A stretch of DNA of 64,000 nucleotides from a virus (lineage: Duplodnaviria > Caudoviricetes): positions 32,001 to 96,000 of IMG/VR virus record IMGVR_UViG_3300021952_000001; one strand, 5' to 3'. A model generated the notes under the pieces. That model did not search any database. It saw only the letters and a list, made by a program, of their open reading frames with translations, and had not been told where the DNA came from. The position numbers and the translations under genes are program-made. This document shows, piece after piece, positions 1 through 64,000 of this stretch. The first letter of the stretch is position 1. Every line of letters starts with the position of its first letter.

Positions 1-406
1 TTCTTTCACGTTGATCTATCCATTCCAACACTTCTAATACTGATGGAATTCTATCATTAAACATAGCATGTCTTGAATCTAATAATATCTGAACCATTTC
101 ATCTTTATGGATGTATTGAGTCATATCAATTGGTTCAGGTCTTACTTCTTCAGAAATTGCATCTGCTCCATAAATATATCCATTAGGAGTTGGTGGTGTA
201 GAGTTGAACATAAACATACTTTGTGATATAGATAATTTTAGTTTACGTCTTATTTCATCTTGTTCCATTCGCACAGCTAACTCATCAGTTCTATCTGCTA
301 GCTCTTCTTCTTCTTCTTCTTGAGCTTGTGCTTTTTTCTTTGATTCATGTACTGGCTTAATCCACTTACTAAAGAATCCTAAGTATTCTGGTTTATCGTC
401 TTCCAT
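1..406 (-). CDS. hypothetical protein, truncated by the window edge (MEDDKPEYLGFFSKWIKP...)
   Basis: Manual translation: ATG at 406 overlaps the 3' end of the phosphoesterase gene and the frame stays open to position 1. Confidence 0.7.
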   Translation of the reverse strand, partial: MEDDKPEYLGFFSKWIKPVHESKKKAQAQEEEEEELADRTDELAVRMEQDEIRRKLKLSISQSMFMFNSTPPTPNGYIYGADAISEEVRPEPIDMTQYIHKDEMVQILLDSRHAMFNDRIPSVLEVLEWIDQRER

Positions 407-1127
407 TTTCTTCTGGGTATAATAAGGTTGCGAAATCACTTTGCCAATATTCTTTACTATCTATGTTCATGATGGTAAGTTTACCAGTCCAACCAGCTCC
501 ACTATCAAGATTCCATAGATTACCATATTGATGAGGTCCTGTGTTATCAGCAGTGTGTCCAACATAGATTTCATGAAACTGTTCAAGAGGTTTAAACTTA
601 CCAGCAGGATTATTCTTCTTACCAAATGCTGATCTAGCACCAAGTATAAGGCTTCTATCCCAATGACATTCTCTTGCTGTTGTACCAGCATTCACTCTTA
701 AACCAGCTTGTTTCTCCCATGGTCCTTCATAATGATAATCCCAACCAGCATGTATAAACAATCTATTCTGATCATCTATATACCAATCTTGTTGGTCTTT
801 CCAGAAGTCTTTATGATGTTGATCTACTAACAATCCTGTTCTTACATAGGAAGCCATAGTTGCTTTACCACCTTGTTCTGTCCATAATATAGGTGTTTGG
901 CCCATTTGGAACCAATCATTAACCCATACATCATGATTACCTCTAATACTAATTAGATTCTTGATGGATAATAGTTCTTCTACACATTCTGCAGTTTCAC
1001 TCCATCCATCTGCTACATCACCTAATTGTATAAGTGTGTCTTTCTGTTTGTCAAATCCACTTCTCTCAAAGCATTGTAACATTGCTCTATGATTACCATG
1101 GATATCTCCCATTACAAATGTTTTCAT
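393..1127 (-). CDS. calcineurin-like metallophosphoesterase (lambda NinI/PPP Ser/Thr phosphatase-like)
   Basis: Motifs GDIHG, GDVADG, RGNHD, HAG and GHT appear in canonical order. Confidence 0.9.
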   Translation of the reverse strand: MKTFVMGDIHGNHRAMLQCFERSGFDKQKDTLIQLGDVADGWSETAECVEELLSIKNLISIRGNHDVWVNDWFQMGQTPILWTEQGGKATMASYVRTGLLVDQHHKDFWKDQQDWYIDDQNRLFIHAGWDYHYEGPWEKQAGLRVNAGTTARECHWDRSLILGARSAFGKKNNPAGKFKPLEQFHEIYVGHTADNTGPHQYGNLWNLDSGAGWTGKLTIMNIDSKEYWQSDFATLLYPEENGRR

Positions 1128-1130
1128 ATC

Positions 1131-1343
1131 TTATTTGTTTTTTAGTAATATTGCTAAATGTCGTGATAACTTATTTACATCTGTAAATGTTTTTCCTGTT
1201 TTTATACACTTGAATGATGGGATACGTTTTTTACTTGCTGTACAATAACCTAATGTTGTTGTAACTAATTTTCCTAAATCATATTGCTCACCATTATGAT
1301 CAAGCATCATGTTTTGTGTTATTTTTCGTTTAATGACTGACAT
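1131..1343 (-). CDS. hypothetical protein with a degenerate C2H2-finger-like C-terminus
   Basis: 70-aa ORF packed against its neighbour; contains FKCIKTGKTF-x5-LSRHL. Confidence 0.6.
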   Translation of the reverse strand: MSVIKRKITQNMMLDHNGEQYDLGKLVTTTLGYCTASKKRIPSFKCIKTGKTFTDVNKLSRHLAILLKNK

Positions 1344-1365
1344 AATAATAATTTATTTATTGATT

Positions 1366-1395
1366 AAAAGAATAAGGGCTCCTGTTACAGAGCCC
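1366..1395 (-). terminator. probable intrinsic terminator
   Basis: Minus strand reads GGGCTCTGTAACAGGAGCCC followed by TTATTCTTTT. Confidence 0.55.
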
Positions 1396-1408
1396 ATCAT
1401 TCCCCTCC

Positions 1409-1555
1409 TTAATAACCCAACTTCTCAAGTTGATTTATATTGGCCTCTACAATATACACACCATGTGCTATTGTACATACAAATGCAACACTCATTGCAA
1501 ATGCTAATTGTCTGAACTGATAAAACTCAGTTGGTTTCATTTTAATTGTTTTCAT
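1409..1555 (-). CDS. small hypothetical protein, 48 aa (MKTIKMKPTEFYQFRQLAF...LEKLGY)
   Basis: Manual translation (below the ORF-track cutoff); preceded by the AATCCTTAATAAC leader motif and an A-rich start context. Confidence 0.65.
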   Translation of the reverse strand: MKTIKMKPTEFYQFRQLAFAMSVAFVCTIAHGVYIVEANINQLEKLGY

Positions 1556-1587
1556 GTTTTTATAGTTATTAAGGATTAATATAAAAT

Positions 1588-1615
1588 AAAAAAGGCTACC
1601 ATTTCTGATAGCCTT
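1588..1615 (-). terminator. intrinsic terminator closing the ncRNA cluster
   Basis: Minus strand AAGGCTATCA-GAAA-TGGTAGCCTT followed by a T tract. Confidence 0.75.
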
Positions 1616-1748
1616 GTTGTTGAGATTGGACTCTACTTCCTCCGTAAGTACTCAACTCCTTCTCTGTGTGGATAGGACTTAACATTCATGAGAAGCCAAA
1701 TTTCTCCAATGTCTGTTGCTGTACATATTTGACATCAAGCAACTGCTG

Positions 1749-1934
1749 TGATTGAGACAGGATTCGAACCTGTATTGTTGTACACCATCTTATGTATTGT
1801 TTAGGTGTTATGTACACCATCTATGCGGTAACTTTGCCAAGACTCTGACCATAGCAATTTTTTTATATCACAAATACATAAAGCGTCTACCATGAAAGGA
1901 CCTTTAATATTCCTAACTATTCCGCCACTCAATC
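1749..1934 (-). ncRNA. expanded tRNA-Leu-like element (186 nt) with insertions in the D loop and anticodon arm
   Basis: Perfect 7-bp acceptor stem GATTGAG/CTCAATC plus discriminator A; TGGCGGAAT...GGTAGACGC D-arm signature of tRNA-Leu; T arm ACAGG-TTCGAAT-CCTGT; extended anticodon stem TTATGTATT/AATACATAA enclosing ~70 nt with no clear 7-nt anticodon loop. Confidence 0.7.
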
Positions 1935-2088
1935 ATTTAATAGTCTTTCCTATTAGTCACCTATGTTATTATTCGCTATTTAATAAATGTACACGTAATG
2001 TAACAGAATTGCAGATTAGCACTTCATAATAACGGCCAACATTACAAGGTTTGTAAGGAATCAATGTATCTACAATTCCAAGTTCTAG

Positions 2089-2411
2089 TGGAGGCGGTGG
2101 GAATCGAACCCACGTCCAAACTACTTTCATTAATACAATTTATACAGCTTATTTAGGGTCAAGCTAGGCTTAACGATCCACCACTCTGTTTAATCTAACA
2201 GAGAAATCCTTATTCAATTTAGGCTGCTACAGCAACTTCTTCTCCCAATAGAGAGAATACTTTGTTCATGTTAGCTTCGATTTGTGCGTTTGCTCCTAGA
2301 GCTACTACACGAGTTGTTTTGTTGCCAATTAATTAAATTCACCTTAGTTTACAGTTATCTCTCTGGCTGATTGTATTAATTAGTGGTAACCTGTCAAAAC
2401 CAGTCGCCCCC
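2089..2411 (-). ncRNA. ssrA: tmRNA
   Basis: 5' end GGGGGCGACTGGTTTTGACAGG; 3' end GGACGTGGGTTCGATTCCCACCGCCTCCA; G3-U70 alanine determinant; internal tag frame 2326-2219 ending ...VAVAA-stop; CCA not encoded. Confidence 0.93.
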
Positions 2412-2416
2412 AATAT

Positions 2417-2915
2417 TCCTCATGTGAGGACACTTATCATTACTTTTTTAAATCTAGCACCCTCTTTCTTATATGACTGTTTCTTTATATTTACGCCCAT
2501 ATAAGAGTAGGGTCAAGCTGAGAACTCATTTGTGTTGTGTGGGAGTTGGAAACCCATTGCCACATTTCTCCAATTCCTTTCTCAAGGGAACAACACATCT
2601 ACCATTACTGATAGTATCTTTATGTAAAACTTATATGAACACCTCTACCCTTACTTGGTTTCACGATTATCGTTCTTTAGTTATTACAAAGGTATTCAAT
2701 GTTTAACCTATAGCTTCTAACAGATTATCAGTTCTGACACTTTACACAGCTTAGCTATTTTATTATAAAACCACACATCCATCAAGATTGGGATAAATCA
2801 TTAAAGTAGAGCTAACGCAAAAAGTCAGGTGTACGCTTTAACTATTATCATACTCAACAAACATAACACCTCTTGATAGTGTTATAAGTGAGAGTTTTCA
2901 TAATTTGCACTCACA
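2417..2915 (-). ncRNA. large structured non-coding RNA candidate (possibly GOLLD-like)
   Basis: ~500 nt with no credible ORF and dense stems: GTGAG/CTCAC, ATAACAC/GTGTTAT, TGTGTTG/CAACACA multiloop, TTGAGAA/TTCTCAG pseudoknot, TCTTATATG/CATATAAGA. Lies directly upstream of the tmRNA. Confidence 0.55.
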
Positions 2916-2956
2916 AATATTTTTAACTTACTTGTTTGTCTTTCTATGTGTGGTTT

Positions 2957-3076
2957 TTAATCATTATCATTAGCTTTCTTACATTCCTTACTACAAAATT
3001 CTTTGTTTGTAGGCTCTCCACAAAAAGCACATTCTCTTTCGAACTCTTCTGGTGGTTCATTATATGTATCTATCAT
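2957..3076 (-). CDS. 39-aa Zn-finger-like protein (CAFC...FCSKEC)
   Basis: Manual translation MIDTYNEPPEEFERECAFCGEPTNKEFCSKECKKANDND; coupled by ATGA overlap to the upstream 26-aa ORF. Confidence 0.65.
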   Translation of the reverse strand: MIDTYNEPPEEFERECAFCGEPTNKEFCSKECKKANDND

Positions 3077-3153
3077 GGGTTTGTTACCTTTGTTATCATT
3101 AATAATAAAAAGAACGTAAATAGTAATACAACACCTGCTGTTTTCTTCTTCAT
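3073..3153 (-). CDS. 26-aa hydrophobic peptide (MKKKTAGVVLLFTFFLLLMITKVTNP)
   Basis: Manual translation; first ORF after the 3176-3206 promoter; its stop overlaps the next start (ATGA). Confidence 0.45.
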   Translation of the reverse strand: MKKKTAGVVLLFTFFLLLMITKVTNP

Positions 3154-3175
3154 AAGCTTTAGTTTAATAGCCCTG

Positions 3176-3206
3176 CAAATATACATTACAGGGCTTAATT
3201 AACAAA
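3176..3206 (-). promoter_or_regulatory. Bacteroidota sigma-A-type promoter
   Basis: Minus strand TTTG-N19-TATATTTG matches the -33/-7 consensus TTTG...TAnnTTTG; the -7 box sits inside the inverted repeat AGCCCTG/CAGGGCT. Confidence 0.75.
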
Positions 3207-3210
3207 ATTA

Positions 3211-4581
3211 TTAAGAGATGATTTGTTCTCCTTGTTTAGAATATGCTGTAACAACATCATTTTCTTCCACCTTCACTTGCTTACCATCTGTTGCAACACA
3301 AAGATTTTTTAATTGATCGCTAAATTGCATTAATGATATAGCATTCACTTTATAAGGGAACTTCTCTGAATGCACTCTATCTTGACCATCATTGATGATT
3401 AAGATTTCTGGTTTCTCTTCTGACAAATCAATATCAAGATTGTGTAACTTATGATGATTAACAACTTGATCAGCTACATAGTTTACAATGTCACCAATTG
3501 CTGTTGTACCACCATCAGGTTCATTAGAGAACATTTGCCAGAATTGAATAACTTCCTCTCTATTAGTAACATGATGAAATTGAAGTTCTCCTGTGTGTTC
3601 AACAAAATAACTAAAGAACACTTCAGCTTCTCCTTTCATAACATATCTGAATCTATCTATAAGAATAGCATTAACCCAGATTTGTTTCTCATCATAATCC
3701 ATAGATCCAGAGTAATCCAAAAGAATAATAATCTTCTGCTTTTGTTCTTTTCTATCAACAGGAACATTAACTGTTAAGTCTTTAGTTAAGAACTTACTTC
3801 TAAAGTTAGGAAACATCTTTTGATATAGATCAATCATGTGAAACTGTGAATAGTCTCTCATAATCTTCTTAGCATACTGATCAGAGTTTGCTACAATCTT
3901 CTCCTCAACTTCTTTCTCCACTTTAAACTGAGTACCAAGATCACCAATGATAGAAATCTTATTCATGATCTCCATCTTTCTCTCTTTACTTAACTCATTA
4001 TAGTTTAGTTGTTCGTTGATTGTTGGATCAGAATATAATTCTCTATCAAATCCTAATGTCTTCTGCATATCTAGTTCATCTGACTTCTCACCTCCATCTC
4101 TTTCAGCATTACTACTTTGTAATTGAAGAAATATAGCAATTGCTTGCTCTAATGGTGTAAATCCTGGAATAAATTGATCATAAATGCTATCATATAGTTC
4201 TTTCTTTTGACTATATTGTCCTTTCAATTCATCATCTATATTTTCCCAGTCTGCAAGATCTTCTCTTAGATAGTCTTTCTCATCTAACATTTTGAAATAA
4301 CACACACGTGCTAACTCTTTGATAGTATCAATAGCCTCATCTTTCCAAACACTTGCTTTTCTTTTGATCTCAACCTTTGTTGGTGTAATATAAGACACAG
4401 GGTCTTTCACCATCAAATCAGCATCATCATCTTCAAATGCTGTTGCAAATGAAAAACCTGACCAACTAGTTCTAGACCAACTAGTTCTGCCTTTACTTTT
4501 GTAGCCACCACCATATGTGTAGCTATATGGATTATGGGCCTTTGAAGACCCATATCCATAATCAAATTCATCTTCCCACAT
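3211..4581 (-). CDS. von Willebrand factor A (VWA) domain protein, ViaA/CoxE-like partner of the AAA+ ATPase
   Basis: MIDAS motif LLDYSGSM, GGT, INDGQD; immediately downstream of a MoxR-type ATPase. Confidence 0.85.
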   Translation of the reverse strand: MWEDEFDYGYGSSKAHNPYSYTYGGGYKSKGRTSWSRTSWSGFSFATAFEDDDADLMVKDPVSYITPTKVEIKRKASVWKDEAIDTIKELARVCYFKMLDEKDYLREDLADWENIDDELKGQYSQKKELYDSIYDQFIPGFTPLEQAIAIFLQLQSSNAERDGGEKSDELDMQKTLGFDRELYSDPTINEQLNYNELSKERKMEIMNKISIIGDLGTQFKVEKEVEEKIVANSDQYAKKIMRDYSQFHMIDLYQKMFPNFRSKFLTKDLTVNVPVDRKEQKQKIIILLDYSGSMDYDEKQIWVNAILIDRFRYVMKGEAEVFFSYFVEHTGELQFHHVTNREEVIQFWQMFSNEPDGGTTAIGDIVNYVADQVVNHHKLHNLDIDLSEEKPEILIINDGQDRVHSEKFPYKVNAISLMQFSDQLKNLCVATDGKQVKVEENDVVTAYSKQGEQIIS

Positions 4582-4583
4582 AA

Positions 4584-5603
4584 TTATAGTTCTACTACTA
4601 TTTGTGCTACTTGTTGTTTCTTATCAAAAGCTTTCACTTTCTCACCAACAGCTTTAGTCAATGATGCAAGCATGTGTGCAATATCATCATTAACAGTTAA
4701 TTTCTTAACAGCTGCTAATTTGTTTTGAAGCTCTGTAAGATCTTTCTTGAACTGTTTTGTAGCATCACTAGTTGACATACTATTAGCTTCCAATAGATCA
4801 ATCAATTCAGAAATCTCTGCAGACATCTCTCTAAACTTGATGGTTGATTCAAATTTCTTGATAGCATCAGCAATTAATGATGGTTTCTTAGCAAACTCAG
4901 CAATAAATGTTAATGAATCTGGTCCACATTGCTCAAACACTTGGTAAGCTGTTACAGCTACACGAGGTGAAATAACAATACCATTCTTAGCATACTCTTG
5001 TAACAAGAATGGAATGATTGGATCAATGTTACCTTCACCAAACTTAGTTTCTAACAACTTGTTGTAAGCAATCTCTGTATAATTATCCCATACAACATTA
5101 AGTTCAAGAGGAAAACGCTCCATTAATGCTTTCAATGACATATTCTTAGAGAATTCCTCACGAGTTCTATTTGTACAACATACAATGAACTTAGTTTTGA
5201 TAGGAAACTTCTGTGTACCATTTCTGAATACACCACTTGAGATGATATCTTTCAATTGCTCCAAGATAAAATCTGGTGCATCAAACATCTCCTCGAAGAT
5301 AACATACTCATGGTTCATGAAACTATTCTCAACCAAGTATTCAATCTTACCTGATGCTTCAAATGTTGGTATGTTAAGACCACCAAACAATCTGTCTGTT
5401 GTCATACCTGTACCCATAGTGATGATATATGGATCAATTCCCTTCTCTTTCAAGAAATCTAATGTGATTTCTGATTTACCATGTCCACCTGGACCATATA
5501 ACACTACATTCTTGTTTGTAGCCATACCTACATTAAGGATAGACATAGTCTTATCCATAAATACAAATTTCTCTCCGATTGTTGTTGTTCTTTCTGTGTT
5601 CAT
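4584..5603 (-). CDS. MoxR/RavA-family AAA+ ATPase
   Basis: Walker A GPGGHGKS, Walker B VIFEEM, sensor CCTN, arginine finger ALMERF, DRLFG motif. Confidence 0.88.
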   Translation of the reverse strand: MNTERTTTIGEKFVFMDKTMSILNVGMATNKNVVLYGPGGHGKSEITLDFLKEKGIDPYIITMGTGMTTDRLFGGLNIPTFEASGKIEYLVENSFMNHEYVIFEEMFDAPDFILEQLKDIISSGVFRNGTQKFPIKTKFIVCCTNRTREEFSKNMSLKALMERFPLELNVVWDNYTEIAYNKLLETKFGEGNIDPIIPFLLQEYAKNGIVISPRVAVTAYQVFEQCGPDSLTFIAEFAKKPSLIADAIKKFESTIKFREMSAEISELIDLLEANSMSTSDATKQFKKDLTELQNKLAAVKKLTVNDDIAHMLASLTKAVGEKVKAFDKKQQVAQIVVEL

Positions 5604-5607
5604 TTTT

Positions 5608-5901
5608 CTAGTTATTAAGGATTTTATTAAATAATTGTTTTAATTCGTTGTTAATTTCTTCTTCGCTTTTTTCTCTTTCTATAGGTTCTACTGGTTCAAT
5701 ATCAATAGGTTTATATGTATTATTGTCATATTGGCTCCAAGTTACTTCATATACATAAGAATCGTCATATGTGTATTTAGAACTTAAATGACATGTTACT
5801 TCACCAATAATTTTTTTACCACCACTTACACCTTGTTCATAATATTCTGAATCATCTCTGATATAAACTTTAGTTCCTATAGGTAATAGTTTCTTTTCCA
5901 T
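5608..5901 (-). CDS. hypothetical protein (SH3/KOW-like small beta domain)
   Basis: 97-aa ORF with IGTKVYI...YEVTW pattern, in a tightly packed operon. Confidence 0.6.
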   Translation of the reverse strand: MEKKLLPIGTKVYIRDDSEYYEQGVSGGKKIIGEVTCHLSSKYTYDDSYVYEVTWSQYDNNTYKPIDIEPVEPIEREKSEEEINNELKQLFNKILNN

Positions 5902-5903
5902 GT

Positions 5904-6107
5904 CTATACATAATCAATTAGACCAAATGTTGCATTCTTTGATATACCATGTACAATGATGTTGTACACAAGTAGTGAAAATGCTAGTATTGCTACTAGC
6001 ATTATAATCACTACAAGCACCTTAATAAACATAGTAAATGCTCTGTTTATCTCTTCATCATGCTGGTCTATATCAAGAAACTTAAATAGTTCTTGTATTA
6101 GTTTCAT
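5904..6107 (-). CDS. small membrane protein
   Basis: One hydrophobic segment; overlaps the upstream stop codon. Confidence 0.65.
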   Translation of the reverse strand: MKLIQELFKFLDIDQHDEEINRAFTMFIKVLVVIIMLVAILAFSLLVYNIIVHGISKNATFGLIDYV

Positions 6108-6367
6108 TATTCCTCGCTTTCAATGTGTTTCATAAAGCCATCAAATTGTCCCTTGATGTAAAATCCTGCTAATAATGCAATTTGTTCATCTGAACAAATA
6201 GCTACCATATCTTCAACAATTGTACTAATTGATAAAGTTTCTTTTTCAGCTAGTGTACTAGTGATCAACACTATCTTCTTAGTCAACTTTTCTGAAAAGT
6301 CTTGTTCTAAACCTAGAGCTTCATCTAAGTTTTTACTGTCATGATTGTAATTGAAATCTGGATTCAT
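6107..6367 (-). CDS. hypothetical protein, paralogue of 6564-7061
   Basis: Shares an N-terminal [FY]xH-x6-EALG pattern with the paralogue; leader motif upstream. Confidence 0.7.
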   Translation of the reverse strand: MNPDFNYNHDSKNLDEALGLEQDFSEKLTKKIVLITSTLAEKETLSISTIVEDMVAICSDEQIALLAGFYIKGQFDGFMKHIESEE

Positions 6368-6384
6368 AATTTTTGTATTAAGGA

Positions 6385-6561
6385 TTATTGTTCATACGAT
6401 GTTCTTACCTCACCCACTTGTTGAGATAACACTTTATAATTTAAAGCTGAATATATCACTTTGACTATCAGCCTCTTAGAGATAATACTCTTGTGAACAT
6501 TAGTAGATGCTACTAATGTCCCTTTGAGTATTCTCCTTCTAGGTTTAGATATAGTCTTCAT
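6385..6561 (-). CDS. 58-aa basic hypothetical protein (MKTISKPRRRILKG...)
   Basis: Manual translation; fills the gap between neighbouring genes exactly. Confidence 0.5.
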   Translation of the reverse strand: MKTISKPRRRILKGTLVASTNVHKSIISKRLIVKVIYSALNYKVLSQQVGEVRTSYEQ

Positions 6562-6563
6562 AA

Positions 6564-7061
6564 TTAATCTTCTTGGTCACTAAGTCTATCTTTCATCTCT
6601 TGCAAGATGCGTTTCTTTAACTCAGATTTAATTTCATCTGGAAGATCATATTTGTCTAAAGATCCATCTATATCTGTTGGATCAATGGCAATTGATTTGA
6701 TAGATGATGATGAAAATGGTGAGGCAGATTTACTTTTCTTTACAGCTTCATGCATTGCTTCTGTAAATTCATCACTATCTCTTTCAAGACCTCTTTCATC
6801 TACCATCTTTTGAAAATCACCGTATACATCTAATGCATCTTTAGTTTTCATTTCAAGACCTTCTGTTGCTAAATATAACAACTCTCTGTAACTCAATGTG
6901 TTAGCTAATAGTTCAGCCATTTCACTTTTAGTTGGTTCTTTCTTAAGTAAATATGTTGACATATCTGCTAATGATTTAACTAATAATTGGTGATCATCGT
7001 TATCCATTCCTAATGCTTCATGGAAATGATTTTTACTGTGATCAAATTTGATTGTACTCAT
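6564..7061 (-). CDS. hypothetical protein, paralogue of 6107-6367
   Basis: 165-aa ORF; leader motif directly abuts the ATG. Confidence 0.75.
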   Translation of the reverse strand: MSTIKFDHSKNHFHEALGMDNDDHQLLVKSLADMSTYLLKKEPTKSEMAELLANTLSYRELLYLATEGLEMKTKDALDVYGDFQKMVDERGLERDSDEFTEAMHEAVKKSKSASPFSSSSIKSIAIDPTDIDGSLDKYDLPDEIKSELKKRILQEMKDRLSDQED

Positions 7062-7084
7062 GTTATTAAGGATTTAATTGGTTA

Positions 7085-7255
7085 TTATTTCTTTTGTTTT
7101 TCTGCTAATGTTATACCAACAATGATTGGTAATATCACTGGAGCAATAAATAGTCCTACAAGTTGTCTTAATGAAAAAGATTCATTGTCTTGACTATTAT
7201 TTTCCAATATCATGCCTAGCATGATTAATTGGCTTACTATACAATAAAGAATCAT
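7085..7255 (-). CDS. 56-aa membrane protein (MILYCIVSQLIMLGM...)
   Basis: Manual translation; two hydrophobic stretches; ATGA overlap with the upstream gene. Confidence 0.6.
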   Translation of the reverse strand: MILYCIVSQLIMLGMILENNSQDNESFSLRQLVGLFIAPVILPIIVGITLAEKQKK

Positions 7256-7512
7256 CGTATTGCAGCTATTATGAGATCAGCAACAATACATATCACTGTA
7301 CCAACTACAAGACCAAAGAATGTTCCTGCTTTGAATGATAGATGTCCTCTTCTTTTCTCTATTTCTAATTCATCTCTTAGTTCACCAATCAAATCTTCTT
7401 GCAATTTAATGATTGAACTTCTTAGTTCATCAAGAGATTTTTGTTTCTTGATTAGTGTATCAAGCTTTTCTGTTAACTGTTCTACAGTTGGTTCTTGTTC
7501 TTGCTCTGCCAT
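7252..7512 (-). CDS. coiled-coil protein with a C-terminal membrane anchor
   Basis: Heptad-rich N-terminus and hydrophobic C-terminus. Confidence 0.7.
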   Translation of the reverse strand: MAEQEQEPTVEQLTEKLDTLIKKQKSLDELRSSIIKLQEDLIGELRDELEIEKRRGHLSFKAGTFFGLVVGTVICIVADLIIAAIR

Positions 7513-7523
7513 GTTTATTTAAT

Positions 7524-7754
7524 TTAACGGGTTTCTATTTTAATCTCGAAAATATCATCTGACATACAATAATCATCTAACATATCTCTTACTTGTTTAG
7601 CAAAATTTTTATTATTATTACCAAACACTTCAATAATGTACTTTGCCTGTCCTTCTTTCTTTCCACCAGGAACGAAATACTCTCTACTTGGTTCTGTTGT
7701 TTCTCTAATCTTATTATCTTTAGAAGAAACATAGAATGTACTTGTATTTGCCAT
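7524..7754 (-). CDS. hypothetical protein
   Basis: 76-aa ORF in the co-oriented array. Confidence 0.65.
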   Translation of the reverse strand: MANTSTFYVSSKDNKIRETTEPSREYFVPGGKKEGQAKYIIEVFGNNNKNFAKQVRDMLDDYCMSDDIFEIKIETR

Positions 7755-7766
7755 GCTTAGTTAATA

Positions 7767-7982
7767 TTAATCGTTTAATATTTTTTCAAAGAATGATGCT
7801 ATTCCACTTCCTGCAAATAATCCAAGAATAATCATTGATACTGACAGCAATGTTTCAGCTATTGGATGAACTATTGATTTGTTGTGTTTAATGTATATCC
7901 ATTCCTCAGGAAGAAAAAATGGACCTATTAATAGCAAAGCTGTTGCTATAGAAAATACTAACACAAGGATTGGTTTTCTCAT
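7767..7982 (-). CDS. small two-TM membrane protein
   Basis: Two hydrophobic segments. Confidence 0.65.
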   Translation of the reverse strand: MRKPILVLVFSIATALLLIGPFFLPEEWIYIKHNKSIVHPIAETLLSVSMIILGLFAGSGIASFFEKILND

Positions 7983-7993
7983 AATGTTTAAGT

Positions 7994-8161
7994 TTATGCT
8001 ATATTAAATAGCTTATTAAGTTTCTCTTCTAGTTTTGTTTTCTCAATCATATAGTCCATATATGATATCATGTTGGCTCCATATCTAAGCTCAATTGCAT
8101 CAAGCTTAGAATACAGGACATCAATCTCTGACATCCTGTTTCTTACTACTTCCATTGTCAT
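7994..8161 (-). CDS. 55-aa hypothetical protein (MTMEVVRNRMSEIDVLY...)
   Basis: Manual translation; start overlaps the upstream stop (TAATG). Confidence 0.55.
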   Translation of the reverse strand: MTMEVVRNRMSEIDVLYSKLDAIELRYGANMISYMDYMIEKTKLEEKLNKLFNIA

Positions 8162-8358
8162 TAGTAGTTCTGTTTATCATCATGAATTGTTGCTGCAAAA
8201 AGCATAGATACTGAAAATCCAAAAAAAGCAATAGCTCCTCTAAGATGTATATCCCATTGACTAATGTCAAATGATGCTGCTATAAATGCTCCTATTAGAT
8301 AAAACAATATCATGAAGCTCACGAATGTTATTATTGATTCTTTCATAAGATTATTCAT
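8161..8358 (-). CDS. small two-TM membrane protein
   Basis: Two hydrophobic segments separated by SFDISQWD. Confidence 0.65.
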   Translation of the reverse strand: MNNLMKESIITFVSFMILFYLIGAFIAASFDISQWDIHLRGAIAFFGFSVSMLFAATIHDDKQNY

Positions 8359-8387
8359 TATTATTCATTATTATTTATTTTTAAATA

Positions 8388-8534
8388 TTAATTTTCTGCT
8401 TCATCTAATTTCTGTTGTATGTAAGGCAAATAGTCTTTTAAATCATCGTCGTCAGATTTATTTATTAAATCATAAAGCCTTTTTAGATCCCAATATAAAA
8501 AATGAGTATCTAAATGTATAACATATTGGTCCAT
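8388..8534 (-). CDS. 48-aa hypothetical protein (MDQYVIHLDTHFLYWD...)
   Basis: Manual translation filling an intergenic gap on the operon strand. Confidence 0.5.
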   Translation of the reverse strand: MDQYVIHLDTHFLYWDLKRLYDLINKSDDDDLKDYLPYIQQKLDEAEN

Positions 8535-8544
8535 ATCTTATTTG

Positions 8545-8763
8545 TTATTTAAATTGAATGTAAATACTATCACTAACTTTCTCTACAACTAATGTATCAC
8601 CTGGTTCAGCCATATATATTTCCTCTGGATATGATATAGGCTTTTGTTGTGTCCATTTAGTTGTTTTATACTCTGATTGTAGTAAACCTACACTAACAAC
8701 TAATGCTGCTAGTGTAAATATTACTATAAGTATTGTTATTTTCTTGTTGATTTCTTTCTGCAT
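8545..8763 (-). CDS. membrane-anchored small protein
   Basis: N-terminal TM segment followed by ...PGDTLVV...DSIYIQF. Confidence 0.65.
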   Translation of the reverse strand: MQKEINKKITILIVIFTLAALVVSVGLLQSEYKTTKWTQQKPISYPEEIYMAEPGDTLVVEKVSDSIYIQFK

Positions 8764-8765
8764 GA

Positions 8766-9026
8766 TTATTTGGTATATCTGTTATTTGTATCTGCGTATT
8801 GATAGTTCTTTCTATTAAGAATAAAATCCATGAGTGTATCATATCTATATTCTTCTATTGTACAAAATATAGTCTTGATATAATATGTACGATGATCTTG
8901 CCAAAGCTCTTCTAGATTCTCAAAGCTTAAGTCCCATATAACTAATACAATAGTTGCTATTGCAAGAATTATATATTTGGTCAGCATATATAATACACCG
9001 ACCAATGTTCTAACTATATACTTCAT
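8766..9026 (-). CDS. membrane-associated hypothetical protein
   Basis: Hydrophobic N-terminal third; tight packing with neighbours. Confidence 0.65.
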   Translation of the reverse strand: MKYIVRTLVGVLYMLTKYIILAIATIVLVIWDLSFENLEELWQDHRTYYIKTIFCTIEEYRYDTLMDFILNRKNYQYADTNNRYTK

Positions 9027-9028
9027 AA

Positions 9029-9226
9029 CTAAAATGCTACAAGTCCATAATATGCGTTCTCACTATCTAATGCATATAGATCTTCATTATGTATGAAATC
9101 ATCTTCTGCAATAATACATTCAACAGCTTGTTGTATCTGTCTGATTGTAGATTGTTCTAATGTTGTACCAAATTGCATCAGAGTCATATCTGATAATCTG
9201 TCTAAGTTTGTTTGAGTTGTAACCAT
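9029..9226 (-). CDS. hypothetical protein
   Basis: 65 aa; leader motif directly upstream. Confidence 0.65.
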   Translation of the reverse strand: MVTTQTNLDRLSDMTLMQFGTTLEQSTIRQIQQAVECIIAEDDFIHNEDLYALDSENAYYGLVAF

Positions 9227-9247
9227 GATTATTAAGGATTTAATAGT

Positions 9248-9475
9248 TTATAATGTTTGTTTAGTTAATATGCCTATTAGTTCATCTCTATTAGGTCTTT
9301 TGTTCCTACATGCACTACATGTACATGGTTCAGTCTTAAACCTACCACAATGAGGAGCAAATATATACCCCTCATCAATAAGTTCTTTATACCAACCTAA
9401 GTCTATCCATCTCTGTAATGTTTTAGGATTGGATATTCTTGTTGTACCACAATCTGGTGCTGTCCATTGTTCCAT
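9248..9475 (-). CDS. Cys-rich, putative Zn-binding protein
   Basis: DCG...HCG...CTCSAC motifs. Confidence 0.65.
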   Translation of the reverse strand: MEQWTAPDCGTTRISNPKTLQRWIDLGWYKELIDEGYIFAPHCGRFKTEPCTCSACRNKRPNRDELIGILTKQTL

Positions 9476-9672
9476 TATAATGTTTGTTCAAGATCAGCTC
9501 CAACAATAAGAGCAGGAACCCAGCCTATAAATAACATAAGCCATCCAATACCAGCATTAGATATACATTCTTTATATGTCATATTAGATAGGACATAAAA
9601 CAATAGGCCAATTGTTAGCCAAGTGATTACTAATGTAGCTAACATAGCTAACATAATTTTAGTTGATTTCAT
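9475..9672 (-). CDS. small two-TM membrane protein
   Basis: Two hydrophobic segments; leader motif upstream. Confidence 0.65.
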   Translation of the reverse strand: MKSTKIMLAMLATLVITWLTIGLLFYVLSNMTYKECISNAGIGWLMLFIGWVPALIVGADLEQTL

Positions 9673-9686
9673 AATGTGTTTGTTTA

Positions 9687-10013
9687 TTAAGGATTATAAG
9701 TATTACATGTTAAGCACAAAACATATCCATGTGGATGTATAAATACATGTTTTCTTTCTGTTACAATTAACTCATCTGTAGCTTGAACAATTAAGTTCAT
9801 ATCAAGATAACTACAAGATTCATCTGGATAATATAATTCTCCTTTAGATAGGAAATCTTTAAATGATGGTAAATCTATTACATCTCCAACATTAAACTGA
9901 ATAGAAGGAAAATCATCACTGTAACATGCTATGTAATCAATTGCAGCCACTTGATTTTTTACATCATGATATATATAACCATCAATGTCTTGTATGTTTA
10001 TTTGTATTTTCAT
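9687..10013 (-). CDS. hypothetical protein
   Basis: 108-aa ORF; leader-motif variant upstream. Confidence 0.65.
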   Translation of the reverse strand: MKIQINIQDIDGYIYHDVKNQVAAIDYIACYSDDFPSIQFNVGDVIDLPSFKDFLSKGELYYPDESCSYLDMNLIVQATDELIVTERKHVFIHPHGYVLCLTCNTYNP

Positions 10014-10240
10014 AATATGTATTATTAAGGAGATTAATATTGTTTCTAATGTTTAATCAGACCGTAGAAGAGTCTGTAATAATGTTATATAAATATATAT
10101 TCATACTATATAAGAACTTAATATTTATATATAGGAATATGTTTAGTTAATGCTATATGTATTTGATTAGCATGTGATGTTGCATACAATGCTTTCAAGG
10201 GTTAAATACATGCCTATGTATCCACTGCTATATCATTACA

Positions 10241-10340
10241 CTCACAAAAAAGTTTTCTATATATACAGAAATAAACTTTTTACCTATATATATAGGACAA
10301 TAAACTTTTATTCTATATATAGGAGAAACTTTTTTATAGC
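10241..10340. repeat. imperfect tandem repeat (AAACTTTT...CTATATATAGGA, about 3-4 units)
   Basis: Units visible at ~10248, 10273, 10302 and 10326; includes the palindrome CCTATATATATAGG (10283-10296). Confidence 0.65.
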
Positions 10341-10387
10341 CCACCCAAATGATTTGTCAATCCCACCCTTATATATAGATGATAATG

Positions 10388-10425
10388 AAAAAAGAGTCTA
10401 CCAATTAAGGCAGACTCTTTTGTTT
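10388..10425. terminator. bidirectional intrinsic terminator
   Basis: AAAAAAGAGTCT-accaattaaggc-AGACTCTTTTGTTT, just downstream of the 10431-10829 gene. Confidence 0.7.
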
Positions 10426-10430
10426 GTTTA

Positions 10431-10829
10431 TTAGATTGCGTCTAACAATGCATTAACTCTTGTTTGAGACAATCCTGCAGTTGTAGCGTGAGCTTGAATT
10501 GCTGATTGAATGTCAATGTCCAATGATACTTCATCAATTGCGTCTTGAATCAAAGCCTCTTTGGTTTTGTAGATGCAAGTGATTTGGTCACGCAACACTG
10601 TTACAGCAACTCCATTGCTATCAACTAATGGTTCTCCATTACTATCAAGTTGTCCAATTGGTTTAGTAACAACATTAGCAAAGAATGGTAATGTTACATC
10701 AGCCTCTGTTGACCAACCATTATTTTCCATTACTCTTTTGTTAACAAAGTATCTTGTACCTTTGTTGTCGTAAGCTGAATAGTTTCCTGCTTCTGTGAAG
10801 TTACCACTGATGATTTTTACATTTTTCAT
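10431..10829 (-). CDS. hypothetical protein, first gene of the leftward arm
   Basis: 132-aa ORF with an A-rich leader, followed by a terminator. Confidence 0.75.
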   Translation of the reverse strand: MKNVKIISGNFTEAGNYSAYDNKGTRYFVNKRVMENNGWSTEADVTLPFFANVVTKPIGQLDSNGEPLVDSNGVAVTVLRDQITCIYKTKEALIQDAIDEVSLDIDIQSAIQAHATTAGLSQTRVNALLDAI

Positions 10830-10991
10830 GTTTTCTGTTTTTTAAATGATTATTGTTTATGTTAACTGTGGGGGGTATCCCCAATCTCTCAAATCGTACT
10901 GGGGGTCTTTGGATGGAGTGGTCAACACCCCCATATACACAAACGGTTTTTAGATTTTGAAAATTTTTTTTCCACATCCTCTCACAAAAGT

Positions 10992-11023
10992 TTTGTTCAT
11001 TAATATATTTTGTTTTACCTTTG
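10992..11023 (+). promoter_or_regulatory. Bacteroidota sigma-A-type promoter (rightward)
   Basis: TTTG-N20-TACCTTTG; a second -7-like box TATCTTTG lies at 11207-11214. Confidence 0.65.
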
Positions 11024-11233
11024 GCGGGTGGGTGGGTTTGTTCTATTAGAAGATCTATATATGATTGATCGTTATTTAACACATTTCTAGTTCCTTTGTA
11101 CAGAATAACGATCAATTCTTCTACATCCATGTACAGATACTAGTCCATAATATAGCATATGTATTAAAAAATATATGTAATGTATGTATTGTATATATTA
11201 TTTGTATATCTTTGTCTTATAGTTAACTAAATT

Positions 11234-11653
11234 ATGGAAGAGAGAAAGATTATAGTACAAACACTTAAGAAAGATGTAACCAACCATTTCATCTTAGCGG
11301 AGAAATACTATTCCATCCTATCAGCTATTAACAATCTTGGTCTTACACAAAGAGAGATACAGTTGGTAGCATTTACAGCTATCAAAGGAAACATTACATA
11401 TGCTAATGTTAGGGAGGAGTTTTGCAAGAAGTATAATACGACAAGTCCAACAATAAATAACATCATCAGTAAGTTAAAGAAGATGGGTATATTTATTAAG
11501 GAAGCAGGGAAGGTGAAGATCAATCCAGCTATTGTTGTAGATTTCAATAAGAATTTAACGTTAGTAATAAAGCTGGAACATGGAGAAACCAATGTCAATG
11601 TCAGTGAAGGAATGGATCATCAAGAAGATGGCCATCAAGATGGTGATATCTGA
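11234..11653 (+). CDS. winged-helix DNA-binding protein
   Basis: LTQREIQLV...TTSPTINNIISKLKKMGIFIKEAGKVKINP HTH-wing pattern. Confidence 0.65.
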   Translation: MEERKIIVQTLKKDVTNHFILAEKYYSILSAINNLGLTQREIQLVAFTAIKGNITYANVREEFCKKYNTTSPTINNIISKLKKMGIFIKEAGKVKINPAIVVDFNKNLTLVIKLEHGETNVNVSEGMDHQEDGHQDGDI

Positions 11654-11942
11654 GAAGGTGATTAATGACGTTGTCACACACCAGTTTGATTCAGCCAATG
11701 ACGCTTTAAATATTCATAAGAGTGTAGAGCTCTCTGGATTTGGTAAGTTCTATTTCAATGAAAAGAAGGCAATCAAAACAATGGAGAAGTATTCATCTCA
11801 GAAGGATATGTACGAAACTATATTGGAAGATCCAACAACAACAGATGCAAAGAGAGCTAATGTTCAAGTGAGACTGGCTAACTTATTGATTAGTATTAAA
11901 ACATTAAAACCAAAACTAAATGAAACTAGGACAGATATATGA
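11580..11942 (+). CDS. IHF/HU-like DNA-binding protein
   Basis: SVELSGFGKFYF matches the HU/IHF signature; crAss-like virion modules carry IHF-like genes. Confidence 0.7.
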   Translation: MEKPMSMSVKEWIIKKMAIKMVISEKVINDVVTHQFDSANDALNIHKSVELSGFGKFYFNEKKAIKTMEKYSSQKDMYETILEDPTTTDAKRANVQVRLANLLISIKTLKPKLNETRTDI

Positions 11943-12204
11943 GGGATGGAAGAATCATCTGCTTCCTGAAGATAGAAAGAAAGCATTCATTGAACATGTT
12001 AGCCAGGAACGAATGGATATATGTACACAATGTGAAGAGCATTCTTATAACAAACCAGAATACACAACAGTCAGACCTGATGCACATTGCACAAATTGTG
12101 GATGCACATTAGCTGCTAAGACAAAATGTCTTTCATGCGAATGCCCATTGAAGAAATGGGGACCAGTGGATGAACCTAATGACACATTATATGCAACTAC
12201 GTAA
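11920..12204 (+). CDS. Cys-rich Zn-binding hypothetical protein
   Basis: CTQC...HCTNCGC...CLSCECPLKKW. Confidence 0.7.
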   Translation: MKLGQIYEGWKNHLLPEDRKKAFIEHVSQERMDICTQCEEHSYNKPEYTTVRPDAHCTNCGCTLAAKTKCLSCECPLKKWGPVDEPNDTLYATT

Positions 12205-12430
12205 AATCCCTTTGGCAGAACTACTCACTATTCTTACAGAATTATATGAAGATGGTGTAGATTATATTGATATATCAGGAAAATCTTCTACAGCTACAGA
12301 GGACCCACAAGATCTTATTAAGATTACAGTGAGACCAGATTATATGAGTAAGGATGACACAGAAGAAAACACTTCTTCAAACATTGATGTGAGCAGATTG
12401 TCTGATACAGATATTAACGACCTAATATAA
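12188..12430 (+). CDS. hypothetical protein (start uncertain: MQLRKIPL...)
   Basis: ORF track gives 12170-12430; an internal Met near 12191 fits the gene packing better. Confidence 0.55.
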   Translation, partial: YMQLRKIPLAELLTILTELYEDGVDYIDISGKSSTATEDPQDLIKITVRPDYMSKDDTEENTSSNIDVSRLSDTDINDLI

Positions 12431-12436
12431 ACTCAC

Positions 12437-12706
12437 ATGAGTAGAAAACCAAACTACTATAAGCAAATCCTAACAGTGTTGGAAGATCTTCAAAAGAATC
12501 ATCCTACATATAATATAGGTAGACACATCTCTACAGCATTAGATGGATCAGATATTTGGAGCATTTCAGATAAAGACTTTTTACAAGTGCTTAAAGATTA
12601 CAGAGCAGAATTAGATTCTGATGTCATACATGAGGATGATGTTGATCTAATAATTAAACAAGGGCTAGACCTAAATCACATTCTAGACGAAGAGGAGGAG
12701 GATTAA
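12437..12706 (+). CDS. hypothetical protein with an acidic C-terminus
   Basis: 89-aa ORF in the operon. Confidence 0.65.
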   Translation: MSRKPNYYKQILTVLEDLQKNHPTYNIGRHISTALDGSDIWSISDKDFLQVLKDYRAELDSDVIHEDDVDLIIKQGLDLNHILDEEEED

Positions 12707-12710
12707 TACA

Positions 12711-13043
12711 ATGGCAATAAAGAAAACTACATACATCAATACAGAACTTGATTGGGCAGAACAACAACTAGCTTCTTGGAAGCAATATGTTGATGCTAAT
12801 CCATTACATGAGTTGAAAGATAGAATTGAATGGAAACCTACAGCTAAAGGAGGCTTGCTTCCTATGGTGATAGCATCAATTGAATCACAAGGAAAGTTTG
12901 TCCAAGAGACAATGAAGAACTATCTAGCTCTGTTAGAGCAAGTTGACAAACTACGTGAGAAAGAAGAAGCTAAGAAGGTAGAGACTAGAGGTGGTGCAGA
13001 GCTTGGAGCTATGGCAGAAGACTTCTTAAAAGGTAGACGATAA
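12711..13043 (+). CDS. putative terminase small subunit
   Basis: Helical 110-aa ORF coupled by TAATG to terL; function inferred from position only. Confidence 0.45.
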   Translation: MAIKKTTYINTELDWAEQQLASWKQYVDANPLHELKDRIEWKPTAKGGLLPMVIASIESQGKFVQETMKNYLALLEQVDKLREKEEAKKVETRGGAELGAMAEDFLKGRR

Positions 13044-15064
13044 TGCAATTACACACTATAGAATATAAAGATTGGTTCATCAATCAAGGACGTGTTCCAG
13101 ATAAAGCATCTGAGGAGTATAGAGAATTCTTTAACTTCCACAGAGAGCTTTGTATGAATGGATGTATGATGGATGGACAATATATCAATCCTTTTCTATA
13201 TTGGCATTTGAATATATGGCATACAGAGGTGGATATTCTAGATGAATATGGAAGAATCAACCAGAAATATGCAAACCCGCTTCTTAGAGATAATGAGTGG
13301 TTAGTAACAAACGAAATAGATAGAGCTCAGAAAGAGAAAAAAGGACTAGTGATACTTGGTATCCGAAGGTTTGCTAAGTCTGTATTAGAAGCTTCCTATA
13401 TAGGTCAGGGAGCTACATTTGATGAGAACTCACAGAATATTATTGCTGGATTGAATGCTCCCGATATAAAGCTTATTACAGATAAGATTGATAAAGGACT
13501 TAACTTTGTTCCAGAAGCTTGGAGATGGCAGAGAGTTGAAGATAACTGGAAGAATCAAGTTACATTAGGTATCAAGACTAAAGCTGGAGAGCGTATACCA
13601 TTTTCTCAGATCCTTATTCGTAACTTAGATGAAGGTAATAATGAGGAGGCTATTGCAGGTACTAAACCTCGTAGGCTTATTATTGATGAGATAGGTAAAG
13701 GAAGTTTCCTTAGAGGACTTCAAGCTGCCACACCTGGATTTACAACACCATTTGGTTGGGGATGTTCTCCTATATTAACAGGTACAGGTGGGGATATGAA
13801 GAAGTTTATGGATGCAAAGAGCTTAATGTTCGATGTGGAAAACTTCAACTTCTTAGAATATAACAGTGCTAAAGATGATAAACGAGTTCATGGACTTTTC
13901 ATCTCACATAAATATAGAATGGAAGCTAAAGAACCTTCCACTCTTGGTGCTTTCCTAGATGCACCAAAAGAATCTTCTTTACATGAAGTGTCTATGATGG
14001 TGTCAAATGAAGACCTTGCTACAAAGATTACCAATGATAACTTAGATAAGTTAAAAAAAGCTGGTGATAGAGTAGCATACCTGAAAGAGAAGATGTATTA
14101 CCCACAAGAGGTGGATGATATATTCTTGAATGAAGATACAAACATCTTTGATATAGAAGCTGCTAAACGTCAGAAGTTTAGACTGAGTCAACAAGAAAGA
14201 ACAGGGACACCTGTATTATTATACGATGATGGTCAAGGAGTTAGACATGAGTTTACAGATAAACTTCCTATAACAAACTTTCCATTAAAGAATACAGATC
14301 TTAAGGATGCACCTGTAGTGATATATGAGTTTCCTATAGAATCTCCTCCTTATGGATTATATGTAGCAGGTATTGACCCTTATAGACAAGGGAAGTCTGC
14401 ATATAGTTCATCTCTAGGATCTGTGTATATATACAAACGTATGCACGCTATTTCTGGAGAGAAATATCAAGATATGTTTGTTGCTAGTTATTGTGCTAGA
14501 CCAGATAAGAAAGAAACATGGGAAGAACAAGCACGTATGCTTATTAAGTATTACAATGCTAGAGCTCTATGTGAAAATGATGAGATCAGCTTTATTGACT
14601 ACATGATATCTAAAGGTGATGCACATTACTTGGAAAGACAACCAGATTGGTTGAAAGAGATTGTTCCAAATACCACAGTTAGAAGGGATTACGGAATACA
14701 TAGATCTTCTGAAAAGATTAGAGACTTTTTACATGGAGCTCTGAAAAAATATACAGAGGAAGTGATGCATGTAGAAAAAGATGATGAAGGAAACATCATT
14801 TCTGAAACTAAGGGTATGTCAAAGATATTTGATCCTGTGTTATTAGAAGAAATGATACAATATAATGAAGAGGGTAACTTTGACCGTATCATTGCTGCAG
14901 AGCTTGCAATAGCATTAGCAATGAAGTTAGATCCTATAATAGGAAGAGTGGGAGCAGAGAAAGATCCAAGAGCAGCAGCAATGTTCACTAAAAATAAAAA
15001 GAATACGCTTTTCACAGAAAGCAGATCAATGTTTAACACACCAAAAAGTAAATTGTTTAGATAA
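13043..15064 (+). CDS. terL: terminase large subunit (crAss-like)
   Basis: Walker A-like GIRRFAKS, Walker B LIIDEIG, coupling motif GTGG, nuclease AGIDPY and NFDRI; directly upstream of the portal. Confidence 0.92.
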   Translation: MQLHTIEYKDWFINQGRVPDKASEEYREFFNFHRELCMNGCMMDGQYINPFLYWHLNIWHTEVDILDEYGRINQKYANPLLRDNEWLVTNEIDRAQKEKKGLVILGIRRFAKSVLEASYIGQGATFDENSQNIIAGLNAPDIKLITDKIDKGLNFVPEAWRWQRVEDNWKNQVTLGIKTKAGERIPFSQILIRNLDEGNNEEAIAGTKPRRLIIDEIGKGSFLRGLQAATPGFTTPFGWGCSPILTGTGGDMKKFMDAKSLMFDVENFNFLEYNSAKDDKRVHGLFISHKYRMEAKEPSTLGAFLDAPKESSLHEVSMMVSNEDLATKITNDNLDKLKKAGDRVAYLKEKMYYPQEVDDIFLNEDTNIFDIEAAKRQKFRLSQQERTGTPVLLYDDGQGVRHEFTDKLPITNFPLKNTDLKDAPVVIYEFPIESPPYGLYVAGIDPYRQGKSAYSSSLGSVYIYKRMHAISGEKYQDMFVASYCARPDKKETWEEQARMLIKYYNARALCENDEISFIDYMISKGDAHYLERQPDWLKEIVPNTTVRRDYGIHRSSEKIRDFLHGALKKYTEEVMHVEKDDEGNIISETKGMSKIFDPVLLEEMIQYNEEGNFDRIIAAELAIALAMKLDPIIGRVGAEKDPRAAAMFTKNKKNTLFTESRSMFNTPKSKLFR

Positions 15065-15065
15065 A

Positions 15066-17645
15066 ATGGCAATAATTAGATATACAAAAGATGCTACCAT
15101 TAGGTATGCTTATTTGAACATCTTCCCTGATCAGTTCAAAACAGATAAGGAAAAAGAAGATGAGAGTTGGATTAAGAATACAATGGACTATTTCTCCAAC
15201 AAAGCATATGCTGAGTACATCAAGAATAGAGATACGTTCGTAAAGAACTATGATCTTATGAAAGGAATCCTGAGAATGGAAGATTTCTATCAGGAACCAG
15301 AGGTAAGAAGTTTTACAGATGTGCTTACAGCGGATCTAGAACTTCCTGCATATGTAAAACATTATTCAATTATCACCACTCCTGTTAATGAATTAGTAGG
15401 AGAGATCTCTAAACGTCCAGATGCATTCAAAGTGAAAGCATTTGATGATGATAGTCAAGCAGAAGAACTTCAGTTTAAGACAGACATCCTTCATAAATAT
15501 GTAATGCAACAAGCTAAACAAAAGATTTATGAAAAGGCTGCTATGGAAGGAGTTGAACTTTCTGATGAGGATGCTGAGAAGATGACTATGGAACAGGTTC
15601 AGGATCAGCTAGATAACTATACATCTGTAGCAGAGAAATGGAGTAACCACATATTAACATGTCAAAAAGCAGACTTTAACCTAAAGGAGAAAAGCGAAGA
15701 TGCATTTAGAGATCTTTGTATTTCTGCTAGAGAATTTTATCACATCTATGAAGACAACTCAAAACTCGGATTTAACGTTGAAGTCGCAAATCCAAAAAAC
15801 ACATGGTTCCTTACCACACCAGACAGAAAATGGATTTCAGATCCTACAGGAAGAGCACAAGGAGCTTATGCTGCTGGGACTGTGCAGGTTATGGAATTAT
15901 CAGAGATCATTGAAAGCATTCCAGACCTTACAAAAGAAGAAATAGATCACTTAAGGAGTTCATTACAAGACTATGGACTTATTAATGTACGTGAGTCTAA
16001 CTTAGGTAATCCAGAAGCTACACCAGGACAAGACTCTGTACAGTATGATACATTTGACCCATTAGTTCTACAAACTCGTATGCTTATTGAAAGTGAGATG
16101 AAAGAGAACAATGATGGATTGAAAGACTTCTTAGGACTTACTAATAATGTTAGTTCATTTGGATATAAATATGTAGTTGTACGTAGTTATTGGATATCTA
16201 AGAAAAAGATTGGTAAGTTGATCTACTTGGATGAGATGGGTAATGAGCAATCTACATTAGTGGATGAGAGCTATAAATCAGGAACTATTCCTACACAACA
16301 ATCATTAGAATGGGGATGGATTAATCAATGGTACCAAGGAACTAAGATTGGTCCAGATATCTATCACATTAAACCATTCAAGTTATTAAACTATTGTCCT
16401 ATTATAGGAACAACATATGAAGTGAAGAATACAGAAGCTAAATCTCTTGTGGATCTTATGAAACCATTCCAAGTGATTTACAATGTATGTATGAATCAAT
16501 TGTATAAGCTTCTTGAGAAAGAGGTTGGTAAGGTGCAATTGATGTCACTGAGACATATTCCTATTCCAAAAGATGGAGATGCACAAGATGCTCTTGATAT
16601 CTGGGAAATGGAAGCACGTAATAGAGGAGTAGTGTTTGTTGATGATAGTCCAGAGAACATGAAATCTCCGAGCTCATTCAACCAGTTTACAGCATTAGAT
16701 CTTACACGTACACAAGAGATTCAATCTAGATATACATTAGCTCAACAAATCAAGAATGAATGCTGGGAACTTGTAGGATTATCTAAACAACGTTTAGGAA
16801 GCGTATCAGCTTCAGAAAGTGCTACAGGGACCAATACTGCTATACAACAAAGTTATTCGCAAACAGAGCCTTTATTTGTAGCACACGAGTATGTGTTAGG
16901 TCAATTATACCAAGCTATTATTGATGCAGCATTATATACAGAGAGTGCTAAGCCACAATCTACTCTTTCATACATTACAGGAGAAGGAGAAGCCGCATTT
17001 GTACAAGTGAATGGGTCAGATCTTAAGTTCAGAGACTTAAAAGTATTCTTAACTAATAGACCAGAAGATACTCAGATGTTTAATGAACTTAGACAATTGT
17101 CTCAAGCTGTTATTCAGAATGGTGGTACATTATATGAAATCATTGAACTATATAGCACTAAGTCTATTAGAGAGATGAAGAAAGTGTTTAAAGATCTTAG
17201 AGATAGACAGATTGCTCAACAAGAACAAGCACAACAACTTGAACAACAAAAAGTACAACAACAACAACAAGCTGTTCAAGCTCAAATTGCTTCTGCACAA
17301 CAATTACAACAAGAAAAACAAGCTCATGATGATTATCAAAATGAACTTGATAGAATCAATAAGAAAGAGATTGCTCTTATTGCAGCAGAAGCTAAGGGAG
17401 GTCCATTATCAGATCTTGATGCATCAGGAACTCCTGATGTTCTAGAAATCAATAAGTTAGCAATGGAACATTCAAAAGCTCAACAAGAATATGATGCTAA
17501 AATGGCTGATGTAAATTCTAAAAATGTATTAGCTGCACAAAAACTAAAACTAGAGCAAGAGAAAAATCAAATTGCTAGAGAGAATATGGCAAATGATTTG
17601 GCAGTAGCAAAAGAGAATGCTAAGGGCAGAAATAACAAAAAATAG
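15066..17645 (+). CDS. portal protein (crAss-like)
   Basis: 859 aa after terL; IFPDQF start, SLVDLMKPFQVIYN, GLSKQRLG and a Gln-rich coiled-coil barrel at the C-terminus. Confidence 0.88.
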   Translation: MAIIRYTKDATIRYAYLNIFPDQFKTDKEKEDESWIKNTMDYFSNKAYAEYIKNRDTFVKNYDLMKGILRMEDFYQEPEVRSFTDVLTADLELPAYVKHYSIITTPVNELVGEISKRPDAFKVKAFDDDSQAEELQFKTDILHKYVMQQAKQKIYEKAAMEGVELSDEDAEKMTMEQVQDQLDNYTSVAEKWSNHILTCQKADFNLKEKSEDAFRDLCISAREFYHIYEDNSKLGFNVEVANPKNTWFLTTPDRKWISDPTGRAQGAYAAGTVQVMELSEIIESIPDLTKEEIDHLRSSLQDYGLINVRESNLGNPEATPGQDSVQYDTFDPLVLQTRMLIESEMKENNDGLKDFLGLTNNVSSFGYKYVVVRSYWISKKKIGKLIYLDEMGNEQSTLVDESYKSGTIPTQQSLEWGWINQWYQGTKIGPDIYHIKPFKLLNYCPIIGTTYEVKNTEAKSLVDLMKPFQVIYNVCMNQLYKLLEKEVGKVQLMSLRHIPIPKDGDAQDALDIWEMEARNRGVVFVDDSPENMKSPSSFNQFTALDLTRTQEIQSRYTLAQQIKNECWELVGLSKQRLGSVSASESATGTNTAIQQSYSQTEPLFVAHEYVLGQLYQAIIDAALYTESAKPQSTLSYITGEGEAAFVQVNGSDLKFRDLKVFLTNRPEDTQMFNELRQLSQAVIQNGGTLYEIIELYSTKSIREMKKVFKDLRDRQIAQQEQAQQLEQQKVQQQQQAVQAQIASAQQLQQEKQAHDDYQNELDRINKKEIALIAAEAKGGPLSDLDASGTPDVLEINKLAMEHSKAQQEYDAKMADVNSKNVLAAQKLKLEQEKNQIARENMANDLAVAKENAKGRNNKK

Positions 17646-17654
17646 TAAAAAACT

Positions 17655-17672
17655 TCCCCTCTACGGAGGGGA
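17655..17672. terminator. hairpin after the portal gene
   Basis: TCCCCTC-TACG-GAGGGGA preceded by an A tract. Confidence 0.5.
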
Positions 17673-17728
17673 TAAATTACATTAATGCTATATTATCAAA
17701 AATATTGATCCACAAAGACTGATAAGTC

Positions 17729-17759
17729 TTTGATATTAAATATCCTTGATATACTTTTA
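17729..17759 (+). promoter_or_regulatory. Bacteroidota-type promoter for the capsid operon
   Basis: TTTG-N19-TACTTTTA, one mismatch from TAnnTTTG. Confidence 0.55.
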
Positions 17760-17791
17760 CATTAATAAACCAAACATAAATACAACTACAT

Positions 17792-19063
17792 ATGGCTGAT
17801 GATTTAGAAACTATGGGTAACTTTAGTATCCAAGATACTATGGAAATGGGTATGGGTAACCAAGAATTACTTCAAGGGTTATTCGAACCTGAAACTGCTT
17901 CTAGTAATCCTGATGATGTTGAACCTATAATCAATGAGGCTAATCCACCTGCTGCACCTGCTAAACCAGATGTACCAAAAGGTAAGGATATAGTACCTCC
18001 TAAAAATGTTGATGGTAAAACAGACGAAGAAAAACAAGAAGGACAATCTTTAATATCTGACTTTTTAAGTGATGATGAAGATGAAGATGATGATGATACA
18101 CCACCAGTAGCAAAAGCTCCTAAGAAAACAGAGACTGCTACAGATGAAGGTGATGATGATGATGAACCACAAGAAGGTACACAATTTTCTGCTCTTGCAA
18201 ATGACTTATTTAAGTTAGGTGTATTCACTAATGATGGAGAAGAAGATGAGGAACCAGTTTCTACAGCAGAAGAATTTCTAGAGAGATTTAATGCTGAAAA
18301 GAAGAAAGGTGCTTCTGAAATTGTACAAAACTTTATTGGACAATTTGGAGAAGACTACCAAGAAGCTTTTGATGCCATATTTGTAAAAGGAGTTAATCCT
18401 AAAGATTACTTCGGTACTTACAATCAAGTAGTTGATTTTGCTGAGATGGATTTAGCTGATGAAAATAATCAAGTTAGAATTATCAAACAAGCACTTACTG
18501 ATCAAGGATTTGATCCTGAAGATGTAGAAACAGAAGTTGAAAGACTTAAAAACTATGGAGATCTAGAAAGTGTTGCAGCTAAACATCATAAGGTATTGGT
18601 TAAAAAAGAAGCAGCTAAGCTTCAACAAATGGAATCTAAAGCTCAGCAAGAGTTACAACAAAAGCAAGCAATTAGAAACCAATATATTACAAATGTTCAA
18701 TCTATCCTACAGGATAAAGTGAAGAATAAAGAGTTTGATGGTATTCCTATCAATCCAAAAATAGCAGGCGAACTACAAGACTTCTTATTAGTTGATAAGT
18801 GGAAAACTCCTTCAGGAGAAACTCTTACAGACTTTGATCGTGCTATTTTGGATATGAAGAAACCAGAGAACCACGAGATGAAAGTTAAGGTGGGTCTTAT
18901 TCTAAAAATGTTAGAAAAAGATCCTACATTATCAACCATACAAAGAACAGGTGTGACTAAAAAGTCTAATCAGTTATTTGGAGAAGTTGCTAGACAGGTT
19001 TCTAAAGCTAAGAGTAGCGGAGGTCCTGGTTCAAAAGCTGACCCTAAATCATGGTTCTTATAA
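17792..19063 (+). CDS. putative capsid scaffolding protein
   Basis: Acidic disordered N-terminal half and helical C-terminal half; lies between portal and MCP as in crAss-like phages. Confidence 0.7.
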   Translation: MADDLETMGNFSIQDTMEMGMGNQELLQGLFEPETASSNPDDVEPIINEANPPAAPAKPDVPKGKDIVPPKNVDGKTDEEKQEGQSLISDFLSDDEDEDDDDTPPVAKAPKKTETATDEGDDDDEPQEGTQFSALANDLFKLGVFTNDGEEDEEPVSTAEEFLERFNAEKKKGASEIVQNFIGQFGEDYQEAFDAIFVKGVNPKDYFGTYNQVVDFAEMDLADENNQVRIIKQALTDQGFDPEDVETEVERLKNYGDLESVAAKHHKVLVKKEAAKLQQMESKAQQELQQKQAIRNQYITNVQSILQDKVKNKEFDGIPINPKIAGELQDFLLVDKWKTPSGETLTDFDRAILDMKKPENHEMKVKVGLILKMLEKDPTLSTIQRTGVTKKSNQLFGEVARQVSKAKSSGGPGSKADPKSWFL

Positions 19064-19097
19064 CAAACATATTAATAATTAACAAATTCGAATAAAA

Positions 19098-20651
19098 ATG
19101 GCAGTTCAAACAATCCCTGGGTTAACTGGTTTTACTTACGCTCGTGTTGCCTCTATGGACAAACGTGCAGTAGGAAAACTTACTGACTCAAATCACTTAG
19201 AGTCTTTTCACTCTACTGAGCCTGCTGACTATGATAAAAAAATCATCAGTCTGTATACGCAAAGCTCATTGTACAGTAACGACTTCTTGGACATGATCAA
19301 CAAGAGCACTCCTTATTACATTGATAATAACAGTGACGCTTGGAAATGGCAAGTAGCAGTTCCTTACAAATTCCCTAAAATTATCGATGTTCCTAGTTCT
19401 ACTCAACAATTGTTGAAACCAGGTATCGATGGTCAAGAATTTCAATTAGTAATTGATACTAATGAGTTTTCTAAAAATGCAATTGTATCTGTAGGTACTC
19501 GTCAGTACGGTCCTAGATTCTATGTAATCAAAGATCCTGTGCCTTGGAATGCTGGTTACTTGTATACATTTAACTTGGTAACTGATAACCCAACAGTTGA
19601 TTTCGTAACTCCAAATTTCTTACAAGTAGGTATTGAGTTAGAATTGGTTGATGCTGCTATCGGTGAGTTTGATCAAGACTTATTAGGTCTTCCTCGTTTA
19701 GGTGAGCAAATCACTATGTTTGAATCTTTAGGTTCTGCATATGGATATGAGCACAAAATCACAGAATGGGCTGATGACAAAATGATGAGAGATGCTGGTG
19801 GTAAACCATTAGATATCTTGGTATATGCTCCACAAAGACGTAACCAATTACCTTTAACTCGTAATGATGTTAAATGGGAACCGTTCATCGAGTTCTGGAT
19901 GCGTAAATCTATGTTAGAATTGAAAGTTAAACGTATGATCTGGGCTAAACCTGGAACAGTTAAAACTAATGGTTCTAAACAAGAAGTTAAACGTACATCT
20001 GCAGGTGTTTACCACAGAATGCGTAACAACGGAAACTTGGTACAATACAACCGTGGAGAATTCTCTGCTAACTTGATTCGTTCAGTATTTGGAGATTTGT
20101 TCTACAGAAGAGTAGATGTTAAAGACCGTAGAGTTAAAATGTACACTAATGAGGCTGGATTCGATGTATTCCAACAAGCTCTTAAAACTGATGCATTAAA
20201 TTCAGGTCTTACTTTCATGGCTGATTCTGGAAACAGATACATGCAAGGAGAAGGACAACATATCACTTACAACTTTGCATTTGATGCAATGGTAACTCGT
20301 GAGACTGGACGTGTTGAATTGATTCACTTGAAAGAATTAGATTTACCTCAAACTAACTTAGAGTTTGGACAAAACAAAAAATCTACTCCAGTATTTATGG
20401 TGTTTGATGTTTCTCCAATGTCTGATGGTTCAATGGTGAACAACATCCGTGAAGTTCGTATGAAAGGTGCGCCTTCTATGACTTGGGGTTATATTGATGG
20501 TACTCGTCACCACTTAGGTTTTGCTAAGTCTCAAGGTATGAGTTCAGCTAACAAATTCCCAGGATACGAAATCTGGATGAAAGACAGATGTGATGTATTC
20601 ATTGAAGATTTATCAAGAACTGTATTGATCGAAGAGATCCCACAATTCTAA
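19098..20651 (+). CDS. major capsid protein (crAss-like, HK97 fold)
   Basis: 517 aa; LTDSNHL near the N-terminus; strongly biased high-expression codons (CGT, AAC, TTC); synteny. Confidence 0.88.
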   Translation: MAVQTIPGLTGFTYARVASMDKRAVGKLTDSNHLESFHSTEPADYDKKIISLYTQSSLYSNDFLDMINKSTPYYIDNNSDAWKWQVAVPYKFPKIIDVPSSTQQLLKPGIDGQEFQLVIDTNEFSKNAIVSVGTRQYGPRFYVIKDPVPWNAGYLYTFNLVTDNPTVDFVTPNFLQVGIELELVDAAIGEFDQDLLGLPRLGEQITMFESLGSAYGYEHKITEWADDKMMRDAGGKPLDILVYAPQRRNQLPLTRNDVKWEPFIEFWMRKSMLELKVKRMIWAKPGTVKTNGSKQEVKRTSAGVYHRMRNNGNLVQYNRGEFSANLIRSVFGDLFYRRVDVKDRRVKMYTNEAGFDVFQQALKTDALNSGLTFMADSGNRYMQGEGQHITYNFAFDAMVTRETGRVELIHLKELDLPQTNLEFGQNKKSTPVFMVFDVSPMSDGSMVNNIREVRMKGAPSMTWGYIDGTRHHLGFAKSQGMSSANKFPGYEIWMKDRCDVFIEDLSRTVLIEEIPQF

Positions 20652-20764
20652 TAAATAAGAATTCCGAGAAAGATCCCCTCATCCCCACTCCCTCCTAGAG
20701 GGGATCAATCTCAATCATAGACTTAGTAAAGCCTCTTATGTTTTAACATAATGTAACTAAGTTA

Positions 20765-20819
20765 TAGAGTGATGGATTAGGCATTTCCTGATTGCATTCC
20801 CTTCGATGGGAACACTCTA
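20765..20819 (+). ncRNA. 55-nt three-way-junction, D-armless tRNA-like element
   Basis: TAGAGTG/CACTCTA closing stem, GATTAGG/CCTGATT hairpin and TTCCC-TTCGAT-GGGAA T-arm-like hairpin; ends 5 nt before tRNA-Met. Confidence 0.4.
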
Positions 20820-20824
20820 CAAAT

Positions 20825-20898
20825 CGTGTGGTAGAGCAGTTGGTTAGCTTGCTGGACTCATAATCCAGAGGTCGTAGGTTCGAGTCCTACCCACGCAA
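20825..20898 (+). tRNA. tRNA-Met(CAT), initiator (fMet)-like
   Basis: Cloverleaf with C1:A72 mismatch and A11-U24; anticodon arm CTGGA-CTCATAA-TCCAG; T arm GTAGG-TTCGAGT-CCTAC; CCA not encoded. Confidence 0.92.
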
Positions 20899-20934
20899 CT
20901 AAAATAAACCAAACATTATTAATTAAACTACATT

Positions 20935-21903
20935 ATGGGTAAATTAGGAAAGATCTCTACAATCAAAAGAGAGTATACCACTTCTCAATTGCAAACAATG
21001 CAAAGTGGGTTGGCACAGAAAGGATTAACTAGAATTCCTGGTACAGGAGTTTTTAAGTATCCTTACAAAGAATTAGATGGTAAGTATAGAACAGGATTAG
21101 ATCCAGATGCTGCTTACATTAGACGAATTGCAGATCCAACTGAAAGAGAATTAGAAACTGAAAGAGTTACTAATCTACGAGCTAAACTTGAAGCTGATCT
21201 AGGTGATATTGATCTTGGTCCACGTTCTAAGTTCTGGAACTATGGATTATCAACTTCTACAGAAGATCAATCTCATGTGCAGCCAGTTAAATTGTTAGAT
21301 GGTGATAACTATTATGATCTTTCTATTCCGTTTCAAGAACTTGCTTTTGCATGGTTGAGAGTACATCCTACTATTGCTTCTTCATACCAAGCTTGGGAAA
21401 GAGGAGATTATCCTGCAGATACTCAATTCTACATTGTAGATGATGAGATTGAAAATGCAGTGGTCTTCAAGAAAAAACAATTGATCAACAAAGCTATTGT
21501 TAAGTTTGATGCAATGACTCCTGAGAAAAAACGTAAAGTGGGTAGATTATTAGGTCTTCCAGTTACAGAGGATACAAAAGAAGAAGTTGTATACAACCAA
21601 GTAGATAACATGTTGAAACAATCAGAATTTAAGTCTGGTGCTTTCCAAGGATTAAATCCTGTAGAAGTATTCAACAGATTTGCTGACATGAAGGAAAATT
21701 TACTCCATATTAAAGATTTAGTTAAACAAGCTATTGCTCATTCAATTTATAGAGTTAAACCAAGTGGTAAAGTTTATGAAGGTGAATTTGAAATTGCTAA
21801 AGATGAAGAAGATCTTATCAAGTTCTTAGCTGATGATGACCATCAAGATGAGTTACTTGTATTAGAAGGAAAACTAAAAACTAAAAAACTAGCTTCTGTT
21901 TAA
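20935..21903 (+). CDS. conserved crAss-like post-capsid protein
   Basis: 322 aa, high-expression codon usage, position directly after MCP. Confidence 0.6.
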   Translation: MGKLGKISTIKREYTTSQLQTMQSGLAQKGLTRIPGTGVFKYPYKELDGKYRTGLDPDAAYIRRIADPTERELETERVTNLRAKLEADLGDIDLGPRSKFWNYGLSTSTEDQSHVQPVKLLDGDNYYDLSIPFQELAFAWLRVHPTIASSYQAWERGDYPADTQFYIVDDEIENAVVFKKKQLINKAIVKFDAMTPEKKRKVGRLLGLPVTEDTKEEVVYNQVDNMLKQSEFKSGAFQGLNPVEVFNRFADMKENLLHIKDLVKQAIAHSIYRVKPSGKVYEGEFEIAKDEEDLIKFLADDDHQDELLVLEGKLKTKKLASV

Positions 21904-21931
21904 GGAGCTAGTTTTATAAATATACAAGCAT

Positions 21932-22663
21932 ATGATACCAGTAGATAGTTTATTATACAAGATTGATCAAAAACTAAATAAACTATCAACTAATGAGCAC
22001 CAACAGATTCAACTAGAAGACAAAATCTTAGCTCTGAATGAGGCTCAGATAAAGTTGATAAAACAAAAAGTTGATGGCATTAGTGCTGCAAATGCAATGG
22101 GAATGGATGCTTTTAAGAAGCGTTATGAAGACCTACAAAGTCTTGTAATGAATTATGATCATCAACCATTACCTTTAGTATTGAAGGATGCTAATTTAAA
22201 TCAATGGGCTGCTAATGTACATACATTAGAACCAAAGTATATGTTCTACGTTGATAGCTATGCATTAGCTGATAAAGGTAGATGTATAGATAGACAGATC
22301 TGGATTAATCGAGATCTAGCTAAACACGGAGATTTACAGTTCATACTAAACAATGAACATTACAAACCTTCATTTGAATATCAAGAAACATTTAACTTTC
22401 TTGCTTCTGATGAGATAAGTATATTCACTGATGGAACTTTCACTCCAAAGACATTACAAATAATGTATATGCGTTATCCTGATTATATTAATAAAGAAGG
22501 ATATATTATGTTAGATGGAACACCTTCTTTTGATCAAGACTGTGAACTTGAAACATATCTAGAGGATGAATTATTAGATTTAACAGTTCAAAACCTAGCA
22601 ATGTATACTGAGAATCAATCTGCTGTACAAAATGCAGCATATAGGATTCAAACAAACGAATAA
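21932..22663 (+). CDS. putative head-tail ring/adaptor protein
   Basis: LNEAQ near the N-terminus, YMRYP and DCEL...DELLDLTV C-terminal pattern typical of crAss ring proteins. Confidence 0.6.
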   Translation: MIPVDSLLYKIDQKLNKLSTNEHQQIQLEDKILALNEAQIKLIKQKVDGISAANAMGMDAFKKRYEDLQSLVMNYDHQPLPLVLKDANLNQWAANVHTLEPKYMFYVDSYALADKGRCIDRQIWINRDLAKHGDLQFILNNEHYKPSFEYQETFNFLASDEISIFTDGTFTPKTLQIMYMRYPDYINKEGYIMLDGTPSFDQDCELETYLEDELLDLTVQNLAMYTENQSAVQNAAYRIQTNE

Positions 22664-22687
22664 ACTATTAATTTAAATAAATAAACA

Positions 22688-23785
22688 ATGGCTGATTTTT
22701 CATTAACCACGTTATTCGTGGTGCCAGTAGGACAGACTGTTCTTCCTAGCTCTGGTTCGACACAAGATCTTACTGCAGGTCAAGTAGGTATCTTCAACAG
22801 CAATTATGCAACTGTTAACGCAGGAACTATTGCAGCATCTCCTTATTTCTACGTTGCACAAGGTAGAGCTAACACTTACTTGCAAGGATCTAAAAGATCT
22901 GACAAAATTGCTAGTAATGGTTCTAACGTAACTGAATGGTACAAAGTATCAGGAACTACAACTGCAAATGTTCAAGTTACAGATGTAACAGATTTTAATG
23001 TACAAGCAGGTGAGGATATCACTTTGACTTTACGTGCTCACTCAAGCTACTTGGATACATTGTACTTCAATGGATTTACACGTTCAGTAACTGTAGCTGC
23101 TGCATGTTTAGAGTGTGGTGGTGATCCATGTGCTAGTGTTGATGTAAATGCATTAATTGATGCTTTGATTGCAAAATTAGAAGCTCAAGCTCCAGGTACT
23201 AACCCTGACAACATTTCATTGAACCAATTTTATACATTTGAAAATGTAGGTGGTACAATTTTACGTATTACTGGTAAACCATTAACTGCATATGGACAAC
23301 CATGTGATGTAGCTGCTTTTCCTTACGAATATGACAGAATGTATTTCCGTACTTTCGTATATGCTGGACCTGCTACAACTGCTGACTTTATTGTTGCTGA
23401 CAACTGTAACATTGTTGCTACAGCTACTGTAACTCAAGAAGCTTCTTACCCAACAGGTGTATCTGCAGAGATTGCACAATTGGAGAAAAACTTCTACAGC
23501 TACCAAGCTGGTTACTTGAAACATTTATATAGAATGAATGGTTACAATGAGAACTTTGAGTCTTATGTAGCTGCTGGTATCGCTTATGATACATTTTATA
23601 TCAAATTCAACGAGTACAACAAAGGTGCTTATGTATGGGGTGATTATATCCATGAAGATGCTACTGTAATTATTGCTGTTCCAGTTAACTCAATGCTTAC
23701 AAGTTCTCTTCAAAGTACGTTAGAAGCTGCTTTAGGTGCTCTTCCAAGCCCTTCTTCAACTACTACTACTACTACAACTATGTAA
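22688..23785 (+). CDS. abundant virion protein, probably the auxiliary capsid protein; poly-Thr tail
   Basis: 365 aa, MCP-like codon bias, beta-rich, ends in SSTTTTTTTM. Confidence 0.6.
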   Translation: MADFSLTTLFVVPVGQTVLPSSGSTQDLTAGQVGIFNSNYATVNAGTIAASPYFYVAQGRANTYLQGSKRSDKIASNGSNVTEWYKVSGTTTANVQVTDVTDFNVQAGEDITLTLRAHSSYLDTLYFNGFTRSVTVAAACLECGGDPCASVDVNALIDALIAKLEAQAPGTNPDNISLNQFYTFENVGGTILRITGKPLTAYGQPCDVAAFPYEYDRMYFRTFVYAGPATTADFIVADNCNIVATATVTQEASYPTGVSAEIAQLEKNFYSYQAGYLKHLYRMNGYNENFESYVAAGIAYDTFYIKFNEYNKGAYVWGDYIHEDATVIIAVPVNSMLTSSLQSTLEAALGALPSPSSTTTTTTTM

Positions 23786-23818
23786 TCCATAGAAGGTAGA
23801 AAATTTTAACAATAACCT

Positions 23819-23865
23819 ATGCCAGGGGAAAGAGGATAACTCATATTCCTCTGGCATATTTATTT
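23819..23865 (+). terminator. hairpin/terminator
   Basis: ATGCCAGGGGAA...TTCCTCTGGCAT followed by ATTTATTT. Confidence 0.5.
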
Positions 23866-23872
23866 AAACAAC

Positions 23873-24436
23873 ATGGCAGATTTAAAACTAGATATAATTG
23901 TAGTTCCTACATATAATGTATTTAACTTAGCAATTATGGATGCTTCTACATATCCTGATGATCCACCTTTGGTATCAGGTGCAACTATTGATATAGATGT
24001 ACCAGGATTTGGTTTAGTAAGCTTACCATTCATAGTTGGTGAATTGAATATATTTACATCATCAAATCTTGGCATAAGTGCTGTTGGTGTGAGTGAACCT
24101 CTCCCTGATGGAATATATCATTTAAGATATTCTATTGCACCAGCTACAACTAATTTTGTTGAGAAAACAATTATTCGTGTAGATAAACTACAAGAGAAGT
24201 TTGATGAAGCTTTTATGAAACTTGATATGATGGAATGTGATAGAGCTATTAAGACACAAGCAAAAGTGGATCTTAATACTGTATATTTCTTTATTCAAGG
24301 ATCAATAGCAGCAGCTAACAACTGTGCTGAGGTAGAGGCTAACAAATTGTACACTCAAGCAAATAAAATGTTAAATAACTTTATAAAAACCAATTGTGGT
24401 TGTTCAGGTAACAACTATCAAGTAAACTTTTACTAA
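23873..24436 (+). CDS. virion structural protein (fibre-attachment candidate)
   Basis: LPDGIYHLRY beta domain plus helical C-terminus ending CGC. Confidence 0.6.
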   Translation: MADLKLDIIVVPTYNVFNLAIMDASTYPDDPPLVSGATIDIDVPGFGLVSLPFIVGELNIFTSSNLGISAVGVSEPLPDGIYHLRYSIAPATTNFVEKTIIRVDKLQEKFDEAFMKLDMMECDRAIKTQAKVDLNTVYFFIQGSIAAANNCAEVEANKLYTQANKMLNNFIKTNCGCSGNNYQVNFY

Positions 24437-24437
24437 T

Positions 24438-24536
24438 ATGGCAACTTGTAATTCATGTGGAGCTAATGTGGGATGTGGATGTAACTTAAACAAAAGTGGA
24501 CAATGCGCAGCCTGTGCTTCTAAAGTAAATAAATAA
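24438..24536 (+). CDS. 32-aa Cys-rich peptide (MATCNSCGANVGCGCNLNKSGQCAACASKVNK)
   Basis: Manual translation; 6 Cys; fills the gap between neighbours exactly. Confidence 0.7.
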   Translation: MATCNSCGANVGCGCNLNKSGQCAACASKVNK

Positions 24537-24542
24537 TAAATT

Positions 24543-25457
24543 ATGTTATCACCTAGATTAACAAATTGTGTTGAGTGTTCAACTATACCAGTTTTATTAA
24601 ACAATATAGATTGTAAACTTGCAGAGATGGCTAATAATTTATATAACAATGTTATATTAATGCTTAACCAACCTGTTCAAGGAAATACAATTATTGATCT
24701 ATTGAACTACAGAAGAATACTTACTTTCAAGTATTGTAATCCAGATTATGCTGGATGTTATACAGTACCAATGATTGCTAGTAGAATTAAAATTCTAACA
24801 GCTGGATGTAAAACTATTCCATGTCAACCATGTATGGAACCACTTACAACAACTAGTACTTCTAGTACCAGTACCAGTACCAGTACCAGTACATCAACTA
24901 GTACAAGTACAACAACAACTACCACTACAACAGATCCATATTATTACTATATAGCTAATTTATATGCATGTCCTAATTGTGATACTCCTAGTGGTACTGA
25001 TACAATAATTAAATCAGTATCTCCTTTAACTATTGGAAATTGGATTCCTTGGGTTAGTGGTGGTAATGTTTATATGTTCAATGTATTGTCTGTAACAAGT
25101 CCTTTTTATATGGCAACATTTATTGATGCTGGTGGAGAAATTACAACCTGTGGTTGTCCGACAACTACAACTACTACTACCACAATTGCAGGTCCTACTA
25201 TTAACATAGGACTAGATGTATCATCTGGATGTAATATACTTACTCCAATTAGTGGAACATTTGATGGTGGTACTTTTTGTACTTCTTCAACTATAACTTC
25301 ATTAGGACTTCCATTTAGTGATTATATAGGATCACCTGATACATATGTATCATTTTTTGTATCTGATGGTAGTGGTCAATATAGAGAGGTACTCAATCCT
25401 GCAATAGGTGAACATACAGCAACAATTATAGGACCTTGTTCAACTTGTCCAGTATAA
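24543..25457 (+). CDS. Cys-rich structural protein with two poly-Thr/Ser linkers
   Basis: Helical Cys-containing N-domain, then Thr tracts separating two Cys-bounded beta domains. Confidence 0.7.
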   Translation: MLSPRLTNCVECSTIPVLLNNIDCKLAEMANNLYNNVILMLNQPVQGNTIIDLLNYRRILTFKYCNPDYAGCYTVPMIASRIKILTAGCKTIPCQPCMEPLTTTSTSSTSTSTSTSTSTSTSTTTTTTTTDPYYYYIANLYACPNCDTPSGTDTIIKSVSPLTIGNWIPWVSGGNVYMFNVLSVTSPFYMATFIDAGGEITTCGCPTTTTTTTTIAGPTINIGLDVSSGCNILTPISGTFDGGTFCTSSTITSLGLPFSDYIGSPDTYVSFFVSDGSGQYREVLNPAIGEHTATIIGPCSTCPV

Positions 25458-25486
25458 TAAATTAATAATATATAAATAAAAATAAA

Positions 25487-25711
25487 ATGAGTTGTACCAA
25501 TTGCTTTAATGGTTGTGCTGAAACAACTTCAGATCAATGTGTAAAATATACAGGAATAGACATTCCTGAATTAGGTATTGTCAAAGGTGACCCTTTAGCT
25601 GCTGTGTTGCAAAGTATCAATGATGCCATTATAGCGCTACAGATAGCTATTACAACAACAACTACTACCACTGTGGCACCAACTACCACAACAACTACTA
25701 CTAGTGCTTAA
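25487..25711 (+). CDS. short fibre-like protein (CVKYTG N-domain plus poly-Thr tail)
   Basis: N-domain resembles that of 59767-61611. Confidence 0.65.
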   Translation: MSCTNCFNGCAETTSDQCVKYTGIDIPELGIVKGDPLAAVLQSINDAIIALQIAITTTTTTTVAPTTTTTTTSA

Positions 25712-25722
25712 AACCAAAGAAT

Positions 25723-26307
25723 ATGACAGTATTAATAACATTAACAACGGCAGGAACAGATTCTGGTCCTTTTAGTTTATATTCAAATCTAGATGGATTT
25801 GTTACACCATTTGAAACAGGTGTAAGTAGATTTGCATTAGAAGCTGGATATACATCTACACTTGTTCCAGATTTTACAGCCACTGTAAGAGTTAAATCTA
25901 CAGGAGCATGTACAAACTATACAGATTTGCCTATTACAGGTACAACCACAACTACAAGTAGTAGTACCACTACAAGTACAACTACTATCCCTGCTTATGT
26001 GTTTAGTAATGGTACAATCTTAAGTAAAGCATCTAGTTCAGGAACTGTTACAGAAACTATAACAGGAACATTAACTGTAAACTCAGGACCTGCAGTATTT
26101 CATGCAAGAATAAATGTAAATACTGGTGATTCAGGATATGTTAATTTTACAGTGAGTGGTATTGATGCTAGTATAATTTCTAGATCTGGATCAGGTATTA
26201 GTGATGGTCCAAGTTTCTCTGTACCTGTAGGAGTATATTCTTATTCATTAAGAGTAGATGCAACAAGTGCACCTGTATTTACAGTAGTGACTGGAGAAAT
26301 TGTATAA
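25723..26307 (+). CDS. two-domain beta protein with a poly-Thr linker (decoration/adhesin candidate)
   Basis: GPFSLY...KSTGACT N-domain is shared with the N-terminus of 34820-35686. Confidence 0.65.
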   Translation: MTVLITLTTAGTDSGPFSLYSNLDGFVTPFETGVSRFALEAGYTSTLVPDFTATVRVKSTGACTNYTDLPITGTTTTTSSSTTTSTTTIPAYVFSNGTILSKASSSGTVTETITGTLTVNSGPAVFHARINVNTGDSGYVNFTVSGIDASIISRSGSGISDGPSFSVPVGVYSYSLRVDATSAPVFTVVTGEIV

Positions 26308-26349
26308 TATATTTCAGTAGGTTTGTTGGTTTTCTTACTGAACATAATT

Positions 26350-26381
26350 CCTCAGTGTAATATTTTACACTGGGGTTTTTT
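26350..26381 (+). terminator. intrinsic terminator
   Basis: CCTCAGTGTAA-TATT-TTACACTGGGG followed by TTTTTT. Confidence 0.8.
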
Positions 26382-26383
26382 GT

Positions 26384-26463
26384 TTTATAACTATTTTAGT
26401 TATAAATAATAACCTGTCTAATTAAAAATATTTGGAAAGTATAAAAACTATTCTTTATCTTTA
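26384..26463 (+). promoter_or_regulatory. palindromic operator-like site plus Bacteroidota-type promoter
   Basis: TTTATAACTA-TTT-TAGTTATAAA (26384-26406), then TTTG-N21-TATCTTTA. Confidence 0.6.
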
Positions 26464-26492
26464 CCATATTTTTTAACTAAATAGCACTCTAT

Positions 26493-27710
26493 ATGTCTGA
26501 AAACCAAGCATTGTTAAATCAATTAGAAGACCTGCTTCGATTAAAAAGATCTAAAAAATTCTACGCTGAAAGACTTGGAATTACAGAATCTGAAGTAAAT
26601 GATTTGTTAAAAGAATTGAAAGAACAGAATAACGAACCTCTACCAGAAGTTTATAATGCTGTTACAAAGAAAGTTAATATTGACAAAGGTACATTAGAAA
26701 GTACAATTGTTTCTGACTTTGATCCAAAGGATGATATTGAACTAGCCAAATTACATAAAATAGATCTTGACAAGTATGTTATTACAAACTACTGGTCTAA
26801 GATGTTACCAAGTGGGAAGTTTACTTCCTCAGTCTTCTCAAAAAGAAAACAAGCAGAAGATTATTCTCCCGAAGACTTTATCAAGTTTTTAGAAAACTAC
26901 ACACCTAGACCTCAATCAATATTTGCTGTTGATGTTGATAGTAGTAAAGAACATGTGAATGTTGAAATATCATTATCAGATTATCACTTAGCCAAAAGAC
27001 ATATTGATGGAGATAACAGTCCTGCTGAAAGAGCTAGACGTTATTTTAATGTTGCTGAGTCATTAATTAGAAAAGTGAGATCAATATATAACATAGACAC
27101 AATTGTGTTCCCTATATCGAATGATTTCTTTCACACTGATAACTATCAACATCAAACTACAAATGGTACACCACAGGACACTATAATGGATTATAGTTCT
27201 GAGTATGAATTAGGATTTGATATTCTAGTTAGCACTATTAACATGTTGAAAAACAATTGTAGTAATGTAGAAGTTATATTAGTTCAAGGTAATCATGATA
27301 GAACTAAATCATTTTATCTTGCACATGCATTAGATGTGTTCTTCAAGAATAATTATGATGTAAGATTTAAAAGAGAACATAGTGTTGTAAAAGGAATAAC
27401 ATTAGGTAATACATTTATTGGTTGGCACCATGGCAACTGTAAAATAGAAGATCTTCCTTTATTATTTGCTACACATCCAGATTATAGTAAAGAATTTGGT
27501 AATGCAACATTTAGAGAAGTTCATACAGGTGATAAACATCACTACATGGCTAAAGAAATTAAGGGAGTAAGAATACAACAAATGCCTAGTTTATCAGGAA
27601 CTGATAGATGGCATCTAGATAGTAATTATGTACATTCAGTACGAGCAGCCCTGGCTTTAGTTTATGATTATAAACATGGAAAGGTTTGCGAGTTTGAAGA
27701 AAGAATTTAA
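26493..27710 (+). CDS. N-terminal HTH plus calcineurin-like metallophosphoesterase
   Basis: YAERLGITESEV HTH; SDYHL, NDFFH, GNHD, HHG and GDKHH phosphoesterase motifs. Confidence 0.8.
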   Translation: MSENQALLNQLEDLLRLKRSKKFYAERLGITESEVNDLLKELKEQNNEPLPEVYNAVTKKVNIDKGTLESTIVSDFDPKDDIELAKLHKIDLDKYVITNYWSKMLPSGKFTSSVFSKRKQAEDYSPEDFIKFLENYTPRPQSIFAVDVDSSKEHVNVEISLSDYHLAKRHIDGDNSPAERARRYFNVAESLIRKVRSIYNIDTIVFPISNDFFHTDNYQHQTTNGTPQDTIMDYSSEYELGFDILVSTINMLKNNCSNVEVILVQGNHDRTKSFYLAHALDVFFKNNYDVRFKREHSVVKGITLGNTFIGWHHGNCKIEDLPLLFATHPDYSKEFGNATFREVHTGDKHHYMAKEIKGVRIQQMPSLSGTDRWHLDSNYVHSVRAALALVYDYKHGKVCEFEERI

Positions 27711-27712
27711 AA

Positions 27713-28441
27713 ATGGCAACACTAAGAAAATTAGTATCGGATGTACGTTCAGTACATAAAATTTTATCCACTGACAGTTTGATAACTGACAGAGCTATTG
27801 CATCTGAAATTAGAAACAACTCTCTATTGTTAATCAAACGAGAAACTAATTTAAGAAAGCTCTGGGCAACTGATACTTTATTTACTACTATTCCATGTTT
27901 AGAGATGATAGAAGTACCAATCTCTGAATGCTGTGATTATGTAGATCCTTGCAGTATAGCAAGAACAAAATATAAACTCCCACGTATCTCTGAAGGAAAC
28001 TATCAGTATGTTATACAGGGAGTTTACTCTATTAATGCAATGAGTGGTCAAGGAAAGAAATTGAAAGAGATTTCAGTTAATAGATATTTGAATCTATTAA
28101 AACTTCCTATTATTAAGAAAGAAGATTATTTCTGGATTTCTAATGGTTATTTGTATGTCACTAACCCATTGTTACAAGCTATACGATTTGTAGCATTCTT
28201 TGAAGAAGATGTTGATAATAACATCATGTATCCAGAATGTGGATGTGGAAGTGCACAATACACTACAGAACAAATCTGTCAGAATCCATTAGATAAAGAG
28301 TTTCCTCTTCCAGGATACTTAGAACAACAGGTTCTTGAATTAACATCTAAGAAGTTATTATCTACTTATTTTAATCTTAAAACAGATGTAAGTCAAGATA
28401 ATGTAGATGGCCAAGCACCAAATGCAAAACCAAATAATTAA
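27713..28441 (+). CDS. putative tail ring protein
   Basis: crAss-like synteny; TLRKLVSDV...FEE...EFPLPGYL pattern. Confidence 0.55.
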   Translation: MATLRKLVSDVRSVHKILSTDSLITDRAIASEIRNNSLLLIKRETNLRKLWATDTLFTTIPCLEMIEVPISECCDYVDPCSIARTKYKLPRISEGNYQYVIQGVYSINAMSGQGKKLKEISVNRYLNLLKLPIIKKEDYFWISNGYLYVTNPLLQAIRFVAFFEEDVDNNIMYPECGCGSAQYTTEQICQNPLDKEFPLPGYLEQQVLELTSKKLLSTYFNLKTDVSQDNVDGQAPNAKPNN

Positions 28442-28917
28442 TGAGAACAAAGATTGATTGGAGAAGTGCCAGTAAAGAAAACTATAATGACTTCTGTAAA
28501 AAGCATCCAACTATAAAGATTACATTTGATAACTGGAGAAACATTCTCTACACTTACAATGAATCATTTAAAGAGTATGTTTTAGAAACAGGAGAGAAAG
28601 CTAAGCTTCCTTATGGTTTTGGTGAGTTTTCAATCAATAAAAAGAAAAGAAGAAGATTAAAAGGAATAGATGGTAAGGAGTTTGTTAATCTTCCTATAGA
28701 TTGGCAAAAGACAAAAGAAAAAGGTAAAGTGATTTACAATTTCAATTATCATACAGAAGGTTATTTCTTTGGATGGATGTGGTTTAAAACTACAGCTAGA
28801 TTTAAAAACTCTGATCTTTGGTATTTTAAACCATCAAGACTTACATCCAGATTACTATCGCACTATCTTAAAACCAGCGACAAGTACCAACACATTTACA
28901 AAGAATGGAAACGCTAA
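28441..28917 (+). CDS. IHF-like DNA-binding protein (crAss tail-module type)
   Basis: KLPYGFGEFSINKKK HU/IHF-like motif followed by IDWQKT...NYHTEGY. Confidence 0.7.
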   Translation: MRTKIDWRSASKENYNDFCKKHPTIKITFDNWRNILYTYNESFKEYVLETGEKAKLPYGFGEFSINKKKRRRLKGIDGKEFVNLPIDWQKTKEKGKVIYNFNYHTEGYFFGWMWFKTTARFKNSDLWYFKPSRLTSRLLSHYLKTSDKYQHIYKEWKR

Positions 28918-28920
28918 ACT

Positions 28921-29907
28921 ATGAGCTACTACTATAAATATGATTTCGTATCACCAGAACCTGTCTATGCCACTGTAAAAGAGGAATTAAAATCCTATTT
29001 TGATACAGGAGCAGTAGATGATCTTTTATTCCCTACTTACTTGGACAAATGTCTTAAGAAGCTAGGTAGAACTACTTATGTAATTGCGGAAGAAACTCTT
29101 TATATAGAAGACTTCCAAGCAAGACTTCCAGATAACTTTTATGCTGTAAGAGAAGCTTGGATGTGTACAGAGATTCCTCAGTACCCATATCAGTCTGCTA
29201 ACTCATTCTATTCACAAGCAGCTAGTGCTACAACTATTCAAGTTAGTCCTATTGTTTATGGTGGAAATCCATGTGATAATCCATGTTCTAATCCTGAATG
29301 TCAACAATGTGATTGTAATGGTGCATGTATGCCTTTATTAGCTCAAGCTGTATACAAAACAAATACACAGACATCTAGATCATTTAGACTTGAGTATTTA
29401 CTTAAACCAGGTAATATTTCTGCTAAACAACATTGTGGTGTAGAATATACAAATAACTGGGAGTTCTATCAAGATGCTCCTCCTGTACATGAGTTTACTC
29501 CAGGATCTGCAAGTTATGATTCATTTGATGTTAGAGATAATAAACTTGTAACTAATTTCAGAAATGGAATTGTACATTTAGTATTCTATGCTACAGAATA
29601 CGATCAAATAGGAAATCAAATGATTCCTGATAACTATCGTATTAGAGAGTATGTAGAAGCATTCATTAAATACAAAGTATTTGAAATGTTAACTAACCAA
29701 ACTGTTGATGAAACATTCAATCAGTTACAACAAAAGTTAGTTTACCATAAACAGCTATATGAAGAAGCATTCATCATGGCTAGTATTGAAATCAAGAAAC
29801 AAACTGCATGGGAAAAACAAAGACGAGTTAAAAATGACTTGAATAGGTTTAACATGTACGAACTACCAAATAGAACTAATAGATACGGTAGAAGAAGAAA
29901 TAATTAA
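28921..29907 (+). CDS. tail tubular/ring protein (P22 gp4-like)
   Basis: LPDNFY and D..G..MIPD motifs; lies immediately before the stabilization protein, as in crAss-like phages. Confidence 0.6.
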   Translation: MSYYYKYDFVSPEPVYATVKEELKSYFDTGAVDDLLFPTYLDKCLKKLGRTTYVIAEETLYIEDFQARLPDNFYAVREAWMCTEIPQYPYQSANSFYSQAASATTIQVSPIVYGGNPCDNPCSNPECQQCDCNGACMPLLAQAVYKTNTQTSRSFRLEYLLKPGNISAKQHCGVEYTNNWEFYQDAPPVHEFTPGSASYDSFDVRDNKLVTNFRNGIVHLVFYATEYDQIGNQMIPDNYRIREYVEAFIKYKVFEMLTNQTVDETFNQLQQKLVYHKQLYEEAFIMASIEIKKQTAWEKQRRVKNDLNRFNMYELPNRTNRYGRRRNN

Positions 29908-29914
29908 TTAAGTT

Positions 29915-32900
29915 ATGGCAAATAACACAGAAGATACAACTCCTCAAGGAAACATCAGACAAGAGTATAAGAATGCCACTGTAGGTTTAAACTTGGACCA
30001 AACTGTTAATCAGATTAAACCAGGTACACTTACATATGCATTAAATGCTGCTGTTGAAAACTTTGATGCTAACTCAATTAATTACCAAAATGAACAAGGT
30101 AATGAGTTTTGTTTGCAGTTTCCTGAGAATCATGTATTAATTGGTACATATTTTATTAGTGAACAAAACAAACATATTTTCTTTTTAGTAAATCCTACTG
30201 CTGACAATTATAGTTGTGAGATTGGATTCATGGATAATAATGATTGTATTTATCAAACACTTGTATCTGCTACTTGTTTAAACTTTCAAGTTGATCATCC
30301 TATACATAAAGTTGTACATAGAATTACAAATTGTACAACAGAGATATATTGGACAGATGGGTTTAATCCTAGAAGATATTTAGATATAAATAATATTCCT
30401 TATAAGTTAGCTTCAGGAAGTCCTTTATGTAATCCTATATATTCAAATGAATTAGATTGCAATCAATTAAAGATGCAACCTAATTTTGATATTCCTCAAT
30501 TAGAAGTAGATAAAATTACTACTGGAGGAAGTGTTACTGCTGGTACATATCAGTTTGCTGCACAGTATTCTGATGCATCTGGTAATGGATATACATCATT
30601 TTACTCTGTTACAAATCCAACACCTGTTGCTGACATACATATTACATCTCAAGATTTTAATTATCCTGTAGGTAAATCTATTGTTGTTAATGTTTCACAT
30701 TTAGATTTAACAGGACAATTTCAATATTTTAATCTTGCTGTAATTAAAACAGTAAATGCAATTACATCAGTAGAGCTAATTGGTACATATTTTATTGATG
30801 GTGAAAATAGAAAGATTACTTATACAGGGCAGATTGTAGATAACATTCGTTTGTCTATTAATGATATCTTTGAAAAGTTTCCATACTATGATGTTGCTGA
30901 AGACTTAACTGCTGTACAAGATATTCTTGTATGGGATGGTCTTAAGTCTAATGAAAGAGTCAGTTATCAAAAGATAGCTAATCAAGTTTCTTTATTATGG
31001 GAAACATATAAAATTCCTAACACTGAAAATTATGCAAATGAATTAAATGCTACAAACTTACGTGGATATCTACGTGATGAAGTGTATGCATTTGAAATTG
31101 TATTTCTTTTAAATAATGGAATGCAAACAGATGGATTCCATATTCCTGGTAGAGTATCTACTCCATCAGATAATGATCCTATTTATGTAACTGATCCAGA
31201 TTTTATTGGAGAACCTATCACTGGACATAATTATAATTATCGTTGGACAGTATATAACACTGCTACAGTAATTGGAACTGCTACAGGAGAAAAGATAGGA
31301 AATGCCACTCCATATCAATATGGTAACTTTGCTTATTGGCAATCAGAAGAAAAATACCCTTGTGATGAGAATATATGGGGAGATCTTGCAGATCAACCTA
31401 TTAGACATCATAAGTTTCCAGATGTATTAGTATCACCTATATATGAATCAAAAACATTTACAGGAAAAGATACAATGGAGATGGGTAATGATGCTGTCTA
31501 TCCTATTGGTGTTAAGATAAATACAGAACAAATTAAATCATTAATAGATTCTTCAAATCTTACACAAGATCAAAAAGATAGTATTGTAGGATTTAAAATT
31601 GTACGTGGTGATAGATCTACAAATAAATCTATTATTGCAAAAGGTATTCTTAGAAACGTAGGAAAGTATACAAGAGAAAATCAAGACTATTACTATCCTA
31701 ACTATCCATATAATGATCTTAGTGCAGATCCTTTCTTAAATACAACTAATAATGCTTGGACACAGTTGTGTACAGCATTTGAAATAAATGTTTTAAAATT
31801 TAATCTTCCTGAAGATAATCCTACATATTTAGAAGTTAAGTATACAGATTGTAATACTAATAAAACTGCTTCTATAAAATATGATACATTAGGTTTGAAA
31901 TCATTATGTTCTATAGGTGTTCCTGTTATACAAGGAATTGGTCCTAAGAATAAAATGGATATGGTAAATGGTGGATTATATGTTCCTGCTCCAGATTGTA
32001 TTGGTACAGTTGGTTATGCAGAATATGATGTTTATTACATTGCTACATCAGGATCACATGCAGGATGGAAAGCACAGTGGAATGATCCTATCTTAGGAGT
32101 TACAGAAGTGTGGCTTCCTGGAGGATTATTTGGTGGACGTACATATGTTATTCATACAAGAGTAGGTACTGTTCCTCAAAACATAGATGGTAGTTCTTAT
32201 TATGTAATTGATAAAACTGGTGAGGTTAGAACTACAGCATGTAAAGCTACATATCCTCAACCAGCATTAATTACAGGAGATACATTAGGTAATAGACAAA
32301 TATTCAATTCACCTGAAACATCTTTTGGTCAACCGTTCTTAGGAAACATTCTTAAATTAGAAAATGTAATGTTTGGTCAAGGTGTTGCACACTTTGTTGA
32401 AGTGAAAGGTAATGCTAAATATAAGTTACTTACTAAAGAAGCTCAAATTGATGCACTAGATGCATCCAAAGCATTAGGAGCTGTTACTTCTACATTTAAT
32501 GCATCTGCAATGTTTGCTGCATATCAATCATATCTTACTATTTACATAAATGGTATTACAAGAAAGAACTATGCATATTCATTCAACTCTATAGCTGATT
32601 ATAATTATAGTGTAGGTATTCCTAATGATACAGGAGTTAAACAAAGAGTTTTAGAAAACTCTGCTAAATATTTAATTCCAGGTGTACAATCAACAGGATC
32701 TGGAACTAAAGATTTTCCAATTAATAATTATCAAAGAGAATCATCTGTATATTTAAAAACTACTGAAGATAAATCTACATTACCTTTTCCAAGTGATAGT
32801 CCATATATGGTATCTGGAGGAACTTCTATATTAACAGAACGTTCTAGATTTACAATATCAGATATAGGTAATTGTTCTACTCCGGCTAAAGAAGAAAAGA

Positions 32901-34810
32901 TACAAGTAGTATCTTACTATGCTTCATTGAAAAATACATTTGTTAATCAATGGGGACAGATCTATTCATATAAAACAATTGATACAGGATTTCAAAGAAT
33001 GTTCAATGTAACAACTCCTTTACCTAATGTGGTATTTGGTGGAGATACATTTATTAGTAGATTTGCATTCAAAACAAAACTACCATTCTTTATTGATAAT
33101 AGAGTTAATGCTCCTGATGATTCAGATATATTCTATGATGAGATTGGTAACATAGCCTATCCTAAATTTTGGCATTCTGCTAGATCTATTTTACAAGATT
33201 ATAGTGGTGATACAGGAGGTGCATTACCTGCAACATTATCAAACATCATTTCATATAAAGCTCATAATTTTGATTGTCCTAATAGTCAAGAACCTGGACC
33301 AACATCAACTCCTCCTGTTCCTGCACAAGACAATCCTAATAGAACATTTTATGATGGATATTTCTATTTGTTTGCATATGGTATTCCTAACTTCTATTGT
33401 GAGAGTTCTTACAATACAGATCTTAGACAAGCATTTAATAATAGAGAAGGAGACTTCTGGCCACATGTAAGTAATAATATTCCTGATAACTGGGTACAAG
33501 AAAACTTTGTATCTATTAATCAAGATAATACTTACTATTATAATACAACATATTCAAAACAAAATAAAGAGGATAACTTTTCACATCTTCCTCCAGACTT
33601 TGATCCAACTAAAGCATGTTTTACAAATTATCCATTTAGAGCTATTTACTCAGATCTTCAATCAACAGATGCTGATAATAGAGTGAATAACTGGTTAATC
33701 TATAGAGCAACATCATATTTTGATTTTCCTCAAAATTATGGCCAACTTGTATCATTAGATGGTATTCAAAATAAAGCTGTATTAGCTAGATTTGAAAACA
33801 AGTCATTAATGTATAATAACTTGCTTACAGTGGATACAAGTAATCCACAAGCAGCTTATTTAGGTAACCCTAATTTATTTAGAGGAGCACCTCCTATTGA
33901 CTTTGCAGAAACAGATCTTGGGTATGTAGGAAGTCAGAACAAGTTCTTCTTAAAGATTCCTAATGGGCAAATAACTATTGATGCTAAAAGAGGACAAGTA
34001 TTCTTAATAGAAGGTACACAAGTTCAAGACTTGTCTGCTTTTGGATTAGGAATGAATAGATTCTTTACGGATCACTTAGCATTTGAAATACTAAGATATT
34101 ACCCAGAAGTAGATACTGATAATCATTTTAATGGTGTAGGACTTCATGGTGTATATGATAGTAAGTTTGATAGAGTAATAATTACTAAACTTGATTATAT
34201 TCCTTTATATGCTAACATTTTTTATGATGCTGCATTAAAAGAATATTATATAGAAGAAGATAATATTAGAACACAAGTATTTCTTACAGATCCTGATTAT
34301 TTCTGTAATAAGTCTTGGACAGTATCATTTAACTTTACAACTAAGAGTTGGATATCATTCCATAGTTATATTCCTAATTTCTATATAGGAGAAAACAATT
34401 TCTTCTATTCAGGAATTAATGGATGTTGTGATGAGTTTGATTTTGTTGCAGGACCTTTAGTACCTGGACCAACAACTACAACCACTACAACACATGTATT
34501 AAATTGTACTATTGCAGGAACTGCTCGTGTACCTAATTGTAATTTAGATGGAACAGCTATTGAAATAGTTCCAACCACTACAACTACAACATCTAGTAGT
34601 ACAACTACTACCACAACTACAGTTTATTTTAACTGTGCATCTGTTACAGCAGTTACCACTGCAATGTCGCAAAATGTTACATATTTAGATTGTGATAGTG
34701 TGGAACAATCAGTAGATTTTAGTAATACTAGTGTAGACTTCTGTGCAACAGAAATTATAAGTCATACATCAGAAGTAGAAATAACAGTTAATGGACCTTG
34801 TCTACTATAA
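29915..34810 (+). CDS. tail stabilization/muzzle protein (P22 gp10-like), N-terminal part
   Basis: YWTDGFNPRRY, GYLRDEVYAF, IRHHKFP, FGGDTFI, GYVGSQ and SWISFHSY motifs; ends in a Thr/Cys extension. Confidence 0.8.
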   Translation: MANNTEDTTPQGNIRQEYKNATVGLNLDQTVNQIKPGTLTYALNAAVENFDANSINYQNEQGNEFCLQFPENHVLIGTYFISEQNKHIFFLVNPTADNYSCEIGFMDNNDCIYQTLVSATCLNFQVDHPIHKVVHRITNCTTEIYWTDGFNPRRYLDINNIPYKLASGSPLCNPIYSNELDCNQLKMQPNFDIPQLEVDKITTGGSVTAGTYQFAAQYSDASGNGYTSFYSVTNPTPVADIHITSQDFNYPVGKSIVVNVSHLDLTGQFQYFNLAVIKTVNAITSVELIGTYFIDGENRKITYTGQIVDNIRLSINDIFEKFPYYDVAEDLTAVQDILVWDGLKSNERVSYQKIANQVSLLWETYKIPNTENYANELNATNLRGYLRDEVYAFEIVFLLNNGMQTDGFHIPGRVSTPSDNDPIYVTDPDFIGEPITGHNYNYRWTVYNTATVIGTATGEKIGNATPYQYGNFAYWQSEEKYPCDENIWGDLADQPIRHHKFPDVLVSPIYESKTFTGKDTMEMGNDAVYPIGVKINTEQIKSLIDSSNLTQDQKDSIVGFKIVRGDRSTNKSIIAKGILRNVGKYTRENQDYYYPNYPYNDLSADPFLNTTNNAWTQLCTAFEINVLKFNLPEDNPTYLEVKYTDCNTNKTASIKYDTLGLKSLCSIGVPVIQGIGPKNKMDMVNGGLYVPAPDCIGTVGYAEYDVYYIATSGSHAGWKAQWNDPILGVTEVWLPGGLFGGRTYVIHTRVGTVPQNIDGSSYYVIDKTGEVRTTACKATYPQPALITGDTLGNRQIFNSPETSFGQPFLGNILKLENVMFGQGVAHFVEVKGNAKYKLLTKEAQIDALDASKALGAVTSTFNASAMFAAYQSYLTIYINGITRKNYAYSFNSIADYNYSVGIPNDTGVKQRVLENSAKYLIPGVQSTGSGTKDFPINNYQRESSVYLKTTEDKSTLPFPSDSPYMVSGGTSILTERSRFTISDIGNCSTPAKEEKIQVVSYYASLKNTFVNQWGQIYSYKTIDTGFQRMFNVTTPLPNVVFGGDTFISRFAFKTKLPFFIDNRVNAPDDSDIFYDEIGNIAYPKFWHSARSILQDYSGDTGGALPATLSNIISYKAHNFDCPNSQEPGPTSTPPVPAQDNPNRTFYDGYFYLFAYGIPNFYCESSYNTDLRQAFNNREGDFWPHVSNNIPDNWVQENFVSINQDNTYYYNTTYSKQNKEDNFSHLPPDFDPTKACFTNYPFRAIYSDLQSTDADNRVNNWLIYRATSYFDFPQNYGQLVSLDGIQNKAVLARFENKSLMYNNLLTVDTSNPQAAYLGNPNLFRGAPPIDFAETDLGYVGSQNKFFLKIPNGQITIDAKRGQVFLIEGTQVQDLSAFGLGMNRFFTDHLAFEILRYYPEVDTDNHFNGVGLHGVYDSKFDRVIITKLDYIPLYANIFYDAALKEYYIEEDNIRTQVFLTDPDYFCNKSWTVSFNFTTKSWISFHSYIPNFYIGENNFFYSGINGCCDEFDFVAGPLVPGPTTTTTTTHVLNCTIAGTARVPNCNLDGTAIEIVPTTTTTTSSSTTTTTTTVYFNCASVTAVTTAMSQNVTYLDCDSVEQSVDFSNTSVDFCATEIISHTSEVEITVNGPCLL

Positions 34811-34819
34811 ATAAATAAT

Positions 34820-35686
34820 ATGTCACAAACAATAAACATAAAATTGACAAAGGTTGGTCCAGTTGCTGGGCCCTTTGTCATATATGATCAAGTTAATAAT
34901 ATCATCGCTAACAATGTATCTAAACAATCATTGATAAGTGGTGTGACATACGTTGTATCTAATTCTGTTACATCTATAAAAATAAACTCTATTGGTGATT
35001 GTACATTTTCTAAAACACACGTAATAGCTCCAATTGCAGATAACTATTATAACACTCTTGTTGCACAAAGACTTGTTACAGGATGTGTATGGAGACATTT
35101 AACTAATATACAGTTGTATAATTCATTCTATGGAATTACAGCACCGTATATGATTGAGTATCCATTTGCATATCAGTACCAAGATGAAATATTACAAAAC
35201 GTAAAAGATTATTCTAAAGCCTATAAATATCTTCCTATTCCAGATGGTGTATTTAATTATAACACAAAAGTTGAAACAAACGATCATTGGTTTAACAAAG
35301 CTATTTTATACAATGGGCAGCAATCATCAGGATTACTTGAACTTGTTGCAAAGCCTTTACATAATCTAAAAGAATATATGTCTTATCCAAAATTCAATGT
35401 TGATAGTAAAACTATCACTTATACTAAGAGTGATAACTTTTATCAGTATAATACATTTTGGGCATTACAGAAAAGTTCACAAGATGTGTTATTCAACACT
35501 CCTTGTACATCTCTATCATACGATAAAGTTATTAATGAAGACAATATGGACTATGGCACCAGATCATTCAGAAAAGCCCCTCTAAGAGCAAAAGAATTAA
35601 AAGTGAGACATATACTTGATAATACAAATAACATTCATATAGTGTCTCAATTCATATTAACACCTGCACAAATAAGTTATAAATAA
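34820..35686 (+). CDS. probable C-terminal part of the muzzle protein with an added N-terminal beta domain
   Basis: WRH...NSFYG...IEYP, FNKAILYN..QSSGLL and LRAK motifs resemble muzzle C-termini. Confidence 0.6.
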   Translation: MSQTINIKLTKVGPVAGPFVIYDQVNNIIANNVSKQSLISGVTYVVSNSVTSIKINSIGDCTFSKTHVIAPIADNYYNTLVAQRLVTGCVWRHLTNIQLYNSFYGITAPYMIEYPFAYQYQDEILQNVKDYSKAYKYLPIPDGVFNYNTKVETNDHWFNKAILYNGQQSSGLLELVAKPLHNLKEYMSYPKFNVDSKTITYTKSDNFYQYNTFWALQKSSQDVLFNTPCTSLSYDKVINEDNMDYGTRSFRKAPLRAKELKVRHILDNTNNIHIVSQFILTPAQISYK

Positions 35687-36663
35687 TGGCAAAGGGTTGG
35701 TTAGACAATTTCGGTAAAGAAGATAATTATAATGATTCTCAAGCTTCTGCTCCTGAAGGATTTCAAGGGGATGGATATAGTAATGTAGGTAGAAACTATT
35801 CTCCTGCATGGAGAGGACAGTTTCAGAAAGGTGGTACAGTTTTTTTACAACCAACTGATTCAAAATTACCATGGGCATATAATAATAAAACTAAAGATTA
35901 TAATTCAGAAGTTGCTATGTCAATAGGTGGTGAAAATGGAGAACCTGCTTATTTAATTCCTACATTTAAAAAAGGTAAGTTTTTAAAAGATCCAATTAAA
36001 GAATATAAAAAAACAGGAGAACATTTAGGTGGCCCATTTAAAAATTGGCAAGATGCAGATAAATGGGAACAAGAAGTGAGACATCCTGCTGTAGAACAAC
36101 ATAGATCTATTATACCTTATACGTATAGTAATATGCAAATGGGTGGTAATGTCTATCCAGTTAATTATGTTCCTCAAGCACAAATGGGAGGAAGTCTTCC
36201 AGGAGCAACAGGAATGATGTATGCTAGAACAGGTGCTCCTAGTAAAGGTCCACGTAGAAATCAAACTGATGTTACAGATGCTTCTGCTCAGAATGGTAAA
36301 GAAATGCAATATTATCAAGAAGGATTAGATTTCAAACCAAAGACTATTAGTAGAGATGGATCTGTAATTAAAGATGATCTTGGGCAATGGGCTCATCCAG
36401 GAGAGATAACAGAAATAGGAAGTAATAATATTACTATGGAAGGAGTTCCTTATGATGTACTAGGTATATCTGATACAGGAGATACTAAACTTATGAAACC
36501 AGGTAAGAACTATAAGTTTAAGGGTAAAAAAGTGACTGAGTATCCTATGGCTAAAAATGGTGTAAATCAACAAGATGAAAAAAGCTTGCAACAATTAGAT
36601 CAATTAACTAACTTTACAAACTACAATACCAAACAACCAGGTGGCTGGTTAGATACATTATAA
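35686..36663 (+). CDS. virion/cargo protein with repeated xQxG(G) motifs
   Basis: FQKGG, MQMGG, AQMGG, AQNG and AKNG motifs; ITMEGV...MKPGKNYKF.G..VTEYP domain; GWLD at both termini. Confidence 0.65.
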   Translation: MAKGWLDNFGKEDNYNDSQASAPEGFQGDGYSNVGRNYSPAWRGQFQKGGTVFLQPTDSKLPWAYNNKTKDYNSEVAMSIGGENGEPAYLIPTFKKGKFLKDPIKEYKKTGEHLGGPFKNWQDADKWEQEVRHPAVEQHRSIIPYTYSNMQMGGNVYPVNYVPQAQMGGSLPGATGMMYARTGAPSKGPRRNQTDVTDASAQNGKEMQYYQEGLDFKPKTISRDGSVIKDDLGQWAHPGEITEIGSNNITMEGVPYDVLGISDTGDTKLMKPGKNYKFKGKKVTEYPMAKNGVNQQDEKSLQQLDQLTNFTNYNTKQPGGWLDTL

Positions 36664-36665
36664 TT

Positions 36666-39600
36666 ATGAAAGCACAAATGTTAAAACTGGCAGGTGTAAA
36701 AACTGAAGCTGCCTTTTACAAAAAGTATCCTACACAAGAAGCATTTATGAAAGTGCATGGTAAAGCTTTTAAGAAAGCTCAGATTGGTACTTATATTGGT
36801 GGTGAAGCTACTGCTGCACCAAAGCCAATTAACTTTAATGATGCTTACGATCAAGCAGATCTTTCTATTACAGGTAAGACAGGTAAGATGCGTCAAGAAG
36901 AAGCTAATAAACAAGCTACTTTAGCTACTCAACAAAAACAATCACAGGGTGGTGGAGATATATTTAGTCAAATAGGTGGAGCACTAGGTAATCTTGGTGA
37001 AGTATTTGCTGCTGAATATGGTACACATATTCCTAAAGCTCAAATTGGTAGAAATCTTACTCCTATTGGTCAAAATCTTACACCTGCAGGAATGGTTAAT
37101 GTTGGACCACAAGTAGGACAACCTCAAGTATTTAATACAGGTACATTACCAAATCAAGTTAATCCTGGACAATCAGCCACTATGGGTGCAATAGGAGACG
37201 CTATTGGTAAATATGCAGGGCCTGTAGGTGAAGTTATTCAAGGATATGGAGCACTTAGAGCAGAAAGACAACAGTTAAAAAGTGCTCAACAAACACAACA
37301 ACTTAGTGATCTTGCATTGAAAGCATCTAACACAAGACCTGAAAAAACACAAAGAAGATATGTTCGTCCTGAAGATATGGTTACTACAGGTAATCAATTA
37401 TCTCCTTCATATGGTACAGGAACAAATATTCTTGCTCAAGATGGTGTAACTGTATCTGGAAAACCTGTAAGTAAAAAAGATATTAGAAAAGAAAAAGATT
37501 TAGTTAAAGTATTACCAAACTCTAGTCTTTATCCAGAGGATGAGGCTAATTATATACGTACTACAAAATCATTAGAAGGTTTAGGTAAAAGAAGTAAACC
37601 ATTAGAACAACAAGCTACAAATGAATTTGTTGATTGGTATCAACATCCAGAAACATTAAAACGTTTTGGTGAAAATACAGGAATGGATCCTGCAAGATTA
37701 CAAGATTTTGTAGGTAAAGCTTTAAGAACTCCTATGCGACCTGCTAAAGAAGATGATTATTTAACTTCTGAAGATAATGCTAAATGGAGAAGTCCTTTTT
37801 GGCAAGATCAAAACTATAGAACGTTAAATAAAAATACAGGAGAAATATTATACCAACCAAATCTTGAAAGTACATATGGTTTAGAAAAAACAAAAAATAT
37901 ACTAGCACATGAATTAGGTCATGCTTCTAGTTTAGATGAATTATTAGGACCTAAGTTAATGGGTATATTAGGAGAACCTACACATGTATTTAAAAAAGAA
38001 AAAGCATATATAGGTAGTCCTAATGAAGCATATGGTAACTTTCATGAGTTTAGAAAAAATTTAGGATTAAAACCTGGTCAAAAGATAGATGAGTCTACAT
38101 TAAAAAAATTAACTAAGAAAAAAGGATTAGATCAAGAAAGATTTTATAGAGCATATAGTCCTGATAAAATTACAAAAGCTATTAACACTATAGCATACAA
38201 TCCTAATAATAATGAGGATGTAACATATGCACAAGATGGAGCAGAGATTCAAAATACATATGCTCCTAATAATCTTTATGATGATCTTGGTTACGAACCA
38301 TTAGAAGATTCTAATGAAGTAAAACAATATCAAAATGGTGGTTATGCAAATTCACAAGATTATTATAATAAAATAATAAATGCAGGTCAAAGTACAGGTA
38401 TAATATCAGGAGGAAATGTTCCTTGGGATGTTATTGGTAATTTTGGAAGTAATGTTGGTGGTGCTATTGTAGGACAAGATGCAGGTGCTGGAATTGGAGG
38501 AACTATTGGTGGTACACTAGGAACTGCTTTAGGTGGTCCTCTTGGCGGTGCTATTGGTAAAACACTTGGTACTGTTGCTGGTGGTTTGCTTGATACTAAT
38601 GATAGAGATATGAAGAAAGCTCAAAGAGCTACAAGTAGAAATATGCAAGGTATGGCTTTTGCTAATAGTGTTCAAGGAGTACAAGGACAGAATGCTGCAT
38701 ATATGGAAGATGGAGGATATGTATCTAATGATTGGACTCCACAAGTAATTGCTAAGTTTGGTGATCACTCTCCAGAAGATGTGTATGATTTTGCACATGA
38801 AGGAATGGATTCATTAAGAGCTGGTGGTCATTTGAAAGAATATAGAGATCCTAGTGAAAGAGCTATGCAAACATATGCTATGGGTGGTGAACTTAAAACT
38901 CATTGGGGAGGTCATATGGAAGAGATGTCTGAGAATCCATATCTACCTGATGGTGGTGTAACTTATATGCCTCATGGACAATCTCATGAAGAAGCTGATA
39001 GTAATGGTAGAACAGGTATTGGAATCACTTATGGAGATAATCCAGTTGAGGTGGAAAGAAGAGAACCTATTATGAAACTTAAAGATGGATCTACAGGAGA
39101 AGATAATCTTGTAGTATTTGGTAATCTAGAAATTCCTAAATATGGTGTAGAGCTATTAGGAGATAAAAAAGCAAAAGGAATGAAGTTTAAAAACTATGTA
39201 TCAGATCTTTCTAAATCTGAAACAAAACAAAATAAAACAATTCAAAAGTCTACTGATGAGTTAGATTCATTGACACCAATGGATTCATTTGATAAACTTA
39301 AACTTTCTGGATTACAAGCTAACATATTAGGTGGTAATATGAAACTTAAAGAGATTGCTGATACTAAACATAAAGCTGCAGCTTTACAAAATGCTATCAA
39401 TGATACAGCAGAAGAGTTTGCTCTTGATGCAGATCATTTAGCTAAGGGTAGAGTAAAAACAGCTAAGATGGGTGGTAAGTTTTCAAAAGCTCAAGATGGT
39501 ATTGATATGAATGCTGGAGAATTAGATGAAGTAAAAATTCCAGTAAAGAAAATTGATTATATGAGAAAGGCATTAGATAATACTCTTAATCCTATAGATA

Positions 39601-40457
39601 TAGTTGAACCTGATATGACTCCTCAAGGATCTGCAATTCCAGAATCAGCAGGAAGTCCTATGAATATGTATCAAGCTCCAGTTAAAGGTCAAAATAATAC
39701 ATTTCATAATTATTCATGGATTGATGCAATTAATAATATTGTGCCTAGTTTAAGACCATCAAATGCTGAAGAACTTAATGGTAGACAATTACTTGGAGAA
39801 ATGTATGCATTGTCACAAAATCAAGAAGAGCCTGTACAAGCACAACAGTATTCTCCACAATTAGCTAGTCCTTATTCAATTTCTTTACAAGATCAAATGA
39901 ATGAGATTACAGCTCAAACAAGAGCTGCTCAAAAAATGGCTCATGGTAATCCAGCTGCACAAGCTGCTATTGCTGCACAAGCATATGAAGCTATTAATAA
40001 AGTGAAAGGTGAAGAATTTAGAATGAATCAAGCATTGGCTGATAAAACCTATACAGGAAATATTGCAGCTATGAATGATGCTAAACTTAAAAACTTAGGA
40101 ATCCTTGATCAACAATATGCTAGACAAGCACAAGCTAAATCTAATACTAAAGCTGTTACACAAGCTGCATTAAATTCTATCTCTGATAAATATGCTAAGA
40201 ATGCATTAGAGAATAAAACATTGAAAACATATGAGAATATGTACAATTATAGATATGATGCAAATGGAAAACTAATCAATATGAATGGTTTAGCTCAATT
40301 TAGTCCTTATGGAAGTGCATCAGGTAAAGGTGCAAAAGATTTACCAGAAGGTTATGAGTATATTTATGATAAAAATAGTAGACCTATTGATGTTAGAAAA
40401 ACTCCAAAAGAAAAAGCTAAAAATGGATCTATTGTTAAATCAATAAAAAATCTATAA
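36666..40457 (+). CDS. large cargo (injected) polyprotein-like protein with a zincin cassette and glycine-zipper TM region
   Basis: About 12 AQxG/xxGG motifs; HELGH at 37908-37922; GGTIGGTLGTALGGPLGGAIG glycine zipper; HGQSHEE...VEVE motif. Confidence 0.7.
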   Translation: MKAQMLKLAGVKTEAAFYKKYPTQEAFMKVHGKAFKKAQIGTYIGGEATAAPKPINFNDAYDQADLSITGKTGKMRQEEANKQATLATQQKQSQGGGDIFSQIGGALGNLGEVFAAEYGTHIPKAQIGRNLTPIGQNLTPAGMVNVGPQVGQPQVFNTGTLPNQVNPGQSATMGAIGDAIGKYAGPVGEVIQGYGALRAERQQLKSAQQTQQLSDLALKASNTRPEKTQRRYVRPEDMVTTGNQLSPSYGTGTNILAQDGVTVSGKPVSKKDIRKEKDLVKVLPNSSLYPEDEANYIRTTKSLEGLGKRSKPLEQQATNEFVDWYQHPETLKRFGENTGMDPARLQDFVGKALRTPMRPAKEDDYLTSEDNAKWRSPFWQDQNYRTLNKNTGEILYQPNLESTYGLEKTKNILAHELGHASSLDELLGPKLMGILGEPTHVFKKEKAYIGSPNEAYGNFHEFRKNLGLKPGQKIDESTLKKLTKKKGLDQERFYRAYSPDKITKAINTIAYNPNNNEDVTYAQDGAEIQNTYAPNNLYDDLGYEPLEDSNEVKQYQNGGYANSQDYYNKIINAGQSTGIISGGNVPWDVIGNFGSNVGGAIVGQDAGAGIGGTIGGTLGTALGGPLGGAIGKTLGTVAGGLLDTNDRDMKKAQRATSRNMQGMAFANSVQGVQGQNAAYMEDGGYVSNDWTPQVIAKFGDHSPEDVYDFAHEGMDSLRAGGHLKEYRDPSERAMQTYAMGGELKTHWGGHMEEMSENPYLPDGGVTYMPHGQSHEEADSNGRTGIGITYGDNPVEVERREPIMKLKDGSTGEDNLVVFGNLEIPKYGVELLGDKKAKGMKFKNYVSDLSKSETKQNKTIQKSTDELDSLTPMDSFDKLKLSGLQANILGGNMKLKEIADTKHKAAALQNAINDTAEEFALDADHLAKGRVKTAKMGGKFSKAQDGIDMNAGELDEVKIPVKKIDYMRKALDNTLNPIDIVEPDMTPQGSAIPESAGSPMNMYQAPVKGQNNTFHNYSWIDAINNIVPSLRPSNAEELNGRQLLGEMYALSQNQEEPVQAQQYSPQLASPYSISLQDQMNEITAQTRAAQKMAHGNPAAQAAIAAQAYEAINKVKGEEFRMNQALADKTYTGNIAAMNDAKLKNLGILDQQYARQAQAKSNTKAVTQAALNSISDKYAKNALENKTLKTYENMYNYRYDANGKLINMNGLAQFSPYGSASGKGAKDLPEGYEYIYDKNSRPIDVRKTPKEKAKNGSIVKSIKNL

Positions 40458-40530
40458 CTATTTTAATTATAAAGAATTAACTAAATACATTATGTGGTAT
40501 TGGATAATATAATTATTCATATTACATTTG
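40453..40530 (+). promoter_or_regulatory. operator-like palindrome plus Bacteroidota-type promoter for the vRNAP/cargo operon
   Basis: TATAACTATTTTAATTATAAA (40453-40473), then TTG-N20-TACATTTG. Confidence 0.6.
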
Positions 40531-40547
40531 TTAAATAATAAAACGCT

Positions 40548-43187
40548 ATGGCAAGTTTTACAGACAATCCTCAACTTCTTACAAACTTTAATCCTTACGT
40601 GCAGCAGCTACCAGTAGATGCTATGCGTGAGGTTGGTATGTATAAACAAGCTAAGTATGATGAGGGTGTACAAAAGATACAAACAGCAATTGATAATGTT
40701 GCAGGACTTGATATCATGAATGATGCAGATAAAGGATATTTGCAATCAAAGCTTAATGATTTAGGTAGCAATCTAAAAACTGTAGCAGCAGGAGACTTCT
40801 CTAATTTCCAATTAGTTAACTCTACAGCTGGTATGGCTAATGCTGTAGCTAATGATAAAAATATTCAAACTGCAGTTTTATCTACAAGTAATGTTAGAAA
40901 AGGTCAAAAAGAATTAGATAAAGCTAGATCTGAAGGTAAGTCTTCTCCTCAAAACGAAGACTTCTGGAATACTCAAGTTAATGAATATTTGCAAAAGAAA
41001 GAAGTTGGTCAATCATTCACTGGTCGATATGATCCATATATTGATTTAACTGAAAAATATGCAAAGGTTGCTAAAGATGTAGAGGCTGTTGATTATAGTT
41101 ATGATCAACCATATAAAACTAATGCTGATGGATCTTTAAAATATTTTGCTAAAGATAAATCAGGTAACCTTGTAGAAACTACAAAAGATAAAGGTCAGCC
41201 TGTATTAGATGATGCAATGAAAAGAATTACTAAAAAAGGTAAATCTGCTCAAACTATTCTTAATAACTTTCTTAGTTCTACATCTGAAGCTGATAGAAAA
41301 CAATTGCAAATCGATGCTGCATATCATTATAAAAATGCTACAGCTGATACATTTAAAAAGGATATATTAGATGTAGCATCATTAAAAAAGAAACAAGCTA
41401 ATGATCATGTTGTAGAACTTACTGTAGCATTGAAGAACCCAAAAATTCCAGATGCTGATAAAGCTGCAATGACTGCTGAGTTAACTGATCTACAAACTAG
41501 AATAAATGAAGGGTCTTATGAAAAGGAAGCAGCTAGTTTATTAACAGACTTACAAGATCCTAGTAAACTAAAATCATTTGCTGATAAAGTTTATACACAA
41601 AAGTATTTAACTAATCTTGCTCAAGATAAATCTACAGAATCATACAAAGAAGAACTTTTAACTAATCCATATGCACAAATGCTTATGGAAAAGAAAAAGT
41701 TTCAATTTGAAGTACAAAAAGAAAATGTTAGAGTTAATGAGTGGAATACTGATCATGCTTTTGACATACTTAAATGGAAAACTGAAAGAGCAGATAAACT
41801 TGAAGAGAAGTTAGAAAAAGCTAGAGAAAAATTAGGAGCTGAACCTATTACTAATGAAGGTGCTTTAAGAACAGATCTTCCAAAAGTTACATCAGCAGAT
41901 ATTAGTTCTAAGATAAATTCTAATAATACTCAATTAAAACAATTAGATTCTCAATTTTTATCACAGAATAAAAACTATACAAAGAAACAATTAGATGCAT
42001 TTGCAGATAAATATGACACAGATCCTAATAGTCTTGATTTAAAAGATAATGATCTTAGATTATATTTGAATCAAAGAAGAAGTATAGATCATGATAACAT
42101 CCATAACTACTCTTTATTAAAAGGAGTTAATGATGCAACTGCGCACATAGATAAAGATATTGATACTAGATTAAAATCTTATGGTGGTGTAGTTGATAAA
42201 AATGGTAAAGAATTATTTAATTCTAAAGAATTATATTTAGTAAATAAGAAGTTAGAAAAACTATCTAAAGTTACACAAGTTTATGATCCAGTTAGTGGTG
42301 GAAATAAAAATGTATTAAAGTTTGATACAAAAGGTGCTGAAGCAGTTTTAAATCAATATAGAGGTACTAAATATGAAACTATAGCTAGAGCTTATATAAA
42401 TCATAATACTGGAAAACCATTAAGTTATTCAGAAAAAATTGTATATAATAAAGCTAAACAAATTAGTGAACATGCAGCTCCAGTTGTAAGTGGATTAATT
42501 AAACAAAAACTAGATCTTGAATCAAGTTACTTGACAAACAAAATGCCTGAAAGTTTCAGTATGTCAGGAACATTAAATAAAACAAACAAACTAGATATGC
42601 AACATACTGATGCATTGATATCAGATTCAATGAATCCTGCATTAGGAATGTTAGATTTAGAAAAATCAAAAGATTTTGATCCAGCAACTGTAAGTAAATG
42701 GAAAACTGAAAAGAAACCATTAGACTATAGAATAGTAAAAAATTATGATGGTAGTGGAGAATTAATTATTCAAAATGGTACAGAGATACAAAAGATACCA
42801 ATGACACCTGAAACATTTAATAATTATTATCCTCGATATGCTCAAACAAATCCAGTTACTAGAATCAAAAGTATGATATTAGCATCTCCAGGAAATACAA
42901 CAAATATTAATAAAAGAGGAGATGCTGTCAATGCACAATTTACAGGATATGATGTTCCCTTATTGAAAGGAACTAATTATGCAAAAAATGTAAGATTTGA
43001 TATTGAAGGAGCTAAAAGTAATACAGGTGGAAAAATAGATAACTATCAAGTTAGACTTTATGCCTTTGATGGTAAAGTGTGGCATAGTAGTGTCATCAAT
43101 CAACAAGGATACATAGGAGAAGAGCAAATACAAGATGCTATAAATGGTATCGGTATGGATCTCGTTAATTATACATTAAAACATTAA
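40548..43187 (+). CDS. large virion cargo protein
   Basis: 879 aa, helical; FNPYVQQLP N-terminus; precedes the virion RNAP as in crAss-like phages. Confidence 0.65.
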   Translation: MASFTDNPQLLTNFNPYVQQLPVDAMREVGMYKQAKYDEGVQKIQTAIDNVAGLDIMNDADKGYLQSKLNDLGSNLKTVAAGDFSNFQLVNSTAGMANAVANDKNIQTAVLSTSNVRKGQKELDKARSEGKSSPQNEDFWNTQVNEYLQKKEVGQSFTGRYDPYIDLTEKYAKVAKDVEAVDYSYDQPYKTNADGSLKYFAKDKSGNLVETTKDKGQPVLDDAMKRITKKGKSAQTILNNFLSSTSEADRKQLQIDAAYHYKNATADTFKKDILDVASLKKKQANDHVVELTVALKNPKIPDADKAAMTAELTDLQTRINEGSYEKEAASLLTDLQDPSKLKSFADKVYTQKYLTNLAQDKSTESYKEELLTNPYAQMLMEKKKFQFEVQKENVRVNEWNTDHAFDILKWKTERADKLEEKLEKAREKLGAEPITNEGALRTDLPKVTSADISSKINSNNTQLKQLDSQFLSQNKNYTKKQLDAFADKYDTDPNSLDLKDNDLRLYLNQRRSIDHDNIHNYSLLKGVNDATAHIDKDIDTRLKSYGGVVDKNGKELFNSKELYLVNKKLEKLSKVTQVYDPVSGGNKNVLKFDTKGAEAVLNQYRGTKYETIARAYINHNTGKPLSYSEKIVYNKAKQISEHAAPVVSGLIKQKLDLESSYLTNKMPESFSMSGTLNKTNKLDMQHTDALISDSMNPALGMLDLEKSKDFDPATVSKWKTEKKPLDYRIVKNYDGSGELIIQNGTEIQKIPMTPETFNNYYPRYAQTNPVTRIKSMILASPGNTTNINKRGDAVNAQFTGYDVPLLKGTNYAKNVRFDIEGAKSNTGGKIDNYQVRLYAFDGKVWHSSVINQQGYIGEEQIQDAINGIGMDLVNYTLKH

Positions 43188-43189
43188 TT

Positions 43190-46100
43190 ATGCCAATTTT
43201 TGACAACGAACTTATAAACAATACTTCAAATAGAGGTGCAGCACCTGAGAGACCTTATTTAGCTTCTCCTGATACACTTGAAGTAGATGTTAATATTAAT
43301 CCAGTACAGGGAGGTAATATAGGTGGTAACAACATTAGTAGAAAAGGAATGAGTATTGATGAGATGTCATCATTAACACATGCTCCTTCTAAAGGTTCTA
43401 CTTTTAGTTCTCCTATGGGAATGGCTAGAAGAAGTGAGTTGATTGATAACCAACGTTATCCAGTATATCAAAGAGGTGTTGATCTTGAGAATATATATGG
43501 ATTACAACAAAGTGCATTTACACAACTAGGACATAGTCTTATTAAAACAGGAATACGTGCTGCAGGTACATTTGCTCAGAGTTTAACTAATATTCCTAAT
43601 GCTATATCAGCAGCTAAGAATGCAGATAGTTCTAAATTAGCAGGTGATCCAAATGGGTATGAAGGTGGTATAGATCATTGGGTTAATAATTTTGAAAATA
43701 CTATACCAAACTATTATAGTAGATATGAAAAAGAACATCCTCATTTAGCAATGATTCCTGGATTTACAGGATCTGCTAATTTTTGGGGAGAGAGTGTTCT
43801 TAAAAACTTAGGATTTACAGCTGGAGCAATTGCTGGTGCAGCTATTCAAGATCTTGCTGTTGGAGTATTGACAGAAGGTATTGGAGAAATTCCATTAGTG
43901 GCTAGCCAGATTGGCAAAGCCTCTTTGTGGTTTAATAAAATCCTTAGTGGTACTAATGATGCAGAAAAAGTTCTTGATATAGCAAAAGCTGCTGGAGCAG
44001 GACAGAAAGCATTACTTAGTGCTGAGTCATTAGCTCATGCTGCTGCTTATACAAAAGTTGCTAATGGTTTTAGATATGGTACTAGTTTACTAGGATCTGC
44101 TATGACTGAAGCAGGTGTTGAAGGTAGAGATAGTTATGAAACAGTTAAAAAGACTTTATTAGAAAATTATAAGTTAGATCATCCAGGAGAAGAGATTACT
44201 GCTGAGGAAGCTGGTAAGATTGAAGAGTATGCTACTAATGCTATGAATACTAGATTTGGTATTAACATGGCATTACTTACTGTTTCTAATGCTATTCAGT
44301 TTGATAACTTATTCAAATCTTTTAGTAATGCTGAAAAAGGTGTAGTGGGTTCACTTACTAAAACTTTAGAAGATACTGGTAAGATAGGATTGAAAGAAGG
44401 AAGTCTTGATGTATTTGAAAAGAAAGGTGCAGCCAATATATCAGAAAAAATCTGGGATGTAGTTAAACCTAAATTAACAAATGTATTATCTGAAGGTGTG
44501 TATGAAGAAGGTGGTCAGTTTGCTGCTGAGAAAGGTACCTATGATTACTACACTAGAAAATATAAAAATCTTAATAATCCTGAGAATAAAAAAAGCTGGG
44601 ATGCATTAAATGAAACAATGCATTCAACTGCTTATGGATTATCAGAACAATTTAATACTACTGAAGGTATAGACAATATGCTTATCGGTGGACTTACTGC
44701 TGTTATTACAGGAGGTATTCAAGGTAAGATTGATAACATTAGAGGTAATGGTAAAGATGCTCGTTTAACCTCTTCTATCAACATGCTTAATAAGTATGGA
44801 CTTACTGGTATTCTTTCTAATAAATATGACAATACATTAAACTCTATTGGTATAGCAAAAGAAATGGAAGATGCTGCCAATAGTAAAAATATATTTAAGT
44901 ACAAGAATTTAAAACATGATATGTTTTTTAATTTTGTACAATCTCGTATTCCTTCAGGAATGCATGATGTAACAATTGACCAATTAACAATGTTAAAAGA
45001 TCTTTCTAAAGAAGATTTTGAAAAAACATTTGGTATGGATTTTAATACATCAAATAAAAAAACTGTAGATGGTTATGTAGATACATTAATTGATGAAGCT
45101 AATTCTATTAAAGAAACAACTGATGCAATTAATAATACATATAAGAATCCATTTAAGTTTACAGTGGATCCTAAAAATGAAGATGATCATTCAGAAAACT
45201 TAAAATATAATACATTTGAATCTTGGAAAACAGATTTATCATATTTTAATTCTGTAAAAATTGATTCAACTGATAGACTAGCATCTATACAAAATGATTT
45301 AATTAATATAAATCCAATGTTGACAAATGCTGGATTAGCTGATATATTAGATAAAGAATCATTAACTGATTTAGCTAAATCATATGAAGAAGAAGCAAAT
45401 CGTTTGAATAATACAATTACAGAATATACAAGTAATACTGATAAAAAAGCTACTAGAGCTCAAGTAAAAACATTACGTACTAATTCTGAAAAGATAAATA
45501 TTGCTTTAGGTAAAAATGATCTTGACTTAAAAACATTTCATTCATTATTGAATTTTGAGTTGAATAATCAAGATGCTACTAAAGATGATATTGTAGGTTT
45601 AGATAAAGCTCCAGATTTATATAATCTAGGAGCTGATGTTGTTCAACATAACTTAAGAAAAAAACAAGCTATAGAATCATTTAATAATCTTTCTACTAAG
45701 GAAGGATTTGATAAATACTTTAAACAAGCAGATAACATTGCTAATGATGAAGTAGATGAAGAAGACTTGTTTCCTCAAAATAAAAAAGAACCTACATTTG
45801 TTAATGATTCTAAAGAAAGAGAAAAGTTAGAAGTAGGTAGAGAATATACAATTGATAAAACTAAAAGAGTCAATGTAAGAAAGATTGCTGATGATAGATA
45901 TCAAGTAACAGCTCCTGATGGAACTGTATCATTTCATAAGACAAAAGAATCTGCTCAAGAAGAAGCTAAAGACTTATCTGGTGAGAACACAAACTTATCT
46001 AAAGTTAAAGTGATTGGTATTACAGATGAAGGTCTTGTTAAAGTGGAAGATGTTAATGGTGATATATTAAATATTGATCCAAAAAGATTACGTGGATATA

Positions 46101-49100
46101 GAAGTATTGAAACTCAAGAAGAAAAACTTGCAAAAAATAAAGAACAATTAGATAGAGAACAAACTGAAATTGAAAAGAACTCTGGAACTGTAGCAACAGT
46201 TGATACATCATCTACTGCTATTCAAGAAGAAGGAAAGTTAAAATCAATATCAAAGTTATTTACATCTAGTACAACTGCATCTGAAGATTATAGTGATCCT
46301 ACACAATCTGCAGCACATATAACTCGTTCTAGATCTTTCTTGAATAAAGTTAAATCATTTAAGAATAGAAGTAATATAAAAGCTATCTTGGTTACACCTA
46401 ATCAAGTAAATGCACTTGGTCTTACTGGTCTTGTGCAAATGTCTTATGGTGTTATTTTAGAAACTCCATTATCAGATATTGAGAATGTTAATGATATAGA
46501 TAAAGGATTTGTAGCTCAAGTATTTATTGTACAAGAGAATGGTAAGAATTACTTTATATCAGAAGATGGTAAAAAGTTATCTGAAGTGGGAGAGCAAGTT
46601 GATGTTAATCAAGTTGTTTTTCAAACTATGCCTACTACATCATTATATTATGATAATGGAACTCCTAGATTTAGAAGTGATGAAGAAGCAAAAGCTGAAT
46701 CATATTCTAATGCATGGAAAGAATATAGATCTCAATTATTCTCTTCTCCAGATAATGACTACCGTATATTTGATTTTAATGTATCGAGAGGTATTCCTAA
46801 TATAGAAGATGATGCTGCAACAAATCAAGTTGGTGATATATTGATTCCAGAATCAAAAATTAATTCAGCAGAAGGCTTAATTACAATCTCTACAACGGGA
46901 GCAATTGATCACAATGGTGAAGCAATCAACTTTCCTGTAGGTGTGCCTGTATTACAATATGGTGATACATTACAGTTCTTGAATAATAGAAGATTTAATG
47001 ATAGAGAAGCTAAAGGTGTTTTCCAAACAATCAAAGCTCTTGCTGAAGATACACTTAAACAATCTGAAGCTGGTAAGTCTATAAGATTAAATAGAGGGTA
47101 TACAGATTTCTTACAGAATGTTTTATTCTGGAAATCAAAAGGTAAGGAAACATTAGCTCCAAACCAAATCAGTCTTAACACTTCTAACATGACTATTAAC
47201 TTAGGTGGTAATAGTTATGCTTTAACTGATATTGCTAATAATGAATCAGCAATTATTGATCAGTTGAAGAATACTTATATTAGTGTAAACAATAAATCTT
47301 TAACAAAAGATTTTAGTATTCCTTTTACAGAATATTATATTAACCAAGCTGGTGAGTTTACCTCTTCAGAATGGAAAAACTATCAATCATTCTTGTTATC
47401 TAGCAAATACCCTAGTGGTAAAGTTAGACCAGAAGGAGATACTCCTTTAACAACTAATGTAGCTAAACCTACAGAAGCTGTTCCTTATTCATTCAAACAA
47501 AAGTATTCTACATTAACTGGTGTAGAATTTAATCTTAAAGCTGCTACTCCTAAAAAAGCTGCACCAGCAAAAACTGCTGGTCCTAAGATTGGTGAGTATA
47601 ATGTTGATGGTGAGACAGTTAATGATTATAAATTGAGTGGAGATCGTATTGTAAACTTTACAGCATCTATTAATGATGGTGTAGTGTCTGCTATTGTAGT
47701 TAGTAATTCTATTACACAAGAATTAGCTTCTGATTCACAAAAGATGTCAGATATTATAATTCCTCAAGTAAAAGCTATTGCTGAAGAAAAAGGAGAACAG
47801 TTTGATGCTACCAAAACAGATGAGCAATATGTATTTGATTATTTATCAAATGCTATTGCTAGTGATTTACAAAACCAATTAGCTCCTCAAGAGGAAGTGG
47901 TTGAAGAAGTTTCTAAACCTGAAGAAATTATCGAAGAAACTCCAGAGTCTGATACATACAATCCTGAGAATACAGAATATCCAGACGTACCATTTAGAAA
48001 GGTTGGTGGTGTAGATGTTGAAAGAATGACAAATACTGACATAGAAGCATTCAAAGAATGGCATGCTGCTAATGTTCCCAATATTCCATTTGAGATATTA
48101 CAAAATATTATCACTACACATGATGGAGAAAAAGCTTGGGGAGCATTTGAAAATGGTGTAGCTAAGTTTATGAAAGGTGGTCAAAGAGGTACAGAGTATC
48201 ATGAAATCTTTGAAGCCATCTATAATGCTATGTTATCTAAAGATCAACAACAAGAATTACTTGATGAGTTTAAATCTAAACCAGGTAAGTTTTTAGATAG
48301 AGAATCTGGTAAGAAAATTAATTATGATGAAGCTACAGACTTACAAGCTAAAGAAAGAATAGCAGATGACTTTGCTGACTTTAGACTTGGTAAACTTGCA
48401 GCTAGAACATTAGGTGAAAGAATATCTAAGTTTTTCAAATCAATTGTAGATTTCTTTAAAGCGTTTGTAACTAAGCCTTCTGTTAAATCAGAATTGTTCA
48501 AAGCAATCAATACAGGTAAGTTCAAAGAAGAAGTCTTAAAAGAGACTAATAATGAATTTGCTCAATATAGTAGAGTTGGTAAACTTAGTGTAAAACAAAC
48601 ACAAGAGTATATTGAAGATATTACTGCTCGTGCTGCAGGATTTTTATTTAGTGAAAGTCAAAAAGGTTTATTGTTTTCTCCTGAGAAAATTACTAGTGCA
48701 GAAATGTTTAGTAAGATTGAAGCAATGTATATTAAAGAAGGCAAGTTACAAGAACTTGGTGCGTCTACATGGAAAGATCTTAAAGTTAAAACTTTAGAAA
48801 AGCTTCGTACATTAGGAGTTAATTTTAATGCAGATGATGTAATATCTATTAATGATGAAGAAGCAAATAAAAATGATTATGCTCCAGAACCTTTTTCTGT
48901 AGATTGGAAAAAGAATTCAACAGGTGCAATTAAGTTTTCTTTATCTACATTATTACAAGTAGCTGCAACAAATCAACAGAATAATTTATCTTTGGTATTA
49001 CCAGCACCTGAATTTTCAAGCGTTAGAGGATTAAAACTTTTAAACTTTAGTAAAGCATTTGCTACTGTATTAGATAAACTTTCTAATACATCTAGCATAG

Positions 49101-52100
49101 ATGTTGCTACTAATAAACTTTTAGAACTATCTGTTAACGATCCTAATTATGCTAGATTGTATCAACGTGTTCGTGGTACACTTCCACTTAATGAATTTAG
49201 TAATGACGATTGGAGATACTTCATTCAGTTCATGCAAACATTTACTAAACAAAAACCTGAAGCATTAATCCAATACAAATCTGGAAATGAAGTGTATACT
49301 GGAGCTGCTAACTTATATACAGCTGTTTCACAAGTTCAACAAGGTTGGGTTGAGAATATGAAAGCTATTGCTAAAGTTCCTAAATCAATTATTAGCTTTG
49401 ATAAAAAAAATAAAGTTTATGTAATAGATGAAACTAAACTTAAAGAGTTTGATAATTCTGAGGATGGGATGATTAACATGTTAAATGCTATAGGTGTTAA
49501 TTTCTCAGCAGATACATATAAGAGATTAAAAACTTCTCAAAAGAATACATTTGTAAAAGCTGTAAGCTCTATTAAATCTTATTTAGGTAAGAATAATCAG
49601 ATCATGAGTATTACAGGTAAGACTCTTGATATCAATGGACAATTATCTAACTTAGCTGAACTATTAGTTAAAGTTACTAATCCTAATCAAGACTCTACAT
49701 ATTTTGGTGTAGAGGGACAACGTATTGGTACATATGCAAATAATAATGCTCCTTCATTATTTGAAAATGAATTTAATGAATCAGAAACATTAGATGAGCT
49801 TCTTGAAAAAAGACCTGAATTAAATGATATATTTTCTGAGAACAGTCAAGTACTTAAGAAAGGTGGATTATTTTTTGACGAAGAAGGTAATAGAATCAAA
49901 TCTATTAAAGTTAAATACATTCAAGGAACAAAGAATACAGATACAAATAAAGGAACATCTACAAGTAAGTTAACTCTTGGTGATAGATTTACACAAGAGA
50001 TTAACCAAAATATCAATGGTAGATATTATATATTAATTCCTGCAGATGGATCTACAGAATGGGCTATGGATTTAGGTAACACTATTTCATTTGCTAATGT
50101 GGAAAAAGGTAATGCTTGGAAACAAATCAATAATGTATTCAGAGGATATTTGAATGATGAGGTTAGTTTAGCATTAGACTTTGAAAATAGAAAACAATTA
50201 AATAATGTAGCTAGTAAAGCTAAAGAACTTCGTTTCTTTAAAGATATTTTATCTGAAAAAGATTTGAATGCAATTAATGATTTGATTGATAATAATGCTA
50301 CACAAGAACAAGTAGAGAAATATATAAGTGATAACATTGATACTATTAATGAATCAATTAAAAACTTTATCGATAGTACAGCTAATGAAACAAAAAATGT
50401 ATTATTAAATACAGGAGAAGTTCTTTTTATAAATGAAGGAGTATACTCTTATGCAGGATTAGATAGTACATTTGCTCAAGCTGAAAATTTAGATAAATTT
50501 AATATGAATGACGACATCTTAGATAACTTGATGACGTTCACAGCTGCTAATTATATTATTAGTAATATTGAATTACATAAAGTATTATTTGGTGATCCTT
50601 ATCAATTTAAAATTAAAGGTGATCAGTTAGATGAAACTAAACGTATTAAATCTTTCTTATCTCCAAGATTAACAACATTTGATACACCTGAATACAACAC
50701 TTGGTTAAATGAAAACATGAATGCTGTAGAAGATATTAAATTAGCTTCTACAGATCCTGGGTATCATAATTATAAAGCTTATGCAAATACAATCACTGTT
50801 AGTGATATAAATGTAGCAGGAAGTCTTTCTAACTTAGTTAAAGATTATTCTAAAACTAATGAGGCTGATGCAATGTCTTGGATATCAGATGGTGCATATA
50901 AAGAGGTTAAACTTAAAAATGGTCAATGGAGTAATGAAGCGGAAGCTTTCCATCAATGGCAATTGGCTTATACAAGACAAAATTTACCAGGCTATACTTA
51001 TTCAAGTGATAAGTTAGAAGCTCATGATAAAGAACTTATTAGTAAACCAGCTCCTAAATATACAATTGAAGTATTAAAACCTATTGTATCTGGAAACAAA
51101 TATAATAAGAATAATTTTGATCTTGTACTAGATAAGTTCTCTCAAATGCCAATCTACTATAGTATGGTAAAAGGTACTAATCTTGAAAACCTTTATATTC
51201 AGATGATGAAACAAGGTGTAGATTATGCTATCATGGAATCTGGTAGAAAGGTTGGTATTGAAGGTATGCATTCATTATACAATGCAGATGGTTCATTCAA
51301 TGAAGAAGCATTCAATAACAATGTACAAGTTCCTTGGAAAGCTTATGGTATTCAAGTGGAGACAGCAACTGAAGGTGATAAAACACAAACTAGAGGATCT
51401 CAGTTAACTAAACTTTCTAGTATGGACTTATTCAATAATGGTGTTGCATCTAGTCCAGCAGCTGAGAAAGAATACAAACGTAATACAGACATCTTAAACA
51501 AGATGAATGAGAACGCTTACAATACTCTTTTAAACAAACTAGGATTAACTGATACAGGTAATGGTTTCACTATGGATAGTGTTACTGTTTCTGAGACATT
51601 AGTTTATGAAATGTTAAGAAGAGAAGTTTCTCAAAATACAAAAGATACAGTTCAGTTAGATGATAATGGTGAATTCCGTATTCCATTTGAAGCATCTCCT
51701 TCTTATGTACAAATCAGAAGTATCATTTATGCAATGGTTAATAAGGCTCTTATTTCTCCAAAGTTAAATGGTGGTGCTCATGTTCAGGTTCCTGCTACAA
51801 TGTTTGAGTCTGCAACCAAAGGAAGAAGTCTTGCTATCAAAACAGAAAAAGGCTGGGAGAAAATATCTAAAACAGACTACAATAAATTGTCTGATGAAGA
51901 TAAAAAGAAAGTGATGTTAACAGATGATACTCTTAAGTTTTACACTAGAGAGAATCCGTATTGTGAAGTGATGCTTCCTCATTGGTTCAAAGGTAAGTTT
52001 GGAAATAAAACTGATGAAGAGATTATTAAATATCTAAATAATACTGAAGAAGGTAGATCTATACTTAGTGGTATTGGATTCCGTATTCCTACACAAGCTT

Positions 52101-54895
52101 TGTCTTCTGTAGAAGTATTTAGAGTGAAAGGTTTTCTTCCACAATATATGGGAGCTACAGTGGTAGTGCCATCAGAAATCACTACTAAAGCAGGATCGGA
52201 TTTTGATATTGATAAATTGAACATGTACCTTAAAGCTGTATATACAGATAGATCTGGTAATGTTAAGTTAGTTAAATATTTAGGAACTGAAGAAGCAACT
52301 AAAGACTTTTATAGTAAAGTGTTTGATGATACTCTTGCAATAGAACAAATGGCCAAAGCTGATCTTATAGAAGCAGTTGATATTATCATTAATGGATTAG
52401 AAGATCCAAAAGGACTAATTGACAAATATGGTAATTACATATTATCTGTACAAGATGAATATGATAATCCATATGATTTTAGAGCAATCATTGAAAATAA
52501 ACTTGAGAAACTTACAGATAGTAATTTACAATCTGGATTACGTGAAGATTTTGTAAATGATATGTATAAGAAATCTCTTGAGAATGAATATTATGATTCT
52601 CTTGCTAAACTTCTTACACTTCCTGAAAACTTTGATAGATTAATTTCTCCTGTAGATGATGCTGGATTAAAAACATTATCAGAGAAGTTAGATAAATTAA
52701 GAGGATATAATGAAGGAGACATTAAGAACAGACTTCTTAATAGAAACTACATGACTAGTCTTAGACATGCATTTGTTATAGCTAAAAGATGGGTTGGTAT
52801 ATCAGCAGTGAATATTACTAACTTATCATTGAAACAAAAAAGTAAAGTGTACATTGATCCTACTAAGTTTGAAATTATTTCTGAAAAAGATAGAAATATA
52901 CTTGGAGATGGAAAAGTTAATATCAAACACAATACAGTTGATGTTGATGGTAAACAAATGATTTCTTTATCTGGAACTAATGTTGCTGATGATTCAGATG
53001 CATTGATATCAGGAAGATTATCTGGATATGCTACAGCATTTGTGGATGTTGCTAAAGATCCATTTATTCTTAAACTTATTCAAAGTAACTCTGTCGTAGG
53101 TACATTTATGTTCTTAGAAAATATTGGTGCAGGAGAAGAAGGAATCATGTTTTTAAATCAACCAATCATTGATGAGTATTTGAAGATTGTTGATAATGCT
53201 CGCACACAGAATTTGTTTAATGATGCACTTGTTGATTTTGTTCAAGATTTGTTTCCTACTACACAAACTCTTTTATATGAAGCTAAAGTTATACCAGCTA
53301 ATTTTGAATCAAATATATCAGGATATTACACTGGTAAATTAAATGAAAAACAAAATGCTGAACAACATGTAATTTTAAAAGAGTTCTTGAAGTATGCAAA
53401 GATGGCTGAGTATAATTATAAGTTTACACAAGCTACAAATTATGACACAACTAGATTTGGTAGTGGAGAAGAGTTTTCTAAAAAGCAATTAAGAACAGAT
53501 AATGCTCGTAGCGCAAGTATTATTTCTTCTGTGGATAATGTATTAAATACAACATTTATCGGTAAGCTAGAAAAACTATTAAGTAGTTCTATGCAGTCAA
53601 TGGGTGCTATCTTCAGACTTGAGCAAGATGATATGAGAATAATTACTGAAGATGTATTGAGACCATTCAGTGAAAACGAATACTTAAGTGCAGACAACTA
53701 TAATAAAGTTGCTTTACAAATCAAATCTTCTTTCTTAGATTATATTATTCAAACTAAGACAGGATTAAATGCTGGTATAAAACAATTAATTGTAGATAAT
53801 GAAACTTCTGTAGCTGCTAGATTAGAAAAAGCAAAAGCTAAATATCCTAATATACAGATACTTAAGGATTTACAAATTGTAAGTGGTGATAGAGTGGATG
53901 GCGCTAAGAGTGTTAAACTTGTAGCAAATATAAAAGATGCTTACGATGAGGATATCTATGTAGGTATGATGAGAGAACTTAGAGATACTAATCCAGAATT
54001 GAATCAATTATACAAAGATCTTGTAAGTGTATCTATTCTACAAGGAGGATATCAATCTGCAATCTCTATTAAAAACATTATACCAATAGAAGATTATAGT
54101 GAGATTGTAACTCCTGTTGTAAACTCTATTACATCTAATGAATCATTACAAGCTTTTTCTAAAGGAATGTTTCAAAGAAATAATTTTGCTGATGATGCAA
54201 TTATGCCTGTAGTACAACCTAAATTCTTTACAGCTTCTGACATGCCAATTGGTGAACAAGTTAATTCAATTGGTGAACACTATGCAGATGTATATCAATA
54301 CTATTCATCATTATTTCCAAATGTTGATGTATTAAATATTAAATCTACAGACAGAAAGATTTTATTATTAAATCCAAAGTATAACTACTTTGATGTTAAG
54401 AATGATTTTGTAAAAGTTCCTAGAGTGGTAACTGATAGAAAAACTGGAGCAAATATTGATATGGTTACAGGTAAAACTATAACTAAGCTTGACTATGTTA
54501 ATAGAAAGAAAAAAGGGGACTATTCATTACAAGATGTATTTGGTTATGCAAAAGTTAAATTAGCTACTGGAGAACCATTAATTAACTATGAAACTAAGAA
54601 TAATAAAACAGAAGAATTCTATGTATATAAGTTAGTTAATCTATATGGTGATGGTCAAAGAGCTAATGAGCATTATTCAGACTTTAGACAATCAGTAATA
54701 GAGAATGGTACAATCCAGATAAATCAAGAAATTCCAGATGCAGATATTATTGAATACTACGGTGGTGAGATTACTAAAAAAGATGTATCTTTACCAACAT
54801 CTGTAGAAACTTTAATTGAAAAACCTGAAGATATATCTCAAGAAGAATGGGATGGTTTATCTCAAGAAGAAAAGAATAAAATAAACGAATGTTAA
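43190..54895 (+). CDS. virion-packaged RNA polymerase (two-barrel, phi14:2 gp66-like), multi-domain
   Basis: Catalytic GSDFDIDK at ~52199-52213, preceded by GFRIPTQ; DETKR, EADAMSW and DVAKDP motifs; degenerate zincin YHEIFE at 48200-48214. Confidence 0.9.
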   Translation: MPIFDNELINNTSNRGAAPERPYLASPDTLEVDVNINPVQGGNIGGNNISRKGMSIDEMSSLTHAPSKGSTFSSPMGMARRSELIDNQRYPVYQRGVDLENIYGLQQSAFTQLGHSLIKTGIRAAGTFAQSLTNIPNAISAAKNADSSKLAGDPNGYEGGIDHWVNNFENTIPNYYSRYEKEHPHLAMIPGFTGSANFWGESVLKNLGFTAGAIAGAAIQDLAVGVLTEGIGEIPLVASQIGKASLWFNKILSGTNDAEKVLDIAKAAGAGQKALLSAESLAHAAAYTKVANGFRYGTSLLGSAMTEAGVEGRDSYETVKKTLLENYKLDHPGEEITAEEAGKIEEYATNAMNTRFGINMALLTVSNAIQFDNLFKSFSNAEKGVVGSLTKTLEDTGKIGLKEGSLDVFEKKGAANISEKIWDVVKPKLTNVLSEGVYEEGGQFAAEKGTYDYYTRKYKNLNNPENKKSWDALNETMHSTAYGLSEQFNTTEGIDNMLIGGLTAVITGGIQGKIDNIRGNGKDARLTSSINMLNKYGLTGILSNKYDNTLNSIGIAKEMEDAANSKNIFKYKNLKHDMFFNFVQSRIPSGMHDVTIDQLTMLKDLSKEDFEKTFGMDFNTSNKKTVDGYVDTLIDEANSIKETTDAINNTYKNPFKFTVDPKNEDDHSENLKYNTFESWKTDLSYFNSVKIDSTDRLASIQNDLININPMLTNAGLADILDKESLTDLAKSYEEEANRLNNTITEYTSNTDKKATRAQVKTLRTNSEKINIALGKNDLDLKTFHSLLNFELNNQDATKDDIVGLDKAPDLYNLGADVVQHNLRKKQAIESFNNLSTKEGFDKYFKQADNIANDEVDEEDLFPQNKKEPTFVNDSKEREKLEVGREYTIDKTKRVNVRKIADDRYQVTAPDGTVSFHKTKESAQEEAKDLSGENTNLSKVKVIGITDEGLVKVEDVNGDILNIDPKRLRGYRSIETQEEKLAKNKEQLDREQTEIEKNSGTVATVDTSSTAIQEEGKLKSISKLFTSSTTASEDYSDPTQSAAHITRSRSFLNKVKSFKNRSNIKAILVTPNQVNALGLTGLVQMSYGVILETPLSDIENVNDIDKGFVAQVFIVQENGKNYFISEDGKKLSEVGEQVDVNQVVFQTMPTTSLYYDNGTPRFRSDEEAKAESYSNAWKEYRSQLFSSPDNDYRIFDFNVSRGIPNIEDDAATNQVGDILIPESKINSAEGLITISTTGAIDHNGEAINFPVGVPVLQYGDTLQFLNNRRFNDREAKGVFQTIKALAEDTLKQSEAGKSIRLNRGYTDFLQNVLFWKSKGKETLAPNQISLNTSNMTINLGGNSYALTDIANNESAIIDQLKNTYISVNNKSLTKDFSIPFTEYYINQAGEFTSSEWKNYQSFLLSSKYPSGKVRPEGDTPLTTNVAKPTEAVPYSFKQKYSTLTGVEFNLKAATPKKAAPAKTAGPKIGEYNVDGETVNDYKLSGDRIVNFTASINDGVVSAIVVSNSITQELASDSQKMSDIIIPQVKAIAEEKGEQFDATKTDEQYVFDYLSNAIASDLQNQLAPQEEVVEEVSKPEEIIEETPESDTYNPENTEYPDVPFRKVGGVDVERMTNTDIEAFKEWHAANVPNIPFEILQNIITTHDGEKAWGAFENGVAKFMKGGQRGTEYHEIFEAIYNAMLSKDQQQELLDEFKSKPGKFLDRESGKKINYDEATDLQAKERIADDFADFRLGKLAARTLGERISKFFKSIVDFFKAFVTKPSVKSELFKAINTGKFKEEVLKETNNEFAQYSRVGKLSVKQTQEYIEDITARAAGFLFSESQKGLLFSPEKITSAEMFSKIEAMYIKEGKLQELGASTWKDLKVKTLEKLRTLGVNFNADDVISINDEEANKNDYAPEPFSVDWKKNSTGAIKFSLSTLLQVAATNQQNNLSLVLPAPEFSSVRGLKLLNFSKAFATVLDKLSNTSSIDVATNKLLELSVNDPNYARLYQRVRGTLPLNEFSNDDWRYFIQFMQTFTKQKPEALIQYKSGNEVYTGAANLYTAVSQVQQGWVENMKAIAKVPKSIISFDKKNKVYVIDETKLKEFDNSEDGMINMLNAIGVNFSADTYKRLKTSQKNTFVKAVSSIKSYLGKNNQIMSITGKTLDINGQLSNLAELLVKVTNPNQDSTYFGVEGQRIGTYANNNAPSLFENEFNESETLDELLEKRPELNDIFSENSQVLKKGGLFFDEEGNRIKSIKVKYIQGTKNTDTNKGTSTSKLTLGDRFTQEINQNINGRYYILIPADGSTEWAMDLGNTISFANVEKGNAWKQINNVFRGYLNDEVSLALDFENRKQLNNVASKAKELRFFKDILSEKDLNAINDLIDNNATQEQVEKYISDNIDTINESIKNFIDSTANETKNVLLNTGEVLFINEGVYSYAGLDSTFAQAENLDKFNMNDDILDNLMTFTAANYIISNIELHKVLFGDPYQFKIKGDQLDETKRIKSFLSPRLTTFDTPEYNTWLNENMNAVEDIKLASTDPGYHNYKAYANTITVSDINVAGSLSNLVKDYSKTNEADAMSWISDGAYKEVKLKNGQWSNEAEAFHQWQLAYTRQNLPGYTYSSDKLEAHDKELISKPAPKYTIEVLKPIVSGNKYNKNNFDLVLDKFSQMPIYYSMVKGTNLENLYIQMMKQGVDYAIMESGRKVGIEGMHSLYNADGSFNEEAFNNNVQVPWKAYGIQVETATEGDKTQTRGSQLTKLSSMDLFNNGVASSPAAEKEYKRNTDILNKMNENAYNTLLNKLGLTDTGNGFTMDSVTVSETLVYEMLRREVSQNTKDTVQLDDNGEFRIPFEASPSYVQIRSIIYAMVNKALISPKLNGGAHVQVPATMFESATKGRSLAIKTEKGWEKISKTDYNKLSDEDKKKVMLTDDTLKFYTRENPYCEVMLPHWFKGKFGNKTDEEIIKYLNNTEEGRSILSGIGFRIPTQALSSVEVFRVKGFLPQYMGATVVVPSEITTKAGSDFDIDKLNMYLKAVYTDRSGNVKLVKYLGTEEATKDFYSKVFDDTLAIEQMAKADLIEAVDIIINGLEDPKGLIDKYGNYILSVQDEYDNPYDFRAIIENKLEKLTDSNLQSGLREDFVNDMYKKSLENEYYDSLAKLLTLPENFDRLISPVDDAGLKTLSEKLDKLRGYNEGDIKNRLLNRNYMTSLRHAFVIAKRWVGISAVNITNLSLKQKSKVYIDPTKFEIISEKDRNILGDGKVNIKHNTVDVDGKQMISLSGTNVADDSDALISGRLSGYATAFVDVAKDPFILKLIQSNSVVGTFMFLENIGAGEEGIMFLNQPIIDEYLKIVDNARTQNLFNDALVDFVQDLFPTTQTLLYEAKVIPANFESNISGYYTGKLNEKQNAEQHVILKEFLKYAKMAEYNYKFTQATNYDTTRFGSGEEFSKKQLRTDNARSASIISSVDNVLNTTFIGKLEKLLSSSMQSMGAIFRLEQDDMRIITEDVLRPFSENEYLSADNYNKVALQIKSSFLDYIIQTKTGLNAGIKQLIVDNETSVAARLEKAKAKYPNIQILKDLQIVSGDRVDGAKSVKLVANIKDAYDEDIYVGMMRELRDTNPELNQLYKDLVSVSILQGGYQSAISIKNIIPIEDYSEIVTPVVNSITSNESLQAFSKGMFQRNNFADDAIMPVVQPKFFTASDMPIGEQVNSIGEHYADVYQYYSSLFPNVDVLNIKSTDRKILLLNPKYNYFDVKNDFVKVPRVVTDRKTGANIDMVTGKTITKLDYVNRKKKGDYSLQDVFGYAKVKLATGEPLINYETKNNKTEEFYVYKLVNLYGDGQRANEHYSDFRQSVIENGTIQINQEIPDADIIEYYGGEITKKDVSLPTSVETLIEKPEDISQEEWDGLSQEEKNKINEC

Positions 54896-54896
54896 T

Positions 54897-57800
54897 ATGG
54901 CACATTGTGTAAATAGAAGTTCTCAAGAATTTATAGCATTAGCTGAACAATCAAATATCAATCCAATAATTCTTGCTGCAAAGGTTTCTTTGTGGCAGGA
55001 AAAAAATGGATTAGATAACTTTCCCACAGTAGAAGATATATCAAATATTAAATCAAAAGGAGAAGTATTTAATACAGAAAGCTCTATATCATCTCCTAAG
55101 ACAATTGCACTTATAAATGATTTTTTATCAAGAATTGGTGTAGATGTCAAATCTACAAAAGATATTGTAGTTAATGGTATACGTGTGGATGCTAATGCTG
55201 TTGCAAACATTACACAGTCATTAGTTCAAGTGGTAGAAGGTAAAGAATCTAGAGCTCTTACAGAAGAGGCTATGCACTTTGCTGTAGAAATACTTGAACA
55301 AAAAAATCCAAAGTTATTTAATCAATTACTTAAAGAGATTAATAATTATGCATTATTAAGAGATGTAATGTCTGAGTATTCTACAAATCCATTATATCAA
55401 ACTACCGATGGTAAACCAGATATTCGTAAAATAAAAAAAGAAGCTATAGGTAAAGTGTTGGCTGAAACTGTGATTAATCAAAACGAAGGATCTACAGAAA
55501 ATCCTGAACTATTGGCTAAAGTTGAATCATGGTGGAGTGAAATATTAAACTTCTTAAAAGGATTATTTGTAACAAGTGGATTTGATTCAGCAGCAATGAA
55601 AGTGCTATCTGGAGAAGCTATTGGTACAGTTGCAGATATTAGAGCTGAAGAAGGAACAGTGTTCTTACAAAAAACTAAACAAGAACAAGTATTTGATAGT
55701 ATCAAAGAAATGAGTTCTAAGATTACTAAACCAGAAGAAGACTATTACATTGATGGTAGAAAGATTGGTAGACGTGTAAGTAATCTTGTTGCTGATTGGT
55801 ACGAGCGTAGATTTAAAAGTAATGATCTTACTAAGAGTGAATTTCAAAAAGCTGTAGATGATCTTAAAGCTGAGAAAGGAACAGCAGGACATGCTGATTT
55901 CGAACATGCCTTTGAAATATTTGTAGATGAGAATGGATTCTTAAGAGATGAACCATTAGATGATAGTGGATATGTTTCTCAAATAAATCCTGCTAACAAT
56001 GACATGTATGAACTTCTTAAGAACAATCTTAAGGATCGTTTAAATTCATTTCCTAAAGAAAATGGAGGAACTAGATTCATGTCTGAGGCTACAATTTATG
56101 ATGCTCAAAGAGATATTGCTGGTACTGTAGATTTCTTAGCTGTTACACCAGAAGGAAAGGTTAGTATCCTTGACTGGAAGTTTATGGATCTTAACACAGA
56201 TAAGTATACAGATATTCCTTGGTATAAAGTAAATGCTTGGAATACTCAAATGGACCAATATAAATATATTATTGGTAAGACATATAATGTTAAGAATGAG
56301 AACTTTGAACAGACTAGAATGATTCCAATCAAGGCTGTTTATACAAAAGCAAATCCTAAGACAGGAGCTCTTCCTAAATTATTAAATATAAAAATTGGAG
56401 ATGTTAATGTTAAAAACATTAAAGAAGATTATTTACTTCCTGTAGGACTTCAGTCTGAAAAAACTGGTAATAAAAAAATTGATACATTACTTGAAAAACT
56501 TAATGCTATCTACAAAAAACTTTCTGAAGAGAAAGTCTTACCTTCTGATAAACTAAACAAGGCTGAGCAATTAAATGCATTGTTCTCTGCAATTAGACAA
56601 TTACAAGTGAAGCAAAACATTGCTCCATTGTTGTATCAAGCTAAAGTGTTGAATAAACAAGTGCAAGGTATATTAGATAAATACAAATCAGAATTTGAAG
56701 GTAAGGATGCTAAATCATTCACTGCAGATCAAATATCTGATTTTGCAGAAAGTATTGAAACTGCAAGAGAAGCATTGACTGCATATACTAAACTTGATAC
56801 AGAACTTAGATTCTTATTTGCAGGAGAACTATCTGATGAAGATAAAAAACTAAAAGAAGATTTAAGAGATACAGTTGATAATGCTAGAGAGTATGAAGAT
56901 CTTTTAAAAGATGTTGATGAGGAATTTACTAATGATATAATTGGAGGTAGTGAAAATGTTAAAAATCTTTCCACTCCAGAAAAGATTGTTAGAGGTATTA
57001 GTAAAATGTTTGGTAACACTGCTACATTACAGTTAAAAGGATTAGAGGTGTTATTTAAAAAAGCAAATAAAGCATTTGCTTTTGCTGGTATGGATACTTT
57101 AGCTGAAGTAAAAAAACTTACTGCTTTAAAAGAATCATATGAGAAATGGGCATCTAGTAAAGGGTTGACTAAAAAAAATATGTTTAATGCTATTCAAAAA
57201 CAAGATGCTAATGAATTAATTGATGAGTTCAATCCTGAGTTTTATAGCACATTAAAAAAGAAAATACAAGATCAAGATTTTAAATGGATAAAAGAAAATG
57301 TTGATGTTGATGTTTATAAAAAACATATAGAAGAAAAAAAGAAAGAAGAAATTTTAAGAATATCAAACAAACCTAGAATTGGTACAGATGCACAGAATGC
57401 ATTTGATATTAAAAGAGAACTAACAAAAGTTAATGATCTTTATAGTTTATCAACTCCTACAGGTATTGGATGGTTATTATATGATGACATTAAAAACTTT
57501 CCTAAAAGAGAAACATGGGAAAGTGAACAGTGGAAAGAATTAATTAAACCAGAAAATAAACCTGCCAAAGACTTTTATGATTACATTAAAGAAAGAAATG
57601 AGTATTATAAAGAGATAGGATATATCAATGCTAAACAAGCTAGAACATTCTTACCGTGGGTGAGAAAAGGGTTATCTGAAAAACTTATATTTGGAGGAAA
57701 AATTTCTGTAGGAGAACAATTCTTACGACATATATCTGTAGATGAAGGAGATATTGGTTATGGTAAAGTTGATCCTTTAACTGGTAAGCCAGTTGATTCT

Positions 57801-59648
57801 ATTCCAATCTATTTAACAAAACAATTAGATAGTGATTACTCTACTGATTTGTTTAAGACTATAGCAATGTATAATGAGTTTGCTATTAAGTTTAAATATC
57901 TTTCTGATATAGAAGCTCAAGGTAGAGCTCTTATTAGACTTGAACAAAATAAGAAAGCTATTGCTACATCTATGTTTGGTAAAACTCAATATAAAGATGG
58001 TGTAATTCAATATACACCAGATAATAATGAGAATGCTAAAATTATTGAAGATATGGTTAAAGCAATTGTTTACCAACAAAAATATATTGAGAGTGAGACA
58101 TTTGATCAAATGTTAGGTAAGTTAGGAAACTTTGGAGGTAAATTAAATAAAGTGTTAGGACGTGATATATTTGCAGAAAACTTAGAAGGAAGACAAGTAA
58201 GTATTAATAAAGTGATTACTCAAATGAATAATACTTTTCAAATAGCTACATTAGGACTTAATGTATTGTCATCTGCTTCTAACTTATTTGGTGGTAAAAC
58301 ACAATCATTAATTAACTCTGGTAAATACTTTACTAAAAAAGATTATGTATCTGCAGAGATGTGGTTGCTTGCAAATAAAATGGGTGGATCAGATAAACAA
58401 AAAATGTTAGCTGCTCTAGATTATTTTATTCCATTTACAGAAAATTACAACAGAGATGCTGCTACTAAACTATCTTTAAATGCATTAGATGATCAAGCTA
58501 TTCAAGATTGGTTAATGGTGTTAATGAGAGAAGGAGAACATTCTGTACAAACAACTAACTTTTTTGCATACATAAATAATTCAATCGTTGAAAATGGTGA
58601 AATAGTTAATGCTAGAGAATTTTTGAAATCTACTCCAGAATATCAAAACTTTTATAAAGGTAGTAAAGAAGAAAGAGAAGCACGTTCTGAAAAATTTGAA
58701 AAAGATGTTAAAGATCTTGTAGAAAAACAAGGAGTATTAAATTTAGGTAGTGTTGTAGATGGAGTGTTTGTTATTCCTGGCATTGAACAAAAATCTGATT
58801 CAGTAGTTGAAACAAGAAGAAAAATTCAACAATTTACTAGTGATGCATTAGGTAACCTTACAGAAGAAAATAAACGTTTAATTAACTTAACTATATACGG
58901 TAACTCTTTTATGGTATTCAAGAACTGGATTCCTAGACTTGTAGATGTACGTATGGGTAACTTAAAATATAATTCAGCATCTGATGCATATGAATGGGGT
59001 AGAAGTAGAATGATGTTTAGAATAATTTCTGAAGACTTATTAGGTAGTATGCGCATGTTGAAAAATTCTGTATTAGGAATTAATTCAGATAAAGATTTAG
59101 ATGCTATAAGAAAGTTATTTGATAAAAAGAAATCTGATTATGAAACAGATACAGGTAAAGAACTTGATATGACTGAAGATGAGTTCATTGACCTTGTTAG
59201 ACAAAATGTAAAAAATCAAATATTAGATACATTAACTTATGCTGCATTATTTGCAGTTGGTTTAGGACTTAAGGCATTAGCACCTGATGATGATGAAGAT
59301 CCTTTTGTTAAAAATCAATATAAATTTTTATTGAAAGCAACAGATAAATTTAAAGATGAGCTTGGATACTTCTATAATCCAACAAGCTTAACTGGATTAG
59401 TATCTACAGGAATATTTCCAGCAATGGGATTAATTGAAAATTATGAAAAAGCAGTTGTTAATTTCATGAAAGAAAACTATGCTATAGCAACAGGTAATCA
59501 AGAAATGGAAGATAAGAATAATGTAATTAAATATTGGATGAGATCATTTCCTATATCGAGTCAAGCTGCAGGATTATTACCAATGTTCTATCCTAATTTA
59601 GCAAAAGACCTTGGATTGAAAATGCAATCACAGTATGGTATGAGGTAA
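54897..59648 (+). CDS. large cargo protein with an inactive zincin-like domain and a PD-(D/E)xK nuclease domain
   Basis: EEAMH (55263-55277); KGTAGH...SE...AGTVDFL...ILDWK...QMDQY RecB/Cas4-like motifs (~55880-56265). Confidence 0.75.
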   Translation: MAHCVNRSSQEFIALAEQSNINPIILAAKVSLWQEKNGLDNFPTVEDISNIKSKGEVFNTESSISSPKTIALINDFLSRIGVDVKSTKDIVVNGIRVDANAVANITQSLVQVVEGKESRALTEEAMHFAVEILEQKNPKLFNQLLKEINNYALLRDVMSEYSTNPLYQTTDGKPDIRKIKKEAIGKVLAETVINQNEGSTENPELLAKVESWWSEILNFLKGLFVTSGFDSAAMKVLSGEAIGTVADIRAEEGTVFLQKTKQEQVFDSIKEMSSKITKPEEDYYIDGRKIGRRVSNLVADWYERRFKSNDLTKSEFQKAVDDLKAEKGTAGHADFEHAFEIFVDENGFLRDEPLDDSGYVSQINPANNDMYELLKNNLKDRLNSFPKENGGTRFMSEATIYDAQRDIAGTVDFLAVTPEGKVSILDWKFMDLNTDKYTDIPWYKVNAWNTQMDQYKYIIGKTYNVKNENFEQTRMIPIKAVYTKANPKTGALPKLLNIKIGDVNVKNIKEDYLLPVGLQSEKTGNKKIDTLLEKLNAIYKKLSEEKVLPSDKLNKAEQLNALFSAIRQLQVKQNIAPLLYQAKVLNKQVQGILDKYKSEFEGKDAKSFTADQISDFAESIETAREALTAYTKLDTELRFLFAGELSDEDKKLKEDLRDTVDNAREYEDLLKDVDEEFTNDIIGGSENVKNLSTPEKIVRGISKMFGNTATLQLKGLEVLFKKANKAFAFAGMDTLAEVKKLTALKESYEKWASSKGLTKKNMFNAIQKQDANELIDEFNPEFYSTLKKKIQDQDFKWIKENVDVDVYKKHIEEKKKEEILRISNKPRIGTDAQNAFDIKRELTKVNDLYSLSTPTGIGWLLYDDIKNFPKRETWESEQWKELIKPENKPAKDFYDYIKERNEYYKEIGYINAKQARTFLPWVRKGLSEKLIFGGKISVGEQFLRHISVDEGDIGYGKVDPLTGKPVDSIPIYLTKQLDSDYSTDLFKTIAMYNEFAIKFKYLSDIEAQGRALIRLEQNKKAIATSMFGKTQYKDGVIQYTPDNNENAKIIEDMVKAIVYQQKYIESETFDQMLGKLGNFGGKLNKVLGRDIFAENLEGRQVSINKVITQMNNTFQIATLGLNVLSSASNLFGGKTQSLINSGKYFTKKDYVSAEMWLLANKMGGSDKQKMLAALDYFIPFTENYNRDAATKLSLNALDDQAIQDWLMVLMREGEHSVQTTNFFAYINNSIVENGEIVNAREFLKSTPEYQNFYKGSKEEREARSEKFEKDVKDLVEKQGVLNLGSVVDGVFVIPGIEQKSDSVVETRRKIQQFTSDALGNLTEENKRLINLTIYGNSFMVFKNWIPRLVDVRMGNLKYNSASDAYEWGRSRMMFRIISEDLLGSMRMLKNSVLGINSDKDLDAIRKLFDKKKSDYETDTGKELDMTEDEFIDLVRQNVKNQILDTLTYAALFAVGLGLKALAPDDDEDPFVKNQYKFLLKATDKFKDELGYFYNPTSLTGLVSTGIFPAMGLIENYEKAVVNFMKENYAIATGNQEMEDKNNVIKYWMRSFPISSQAAGLLPMFYPNLAKDLGLKMQSQYGMR

Positions 59649-59766
59649 AGCTATATTATACCAAGTATTTGATACACACGCTTTTTTTAAAGACATATAA
59701 GAATTAAATTTGTAAACAGACTGCTACTTCATTGTAGCAGATCTTGTTTTAATAATACACAAGATT

Positions 59767-61611
59767 ATGAATCCATTTTGCGAAGCTGCTCCCTGTCCTA
59801 TCATATTAAGCACCACCTGCGTATTTTACGAAGGAGGTAATTTAATATGTACTGGAATTAATACTAATGACACTTTAGAAATGGCTCTGATCAAAATTGA
59901 TCAAGCTATTTGTGGTGTTAGTGGAACATCTGGTACGTCAGGTACTAGTGGTTTAACAGGAACATCTGGAACCTCTGGGACTCATGGTAGTTCTGGTACA
60001 TCTGCTACAAGTGGTAGTTCAGGAACTTCTGGTACAACTGGTACTAGTGGAACCTCTGGTAGTGCTGGAACATCAGGAACATCAGGAGAGAATGGAGATA
60101 GATATAGAACTCCTTCCTATTCAACATTTGACATGTGCGATCCTGCATTAATTGTTGTTAATTCAGAATTAGCATATAGTGTAGGACAAACTATTATTAT
60201 AGCCCATGATCAAAATAATTCATTTGAAGCTACAGTAACATCATATAATCCATCTACAGGAGAATTAGCATTTATAAACCCAGTTAATTGTGTTGGATCA
60301 GGAACTTATTCTTCTTGGACAATCAATCTTGCTGGTGCCTCTGGTGGGGATGGAAGTTCTGGGACTTCTGGAAGCTCAGGGTTAACAGGTTCACATGGAA
60401 CAAGTGGTAGCTCTGGAACTACAGGTACAAGTGGAAGTAGTGGATTAACTGGTTCTTCAGGGACTGCTGGTACTTCTGGTAGTTCTGCTATTAATGGTAC
60501 AAGTGGAACTAGTGGAAATAGTGGGTCTAGTGGTACATCAGGTATTACTGGTACCTCTGGATCAAACGGTTCTTCAGGTTCTTCTGGTAGTAGTGGTACA
60601 CATGGTACATCAGGCACCTCTGGAGCTGATGGTGGTAATGGATCAAGTGGAACATCAGGGTCTCACGGATCTAGTGGTACTTCAGGATTAAATGGTACAT
60701 TTGGTACCTCTGGTAGTAACGGTAGAAATGGAACATCAGGTACTAGTGGAATAAACGGTACATTTGGAACTTCAGGAAGTAATGGATCTAGCGGTACCAA
60801 CGGTACTAGTGGAACTACAGGATCTAGTGGTACAACTGGTTCTCATGGAACTAGTGGCTCATCAGGGACTAATGGTTCTGCTGGAACTTCTGGATCTAAC
60901 GGATCAAATGGAACTAGTGGAAGCAATGGTTCTTCTGGAACACATGGCTCTAATGGTACCTCAGGTACATCAGGTTTTAACGGTACTAATGGTACCAATG
61001 GAACAAGTGGTACACGAGGAAGTAATGGTACTTCAGGAAGCTCTGGAACTAGTGCTACCTCTGGTACAAGTGGAAGTAATGGTTCTGATGGTACTTCGGG
61101 AACAACAGGTACTTCAGGATCTAATGGTTCAAACGGTACATCTGGTACCACAGGAACATCAGGAACTACAGGTACTAGTGGAACATCTGCAACAGATGGT
61201 ACTGGAGGTACAAGCGGAACTAGTGGTACAACTGGAACATCAGGTAGTTCAGGAACAACAGGAACCAGTGGTTCTTCAGGAGCTACATTTTCATATAGAG
61301 GAAACTCTACAAGTTGTATAACTCTTCCTTTATCATTATGTACAACTACTACTACATCCAGTACATCTAGTACAACTACAACTACTAGTACAACAATAGC
61401 ACCATTATCGTGCACTAAGTGGACATTCACTGCACCAACTGAAAATCCTGGAGATTCAGCAACTGTAAATTATATAGATTGTTCAAATATAGAACAATCT
61501 GTAACATTGACTTATGGAGAGTATCCAATAGAAATTTGTGTATATTCAATAGTATCAACATCTTTATGTTGTGGAGCATTCTTAGGTGACACTTATGTTC
61601 CATGTAGCTAA
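59767..61611 (+). CDS. collagen-like (Gly-Thr/Ser-Ser) fibre protein
   Basis: Long G-x-S triplet tracts; CVFYEG N-domain; LAY...SYNPSTGEL...WTINL domain; Thr linker plus Cys domain at the C-terminus. Confidence 0.8.
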   Translation: MNPFCEAAPCPIILSTTCVFYEGGNLICTGINTNDTLEMALIKIDQAICGVSGTSGTSGTSGLTGTSGTSGTHGSSGTSATSGSSGTSGTTGTSGTSGSAGTSGTSGENGDRYRTPSYSTFDMCDPALIVVNSELAYSVGQTIIIAHDQNNSFEATVTSYNPSTGELAFINPVNCVGSGTYSSWTINLAGASGGDGSSGTSGSSGLTGSHGTSGSSGTTGTSGSSGLTGSSGTAGTSGSSAINGTSGTSGNSGSSGTSGITGTSGSNGSSGSSGSSGTHGTSGTSGADGGNGSSGTSGSHGSSGTSGLNGTFGTSGSNGRNGTSGTSGINGTFGTSGSNGSSGTNGTSGTTGSSGTTGSHGTSGSSGTNGSAGTSGSNGSNGTSGSNGSSGTHGSNGTSGTSGFNGTNGTNGTSGTRGSNGTSGSSGTSATSGTSGSNGSDGTSGTTGTSGSNGSNGTSGTTGTSGTTGTSGTSATDGTGGTSGTSGTTGTSGSSGTTGTSGSSGATFSYRGNSTSCITLPLSLCTTTTTSSTSSTTTTTSTTIAPLSCTKWTFTAPTENPGDSATVNYIDCSNIEQSVTLTYGEYPIEICVYSIVSTSLCCGAFLGDTYVPCS

Positions 61612-63475
61612 TAAATAAAACTAAAATAAAAATATAATGAGTTGTCCATCTTCTCCATATTGCGATTTAACAATTACTATCTCTTCAGGACTAGCTTATG
61701 GTCCTGGGGACTTTTTAATGTTATATTGTGACAATTGTAATTACATAAACGGTCAAGTTGTATCATATAATCCTTCTACTGGAGAGTTAGTAATCACTCC
61801 AGATAAATTTGTAGGAAGTGGTGAATGCTGTAATTGGACTGTTAACTTATCAGGAGTTCCTGGAGTTAATGGTACTAGCGGTAGCAGTGGTACAAGAGGT
61901 TCTAATGGTACGTCTGGCACTTCAGGTACTAGTGGTACTGATGGAACAGGAGGTACTTCTGGAACATCTGGTACATCAGCTATTGATGGTACTTCAGGCT
62001 CTAGTGGATCTTCAGGCACAGATGGAACTGGAGGAAGCTCTGGTAGCTCAGGAACTTCGGGAACTAATGGTACTGGGGGAACTAGTGGTACGTCAGGTAC
62101 AAGTGCAATAGATGGAACTAGTGGAACTAGTGGGAGTTCAGGAACCAGTGGGTCTAATGGATCTGATGGTACCTCTGGAACTTCTGGGACTACTGGAACC
62201 AGTGGTACTAGTGGCTCTAGTGGAACAAGCGGTACAACAGGAACAAGTGGAACTGGAGGTACTAGTGGTGTAGATGGAGTGAGTGGTGGTAGAGTTTATT
62301 ATTTTAATAATAGTCAAAACTCTTCTATTTCTCCATATAAAGCATTATCTACTACTCCTACAACAACTGGATTACAAACTGTCACTCTTACAATGGCTGG
62401 TAATCAACATGATGACCTTGTCCAATCATTTATTAGTGATCAATTTGGATTTACAATTATTCCATCAGGTGTACAGAGATTTCACTTACATGCAATGAAA
62501 CCTCAAGCTAATGATGATATACAAGTTTACGTAACATTACAATTAGCTAATTCAACAGGAACTCCTTATGGATCTTTAATAACATCATCTCCTTCTATTA
62601 TTAGTTGGAATGGTATGGGAATTATATCAGAAACTAATCTTGATGTAGTATTTCCTCATACTGCTGTAGCTGCTACAGATAGAATGATTGTTAAGATTTA
62701 TTTTAGTAACTATGAGAGTACATCAAAAGTTGTTTCTTGGTATACAGAAGATAGTGAATATTCATATGTAACAACATCTATTGCTGCTGCAGCTGGAACT
62801 AATGGTACTTCTGGTACTACAGGGACCTCTGGTTCGTCAGGTACAACAGGTACATCTGGAAGTTCTGGATTTACAGGATCTGATGGGACATCAGGAAGTA
62901 GTGGTGTTAATGGAACCAGTGGAACAACTGGTACTAGTGGGTCATCTGGCTCTTCTGGTATTGATGGGACTAGTGGAACGTCAGGAATAAATGGTACAAG
63001 TGGCACAAGTGGAATTAATGGAACTAGTGGATCTTCTGGTCTAAATGGATCTTCAGGAAGTTCAGGAATAAATGGTACGTCAGGAACATCTGGTGTGAAT
63101 GGTACAAGTGGTACAGCAGGTACGTCAGGAGTAAATGGAACTAGTGGTGTAAACGGTACTTCAGGATCTTCAGGGTCAAGTGGAATAAATGGTACCAGTG
63201 GTATTAATGGAACGTCTGGTTCTTCTGGTGTTAATGGTACATCAGGAATCAATGGTACTTCTGGAGTGAACGGAACAAGTGGAGTTAATGGATCAAATGG
63301 AACCAGTGGCTTTAATGGTACAAGTGGTGTAAGTGGAACTTCAGGAGTTTCTGGTACATCAGGTGTATCAGGCACAAGTGGTGTGAATGGAACATCTGGT
63401 AGTTCAGGAGTTAATGGAACCTCAGGAGTTAATGGAACAAGTGGATCTAGTGGTGTTTCTGGTACTAGTGGTACA
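59920..63475 (+). repeat. 9-bp-period GGN-ACN/TCN-TCN/AGT coding repeats
   Basis: Four tracts (~59920-60090, 60340-61280, 61860-62285, 62790-63475) encoding G-T/S-S triplets. Confidence 0.85.
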
Positions 63476-64000
63476 ACACCTACAACAGCAGTTTATGCAA
63501 CAAATTCATCAAAACTATATTCAACAGATGCAGCTTATGCATATGGTAGTGCTAATCCATATTATGGATATTTAACTTATAATTCATCTGCTAACAGATG
63601 GAGATTTAAAGCAAGTCCAGCTACTCCAGATTCAGTTGAAGTTGCTTATTCAGATACTTCAGGTGATGCTGCAAGTTTAGGTGGAATTGCAGCAGATAGA
63701 CAAGTTTTTGGAGATAATGCTAATGGTAGATCTAAAGGAATGAGTAGTGGTAATGCCAACACATCTGATAGTTCTAACTCTTCTGGATTTTATTTTGGAA
63801 CAAGTGTTACTGGAATGCCTAGTACTGATTGGTGGAATTGGCTTACTGTAGCTGGAGGTTCTTGGTCAGGTTCAGATGGATATAGATGGCAGATGACTGG
63901 ATCTTTTTGGAGTGATGACTGGAGACTTAGAAGAATGACTTCTGGTTCATGGAACAGTTGGGTATCTATATTGCATTCTGGAAATTATTCTAGCTATTCT
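61637..64000 (+). CDS. collagen-like tail fibre / receptor-binding protein, truncated by the window edge
   Basis: Manual translation from ATG 61637 (MSCPSSPYCDL...), open to the end; GTS triplet tracts alternate with globular domains; terminal SGFY...WWNW...WNSWVSILHSGN resembles tail-fibre knob domains. Confidence 0.8.
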   Translation, partial: MSCPSSPYCDLTITISSGLAYGPGDFLMLYCDNCNYINGQVVSYNPSTGELVITPDKFVGSGECCNWTVNLSGVPGVNGTSGSSGTRGSNGTSGTSGTSGTDGTGGTSGTSGTSAIDGTSGSSGSSGTDGTGGSSGSSGTSGTNGTGGTSGTSGTSAIDGTSGTSGSSGTSGSNGSDGTSGTSGTTGTSGTSGSSGTSGTTGTSGTGGTSGVDGVSGGRVYYFNNSQNSSISPYKALSTTPTTTGLQTVTLTMAGNQHDDLVQSFISDQFGFTIIPSGVQRFHLHAMKPQANDDIQVYVTLQLANSTGTPYGSLITSSPSIISWNGMGIISETNLDVVFPHTAVAATDRMIVKIYFSNYESTSKVVSWYTEDSEYSYVTTSIAAAAGTNGTSGTTGTSGSSGTTGTSGSSGFTGSDGTSGSSGVNGTSGTTGTSGSSGSSGIDGTSGTSGINGTSGTSGINGTSGSSGLNGSSGSSGINGTSGTSGVNGTSGTAGTSGVNGTSGVNGTSGSSGSSGINGTSGINGTSGSSGVNGTSGINGTSGVNGTSGVNGSNGTSGFNGTSGVSGTSGVSGTSGVSGTSGVNGTSGSSGVNGTSGVNGTSGSSGVSGTSGTTPTTAVYATNSSKLYSTDAAYAYGSANPYYGYLTYNSSANRWRFKASPATPDSVEVAYSDTSGDAASLGGIAADRQVFGDNANGRSKGMSSGNANTSDSSNSSGFYFGTSVTGMPSTDWWNWLTVAGGSWSGSDGYRWQMTGSFWSDDWRLRRMTSGSWNSWVSILHSGNYSSYS

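Follow-up and report, generated by a model that had tools for sequence, protein, structure and literature searches.

We identified, on the minus strand of a freshwater phage, an island of RNA genes about 1.6 kb long within the 64,000-nt stretch of DNA that was analysed (hereafter the window). Among its non-coding parts is an RNA that we call O, a real, conserved, folded RNA. Between a Bacteroidota-type promoter at 3206-3176 and a strong terminator with its stem at 1615-1592, the island holds about 197 nt of small-protein coding sequence and about 1.35 kb of non-coding RNA; from 5' to 3' on the minus strand, the order is small ORFs, U, leader L, O, tmRNA, spacer S, tRNA-Leu mimic and T (Table 1). 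We favour, with moderate confidence, reading it as a modular RNA-gene island that belongs to a virulent phage infecting Flavobacteriia-type hosts, with the transcription, processing and parts set out below.

Table 1. Features of the RNA-gene island, in 5' to 3' order; coordinates are positions in the window.
Feature	Position	Strand	Remarks
Predicted sigma-A-type host promoter	3176..3206	minus	-33 TTTG 3206-3203, -7 TATATTTG 3183-3176; exact pattern match
Small ORF 1	3073..3153	minus	26 aa, hydrophobic (MKKKTAGVVLLFTFFLLLMITKVTNP); from the ORF list
Small ORF 2	2957..3076	minus	39 aa, CxxC...CxxxC pattern
Module U, conserved non-coding RNA	2759..2956	minus	recurs upstream of O; no Rfam match
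Leader hairpin module L	2710..2758	minus	ATAGCTAAGCTG...GAAGCTAT
Module O, "ornate" RNA	2452..2709	minus	258 nt; R1 106 bits; single copy in the genome
tmRNA 5' leader	2412..2451	minus	small hairpin CCTC-ACAT-GAGG, read from the sequence
tmRNA	2086..2411	minus	Rfam RF00023, 93.3 bits vs cut-off 47, model positions 1-374 of 374; ARAGORN call
Spacer module S	1935..2085	minus	79% identical to L008 at the same position
tRNA-Leu-derived mimic	1749..1934	minus	acceptor, D and T arms kept; no anticodon arm
Module T, 3' trailer RNA	1617..1748	minus	four hairpins; 80-97% identical in ~20 loci
Predicted intrinsic terminator	1582..1615	minus	10-bp stem (1615-1592), GAAA loop, T-run TTTTATTTTA

The candidate promoter has the spacing TTTG-19 nt-TATATTTG and fits the published flavobacterial sigma-A consensus, whose -7 box reads TAnnTTTG (PMC9723704). 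The pattern as such was not above chance in the window (4 occurrences versus 3.28 expected; 46 of 100 shuffles reached 4). The site was kept at the same place in 5/5 related contigs, and a conserved palindrome, GCCCTG...CAGGGC (3194-3170), surrounds its -7 element. A scan for sigma-70-type promoters returned 12 sites versus 15.0 expected and is uninformative for a Bacteroidota host. The terminator was conserved in L003, L011, L013, L019 and L053. These data support the preliminary description insofar as it read the region as a dense row of RNA genes on a single strand, bracketed by one promoter and one terminator. They do not support its view that the row is a self-contained operon: relative L006 carries just the promoter, the tmRNA and the terminator, L003 is without O, two ordinary protein genes separate the small ORFs from the RNAs in L008, and O is present without T in many contigs. 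L004, L005, L007, L008, L053 and L064 share the order O, tmRNA, (mimic), T. Since the modules recur independently among relatives, we conclude that they make up a modular RNA island rather than a fixed operon; and because they are also found apart, a joint function is not implied.

The roughly 200 nt of coding sequence had been described as two micro-ORFs, and both were indeed kept as ORFs in L008. ORF 1 has a 24-aa counterpart there, in the same place, and no Pfam match; a 37-aa reading of it would begin upstream of the predicted start site. ORF 2, whose start overlaps the stop of ORF 1 (ATGA), has a counterpart of 39 aa in L008, with 6 synonymous and 4 non-synonymous codon differences. It matched phrog_35839 (E 1.7e-10) and, by blastn, a hypothetical gene of Flavobacterium phage 1/32.

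Downstream of the ORFs, the preliminary description had placed one "large ornate RNA". We found structured, conserved RNA there, but not a single unit: U, the leader hairpin and O are at least three separately conserved modules. Copies of U lie upstream of O in L024, L025, L047, L052, L054, L060 and L071. Its pairings comprise a long-range helix, CCACACAT/ATGTGTGG, which shows two compensatory variants among 5 distinct versions, and the internal helices ATCAAGA/TCTTGAT and CAAACA/TGTTTG. Two other readings of this stretch were rejected. A 15-aa ORF at 2901-2854 (...CYVC) was discarded as coding sequence, its conserved letters being those that form U helices. An internal start site near 2907 was dropped as it falls inside conserved U, where the 5' strand 2953-2946 pairs with 2778-2771; the sequence AATATTTG stands at 2921-2914, and a contig from RNA-library study X1 ends 7 nt later, near 2907. 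Leader L has copies, 86-98% identical, immediately before O in L008, L023, L030, L031, L037, L046 and L053, and a copy within that range of identity lies immediately before tRNA-Ala in Flavobacterium phage elemoA.

O is made up of P1 (with a conserved 12-nt loop), P2, P3 (GUAA loop), P4, P4a (bulged C, GAGA loop), the conserved junction AAUGAGUUCUCAGC and P5. Across 37 sequences, 98.3% of cells paired versus 82.8% when shuffled, and 12 of 19 pairs changed on both sides, which 0 of 500 shuffles reached. A second set, anchored independently, comprised 56 matches, 51 of them distinct; here 97.4% paired versus 71.6% when shuffled, and 18/19 core pairs, P3 included, changed on both sides (again 0/500 shuffles). 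At full length the figures were 92.7% versus 84.0%, with 13 of 51 pairs changing on both sides. The sequence of O is also better conserved than the neighbouring proteins. Could O be a group I intron, as the homing endonuclease genes found inside some copies might suggest? We rejected this reading. There was no Intron_gpI match in the window (a true intron in L004 scored 94.8 bits), and the position of O is intergenic, following promoters, leaders or tRNAs.

How widespread is O? The family spans at least 117 viral contigs, from 4-kb fragments to 370-kb jumbo phages. An exact 23-mer of O occurs in 60 viral contigs and its junction 20-mer in 104 viral stretches, and neither of two exact-motif patterns was found in any of 185,579 bacterial and archaeal genomes; as judged by exact motifs, O is phage-only. 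Its neighbours are tRNA and tmRNA genes. A T-arm motif ends no more than 45 nt upstream of O in 7/51 loci (about 0.3 expected) and lies no more than 500 nt downstream in 20/41 (about 2.4 expected). In 7 of the 51 loci, a few bases separate a tRNA 3' end from the start of O; what precedes most copies is a promoter or a leader module rather than a tRNA. When 1,155 ORFs near O-bearing loci were clustered, the commonest cluster (18 loci) had no Pfam family; other clusters were a MoxR/VWA pair, HNH-NUMOD4 nucleases, an exonuclease, VRR-NUC and a helicase. As for a protein partner of O, no RNA-related cluster was found among these neighbouring ORFs.

We searched cultured flavobacterial phages with R1, a 109-position core model of O. 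None of phi40:1, FpV4, Calle_1 and elemoA matched (0/4), and one O was found in the crAss-like Cellulophaga phage phi14:2 (3111-3205, 56.4 bits), in a long gap between protein genes. The tmRNA of phi14:2 lies in the gap next to it. Two long intergenic regions of this phage are transcribed early, persistently and above most genes, with no function given in the available text of the report (Drobysheva et al., bioRxiv 10.1101/2020.03.07.982082). Judging by gene-number mapping, the O gap, at about 2905-3589 of the phi14:2 record, would be the "g004-g005 junction" of that preprint. As far as its available text goes, the preprint provides neither a structure nor a family for these transcripts. A literature search, with subscription-only papers and supplementary files outside its scope, returned no description of O beyond this preprint, and O seems to be in print only as an unexplained abundant transcript of phi14:2. 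Since phi14:2 can be grown in the laboratory and reportedly makes such intergenic RNA in great abundance, the function of O is directly testable.

GOLLD and ROOL are RNAs of about 600-800 nt. O copies, at 159-411 nt, are much smaller, and they belong to Bacteroidota phages. Might O nevertheless be a functional analogue of these RNAs, that is, a multimer-forming RNA that acts on or stores tRNAs in infection? Both kinds of RNA are folded and sit in phage genomes beside tRNA genes (bioRxiv 10.1101/2024.12.08.627333, from the portion available), and O tolerates homing endonuclease genes inside P4 in L005, L052 and L060. However, neither the GOLLD nor the ROOL model matched at gathering score on the window, at E up to 10 on region 1300-3500 or at E up to 0.1 on 8 other O-bearing loci; nor did O match any other Rfam family in these searches. 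We regard such an analogy as very unlikely.

The tmRNA reported in the preliminary description is a genuine member of its family, by RF00023 score and ARAGORN call. In the acceptor, GGGGGCG pairs with CGCCUCC and includes G3-U70; the T arm is GGGUUCGAUUCCC, the discriminator A lies at 2089, and CCA is not encoded. PK1 and its flanking helices align well, and the PK2-PK4 region has low posterior probability. The tag, ANAQIEANMNKVFSLLGEEVAVAA, comprises 24 residues with a hydrophobic tail ending ...VAA before the stop. The hairpin of the tmRNA 5' leader is conserved, with a compensatory variant in L004. We found neither SmpB nor a CCA-adding enzyme in the phage genome. A tmRNA in a flavobacterial phage is already in print (PMC8776804, from the part of the paper available). 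The one in the window shares the RF00023 model, G3-U70, the T arm and the ...VAA tag end with phage-encoded tmRNAs such as that of Cellulophaga phage Calle. It differs from known tmRNAs in its long, phage-specific tag (ANMNKVFSL...), which is common to related uncultured phages, in being embedded in a row of other RNAs, and in belonging to a phage without SmpB. The earlier suggestion that the system is undescribed holds for O, U and T, which have no Rfam match, but not for the phage tmRNA. Downstream of the tmRNA, a 38-nt piece of spacer S recurs in L054.

The next module had been called an expanded tRNA mimic rather than an ordinary tRNA, and this was borne out. The acceptor is a perfect 7-bp stem (GAUUGAG/CUCAAUC) with discriminator A and no encoded CCA, the T arm is GGUUCGAAUCC, and the D arm, GGCGGAAU...UGGUAGACGC, is split by a 26-nt insertion and resembles those of true phage tRNA-Leu. 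Of the parts of a tRNA, the acceptor stem, a D arm with GG and a T arm with GTTCGAATC were all present; in place of the anticodon and variable arms stand about 105 nt of unrelated sequence, with no 5-bp stem carrying a 7-nt loop. ARAGORN made no call, and the Rfam tRNA model (RF00005) gave 23.3 bits against a cut-off of 29, aligning only the acceptor and T arm. Relatives of the mimic measure 69, 111 and 144 nt, the shortest with a 6-nt loop, and reach 37-48 bits with RF00005 only by skipping 54-61 nt or with that 6-nt loop.

We considered whether the island might be one counter-defence system, as the preliminary description held, with ribosome rescue by the tmRNA, and with the mimic and the ornate RNAs as decoys for host anticodon nucleases or translation-arrest toxins. 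A tmRNA, a tRNA mimic and folded RNAs are co-located in several contigs, the tRNA-shaped parts of the mimic are conserved, and the context is that of a virulent phage, with no copy in bacterial genomes. However, anticodon nucleases read a 7-nt loop, and none is conserved in the anticodon region of the mimic, which is hypervariable in length (69 to 186 nt) and sequence. The parts also occur independently in relatives, and no gene for defence or counter-defence is linked to any of them; most often, their neighbours are genes for replication, for homing nucleases and for a protein without a known family. Joint action as a decoy for anticodon nucleases is not supported, since the mimic offers no conserved anticodon loop to recognise, and we think a common counter-defence role quite improbable.

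Between the mimic and the terminator, the first reading had missed module T (about 130 nt). T starts at the base after a discriminator A in 15/16 distinct loci, 6 times after a tmRNA and 9 times after a tRNA-like element. Its only ORF (MNVKSYPH...) was rejected; the ATG is ACG in 3/5 relatives. Covariation across relatives had been proposed as a check on the non-tmRNA parts. It is strong for O and visible in U as compensatory variants; in T it is modest, with 96% paired and 5/27 pairs changing on both sides, a count that 53 of 500 shuffles reach among sequences that are close relatives.

Perhaps the mimic, S, T, U and L are decaying tRNA genes, recombination scars and leaders or trailers without any function of their own, carried along as phages frequently exchange the tmRNA cassette? 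The modest covariation among close copies of T would fit, as would a region rich in homing endonucleases and introns. So would the middle part of the mimic, which is different in each relative and includes a direct repeat, and the folding of the whole mimic, which is no better than that of shuffled sequence (z = -0.41). Decay does not sit well, however, with tRNA-shaped parts that remain intact: the mimic acceptor has compensatory variants (GAUUGAG/CUCAAUC and GUCAGG/CCUGAC), and an identical 46 nt, covering D arm and insertion, turns up in unrelated contexts; L059 and L074 have it beside another acceptor stem. Likewise, identity in T is 80-97%, against 59-67% for the neighbouring protein, and T keeps its helices; U shows compensatory changes. 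We judge decay unlikely as an account of these modules.

The position of T raises another possibility, that O, T or both are self-cleaving or otherwise catalytic and mature the adjacent tRNA or tmRNA ends. Theta ribozymes, which are minimal HDV-like ribozymes, start at phage tRNA 3' ends in Bacteroidota phages, where the tRNAs lack an encoded CCA, and have been proposed to mature those ends (PMC10879173, as far as its available text goes). T and O resemble them in that a structured RNA begins within about 5 nt of a tRNA-like 3' end, for T in 15/16 loci and for O in 7/51, and the invariant junction nucleotides and GNRA loops of O are typical of compact tertiary folds. Yet no Rfam ribozyme family matched at E up to 10, and neither T, at 130 nt, nor O, at 258 nt, shows an HDV-like P1 or double pseudoknot. 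As read from the sequences, nothing downstream complements bases 1-7 of T so as to build an HDV-like P1 helix, and the prevalence of O copies behind promoters and leaders also argues against a role at tRNA ends. Catalysis by O or T seems to us improbable.

Small stable RNAs of unknown or sponge function, freed by tRNA processing enzymes, are known from the tRNA cluster of phage T4 (RNAs C and D) and from the tRNA 3' trailer 3'ETS-leuZ of Escherichia coli. The island RNAs may be of a similar kind, in different hosts and phages. Because module borders coincide with tRNA-like ends (T in 15/16 loci, O in 7/51), cuts by RNase P and 3' processing can reasonably be expected in the island as well, and on sequence grounds processing at these ends is plausible.

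The modular-island reading that we favour would work as follows. Host RNA polymerase would start at the conserved -33/-7 promoter and produce a transcript encoding the two small proteins, followed by the non-coding modules up to the single intrinsic terminator. The two tRNA-shaped elements would serve as punctuation: host RNase P would cut their 5' ends, and host 3' processing would cut after the discriminator A of tmRNA and mimic. These cuts would release tmRNA and mimic and, simultaneously, free O with its leader, S and T. Trans-translation by the tmRNA would depend on host SmpB and AlaRS and would add the 24-residue phage-type tag. The invariant junctions of O suggest that it may bind some conserved part of the host machinery for translation or tRNA processing. 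The mimic keeps the parts read by processing enzymes, by the CCA-adding enzyme and possibly by LeuRS, but cannot decode.

Phage tRNA clusters are usually read as aids to codon usage. In the present case, RNAs unable to decode make up most of a tRNA-type cluster, and the mimic and trailer T suggest that phages use tRNA-type punctuation to release RNAs other than tRNAs. We would give a small but real chance to a more far-reaching reading, that O, U, T and the tRNA-Leu mimic form a phage RNA toolkit acting directly on the host translation or tRNA-maturation machinery, released from one precursor by such punctuation. Its action might be that of a new ribozyme, of an RNA-only assembly, or of a mimic capturing a ribosome-, RNase P-, SmpB- or synthetase-type partner. 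If so, viral non-coding RNAs would gain a new functional class, one that is common in Bacteroidota phages of lakes and seas.

Finally, the preliminary description had named metatranscriptomes as a check on the island, and contigs from RNA libraries do cover its non-coding part. They come from three studies (X1, X2 and X3) of one year and one habitat, lakes; such contigs show no starts, ends, strand or single precursor, and DNA carry-over is possible. Per-contig depth in X1 was 7-84 for the RNA modules and 2.7-4.7 for contigs of flanking genes, which is a hint only and cannot rank genes. Cover was nearly bare over about 2938-3134 (the small ORFs) and over 1617-1747 in T, gaps that carry no meaning. 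In X1, contigs without differences from the window cover 1748-2117, 2088-2403 and 2524-2907, with similar pieces in X2 and X3. O, a widespread phage RNA with strong covariation that is missing from Rfam, is seen in lake RNA-library contigs. The tmRNA stretch 2088-2403 was free of differences in both X1 and X2, and adapter sequence abuts 2088 and 2403 in RNA-library contigs. One contig, 1748-2117, bridges the tmRNA 3' end, spacer S and the mimic.

The 1.6-kb RNA island, all of whose features lie on the minus strand, is made of conserved, folded parts that recur as modules in related viral loci and have borders at tRNA-like ends. One of these parts belongs to the tmRNA family. The source record (114,355 bases, with direct terminal repeats; the window is its bases 32001-96000) is estimated to be complete. 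Cultured Cellulophaga and Flavobacterium phages carry DNA with 75-82% identity to the tmRNA part, and the nearest syntenic relatives are uncultured viral contigs. The window has a single ordinary tRNA gene, a tRNA-Met (CAT) at 20825-20899 on the plus strand, distant from the island.

Features of the RNA island and its flanks
Feature	Position	Strand	Remark
MoxR-type ATPase gene	5603-4584	-	upstream of island
VWA-type gene	4581-3211	-	upstream of island
Promoter, TTTG-19 nt-TATATTTG	3206-3176 (exact)	-	pattern match
Small ORF 1, 26 aa	3153-3073	-	also in related contig L008
Small ORF 2, 39 aa	3076-2957	-	also in L008; phrog_35839
Module U	2956-2759	-	long-range helix CCACACAT/ATGTGTGG
Module L, 49-nt leader hairpin	2758-2710	-	precedes O
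Module O, main folded RNA	2709-2452	-	recurrence and covariation
tmRNA	2411-2086	-	ARAGORN and Rfam concordant
tRNA mimic	1934-1749	-	perfect acceptor stem, discriminator A, T arm, D arm
Module T	1748-1617	-	80-97% identity in ~20 loci
Intrinsic terminator	1615-1592	-	10-bp stem and T-run
Conserved 48-aa ORF	1555-1409	-	downstream of island

The promoter pattern is not enriched over chance in the window (4 sites, 3.28 expected). Its site is kept behind the VWA gene in five of five related contigs, and in the related contig L006 the promoter directly precedes the tmRNA. The -7 box fits the flavobacterial sigma-A consensus described in PMC9723704, TAnnTTTG at -12 to -5, which would place the transcription start near 3171. 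This box lies inside a conserved palindrome, CCCTG...TATATTTGCAGGG (window 3170-3194), that is also present in L004, L008, L023, L027, L053 and L061 and precedes RNA clusters in several unrelated contigs; we regard it as a candidate operator or phage-specific promoter element. The two small ORFs overlap via ATGA and hold ~197 nt, in agreement with the coding share of ~200 nt given in the preliminary description. Small ORF 2 matches phrog_35839 with an E value of 1.7e-10 and differs from its L008 counterpart at six synonymous and four non-synonymous codons. Judged from sequence, both ORFs are probably real genes.

The same description had read the region between the small ORFs and the tmRNA as a large ornate RNA. 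Folded RNA it is, but not a single unit: when relatives were anchored on conserved words, it resolved into three separately recurring units, U, L and O. The five distinct versions of U include two with compensatory changes in the long-range helix. In the cultured Flavobacterium phage elemoA (L081:1501-1630), a 49-nt leader of the L type stands directly before an annotated tRNA-Ala. Hence, L heads different RNA genes, O in the window and tRNA-Ala in elemoA.

We found the exact O 23-mer AAAGATACTATCAGTAATGGTAG in 60 viral contigs and a 20-mer from its 3' junction in 104 stretches. Among the 80 matches listed for the 20-mer, 23 were already in the 23-mer set, so that O occurs in at least 117 contigs (23-mer set plus matches listed), which range from 4 kb to 373 kb. 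Copies measure 159-411 nt, except for two with an inserted gene, and this phage has one. Two exact-pattern scans of bacteria and archaea (one genome per species, 185,579 species) returned none. No Rfam family matched O at gathering score, in the flagged stretch at E up to 10, or in eight other O-bearing loci at E up to 0.1. The structure was worked out from the shortest copies and comprises helices P1, P2, P3 (GUAA loop), P4 and P4a (bulged C, GAGA loop), the junction AAUGAGUUCUCAGC, an optional hairpin and P5. Across 37 core sequences, 98.3% of pairing cells were paired (82.8% in shuffles). Both sides had changed in 12 of 19 pairs, a count reached by 0 of 500 shuffles; P3 is invariant in this set because the search word spans it. 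R1, a covariance model of the core, gave 56 matches in 54 of the 57 loci collected via the other anchor. In the R1-based alignment, which was fitted to the model and is biased toward the structure, pairing was 97.4% compared to 71.6% in shuffled sequences, and 18 of 19 pairs, including all six of P3, changed on both sides. At full length, the values were 92.7% and 84.0%. P1, outer P5 and the AGC/GCU closure are nearly invariant, so covariation speaks neither for nor against them. These sequence comparisons make a well-supported case for O as a widespread, phage-only folded RNA. Its habit resembles that of GOLLD and ROOL, to which it is unrelated.

O is found in the neighbourhood of tRNA and tmRNA genes. 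Upstream, a T-arm motif ends at a distance of 45 nt or less in 7 of 51 loci (~0.3 expected); downstream, 20 of 41 loci have one within 500 nt (~2.4 expected). Because of these neighbours and the invariant junctions, our leading candidate for the function of O is a part in translation or in the metabolism of tRNA; O would act on a conserved host partner. Its commonest neighbour, in 18 loci including L025:4809-5708, is a ~200-300-aa protein with no Pfam family and a single, weak PHROG match to a family of unknown function. A homing endonuclease gene of the HNH/NUMOD4 type lies within P4 of O in L005:8745-9600, L052:10567-11200 and L060. This insertion takes the place of P4a and P4b, and similar nucleases occur near O in 10 loci. 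Two loci, L104 and L118, have two O cores each, ~250-350 nt apart (R1, 79.7 and 55.5 bits). Cellulophaga phage phi14:2 has one O at 3111-3205 (R1, 56.4 bits), in a gene-poor gap, and its tmRNA is in the next gap. A preprint describes two long intergenic regions of phi14:2, without an assigned function, whose transcription is early and persistent and exceeds that of most genes (bioRxiv 10.1101/2020.03.07.982082). We infer that the O and tmRNA gaps are these two regions.

The tmRNA scores 93.3 bits in Rfam (cut-off 47) and has G3-U70 in the acceptor stem, a discriminator A and no encoded CCA. Its tag, ANAQIEANMNKVFSLLGEEVAVAA, is of a phage-type family also found in relatives. SmpB and a CCA-adding enzyme are both absent from the phage genome, so host factors would be needed, and trans-translation would use host SmpB. 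A tmRNA gene of a flavobacterial phage has already been published (PMC8776804). The long tag family, …ANMNKVFSL(L/I)…(V/L/M)AA, of 18-27 residues, is common to the tmRNAs of the window and of L003, L005, L006, L008, L024, L040, L053, L061, L064 and L068. At L004:7953-8988, a group I intron (Rfam Intron_gpI, 94.8 bits at 8256-8479) splits the tmRNA gene in its T loop. The 3' exon restarts near 8969, the intron region has an opposite-strand open frame, and L013 has the same 3' exon junction. Bacterial tmRNA genes with introns are known (PMC11915505).

The mimic's D arm corresponds to those of true phage tRNA-Leu genes and is interrupted by an insertion of 26 nt. Where a tRNA would have its anticodon and variable arms stand ~105 nt that include a 12-nt direct repeat, AGATGGTGTACA; its two copies, 32 nt apart in this inserted middle (window 1779-1822), suggest local duplication. 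Versions in relatives measure 69, 111 and 144 nt, the shortest with a 6-nt 'anticodon' loop, and L006 and L007 have no mimic. The D arm and its insertion, together 46 nt, are identical in L059 and L074, where the acceptor stem is different in a compensatory manner. We conclude that the tRNA-shaped shell is conserved and that the decoding part can change freely. Folding of the whole mimic is no better than that of shuffled sequence. Nothing in these data supports the anti-defence decoy role proposed earlier, and the variability of the anticodon region argues against it.

While T keeps 80-97% identity, the adjacent VWA protein has just 59-67% across five syntenic relatives. The ATG of T's sole ORF is gone in three of five relatives. 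Its four hairpins are conserved (96.0% of cells paired compared to 91.0% in shuffles), with two-sided changes in only 5 of 27 pairs. T begins one base past a discriminator A in 15 of 16 distinct loci, six times after a tmRNA and nine times after a tRNA-like element; L041 and L068 have a further tRNA-like element downstream of T. Theta ribozymes, as described in PMC10879173, occupy the same position. However, T lacks an HDV-like P1 and has no match among the Rfam ribozymes, so it is not a theta ribozyme in that sense. The tmRNA is a known kind of RNA, and O, U and T each represent a family not yet catalogued.

A single transcript would run from promoter to terminator, and host RNase P and 3' processing would cut it at both tRNA-shaped elements, releasing the other modules. 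The preliminary description had taken the island for a self-contained operon. The relatives show that its composition is not fixed: L006 has promoter, tmRNA and terminator only, O is missing in L003, L006, L009, L012-L015, L018 and L019, and in L008 two protein genes separate the small ORFs from the RNAs.

Part of the stretch is contained in 24 listed runs, 21 of them recorded as RNA. In three freshwater runs, which come from three 2018 studies and possibly from a single campaign, 25-60% of its words are present. Contigs from these three runs cover the island with no differences at 1748-2117, 2088-2403 and 2524-2907 (X1), 2088-2403 and 2495-2788 (X2), and 2091-2403 and 2525-2738 (X3). Adapter sequence adjoins 2088 and 2403, and one contig stops at 1748, the mimic/T border. 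Such contigs are blind to strand, ends and level and may come from DNA in the libraries; their coverage is support for expression rather than proof. In L005 and L007, the variable region separating the VWA gene from the RNA cluster holds the Rfam DUF805b motif (L005:7496-7528, 36.7 bits; L007:5786-5818, 38.3 bits), barely exceeding the cut-off of 35.6.

Follow-up and report, generated by a model that had tools for sequence, protein, structure and literature searches.

A tRNA-Leu-shaped RNA gene with an expanded D loop behind a phage tmRNA gene, and similar elements in viral contigs

Genomic setting and architecture of the element

The window, i.e. the whole stretch of 64,000 nucleotides analysed here, comprises bases 32001-96000 of a phage record of 114,355 bp. 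The record possesses direct terminal repeats, and the G+C content of the phage is about 30-35%. In public sequencing runs, the region was found mostly in freshwater/aquatic metagenomes. The tmRNA gene in the window is about 77% identical to tmRNA genes of Flavobacterium and Cellulophaga phages; a Bacteroidota host is only presumed for the window phage. A tRNA-Leu-shaped element is situated 153 nt past the tmRNA gene on the same strand, in the position of a phage tRNA/tmRNA cluster, and it is the only element of this kind in the whole 114-kb genome. The trailer which follows the element is alignable across five phages and was predicted by RNAalifold to form a multi-hairpin fold, in which four pairs show compensatory changes. 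A search of the phage genome found no gene for SmpB, a CCA-adding enzyme of the PF01743 family, L/F-transferase or a class I aminoacyl-tRNA synthetase. The tRNA-Met of the phage is also without an encoded CCA. The features of the locus are given in Table 1.

Table 1. Positions of the tRNA-Leu-shaped element, its parts and its neighbours in the window
Feature	Position	Strand	Basis or remark
tmRNA gene, directly upstream of the element	2088-2411	minus	ARAGORN and Rfam (93.3 bits)
Spacer between tmRNA and element	1935-2087	minus	78% identity over 130 nt with the L130 spacer
Whole tRNA-Leu-shaped RNA gene, 186 nt; 5' G at 1934, discriminator A73 at 1749	1749-1934	minus	read directly
Acceptor stem, 5' strand GATTGAG	1928-1934	minus	7/7 Watson-Crick pairs with 1750-1756
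U8 G9	1926-1927	minus	read directly
U8-G9 and Leu-type D arm	1883-1927	minus	relatives: same arm, normal loop AATTGGTAGA
D arm, GCGG	1922-1925	minus	read directly
D arm, A14 A15	1920-1921	minus	read directly
D-loop insert, 28 nt, between A15 and G18	1892-1919	minus	AGGA/TCCT stem, 10-nt loop
D arm, GGTAGA	1886-1891	minus	read directly
D arm, CGC	1883-1885	minus	read directly
Middle, 109 nt, in place of anticodon and variable arms	1774-1882	minus	without canonical Leu anticodon arm
9-bp stem, 5' strand TTATGTATT	1873-1881	minus	pairs with 1790-1798
Internal hairpin TTGCTATGG-TCAGAGT-CTTGGCAA	1834-1857	minus	read directly
Direct repeat, copy 1 AGATGGTGTACA	1811-1822	minus	overlaps hairpin 1804-1818
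9-bp stem, 3' strand AATACATAA	1790-1798	minus	pairs with 1873-1881
Direct repeat, copy 2 AGATGGTGTACA	1779-1790	minus	12 nt
T arm ACAGG-TTCGAAT-CCTGT	1757-1773	minus	T (U48) at 1774 precedes
Acceptor stem, 3' strand CTCAATC	1750-1756	minus	then A73 (1749), then CAG; no encoded CCA
Trailer RNA (1610-1748) and terminator-like hairpin (1592-1615)	1592-1748	minus	trailer conserved

A reading made from the sequence alone had described an element of 186 nt with intact acceptor, D and T arms and without a normal anticodon loop, and all of these features were recovered on the minus strand. U8 and the Leu-type D arm (TGGCGGAA ... GGTAGACGC) match exactly, and the T arm fits the pattern of a 5-bp stem, a TTCRANY loop and U48 before the stem. 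The extra D-loop nucleotides with an AGGA/TCCT mini-stem, estimated at about 25 in the sequence-only reading, amount to 28, so that the interval between A15 and G18 measures 28 nt in the window vs 2 nt in relatives; the whole D loop has 36 nt, whereas a normal loop, as seen in relatives, has about 10 nt. The 12-nt direct repeat was likewise found where it had been placed. The 109-nt middle possesses no usable anticodon arm. Its sole hairpin with a 5-bp stem and a 7-nt loop carries the loop ATTTGTG, which holds no Leu anticodon, and this hairpin is not kept in relatives. The element cannot read codons.

Folding and annotation of the element

The predicted folding of the element is modestly better than that of shuffled sequences. 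The minimum free energy of the whole element gave a z score of -1.88, and 4/200 shuffles fold at least as well, while the 109-nt middle (z -0.10) folds no better than dinucleotide shuffles. The D-loop hairpin of the window is weak (-2.8 kcal/mol, z -1.1). The internal hairpin at 1834-1857 shows slightly different pairing in the unconstrained minimum free energy structure and is paired otherwise in the constrained fold. The 9-bp stem, which had been described as enclosing about 70 nt in place of the anticodon loop, is present as a pair of complementary strands but competes with a local hairpin of 7 bp and a 7-nt loop (1862-1882), and the local hairpin is preferred by RNAfold. It had also been argued that perfect stems speak against random decay. 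The stems exist, but as fold statistics are modest and the 9-bp stem is contested, their perfection alone is a weak argument. Judged by sequence, it is the comparison with relatives, not stem perfection, which sets the element above chance.

ARAGORN, used without and with the -i option proposed in the sequence-only reading, made no call at the element. Rfam also did not call the element at the gathering score. The Rfam tRNA model (RF00005) matched only its 3' part with 23.3 bits, below the cut-off of 29 bits. For annotation, this is therefore a gene which escapes both ARAGORN and, at the gathering score, the tRNA model of Rfam. Other sub-threshold matches of Rfam, a permuted tmRNA with 24 bits and a Phe leader at the terminator, are chance matches. 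The permuted-tmRNA match just runs into the first bases of the element, and the tmRNA models otherwise recognize the neighbouring gene only.

Three identities were considered for the element and rejected. A decoding bacterial tRNA-Leu was discarded since no arm with a 5-bp stem, a 7-nt loop, U33 and a Leu anticodon is present, the Rfam score is below cut-off and ARAGORN made no call. The element was not taken for a tmRNA, as it possesses U3-A70 and not G3-U70, has no conserved frame and is not matched by the Rfam tmRNA models. In YrlA-type RNAs, a tRNA-like module lies within a Ro-binding stem in permuted topology. A YrlA or Y RNA-like mimic was rejected since there is no Rfam match to such a family and the acceptor stem of the element is built, in the manner of a tRNA, from its two ends.

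The element in RNA libraries

Four metatranscriptome libraries were compared over positions 1400-2600. A contig of 371 nt from library X4 spans 1748-2117 with 0 differences and includes the whole element, the spacer and the 3' end of the tmRNA. No joint inside 1749-1934 is reported by this contig, and contigs can miss rare or short forms. Contigs of the tmRNA cover 2088-2403 in X4 and X16 and 2091-2403 in X17, and adaptor letters were seen at 2084-2088. The uninterrupted element exists in an RNA preparation; ends and abundance are not given by contigs, and the RNA evidence is one contig from one library of a type which can contain DNA.

The X4 contig with the element ends at 1748, one base past A73, and carries one unaligned letter. 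Such an end would fit a processed, CCA-tailed 3' end; being a single contig end, it is not counted as evidence. The same library has no contig over 1400-1747 or 2404-2523, and this lack of cover is likewise not counted.

The same site in related phages

Five related phages were fetched by means of the neighbouring vWA-like protein, which is 59-67% identical at amino-acid level, and a further close relative (L130) possesses an identical tmRNA tag. The sequence-only reading had suggested a search for relatives with conserved arms and variable inserts, and these were found at the same site. The acceptor GATTGAG is identical in the syntenic relatives L121, L122, L123 and L130, as is the T arm. In L121, L123 and L130, the element is situated behind the tmRNA and has the identical acceptor, T arm and A73 along with a normal Leu D loop. 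The middles of the relatives are unrelated and differ in size, with about 93 nt in L121, 20 nt in L122, 60 nt in L123 and 60 nt in L130. The element of L122 is a miniature of 68 nt with a single small hairpin as its middle, and no tmRNA was called there by ARAGORN. In a further locus, L162, the tmRNA lies about 600 nt upstream of the element. The relatives carry no normal tRNA-Leu at this site, so the suspicion that the window copy might be a unique insertion mutant or an assembly artefact of such a gene found no support.

The element is absent from L124 and L125, and hence it is dispensable; in L125 the end of the tmRNA runs straight into the trailer. Gain or loss of the element is confined precisely to the interval from the tmRNA 3' end to the trailer, and the ...A-CAGCAG junction is the same in either case. 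Comparison between the window and L130 revealed the exchange in finer detail. The 50 nt which lead up to the element are nearly identical. Inside the element, the opening 16 nt and TGGTAGACGCT show no difference, and identity is again 100% in the T arm, the 3' strand of the acceptor and at least 75 nt of the trailer. The D-loop insert, by contrast, is absent from L130 and the two middles cannot be aligned. An identical 3' flank next to an unalignable middle in the closest relative points to cassette exchange. The pattern among relatives as a whole appears as module replacement, not gradual drift. It fits the earlier proposal of a tRNA-shaped scaffold or decoy, as the top half is strictly kept while the middle is wholly replaced.

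No relative of the window middle itself was found; a 19-nt word from it matched only a coding region, by chance. An antisense target in the phage's own genome was also considered and dropped, since the best match of the middle (17/18 nt, E 0.035) was judged to be chance.

A family of similar elements in viral contigs

A pattern describing the Leu D arm with 15-45 extra loop bases matched at least 119 viral loci. By script, at least 58 elements with a fully paired acceptor of 7 bp (G-U allowed) and a T arm were identified in 57 of the 119 loci listed. A broader scan of the collected loci yielded at least 73 distinct elements, which measure 90-235 nt and come from 70 loci. Among their acceptors, AGTCAGG (31) and GATTGAG (11) are the most frequent. 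An A directly follows the acceptor (A73) in 60/73 elements and a T directly precedes the T stem (U48) in 72/73. As neither nucleotide was a criterion of the scan, their conservation throughout the family does not stem from the choice of elements. Only three of the 73 elements encode CCA. A tRNA or tmRNA lies within 1 kb of 36 of 82 instances, in all 36 on the same strand as the element. Most members are situated in ordinary tRNA arrays without a tmRNA; 11 loci contain two or more elements each, and arrays of elements with the same acceptor occur. In discriminator, acceptor, D arm, T arm, variable middle and D-loop hairpin, the window element agrees with the family throughout. The element is therefore neither unique nor an artefact but one copy of a large phage family.

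The D-loop insert forms a predicted hairpin in most members, with z below -2 in 39/53. When 26 D arms were aligned, 92.5% of the cells were paired and compensatory changes were seen at 6/7 hairpin pairs. None of 500 shuffles reached the observed score, and slid registers drop to 33-58% paired. The mini-stem which had been noticed in the window insert aligns with this family hairpin, of which 5/7 pairs are kept with a larger loop. Inserts and middles are combined in different ways among the members. In L187 and L188, the identical 28-nt insert is joined to an acceptor and a middle which differ from those of the window, near-identical D inserts occur in L044, L185 and L186, and L040 and L049 have a common middle with different D inserts. 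L064 and L101 have a common middle of 116 nt, and compared by eye their stems differ by compensatory changes; with too few members, this middle is beyond a covariation test. A 16-nt word from it was found only in those two elements and in chance matches.

Two patterns consisting of the 5' acceptor strand and the Leu-type D arm had 0 matches in the genomes of 185,579 bacterial and archaeal species, represented by one genome each; as far as this 5' half of the element goes, the family therefore looks phage-specific. The element of L102 gave no match at E 0.01 by blastn against 50,697 cultured phage records. Clustering of open reading frames over 70 loci revealed no conserved partner protein, the top cluster occurring in 8/70. 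At the gathering score, Rfam detected only tRNA and tmRNA in 20 family loci, and it found nothing at E up to 1 in a stretch of 310 nt from L143. The literature search, which did not extend to older papers on T5 and T4 stable RNAs in subscription journals, gave no description of the family, and the available part of PMC7609411 contains no description of it.

These observations bear on two explanations which need no functional RNA with such a shape. According to the first, the element is a neutral wreck, i.e. a former phage tRNA-Leu with insertions and duplications which is transcribed only through the tmRNA operon and has no function. The shuffle-like folding of the middle, its 12-nt internal duplication and its uniqueness in the searches done all agree with such a history, as do the lack of the element in L124 and L125 and the degenerate state of the window D-loop hairpin relative to the family consensus. 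A wreck would not be expected to keep an identical top half among phages whose neighbouring protein has diverged to 59-67% identity, nor A73 and U48 across the family. The sharing of a 28-nt D insert between unrelated contigs, the arrays of elements with the same acceptor and the compensatory changes in some middles (L064/L101, by eye) also speak against it, making this history improbable.

According to the second explanation, the feature acts mainly at DNA level, as a site of recombination or cassette exchange situated at the tmRNA 3' end, and the tRNA-like sequence is a crossover or homing target. The precise gain or loss at the ...A-CAGCAG junction and the swapping of modules between otherwise near-identical loci are what such a site would produce. 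The compensatory changes of the D hairpin, however, point to selection on RNA, and the conservation of A73 and U48 and the occurrence of the element in an RNA-library contig stand against a pure DNA role. No host target was seen either, because the two 5'-half patterns were unmatched in the cellular genomes. This explanation is regarded as very improbable.

The intron question

The sequence-only reading had offered, as another possibility, a tRNA with a non-canonical intron. In its explicit form, this would be an interrupted decoding tRNA, from which the D insert and a portion of the middle would be spliced out as introns to leave a working tRNA-Leu. The 9-bp stem which brackets about 70 nt at the position of the anticodon arm gives the idea some ground, and so do L028 and possibly L025 and L100, in which a hairpin carrying the triplet UAA or UAG resembles an anticodon arm. 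The remaining evidence goes the other way. No intron model of Rfam, group I included, matched within 1400-2500 at E up to 10, and no intron was matched in the 20 family loci or the L143 stretch. To this were added 22,800 in-silico deletions which were run through ARAGORN. With the D insert intact, 0/4,560 were called as tRNA. With the insert trimmed, 3,547/18,240 were called, mostly with non-Leu identity (Thr 1307, His 506, Lys 339, Gln 232, Leu 92); the strong tRNA likeness of the top half accounts for these calls. The excision results are thus inconsistent, the contig from the RNA library is unspliced and jointless, and the unrelated middles of the syntenic relatives have no common exon-like arm. 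The intron proposal accordingly found no support, and a spliced decoding tRNA-Leu is considered highly unlikely. A tRNA with a group I intron had been rejected on the same absence of a model match and the same inconsistent scan.

Comparison with known systems

Stable RNAs of unknown function have long been known in phage tRNA clusters, RNA1 of phage T5 and rnaC/rnaD of phage T4 being examples. T5 rna1 (AY543070, 30501-30644) is annotated as 'tRNA-like stable RNA with unknown functions', and it is the nearest named relative of the element. Within a phage tRNA cluster, it is encoded on the same strand as the tRNAs, and it passes the same family scan. Features common to both are the acceptor which joins the two ends, U8, the Leu-type D loop (CCGG-AATTGGTAGA-CGG in T5), the 5-bp T arm (with the loop TTCAACT in T5), the T before the T stem and a middle, about 77 nt long in T5, without a normal anticodon arm. 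Unlike the element, T5 RNA1 lacks a D-loop insert, carries U and not A as discriminator and has 6/7 pairs in its acceptor; its middle is unrelated, and it belongs to a coliphage. The literature search found no paper on T5 RNA1; older T5 papers were outside its reach, and the comparison uses the annotation only. At least the T5 RNA1 type thus belongs to a large family, seen so far in viral contigs only. The new features here are the D-loop module and the unique middle, carried on a phage RNA of the T5 RNA1 type.

The rnaC and rnaD genes of T4 (species 1 and 2 RNA) are also annotated as small stable RNAs at the end of a phage tRNA cluster, and rnaC possesses a terminal hairpin resembling a T arm (CCGGGTTCGAATCCCGG). 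In contrast to the element, no Leu-type D arm was found at their locus by the family scan. There is no sign of kinship, and the likeness is one of kind only.

With bacterial class II tRNA-Leu (RF00005), the element has in common the acceptor, U8, the D sequence GGCGGAA..GGTAGACGC, the T arm, U48 and A73, a set by which leucine identity is reported to be defined in E. coli; the Leu anticodon arm and the class II variable arm are missing from it. The tRNA-like domain of tmRNA offers another comparison, as a tRNA top half is set there on a non-tRNA body, is processed like a tRNA and is charged by a synthetase which ignores the anticodon; the element belongs to the same operon. Unlike that domain, the element possesses U3-A70 instead of G3-U70 and a full D arm, and it has no tag frame and no Rfam match.

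These likenesses raise the possibility of a leucine-charged relative of tmRNA, which would enter stalled ribosomes or tag proteins together with the neighbouring tmRNA. Such a role agrees with the place of the element, which immediately follows the tmRNA in the window, L121, L123 and L130 and lies further downstream of it in L162, with the retention of a tRNA top half alone, and with the charging of Leu, like Ala, without reading of the anticodon. It does not agree with the lack of a conserved reading frame, with a middle which shrinks to about 20 nt in L122, or with the tRNA arrays without tmRNA in which most family members are found. As the phage is also without SmpB and none of the Rfam tmRNA models recognizes the element, a role of this kind is scarcely credible.

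Proposed role of the element

The preferred reading is that of a non-decoding tRNA-Leu-shaped RNA which undergoes tRNA-like processing and is possibly leucylated, with the top half as handle or decoy and the middle as payload or variable surface. This reading is held to be probable, though by no means assured. In the family, a constant class II tRNA-Leu top half is combined with two slots for exchangeable RNA modules. The top half consists of the helix of acceptor and T arm, the elbow of D and T loops, U8-A14, A15-U48 and A73. One slot separates A15 from G18 of the D loop, and the other takes up the region of the anticodon and variable arms. The design rule is clear: the leucine-tRNA top half stays constant and the contents of the two slots are exchanged.

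The element would be transcribed together with the tmRNA and released by RNase P and 3' trimming. Since no PF01743-type CCA-adding enzyme is encoded by the phage, the addition of CCA would be left to the host. More generally, in a phage without SmpB, CCA enzyme, L/F-transferase and class I synthetase, processing and charging would fall to host enzymes. The RNA would probably take an L-shaped fold and may be leucylated by the host LeuRS, for which the anticodon and the variable arm would not be needed. The constant top half may then provide a stable tRNA-shaped handle, or a decoy for host tRNA-binding factors. That it acts as handle or decoy through the top half, with the middle as payload or fast-changing surface, is a guess.

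Leucylation can be considered in the light of the determinants reported for E. coli LeuRS. In the available part of PMC9976931, these comprise A73, A15-U48, G18G19, A20a and D/T-loop contacts, and the anticodon and the long variable arm are described as dispensable, with variants lacking both remaining active. The reported determinants A73, A14, A15-U48, G18G19 and A20a are all present in the element. Minimal tRNA-Leu substrates without anticodon and variable arms, cited in the same part of PMC9976931, are still leucylated by E. coli LeuRS; these are laboratory constructs with a normal D loop, whereas the element keeps A73 and the D/T-loop contacts and adds the 28-nt insert. Since this insert sits at D-loop elements (G18G19, A20a) which are essential in E. 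coli, charging may be impaired. The family offers a testable hypothesis of charging without decoding, for which T5 and E. coli form a tractable model.

A bolder version, which is thought doubtful, sees in the family a natural phage RNA display system. The leucine-chargeable top half would carry two cassette slots swapped by recombination, and the RNAs, aminoacylated or just tRNA-shaped, would be decoys which block a tRNA-directed host defence or a tRNA-using enzyme. The top half would be seen by the RNase P, CCA-adding enzyme and LeuRS of the host and perhaps by EF-Tu, while the changing middles and D-loop hairpins would form the surface of an arms race.

In the man-made tRNA scaffolds of RNA engineering, foreign RNA replaces the anticodon arm and the tRNA frame confers processing and stability. 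The family described here may be considered as a natural counterpart to these scaffolds, in which the D loop serves as a second slot.

tmRNA gene and RNA-library contigs around it

The tRNA-Leu-shaped element of the window is situated next to a phage tmRNA gene, with protein genes on either side. Positions of the features are listed in the table.

Features around the tRNA-shaped element (window coordinates)
Feature	Position	Strand	Remark
Calcineurin-like phosphoesterase	393-1127		downstream of tmRNA
Terminator-like hairpin	1592-1615	-	
Trailer after the element	1610-1748	-	
tmRNA-element spacer	1935-2087	-	
Phage tmRNA gene	2088-2411	-	tag ANAQIEANMNKVFSLLGEEVAVAA
MoxR-type AAA ATPase (PF20030, PF07728) and weak vWA-like protein	3211-5603	-	upstream of tmRNA

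The tmRNA was covered by contigs from metatranscriptome libraries, at 2088-2403 in X4 and X16 and at 2091-2403 in X17. Adaptor letters were observed at 2084-2088 in the RNA-library contigs on the tmRNA. Other contigs start just upstream of the tmRNA gene, at 2524-2525 (X4, X17) and, for one contig of X16, at 2495, and extend beyond 2600 in plus-strand coordinates. A search with PF01668 found no SmpB gene in the phage.

Conserved spacer and trailer

Comparison with L130, the closest relative of the window locus, showed 78% identity between the two spacers over 130 aligned nt. The final ~25 nt of the window spacer, which contain an AATAG..CTATT hairpin, also precede elements in three other loci (L134, L156 and L010). 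On the other side of the element, the trailer is conserved far more strongly than the neighbouring proteins and is identical to that of L130 across at least 50 nt. RNAalifold analysis of the trailers of five phages predicted a multi-hairpin fold, with compensatory changes in four pairs. The trailer is probably a separate small RNA belonging to the tmRNA operon.

Other elements and arrays of the family

Further tRNA-shaped elements were observed in other viral loci. In L121, a second element (8133-8226, +) lies directly 3' of the first; it possesses the acceptor GATCTGA/TCAGATC and an odd T loop, GTGCAAA, and is devoid of a Leu-type D arm. A 310-nt version of the family, with the same GATTGAG acceptor as the window element, is present in L143 (9810-10119, -) and as an identical copy in L146. 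Its middle of ~250 nt contains many GNRA-type loops, and the L143 version showed no match in Rfam, group I introns included. L116 and L032 possess multi-element arrays on the minus strand, within the first 3.5 kb in element orientation. All array elements share the AGTCAGG acceptor while their middles and D loops differ, and their spacing resembles that of a tRNA array; some of the listed elements have no recognisable D 3' motif. In L064 and L101, a conserved hairpin, ACGGGGAAAGACCCGT, is positioned ~5-25 nt upstream of both elements, which have a 116-nt middle in common.

Two phages carrying family elements, L116 and L050, were also found by ARAGORN to contain suppressor-type tRNAs (10000-10072 and 1696-1768, respectively), with the anticodons CTA and TCA. 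These calls hint at stop-codon recoding in some family-carrying phages.
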